Virus record (IMG/VR): IMGVR_UViG_2657244940_000010 | DNA: 4,967 nt | Direction: 5' to 3' (one strand) | Source of the DNA: a virus | Lineage: Duplodnaviria; Heunggongvirae; Uroviricota; Caudoviricetes | Part shown: positions 1 through 4,967 of the stretch, piece after piece | How positions within the stretch are numbered: the first letter of the stretch is position 1 | Layout: every line of letters begins with the position of its first letter | The notes under the pieces: model-generated | Told to the model about the DNA's origin: nothing | Database searches by the model: none | The model's input: only the letters and a program-made list of their open reading frames with translations | Program-made: the position numbers and the translations under genes

Positions 1-1
1 G

Positions 2-3001
2 GAAGTTCGCCTGCTGGTTCAGATACAGCGTAACGGTGGCTGGGTGACGGAAAAAGACATCACCATTAAGGGCAAAACCACCTCGCAGTATCTGGCCTCG
101 GTGGTGGTGGATAACCTGCCTCCGCGCCCGTTCAATATCCGGATGCGCAGGATGACACCGGACAGCACCACAGACCAGCTGCAGAACAAAACGCTCTGGT
201 CGTCATACACCGAAATCATCGATATGAAACAGTGCTACCCGAACACGGCACTGGTCGGTGTGCAGGAGGACTCGGAGCAGTTCGGCAGTCAGCAGGTGAG
301 TCGTAATTATCATCTGCGCGGGCGCATTCTGCAGGTGCCGTCGAACTATAACCCGCAGACGCGACAATACAGCGGTATCTGGGACGGAACGTTAAAACCG
401 GCATACAGCAACAACATGGCCTGGTGTCTGTGGGATATGCTGACCCATCCGCGCTACGGCATGGGGAAACGTCTTGGTGCGGCGGATGTGGACAAATGGG
501 CGCTGTATGTCATCGGCCAGAATTGCGACCAGTCGGTGCCGGATGGTTTTGGTGGCACGGAGCCGCGCATCACCTGTAATGCCTGGCTGACCACACAGCG
601 TAAGGCGTGGGATGTTCTCAGTGATTTCTGCTCGGCGATGCGCTGTATGCCGGTATGGAACGGGCAGACGCTGACGTTCGTGCAGGACCGGCCGTCGGAT
701 AAGGTGTGGACCTATAACCGCAGTAATGTGGTGATGCCGGATGATGGCGCGCCGTTCCGCTACAGTTTCAGCGCCCTGAAGGACCGCCATAATGCCGTTG
801 AGGTGAACTGGATTGACCCGGATAACGGCTGGGAGACGGCGACAGAGCTTGTGGAGGACACGCAGGCCATTGCCCGTTACGGTCGTAACGTCACGAAGAT
901 GGATGCCTTTGGCTGTACCAGTCGGGGGCAGGCACACCGAGCCGGGCTGTGGCTGATTAAAACGGAACTGCTGGAAACGCAGACCGTGGATTTCAGCGTG
1001 GGCGCAGAAGGGCTTCGCCATGTGCCGGGCGATGTTATTGAAATCTGCGATGATGACTATGCGGGTATCAGCATCGGCGGGCGCGTGCTGGCGGTGAACA
1101 GCCAGACCCGGACGCTGACGCTCGACCGTGAAATCACTCTGCCATCCTCCGGTACCACGCTGATAAGCCTGGTTGACGGAAGCGGCAATCCGGTCAGCGT
1201 GGAGGTCCAGTCCGTCACCGACGGCGTGAAGGTAAAAGTGAGCCGGGTTCCTGACGGCGTTGCCGGATACAGCGTGTGGGGGCTGAAGTTGCCGACGTTG
1301 CGCCAGCGCCTGTTCCGCTGCGTGAGTATCCGTGAGAACGATGACGGCACGTATGCCATCACTGCCGTGCAGCATGTACCGGAAAAAGAGGCCATCGTGG
1401 ATAACGGGGCGCACTTTGACGGCGACCAGAGCGGCACGGTGAATGGTGTCACGCCGCCAGCGGTGCAGCACCTGACTGCCGAAGTCACCGCAGACAGCGG
1501 GGAATATCAGGTGCTGGCGCGCTGGGACACGCCGAAGGTGGTGAAGGGGGTGAGCTTTATGCTTCGCCTGACCGTGGCAGCGGATGACGGCAGTGAGCGG
1601 CTGGTCAGCACGGCCCGGACGACGGAAACCACATACCGCTTCACGCAACTGGCGCTGGGGCGGTACACGCTGACAGTCCGGGCGGTAAATGCGTGGGGGC
1701 AGCAGGGCGATCCGGCGTCGGTATCGTTCCGGATTGCCGCACCGGCAGCACCGTCGAGGATTGATCTGACGCCGGGCTATTTTCAGATAACCGCCACGCC
1801 GCATCTTGCCGTTTATGACCCGACGGTACAGTTTGAATTCTGGTTCTCGGAAAAGCGGATTACCGATATCAGGCAGGTTGAAACCACAGCCCGCTATCTT
1901 GGCACGGCGCTGTACTGGATAGCTGCCAGTATCAATATTAAGCCGGGCCATGATTATTATTTTTATATCCGCAGTGTGAATACTGTTGGCAAATCGGCAT
2001 TCGTGGAGGCTGTCGGTCAGGCGAGCGATGATGCTTCCGGCTATCTGGATTTTTTCAAAGGCCAGATAACTGAATCCCATCTCGGCAAGGAGCTGCTGGA
2101 AAAAGTCGAGCTGACGGAGGATAACGCCAGCAAACTGGAGGAGTTTTCGAAAGAGTGGAAAGACGCCAACGATAAATGGAATGCCATGTGGGGCGTCAAA
2201 ATTGAGCAGACCGAAGACGGCAGGCATTATGTCGCGGGTATTGGCCTCAGCATGGAGGATACGGAGGAAGGCAAACTGAGCCAGTTCCTGGTTGCCGCTA
2301 ACCGTATCGCGTTTATTGACCCGGCAAACGGGAATGAAACGCCGATGTTTGTGGCGCAGGGCAACCAGATATTCATGAACGAAGTGTTCCTGAAGTATCT
2401 GACGGCTCCCACCATTACCAGCGGCGGCAATCCGCCGGTATTTTCCCTGACACCGGACGGGCGGTTGACGGCGAAAAATGCCGATATCAGCGGTAACGTG
2501 AATGCGAACTCAGGGACGCTCAATAATGTCACGATTAACCAGAACTGTCGGATTCTGGGAAAACTGTCTGCCAACCAGATTGAAGGTGATATTGTCAAAA
2601 CGGTGGGAAAAGCCTTTCCGAGAAATGGCAGTTATGCCAGCGGTACAATAACGGTCACTGTGTACGATGACCAGGCTTTTGACCGTCAGATAGTAATCCC
2701 ACCCGTTCTGTTTCGCGGTGGTAAGCATGAAAACTTCAACAGCAACAACCAACAGTCATACTGGTATTCAACCTGTAAGCTGCAGGTACTGAAGAACGGA
2801 CAGGAAATCTTTCAGCAACCCGCGACGGATGTCAGCAGGGTATTTTCATCCGTCATTGATATGCCAGCGGGACACGGCCATGTCACCCTGACTTTCAATG
2901 TTTCTTCATATGGTGCAAATAACTGGACGCCAACGACCAGTATCAGCGACCTTCTTGTTGTCGTGATGAAGAAATCAACAGCCGGTATCAGTATCAGTTG
3001 A
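2..3001 (+). CDS. J: Tail tip / host specificity protein J (central tail fiber), lambda-like; 5'-partial, the N-terminal part lies upstream of the window
   Basis: The frame opens at position 2 with no stop ([25 protein letters not shown]...) and runs to TGA at 2999..3001. The translation matches lambda gpJ as I recall it over most of its length, including the FN3-like central region and the conserved [16 protein letters not shown] motif. The GTG at 44 used by the ORF track is an internal codon, not the real start. The last ~150 aa differ from lambda J. Confidence 0.95.
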
Positions 3002-3019
3002 ATTTTATAACCCAAATAC

Positions 3020-3048
3020 GGGCGCCAGAAATGGCGCCTTTTTTATTT
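3020..3048 (+). terminator. Rho-independent terminator downstream of J
   Basis: Read directly: stem GGGCGCCA (3020..3027) pairs with TGGCGCCT (3032..3039), with one G-T wobble at the base, around a GAAA tetraloop (3028..3031), followed by TTTTTTATTT. It begins 19 nt after the J stop codon. Confidence 0.65.
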
Positions 3049-3050
3049 GT

Positions 3051-3054
3051 GGAG
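3051..3054 (+). promoter_or_regulatory. Shine-Dalgarno sequence (GGAG) for the stf-like gene
   Basis: GGAG lies 5 nt upstream of the ATG at 3060. Confidence 0.6.
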
Positions 3055-3059
3055 TGAAT

Positions 3060-4712
3060 ATGGCAGTACAGATTTCAGGCGTGCTGAAAGACGGTGCAGG
3101 AAAACCAATACAGAACTGTACTATTCAGCTCAAAGCAAAGCGTAACAGCACCACGGTACTGGTGAACACGGTGGCCTCTGAAAATCCGGATGAAGCCGGG
3201 CGTTACAGCATGGATGTTGAGTATGGCCAGTACAGCGTCACCCTGCTGGTTGAAGGTTTTCCGCCTTCACATGCCGGGACCATTACCGTCTATGAAGGTT
3301 CCAGACCAGGTACGCTGAATGATTTTCTCGGTGCCATGACGGAAGATGATGTCATGCCGGAGGCATTGCGTCGTTTTGAGGTAATGGTGGAGGATGTGGC
3401 ACGCAACGCTGAAGCCGCCTCTCAGAGCGCAGCGGCAGCAAAGAAATCAGAAACAGCAGCGGCATCGTCCAGGAACGCGGCGAAAACATCAGAGACGAAT
3501 GCAGGTAACAGCGCGAAAGCGGCAGCTTCTTCAAAAACAGCCGCACAAAACGCAGCAACAGCGGCAGAACGTTCAGAGACAAATGCCCGTGCGTCAGAAG
3601 AAGCCTCCGCAGACAGTGAAGAGGCTTCCCGCCGTAATGCAGAGTCAGCCGCTGAAAATGCCGGAGTCGCCACCACAAAAGCGCGGGAGGCTGCAGCAGA
3701 CGCAACAAAGGCCGGGCAGAAAAAGGATGAGGCTCTGTCGGCAGCGACACGAGCTGAAAAGGCGGCAGACCGCGCAGAAGCCGCAGCGGAAGTGACTGCA
3801 GAGCCCTATGCGAATATAGTGCCGCCGCTGCCTGATGTGTGGATACCGTTTAACGATTCACTGGATATGATTGCGGGTTTTTCTCCGGGCTATAAAAAAA
3901 TAGCTATTGGTGACGATGTGGTTCAGGTCGCCAGTGATAAACAGGTTAATTTCAGTCGCGCATCAACGGCAACATATATCAACAAATCTGGCGAACTGAA
4001 AACGGCGGAAATTAATGAGCCGCGATTTGAGTGTGATGGCCTGCTTATTGAGGGACAAAGAACGAACTACATGCTCAATTCGGAAAGTCCAGCCAGCTGG
4101 GGGAAGTCATCAAACATGGATGTGCCCGAAACCGGGACGGATAGTTTTGGTTTTACTTATGGAAAGTTTGTCTGCAACGATTCTCTGGTTGGGCAAACTT
4201 CGGCTATTAATATGGCATCAATTGCTGCAACAAAGTCAGTTGATGTCTCAGGCGATAACAAGTACGTGACAACCTCATGCCGTTTTAAAACAGAACGACA
4301 GGTAAGGTTACGTATACGGTTTGATAAGTATGATGGTAGTGCAACAACTTTTCTTGGCGATGCGTACATTGATACGCAAACGCTTGAAATTAATATGACA
4401 GGTGGTGCTGCCGGCAGAATTACGGCACGAGTCAGGAAGGATAAGACCACGGGCTGGATTTTTGCAGAGGCAACGATTCAGGCAATTGATGGAGAGTTAA
4501 AAATAGGCTCTCAGATACAGTATTCTCCTGAGCAGGGTGGGGCAATCAACGGTACGCACCGGCTCCGGTTGTCCTGGTGCCTCTTTTTGATGGAGCTGCA
4601 CTTCGTCGGCCTGCAGACGGCTGTTACCCTGCATGATATCCACGCTGCCAGTAAACACGGCGTCATCCGGGTAGTCCCCTTTCGCGTGGTCAGCATTGAT
4701 AGTCACGGGTAA
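3060..4712 (+). CDS. stf: Side tail fiber protein Stf homolog, 3'-truncated and chimeric: phage-derived codons 1 to ~495 (3060..~4544) followed by ~56 codons read through antisense lptD
   Basis: ATG at 3060 with a GGAG site upstream; the GTG at 3054 in the ORF track is probably not the start. The N-terminus [33 protein letters not shown]...[14 protein letters not shown]...[13 protein letters not shown] matches the conserved N-terminal domain of lambda Stf and StfR-type fibers. An Ala/Ser/Glu-rich shaft with KTSETNA-type repeats follows, then a distinct distal module ([26 protein letters not shown]...). After ...[10 protein letters not shown] the reading frame is antisense to lptD, and the stop at 4710..4712 lies in host-derived sequence. 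Confidence 0.85.
3400..3800 (+). repeat. Low-complexity Ala-rich coding repeats in the tail fiber shaft (imperfect repeats of GCAGCGGCAGC and TCAGAGAC[G/A]AATGC)
   Basis: Read directly: reiterated GCn codons and SETNA-like peptide repeats. This region generates the spurious overlapping ORFs at 3394..3795 (+), 3352..3750 (-) and 3422..3676 (-). Confidence 0.6.
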
Positions 4713-4859
4713 GTCATTGGTATCGCCCTGTACCAGAGGACGGTCATAGCTTGGCACGCCCAACATGCACTGTGAGGCGAGGTCGGCTGCCAGTCCCTGT
4801 TGACTATAAAGGGCGGTGGCAATCATGGTGGCCAGGAGAGTGGGGATACGTTTTTTCAT
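4497..4859 (-). CDS. lptD: LPS-assembly protein LptD (Imp/OstA), N-terminal fragment: native first 105 codons including the signal peptide, then 15 non-native codons and a stop; probably a gene remnant
   Basis: The - strand ATG at 4859 gives [105 protein letters not shown], which matches the E. coli LptD N-terminus as I recall it. Homology ends at about 4545; the frame then runs through phage-derived sequence to TAA at 4497..4499. Confidence 0.85.
4540..4550. other. Novel joint between phage tail fiber DNA and inverted host lptD 5' region (breakpoint approx 4544/4545, uncertain by about 10 bp)
   Basis: On the - strand, codons for ...EPVRTVD (ending at 4545) match native LptD, which I recall continuing ALGNVHYDD. 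Here the next codons are CPTLLRR..., and on the + strand the sequence left of ~4544 is in frame with the stf-like gene. Confidence 0.7.
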
Positions 4860-4967
4860 ACGTTGATTTTATTGTTCCATCATCGGTAACGTTGCGCGTG
4901 ACAAACGGTCAGAGACTAACGTACTCGTCATCTCTACGCTAGTGTTAATCCTGTCCGAATAGCGTCT
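4860..4967 (-). promoter_or_regulatory. lptD 5' untranslated / upstream region (promoter not precisely located)
   Basis: The 108 bp upstream of the lptD start codon are non-coding on both strands apart from a spurious antisense ORF. Native lptD is known to have sigma-E-dependent transcription, but I could not place a convincing -35/-10 pair by eye. Confidence 0.4.

Follow-up and report, generated by a model that had tools for sequence, protein, structure and literature searches.

Gene content of the window and anatomy of the joint

The window, i.e., the whole stretch of 4,967 nucleotides that was analysed, is the entire contig CDRA01000264.1 of the draft Escherichia coli assembly GCA_000947375.1 and is identical to it in sequence. 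On its plus strand it begins with the 3′ 3 kb of the gene for gpJ, the lambda-type tail tip (host specificity) protein J, which occupies positions 1 to 3001, was recognized as an open reading frame (ORF) matching gpJ of E. coli MCJCHV-1, and runs off the contig start at window position 1; a Pfam search of the native gpJ protein returned J-protein domains. A terminator-like hairpin with a T-run (3020 to 3049, plus strand), kept in both MCJCHV-1 and MS20659, lies between gpJ and the side tail fibre gene stf. Within positions 3002 to 3059 the hairpin directly follows gpJ, and stf comes next without lom in between, unlike on the phage lambda map, where we take lom to lie between J and the side tail fibre gene. 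Codons 1 to 495 of the 686 codons of stf are present at 3060 to 4545 (plus strand; native ORF at 9060 to 11120 of the MCJCHV-1 region L001), and the N-terminus of the protein, residues 1 to 131, was assigned by Pfam to family PF08400 (phage_tail_N, ‘Prophage tail fibre N-terminal’).

The opposite end of the window is host DNA. Positions 4545 to 4859 of the minus strand hold codons 1 to 105 of lptD, encoding the signal peptide and the first half of the LptD_N domain, with a 100% match in many genomes, and the first 108 nt of the lptD-djlA spacer (4860 to 4967) extend from there to the contig end at 4967. Profile positions 1 to 60 of the 113 positions of LptD_N (PF03968, Pfam) are left on the minus-strand ORF; native lptD measures 2,355 nt (1961 to 4315 of region L002), and the break falls inside this domain. 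Past the point at which stf and lptD meet, each reading frame continues antisense to the other gene: the stf frame (ORF 3054 to 4712) reads on for 55 codons and a stop at 4546 to 4712 of the plus strand, and the lptD frame (ORF 4497 to 4859) for 15 codons and a stop at 4497 to 4544 of the minus strand. The original prediction that both genes are cut of their 3′ parts at one and the same point, stf after codon 495 of 686 and lptD after codon 105, is thus borne out.

An ORF of 611 codons on the minus strand (392 to 2227) lies antisense to gpJ and wholly inside it. No Pfam family matched it, and in all likelihood it is the shadow ORF of a gene with codon bias; long antisense ORFs similarly overlie an alanine-rich segment of stf at 3352 to 3795.

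That a phage gene is fused to the start of the essential gene lptD in the window sequence is confirmed as a real observation. Positions 1 to 4545 align with the gpJ-stf region of MCJCHV-1 with 2 mismatches in 4545 nt, positions 4545 to 4967 are 100% identical to lptD plus the spacer preceding it in strain 104, among others, and base 4545 is the break point in every BLAST alignment with three collections (megablast in the case of the 5,426 complete E. coli genomes). The two segments split exactly between 4545 and 4546, where the joint had been claimed to lie. Native stf continues with ...GGGGCAACAGTATCTGG and native lptD with ...CCGAGCGCATCAACGG; at the joint itself the phage parent reads ...GGGGCAA and, past it, CAGTATC, the lptD parent reads ...GAGCGC and then ATCAACGG, and the window reads GGGGCAATCAACGG. 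Native lptD past codon 105 is therefore a different sequence, in agreement with the original prediction.

Both parents of the joint, which the prediction had expected to be identifiable by alignment together with a break point and any microhomology, were found, with the break at 4545 and an overlap of one base. This base, A4545, is common to both parents, and neither filler nor repeat is present at 4545 to 4546. Since a random join gives an overlap of at least 1 nt about 44% of the time (our own calculation), the 1-nt overlap does not represent meaningful microhomology. In a side-by-side alignment of the parents the joint is likewise devoid of an IS end, an att-like core, a target duplication and a linker, and a rearrangement by an IS element or a site-specific recombinase was rejected in view of the missing IS terminus, att-like core and target-site duplication. 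Every base of the window could be assigned to one of the two native parents. Because these parents have no common repeat, a purely algorithmic false overlap is ruled out, and the joint must therefore have been present in at least one physical molecule or read.

The joint is known from a single contig. It is spanned by 0 of the 5,426 complete E. coli genomes (megablast) and was found in 0 of 50,697 phage records and 0 of 72,556 plasmid records, with alignments breaking at 4545; exact-pattern scans of the GTDB species representatives, the JGI metagenomes and IMG/VR returned none either. In a collection of 153 billion gene positions the fused 550-residue Stf ORF is represented by one contig only, CDRA01000264.1, and the truncated 120-residue LptD ORF has no record there.

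Source of the phage arm and arrangement of the two parents

Judged by its alignments, the phage arm can be assigned to the gpJ-stf end of the lambdoid prophage at the sit/icd locus of B2 E. coli, and it is closest to ST1193. The arm is carried by 641 genomes. Next to stf lie two small ORFs followed by sitDCBA (the sitABCD operon), not lptD. In the ST1193 relatives the prophage is a remnant with the order ybcN...quuD-ompC-essD-lysozyme'::'J-stf, and the annotation of this remnant in the nearest relatives lists no int, xis, terminase or head genes. The ‘gpJ’ of MCJCHV-1 (L001, 5411 to 9001) is itself a fusion in which the first ∼70 residues are phage lysozyme (PF00959) and J follows directly; an old internal deletion seems to have removed the lysis genes through the middle of the tail module in the ST1193-type prophage. 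A complete prophage with int, xis, terminase and head genes is present at the icd/sit locus of MS20659, where the J and stf sequences differ and the cargo comprises iss and sitABCD (L016, L017).

Two further observations concern stf. RefSeq splits the ORF of 686 codons into a ‘pseudo’ N-terminal-domain fragment and a ‘phage head spike fiber domain-containing protein’ (L001, 9060 to 11120, and likewise in FEX669 and MS20659), which appears to be an annotation artefact, as the ORF translates unbroken. Window positions 4380 to 4545 are 99.4% identical (one mismatch in 166 nt) to stf of sequenced free lambdoid phages, including Lambda_4C10, 4A7, mEp460_4F5, D2, 1W and 3W, and the tail-fibre module of the chromosomal remnant is therefore also found in deposited phage genomes.

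The arrangement of the two parents on the chromosome is of key importance for any interpretation of the joint. In MCJCHV-1, which belongs to ST1193 (PMC11488385), both arms lie on the same (minus) strand, and the joint would connect position 2,798,624 (end of the phage arm) to position 3,988,242 (start of the lptD arm), the span between the joined ends being 1,189,619 bp. The arms are placed alike in FEX669, FDAARGOS_536 and AVS0096, where the spans are 1.17–1.20 Mb. Hence, the joint is head-to-tail, i.e., a later coordinate is joined back to an earlier one on the same strand. An inversion can be rejected, since it would fuse the genes co-directionally, and so can a simple deletion, since a joint of this orientation would leave only a circle of 1.19 Mb. 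By K-12 map positions, such a circle would presumably be without oriC. A tandem duplication is the only viable biological structure with a head-to-tail joint. This structure was absent from the four explanations offered by the original prediction, and, as it keeps an intact copy of lptD, the apparent paradox of a truncated essential gene is gone. The same geometry disposes of one of those four explanations, a deletion at the edge of a prophage.

Sequence variants near the joint and at the contig end

The 4.5-kb phage arm has two mismatches to the nearest complete genomes, at positions 267 and 4493. Both are T-to-A substitutions in a GG_T_G context on the plus strand. At position 267 (caGGTGga to caGGAGga) the substitution converts GTG into GAG and thus Val into Glu in gpJ; A267 was encountered in 0 of the 5,426 complete genomes, among which the best match over window positions 1 to 420 is 99.8%. 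At position 4493 (atGGTGag to atGGAGag), 52 nt upstream of the joint, GGT is changed into GGA, which is synonymous in stf; A4493 likewise occurs in 0 of the 5,426 complete genomes, with a best match of 99.2% over 126 nt. An origin of A4493 from a related stf copy in another prophage was rejected, as close copies have T, distant copies have G, and none has A; a related gpJ copy elsewhere was rejected as the source of A267, that base being found in no complete genome. Diversity within an E. coli clone predicts roughly no such substitutions in 4.5 kb. The two changes look like the product of either a specific mutational process or a systematic error in sequencing or in the consensus, the shared context comprising two events, which are too few to tell error from mutation.

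A third difference lies on the lptD side, 12 nt downstream of the joint, where the plus strand of the window carries C at position 4557. This is a natural minority allele: the exact 96-nt stretch with C4557 is present in 129 of the 5,426 genomes. Among the genomes closest to the phage arm, MCJCHV-1 and M1/5 carry T here, and a single mismatch to the 96-nt stretch was found in KKo003 as well as in SCU-387. In the C-allele genomes checked (FEX669, MS20659 and PSUO2), the phage arms or stf segments are only 95–98% identical. Hence, two of the three differences from the nearest relatives (4493 and 4557) fall at most 52 nt from the joint, a clustering with a probability of ∼1e-3 under uniform placement (our own post hoc calculation), and both lie within one read length of it.

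The joint is located 423 nt from the contig end. The native DNA that runs across position 4967 is single-copy and uninterrupted in all 5,426 complete genomes, and none of them has an insertion or a repeat at this site between lptD and djlA. At the other end, most of the nearest relatives have a single copy of the DNA immediately to the left of the contig start, although homologues of gpJ are widespread in E. coli as a whole. The contig terminates with T4967, a lineage-variable site with T in B2 strains and A in K-12 and O145. A simple bubble or mixed allele in a de Bruijn graph does not account for the end at T4967, as the shared node should stop one base earlier. Both arms of the window carry B2-type alleles.

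Origin of the joint and its meaning

We consider it probable, with a likelihood of roughly two in three (∼0.65), that the joint reflects a chimeric sequencing template and not a feature of a living genome. Two unrelated fragments from the same B2 E. coli DNA preparation, one ending in stf and the other in lptD, would have been joined in vitro, e.g., by blunt-end ligation in library construction or within a chimeric read. The chimeric read could then have been taken up where coverage was thin, at one end of a short contig; with little competing coverage the assembler may have passed from stf into lptD and continued there over 423 nt, as far as read support reached. From what was observed directly, namely the joint as a singleton, its two parents and their geometry, the surplus of mismatches around it and a contig that ends in unique DNA, we infer that read support for the joint was low and that the joining occurred in vitro. 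In favour of a chimeric template, (i) the joint is seen in one draft contig only and close to its end, (ii) a 1-nt overlap is the signature of end-joining of random fragments, (iii) the contig stops in unique DNA without a repeat and the lptD arm resembles a dead-end overhang, (iv) the consensus looks poor, with two substitutions absent from complete genomes, and (v) the excess of mismatches, two of three within 52 nt, is found close to the joint. Chimeric library inserts, moreover, far outnumber reads across any single real rearrangement joint. Chimeric inserts and reads known from sequencing libraries resemble the window in their abrupt joints of 0–1 nt between unrelated partners megabases apart, and in the combination of a joint in one assembly near a contig end in unique DNA with a local mismatch excess. 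The window differs from them in that its arm beyond the joint, at 423 nt, exceeds the length of a single short read: as a typical Illumina read of 2015 is shorter than this arm, ordinary lptD reads must have extended it, and with good coverage a de Bruijn graph would normally lead to a contig break at the joint. Likewise, C4557 is a natural allele and not a random error, so that lineage may account for its nearness to the joint, and a real duplication would be expected to show the head-to-tail orientation, even though a random chimera would produce it half the time. Two other in-vitro routes were rejected: circularisation in mate-pair libraries also yields head-to-tail joints, but over kilobases only, and chimeras from multiple displacement amplification (MDA) are typically inverted and local. 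The assembly chimera proposed in the original prediction therefore belongs to the best-supported family of explanations when it is understood as a chimeric template or read, and falls away when it is understood as a false overlap made by the assembler, for which a common repeat would be needed.

Alternatively, the joint may be the real, in-vivo join point of a tandem duplication of ∼1.19 Mb running clockwise from lptD codon 105 to stf codon 495, a reading that we regard as unlikely but deserving of serious consideration. Illegitimate (homology-independent) recombination of sister chromosomes would have given rise to such a duplication, which either the whole culture or only part of it could carry; intact lptD and stf, one each, would be retained at the outer ends, yielding a viable cell, and the joint would encode a truncated LptD(1-105) peptide along with a truncated Stf. 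The same-strand, head-to-tail placement of the arms in each genome in which both were located, the length of the arm past the joint, which exceeds a single short read, and the B2-type alleles on both arms, which fit a single genome, argue for this reading. The weight of the orientation is limited by the fact that a random chimera shows it half the time, and duplications of megabase size are unstable and usually have long repeats, e.g., rrn operons or IS elements, at their end points. So-called ‘short-junction’ tandem duplications have reportedly been described by Reams and Neidle in Acinetobacter and by Reams and Roth in Salmonella. The joints of homology-independent duplications resemble that of the window in that distant sites on the same strand are connected head-to-tail and intact copies of both interrupted genes would be kept. 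Joints with 0–5 bp of identity are indeed documented for homology-independent duplications in bacteria, but the sizes of these range from 12 to 290 kb, far below the ∼1.19 Mb implied here (PMC9997567). In addition, under a duplication the lptD arm should lead on into djlA with doubled read depth, whereas the contig runs for 423 nt past the joint and then stops in unique DNA, with no repeat at that point; a duplication also leaves unexplained the substitutions that are absent from complete genomes and clustered at the joint; and the joint is in no other genome or assembly searched. It is doubtful that the source was a clinical B2 (ST1193-like) isolate, or a sizeable subpopulation of one, with a homology-independent tandem duplication of ∼1.19 Mb connecting lptD codon 105 to stf of the sit/icd locus.

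The allele pattern of the few genomes checked hints that the two arms may stem from two source strains, with an ST1193-like strain contributing the phage arm and a second B2 strain with C4557 contributing the lptD arm. All four of the nearest phage-arm relatives checked differ from the lptD allele of the window, all three C-allele genomes checked have a diverged phage arm or stf (95–98%), the C allele is confined to 129 of the 5,426 genomes, and the contig ends exactly on the lineage-variable T4967. However, this comparison covers a handful of genomes as against the 641 with the phage arm, and, since E. coli recombines, a single lineage carrying both could exist; T4967 is an ordinary B2 allele; and two strains would still need to be joined in vitro, which makes this a variant of the chimeric template and not a separate mechanism. 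We thus consider a cross-strain artefact to be quite improbable. An engineered or cloned construct, e.g., a library clone or an lptD promoter fragment placed in a prophage, was another of the original proposals. The lptD arm indeed comprises the gene start and 108 nt upstream of it, as do promoter or signal-sequence fusions, but no vector, linker, reporter, restriction scar or resistance marker is present, all bases are native chromosomal ones, the background is a clinical B2 lineage and not a laboratory strain, and the joint is in none of the 72,556 plasmid records, so that this origin finds no support and is very improbable. Least credible is the aberrant excision of the specialised-transducing (lambda-dgal or lambda-bio) type which the original prediction had put forward alongside a prophage-edge deletion. 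The window shares with lambda dgal and lambda bio joints the placement of phage DNA against bacterial DNA via illegitimate recombination; the resemblance, phage late-gene DNA against host DNA with almost no homology, is a general one, although some strains such as MS20659 do have a complete prophage at the locus. In those classical joints the host partner lies beside the attachment site and the DNA is capsid-sized, whereas in all genomes examined ∼1.19 Mb separate lptD from the prophage, and this distance is more than 20 times the capacity of the lambda capsid. Moreover, stf is flanked by sitABCD and not by lptD, the remnant in the nearest relatives has its J fused to lysozyme and is devoid of any annotated int, xis, terminase or head gene, and the orientation is head-to-tail and not deletion-type. 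An aberrant excision is hence excluded by the distance of lptD, the orientation of the joint and the remnant state of the prophage.

Either outcome falls within known classes, and an artefact is likelier than a real joint. If the joint is an artefact, its meaning is that of a quality flag only: contig CDRA01000264.1 would contain a spurious gene fusion and a spurious ‘truncated lptD’, by which analyses of pan-genomes, pseudogenes or essential genes could be misled. A useful check in comparable cases is provided by the strand and the distance of the two parents, which at once remove the explanations from phage biology. If, on the other hand, the duplication were true, the substitutions clustered at the join point would suggest error-prone repair, and a truncated LptD(1-105) would be expressed from the native lptD promoter region. 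A real joint would then represent an unusually large homology-independent tandem duplication in a clinical isolate of E. coli, which, the class being known, would be of modest interest.

What the first reader, a model, noticed from the sequence alone, without database searches (positions are those of the whole stretch)
4545..4712. Stf ORF reads through about 56 codons of antisense lptD; no tfa chaperone gene follows
The predicted 551-aa fiber (counting from the ATG at 3060) would end in a nonsense tail ([20 protein letters not shown]...) in place of a normal C-terminal receptor-binding tip. The tail fiber assembly gene tfa, which normally follows stf in lambdoid phages, is absent. The side fibers are therefore probably non-functional, as in defective prophages or laboratory lambda with its stf frameshift, or the true distal part lies elsewhere.
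Basis: partly seen in the sequence, partly recalled or inferred. Interest (0 to 1): 0.55.

Follow-up and report, generated by a model that had tools for sequence, protein, structure and literature searches.

The report
Chimeric contig: tail-fibre gene joined to lptD
The odd tail on this phage tail-fibre gene is the reverse strand of the essential gene lptD, butted onto the fibre gene at a junction found only in this one small draft-assembly contig, so it is most likely a sequencing or assembly chimera.

Summary
Phage homology ends and lptD homology begins at window base 4545. Stf codons 496-550 are the exact codon-aligned antisense of lptD codons 105 to 51.

The window is the whole of contig CDRA01000264.1 (4,967 bp) from draft E. 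coli assembly GCA_000947375.1. The two parents share one base at the join. In close relatives both are single-copy loci about 1.16 Mb apart. The join is absent from 5,426 complete E. coli genomes and from the plasmid, GTDB, IMG/VR, JGI metagenome and protein collections. lptD is essential, so this cannot be the cell's only lptD copy.

The native fibre is the 686-aa phage-21-type Stf. The break at residue 495 falls inside a confidently predicted beta-sandwich, just before its last strand, and also removes the distal lectin-like domain.

The "missing tfa" argument fails. Viable phage 21 has no tfa after this fibre type. The closest prophage is already defective, with an endolysin-J deletion fusion.

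Best reading: an in-vitro or assembly chimera (about 0.6). Main rival: the novel joint of a real duplication (about 0.3). Interest is low.

The parts
1..3001 (+). 3' part of the tail-tip/host-specificity gene J. It runs off the left contig end and gives 999 codons in frame.
   Evidence: ORF; gene-3001; 99.96% identity to gpJ of the MS8320 prophage; Pfam GpJ domains on the relative.
3020..3045 (+). Terminator-like hairpin with a T run between J and stf.
   Evidence: The same element is annotated as a terminator in phage 21.
3060..3452 (+). Stf N-terminal domain (PF08400 phage_tail_N, residues 1-131).
   Evidence: Pfam E=3e-67; residues 1-94 match PDB 9e7m 'Tail fiber protein' at E=7e-49.
3060..4544 (+). 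Native stf codons 1-495 of a 686-codon phage-21-type side tail fibre gene.
   Evidence: There is one mismatch to MS8320 in this span (4493 A versus T).
4545..4545 (.). Junction. This single A is the only base shared by both parents. The phage continues CAGTATC..., and lptD is preceded by ...GAGCGC.
   Evidence: Three-way alignment. No shared word of 11 nt or more within 400 nt on either side of the junction.
4545..4712 (+). Read-through tail of the stf ORF (codons 496-550 plus TAA), which is the codon-aligned antisense of lptD codons 105-50.
4545..4859 (-). lptD codons 1-105 only (signal peptide plus the start of the periplasmic N-terminal domain). It is 100% identical to lptD of B2-group strains.
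4497..4859 (-). Reciprocal chimeric ORF of 120 aa: LptD residues 1-105 plus a 15-aa antisense-stf tail ([15 protein letters not shown]).
   Evidence: This product is not on record anywhere else.
4860..4967 (.). First 108 nt of the lptD-djlA intergenic region. The contig ends here in sequence that is single-copy in every complete E. coli genome.

Best explanation
The 168-nt tail is not fibre-coding sequence. It is the antisense strand of the first 105 codons of the essential outer-membrane gene lptD, joined bluntly to codon 495 of a phage-21-type side tail fibre gene. That fibre gene belongs to the defective sitABCD-carrying prophage at icd in B2-group E. coli. The fibre frame happened to enter the codon-aligned antisense frame of lptD. 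That frame is nearly stop-free because its stops need the rare sense codons TTA, CTA or TCA, so translation would run 55 codons to the antisense of Leu50 TTA. The join exists only in this 4,967-bp contig of a draft assembly. It is most likely an in-vitro chimera, meaning two unrelated genome fragments ligated during library preparation, or an assembler or gap-closer misjoin built on such reads. In that case the strain's real stf 3' end and real lptD sit intact on other contigs. Shown here: the exact junction, the parentage of both sides, the frame geometry, the uniqueness of the join, and the domain truncation. Inferred: that the join arose in vitro and not in the cell.
For: The window is the entire contig CDRA01000264.1 of GCA_000947375.1, and the chimeric protein is on that one contig only. 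Phage identity ends and lptD identity starts at 4545 with 1 nt of overlap and no shared word nearby. That fits blunt ligation and excludes a repeat-mediated graph misjoin. The join is absent from 5,426 of 5,426 complete E. coli genomes, each of which carries the 731-bp lptD-djlA segment once and unbroken. It is also absent from plasmids, GTDB representatives, IMG/VR and JGI metagenomes, and from the 5.8-billion-cluster protein collection, where no hit covers more than 58% of a junction-spanning peptide. The Lpt proteins are essential in E. coli (PMC4986956), so a lone lptD cut at codon 105 is not viable. The native continuation of stf is single-copy in the closest genomes, and the DNA beyond the contig end is single-copy in all genomes. 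So the contig leaves one unique locus for another and stops 423 nt later in unique sequence. The contig's only two differences from the closest prophage are private T-to-A changes found in no complete genome. One lies 52 nt before the junction and one lies 267 nt from the left end. That is the pattern expected of thinly covered contig tips. By my own rough estimate, a private change within 52 nt of the junction has a chance of about 0.01.
Against: No reads are available, so coverage across 4545 could not be checked. A de Bruijn contig needs reads that physically span the join, and most assemblers discard single chimeric reads. The orientation of the two parts is exactly what the novel joint of a tandem duplication would give. 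The other contigs of the assembly could not be inspected for an intact lptD or the stf 3' end.
Confidence: 0.6

Rival explanations
1. The join is real: it is the novel joint of a duplication. In close relatives lptD (about 0.059 Mb) and this stf (about 1.22 Mb) lie on the same strand. A tandem duplication of the roughly 1.16-Mb interval from lptD codon 105 to stf codon 495 would create exactly stf(1-495) joined to lptD(105-1)-djlA, while leaving one intact lptD and one intact stf. A smaller ectopic copy of the lptD 5' region inserted into the prophage would also fit. It would further explain why the contig stops at 4967, if a second joint lies there.
For: Strand and order in LF82 and NRG857c match the required topology. 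The assembler did produce a contig through the joint, so spanning reads existed. Both halves are 99.96-100% identical to the same B2 strains, so one genome can supply both.
Against: The 1-nt microhomology is unusual for E. coli illegitimate recombination, which typically uses several nucleotides and has no classical end-joining pathway (background knowledge). The join is a singleton among all collections searched. With a 1.16-Mb duplication the contig should either break at the joint or continue far beyond 4967. A private mismatch lies 52 nt from the joint.
Confidence: 0.3
2. The join is a genuine prophage-host boundary: a lambdoid prophage sits in or beside lptD with its fibre gene eroded at the attachment-site end. 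This is the picture implied by the first reader.
For: In lambdoid prophages the J-stf end does face one host junction (background knowledge). The window shows phage DNA followed directly by host DNA.
Against: The same prophage, 2 mismatches in 4,545 nt, sits at icd. There stf continues into orf92, orf97, sitDCBA and the icd remnant, as it does in phage 21. The break is inside stf and not at an att site. lptD is unbroken and single-copy in 5,426 of 5,426 genomes and is essential (PMC4986956).
Confidence: 0.03
3. The 55-residue tail is a genuine alternative C-terminus of the fibre.
For: The frame is open and the ORF was called as a gene in the contig.
Against: The tail DNA is 100% identical to native lptD on the opposite strand. 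No homologue ends this way: the cluster has 2,232 members and its representative is 686 aa. The openness of the frame is a property of lptD's antisense frame. The break removes the last strand of a folded domain.
Confidence: 0.005

Closest known systems
Side tail fibre of Escherichia phage 21 (OL657228.1 CPT_21_22, 686 aa) and its copy in the defective sitABCD prophage at icd of B2-group E. coli (e.g. MS8320, LF82)
   Same: The gene order J, terminator, stf is the same. Nucleotide identity over codons 1-495 is 96.6% to phage 21 and 99.96% to MS8320. The PF08400 N-terminal domain, the Ala-rich coil and the start of the GTA-head-fibre-like domain are shared.
   Different: The window copy stops being stf after codon 495. 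It lacks the last strand of the first distal beta-sandwich, the whole lectin-like distal domain (weak Laminin_G_3 match at 560-681), and the downstream orf92, orf97 and sitDCBA.
Laboratory lambda (PaPa) stf frameshift and other eroded prophage tail-fibre genes
   Same: The result is a fibre ORF that lacks its receptor-binding end. Natural erosion of this same gene family does occur: an IS66-type element at the 3' end in Lambda_4C10, 1W and 4A7, and an IS3 insertion in strain N1131.
   Different: Those are local lesions (a frameshift or an IS element) inside an otherwise collinear phage. Here the gene is joined to a chromosomal locus about 1.16 Mb away with no mobile-element sequence at the joint.
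Chimeric contigs or chimeric library inserts in short-read draft assemblies
   Same: The join is blunt with almost no microhomology. It links two single-copy loci of the same genome. It is a singleton. The contig is short, with a foreign arm of only 423 nt, and it carries private mismatches near the phage-segment ends.
   Different: This was not demonstrated directly, because no read-level data were available.
RcGTA head fibre Rcc01080 (PDB 6TB9; NCBIfam NF048003 GTA_spike_fiber)
   Same: Native Stf residues about 297-543 are sequence-homologous to Rcc01080 residues 44-285 (E=1e-9). The RcGTA head fibre binds the capsule polysaccharide (PMC7296036, PMC10218006).
   Different: Only residues 2-10 of Rcc01080 are resolved in that entry (PMC7296036), so it supplies no fold. 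In E. coli the domain sits on a tail side fibre and not on a head spike.

Membership tests
Lambdoid side tail fibre (Stf) | N-terminal PF08400 (phage_tail_N) domain that attaches the fibre to the tail tip | tested here: met
   E=3.3e-67 over residues 1-131. Residues 1-94 match PDB 9e7m 'Tail fiber protein'.
Lambdoid side tail fibre (Stf) | Gene lies immediately downstream of J | tested here: met
   J ends at 3001 and stf starts at 3060. The order is the same in phage 21 and Lambda_4C10.
Lambdoid side tail fibre (Stf) | Complete distal receptor-binding region | tested here: not met
   Homology stops at residue 495 of 686. The NF048003 domain (329-529) and the AF2 beta-sandwich (native 334-514) are cut before the last strand, and the region matching Laminin_G_3 (560-681) is absent.
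Lambdoid side tail fibre (Stf) | tfa (Caudo_TAP) chaperone gene downstream, as in lambda | tested here: not met
   There is none in the window. There is also none in viable phage 21 or in the intact prophage, where the downstream 92-aa and 97/146-aa ORFs have no Pfam match and fall in PHROGs of unknown function. So tfa is not a defining feature of this fibre subtype.
LptD (LPS-assembly outer-membrane protein) | Full-length gene with the C-terminal beta-barrel (PF04453) | tested here: not met
   Only codons 1-105 of 784 are present. This is a gene fragment.
Prophage-host attachment junction | The joint lies at the phage att end and recurs at the same host site in other genomes | tested here: not met
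   The joint is inside stf. The same prophage ends at icd. None of 5,426 genomes has a break at this lptD position.
Tandem-duplication novel joint | The distal end of the interval is joined to its proximal end in the same orientation | tested here: met
   In LF82 and NRG857c, lptD at about 0.059 Mb (+) and stf at about 1.22 Mb (+) give the required topology.
Tandem-duplication novel joint | Two-fold read depth over the interval and normal-depth reads across the joint | not testable with these tools
Library or assembly chimera | The joint is supported only by rare or aberrant reads, and both parent loci are intact elsewhere in the same assembly | not testable with these tools
   Support is indirect only: the join is a singleton, it is blunt, the foreign arm is 423 nt and ends in unique DNA, and there are private mismatches near the segment ends.

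The most novel reading that the evidence does not exclude
The joint is real and marks a homology-independent duplication of about 1.16 Mb, or an ectopic second copy of the lptD promoter and 5' end, in a clinical B2 E. coli isolate. Such a cell would carry an extra lptD promoter driving a 120-aa secreted LptD N-terminal fragment (ORF 4497-4859, minus strand), convergent with a truncated fibre gene. That fragment could in principle interfere with the Lpt bridge.
Probability: 0.25. Interest if true: 0.3.

Novelty: not a real feature. Interest (0 to 1): 0.1.

Why it matters
It matters mainly as a caution. The ORF is real in the deposited record and was gene-called, but its C-terminal tail is antisense lptD at a junction seen nowhere else. 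It should not be read as a fibre variant, as a prophage inserted at lptD, or as evidence about this phage's host range. It also corrects a rule of thumb: phage-21-type side fibres, which carry a GTA-head-fibre-like domain and a lectin-like distal domain, are not followed by tfa even in viable phage. Absence of tfa is therefore not a sign of decay for this fibre type. If the joint proved real, it would document a large homology-independent duplication with an extra lptD 5' copy, which is of modest interest.

Tried and rejected
1. Repeat-mediated misassembly was rejected. The parents share only 1 nt at the joint and no word of 11 nt or more within 400 nt either side. stf paralogues from other prophages share only exact blocks of 36 nt or less, and none of those blocks ends at 4545.
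2. I looked for a repeat or IS boundary to explain the contig's right end and found none. The next 477 nt, and the 731-bp segment spanning both breakpoints, are single-copy and unbroken in all 5,426 genomes.
3. I searched for the junction elsewhere: by DNA in complete genomes, plasmids, GTDB representatives, IMG/VR and JGI metagenomes, and by protein with a junction-spanning peptide, the exact chimeric protein and the reciprocal 120-aa ORF. Only the source contig came back.
4. I followed P0013, a Logan ORF that ends in the same antisense-lptD tail. It is a different junction (yabP-like to lptD) on a circular unitig of about 1.8 kb in an unrelated sample, so it is not relevant to 4545.
5. I followed P0017, a 491-aa 'partial' Stf on 23 contigs, as a possible recurrent break near residue 495. 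A spread search showed mosaic boundaries at other positions and none at 4545.
6. A literature search for the assembly or contig accession found nothing. A search for phage 21, side tail fiber and sitABCD together also found nothing.
7. I tried to use PDB 6TB9 as a fold template for the distal domain. Only residues 2-10 of Rcc01080 are resolved there, so I ran an AF2 model instead.
P0030 was used instead; it matches the native protein over residues 270-646 and then has a frameshifted end.
9. The Foldseek search against PDB gave only low TM-scores (0.37 or less). The best hits were Pseudomonas phage Pa193 and E217 tail-fibre/baseplate proteins, followed by generic two-beta-sandwich hits such as Fabs. 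I draw no specific fold assignment from it.

Full report
WHAT IS IN THE WINDOW. The window holds three things. The first is the 3' 3 kb of a lambdoid J gene (1-3001), followed by a terminator-like hairpin (3020-3045). The second is an ORF from ATG 3060 (GTG 3054) to 4712. The third, on the other strand, is an ORF at 4859-4497 that begins [24 protein letters not shown]..., which is the N-terminus of LptD. An exact-protein look-up showed that the window is the whole of contig CDRA01000264.1, 4,967 bp, from the draft E. coli assembly GCA_000947375.1. The 550-aa ORF product is on record from that contig alone.

CHECKING THE OBSERVATION. Megablast against phage genomes matches the stf ORF from its start to base 1492 of the query, which is window 4545. 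Identity is 96-98% to Lambda_4C10, 4A7, 1W, mEp460 and phage 21. Against 5,426 complete E. coli genomes, window 4545-4967 is 100% identical to lptD and its upstream region in B2-group strains such as E2348/69, LF82, NRG857c and APEC O2. No genome has a match spanning the junction. Pairwise BLAST gave window 1-4545 equal to MS8320 prophage positions 6402-10946 with 2 mismatches. It gave window 4545-4967 equal to E2348/69 lptD-locus positions 3001-3423 with none. A three-way alignment shows the phage ending ...GGGGCAA and continuing CAGTATC, while lptD reads ...GAGCGCA and continues TCAACGG. Only the A at 4545 is common to both, and no shared word of 11 nt or more lies within 400 nt on either side. 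Codon 496 of the ORF begins at 4545. The tail is 55 codons plus TAA, and the lptD piece is exactly codons 1-105.

WHY THE TAIL IS OPEN. The stf frame enters lptD in the codon-aligned antisense frame. In full-length lptD that frame has 8 stops in 785 codons, against 53 and 32 in the other two plus-strand frames. In the native gene it is open for 243 codons around this position. The stop that ends the ORF is the antisense of lptD Leu50 TTA. A native, more divergent lptD locus from a metagenome even had a 139-aa ORF called in the same antisense frame. The tail length is therefore a by-product of lptD codon usage and carries no evidence of coding.

WHAT THE NATIVE GENE LOOKS LIKE. In MS8320 the ORF is continuous for 686 codons from the ATG. 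Phage 21 has the same 686-aa 'side tail fiber'. The 90%-identity cluster that contains the chimeric protein has 2,232 members and a 686-aa representative.

The domains are as follows:
- PF08400 phage_tail_N at residues 1-131.
- An Ala-rich segment at about 115-250.
- NCBIfam NF048003 'GTA_spike_fiber' at 329-529. This corresponds to a sequence match of residues 297-543 to the RcGTA head fibre Rcc01080.
- A weak, sub-threshold Laminin_G_3 (ConA-like lectin) match at 560-681.

In PDB 6TB9 only residues 2-10 of Rcc01080 are resolved (PMC7296036), so that entry gives homology but no fold. I therefore collected diverse homologues and aligned them. Conservation runs straight through the break into the family's strongest motif, GDYIY-ATPQVE-G-ASSFI...TRASD. 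I then predicted the structure of native residues 270-676. P0030 residues about 65-245, which are native 334-514, form a beta-sandwich with block pLDDT 84-96. Its last strand is P0030 232-242, which is native 501-511. The junction is at P0030 residue 226, native 495. It sits between the penultimate and last strands. The fold is therefore interrupted, and the following domain is lost entirely. Foldseek's best PDB hits were Pseudomonas phage Pa193 and E217 tail-fibre/baseplate proteins at low TM-scores, and I draw nothing specific from them.

THE tfa ARGUMENT. Phage 21 is a viable lambdoid phage. Its gene order is J, terminator, stf (686 aa), a 92-aa ORF, a 97-aa membrane protein, then sitDCBA. 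The intact prophage has the same order. The two small ORFs have no Pfam match and fall in PHROGs of unknown function. Absence of tfa is normal for this fibre type and is not evidence of decay.

Separately, the closest prophage is grossly defective. Its 'gpJ' begins with a Phage_lysozyme fragment resembling the phage-21 SAR endolysin, fused in frame to J. This implies deletion of the lysis-distal, head and tail genes. The fusion point lies about 390 nt left of the window, so for this strain the defect is inferred from the 99.96% identity.

IS THE JUNCTION REAL? The following facts bear on this:
- Uniqueness. The join is absent from all 5,426 complete genomes. Each of them carries the 731-bp lptD-djlA stretch, which covers both the lptD breakpoint and the contig-end position, once and unbroken. 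It is also absent from plasmids, from GTDB representatives, IMG/VR and JGI metagenome contigs, and from the protein collection.
- Essentiality. The Lpt proteins are essential in E. coli (PMC4986956), so an lptD cut at codon 105 cannot be the only copy.
- Copy number. The native stf continuation is single-copy in the closest genomes, and the DNA just beyond the contig end is single-copy everywhere. Neither the join nor the contig's right end is explained by a repeat.
- Junction chemistry. One nucleotide of overlap is what random blunt joining gives. It excludes a graph misjoin through shared k-mers, so some physical molecule or read carried the join.
- Geometry. The foreign arm is only 423 nt and ends the contig.
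- Private mismatches. The contig's only two differences from the nearest prophage, T-to-A at 267 and at 4493, occur in no complete genome. They lie 267 nt from the left end and 52 nt from the junction, as if 4545 behaved like a thinly covered contig tip.
- Topology. In LF82 and NRG857c, lptD (about 0.059 Mb) and stf (about 1.22 Mb) are on the same strand. The observed convergent arrangement, stf 5' part followed by antisense lptD 5' part, is what the novel joint of a tandem duplication of about 1.16 Mb would give. It is not what an inversion would give. A simple deletion would remove most of lptD and would be lethal.

VERDICT. The tail is certainly non-coding read-through at a non-native junction. 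The junction is most likely an in-vitro or assembly chimera (about 0.6). The main rival is a genuine duplication joint or an ectopic lptD 5' copy (about 0.3). A prophage-host boundary at lptD and a genuine alternative C-terminus are effectively excluded. Read mapping, inspection of the other contigs of the assembly, or a single PCR would decide between the first two. None of these could be done with the tools available.

COMPARISON WITH KNOWN THINGS. The gene is a member of the phage-21-type Stf family through residue 495 and fails the 'complete distal domain' criterion. It resembles other naturally eroded copies of the same gene only in outcome. Those copies carry an IS66-type insertion (Lambda_4C10, 1W, 4A7) or an IS3 insertion (strain N1131). 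The lambda PaPa frameshift analogy does not describe the lesion here. Nothing new about phage biology follows from this finding, and interest is low.

Noticed in passing
L007 (Logan SRR25870303_71824), 1-1853: In an unrelated sample, a 1,853-bp unitig has ends that overlap by 30 nt. It carries lptD' (minus strand), djlA, and a YabP-like ORF fused to the same antisense-lptD frame at a different point (window-equivalent about 4634). It looks like a circle or tandem-duplication joint of about 1.8 kb, or another chimera.
   Followed up: partly
L001 6017-8433 (Lambda_4C10); L006 5517-7933 (phage 1W): Isolated phages Lambda_4C10, 1W and 4A7 carry a three-ORF IS66-type element at the 3' end of stf. 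This shortens Stf to 642 aa and separates it from the 92-aa ORF.
   Followed up: no
L004 5812-9402 (MS8320): The gene annotated 'gpJ' starts with a Phage_lysozyme fragment (residues 34-83, resembling the phage-21 SAR endolysin) fused in frame to J. This is a deletion that removes the head and tail genes of this sitABCD prophage at icd.
   Followed up: partly
L004 9461-11521 (MS8320): RefSeq splits a continuous 686-codon stf ORF into a 'partial, missing C-terminus' pseudogene (9461-9824) and a separate 'phage head spike fiber domain-containing protein' (9797-11521), although no frameshift or stop is present. This looks like an annotation artefact.
   Followed up: partly
window 267 and 4493: Two private T-to-A differences from the closest prophage occur in no complete E. 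coli genome. At 267 the change turns Val into Glu in J; at 4493 it is synonymous (GGT to GGA). Both lie near the ends of the phage-derived segment.
   Followed up: yes
L004 11518-11796; L005 5564-5842: A conserved 92-aa ORF (phrog_1361, unknown function) overlaps the stf stop codon in phage 21 and the prophages, in the place where lambda has tfa. It may be this fibre type's own assembly factor, but that was not tested.
   Followed up: no
window 4497-4859 (minus strand): A reciprocal chimeric ORF encodes the LptD signal peptide and residues 1-105 plus a 15-aa antisense-stf tail, with the native lptD upstream region retained. It is not on record elsewhere.
   Followed up: partly
L010 2912-4140 (strain N1131): An IS3-family element is inserted in a paralogous stf. 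This is another independent natural disruption of the same fibre family, at a different position.
   Followed up: no
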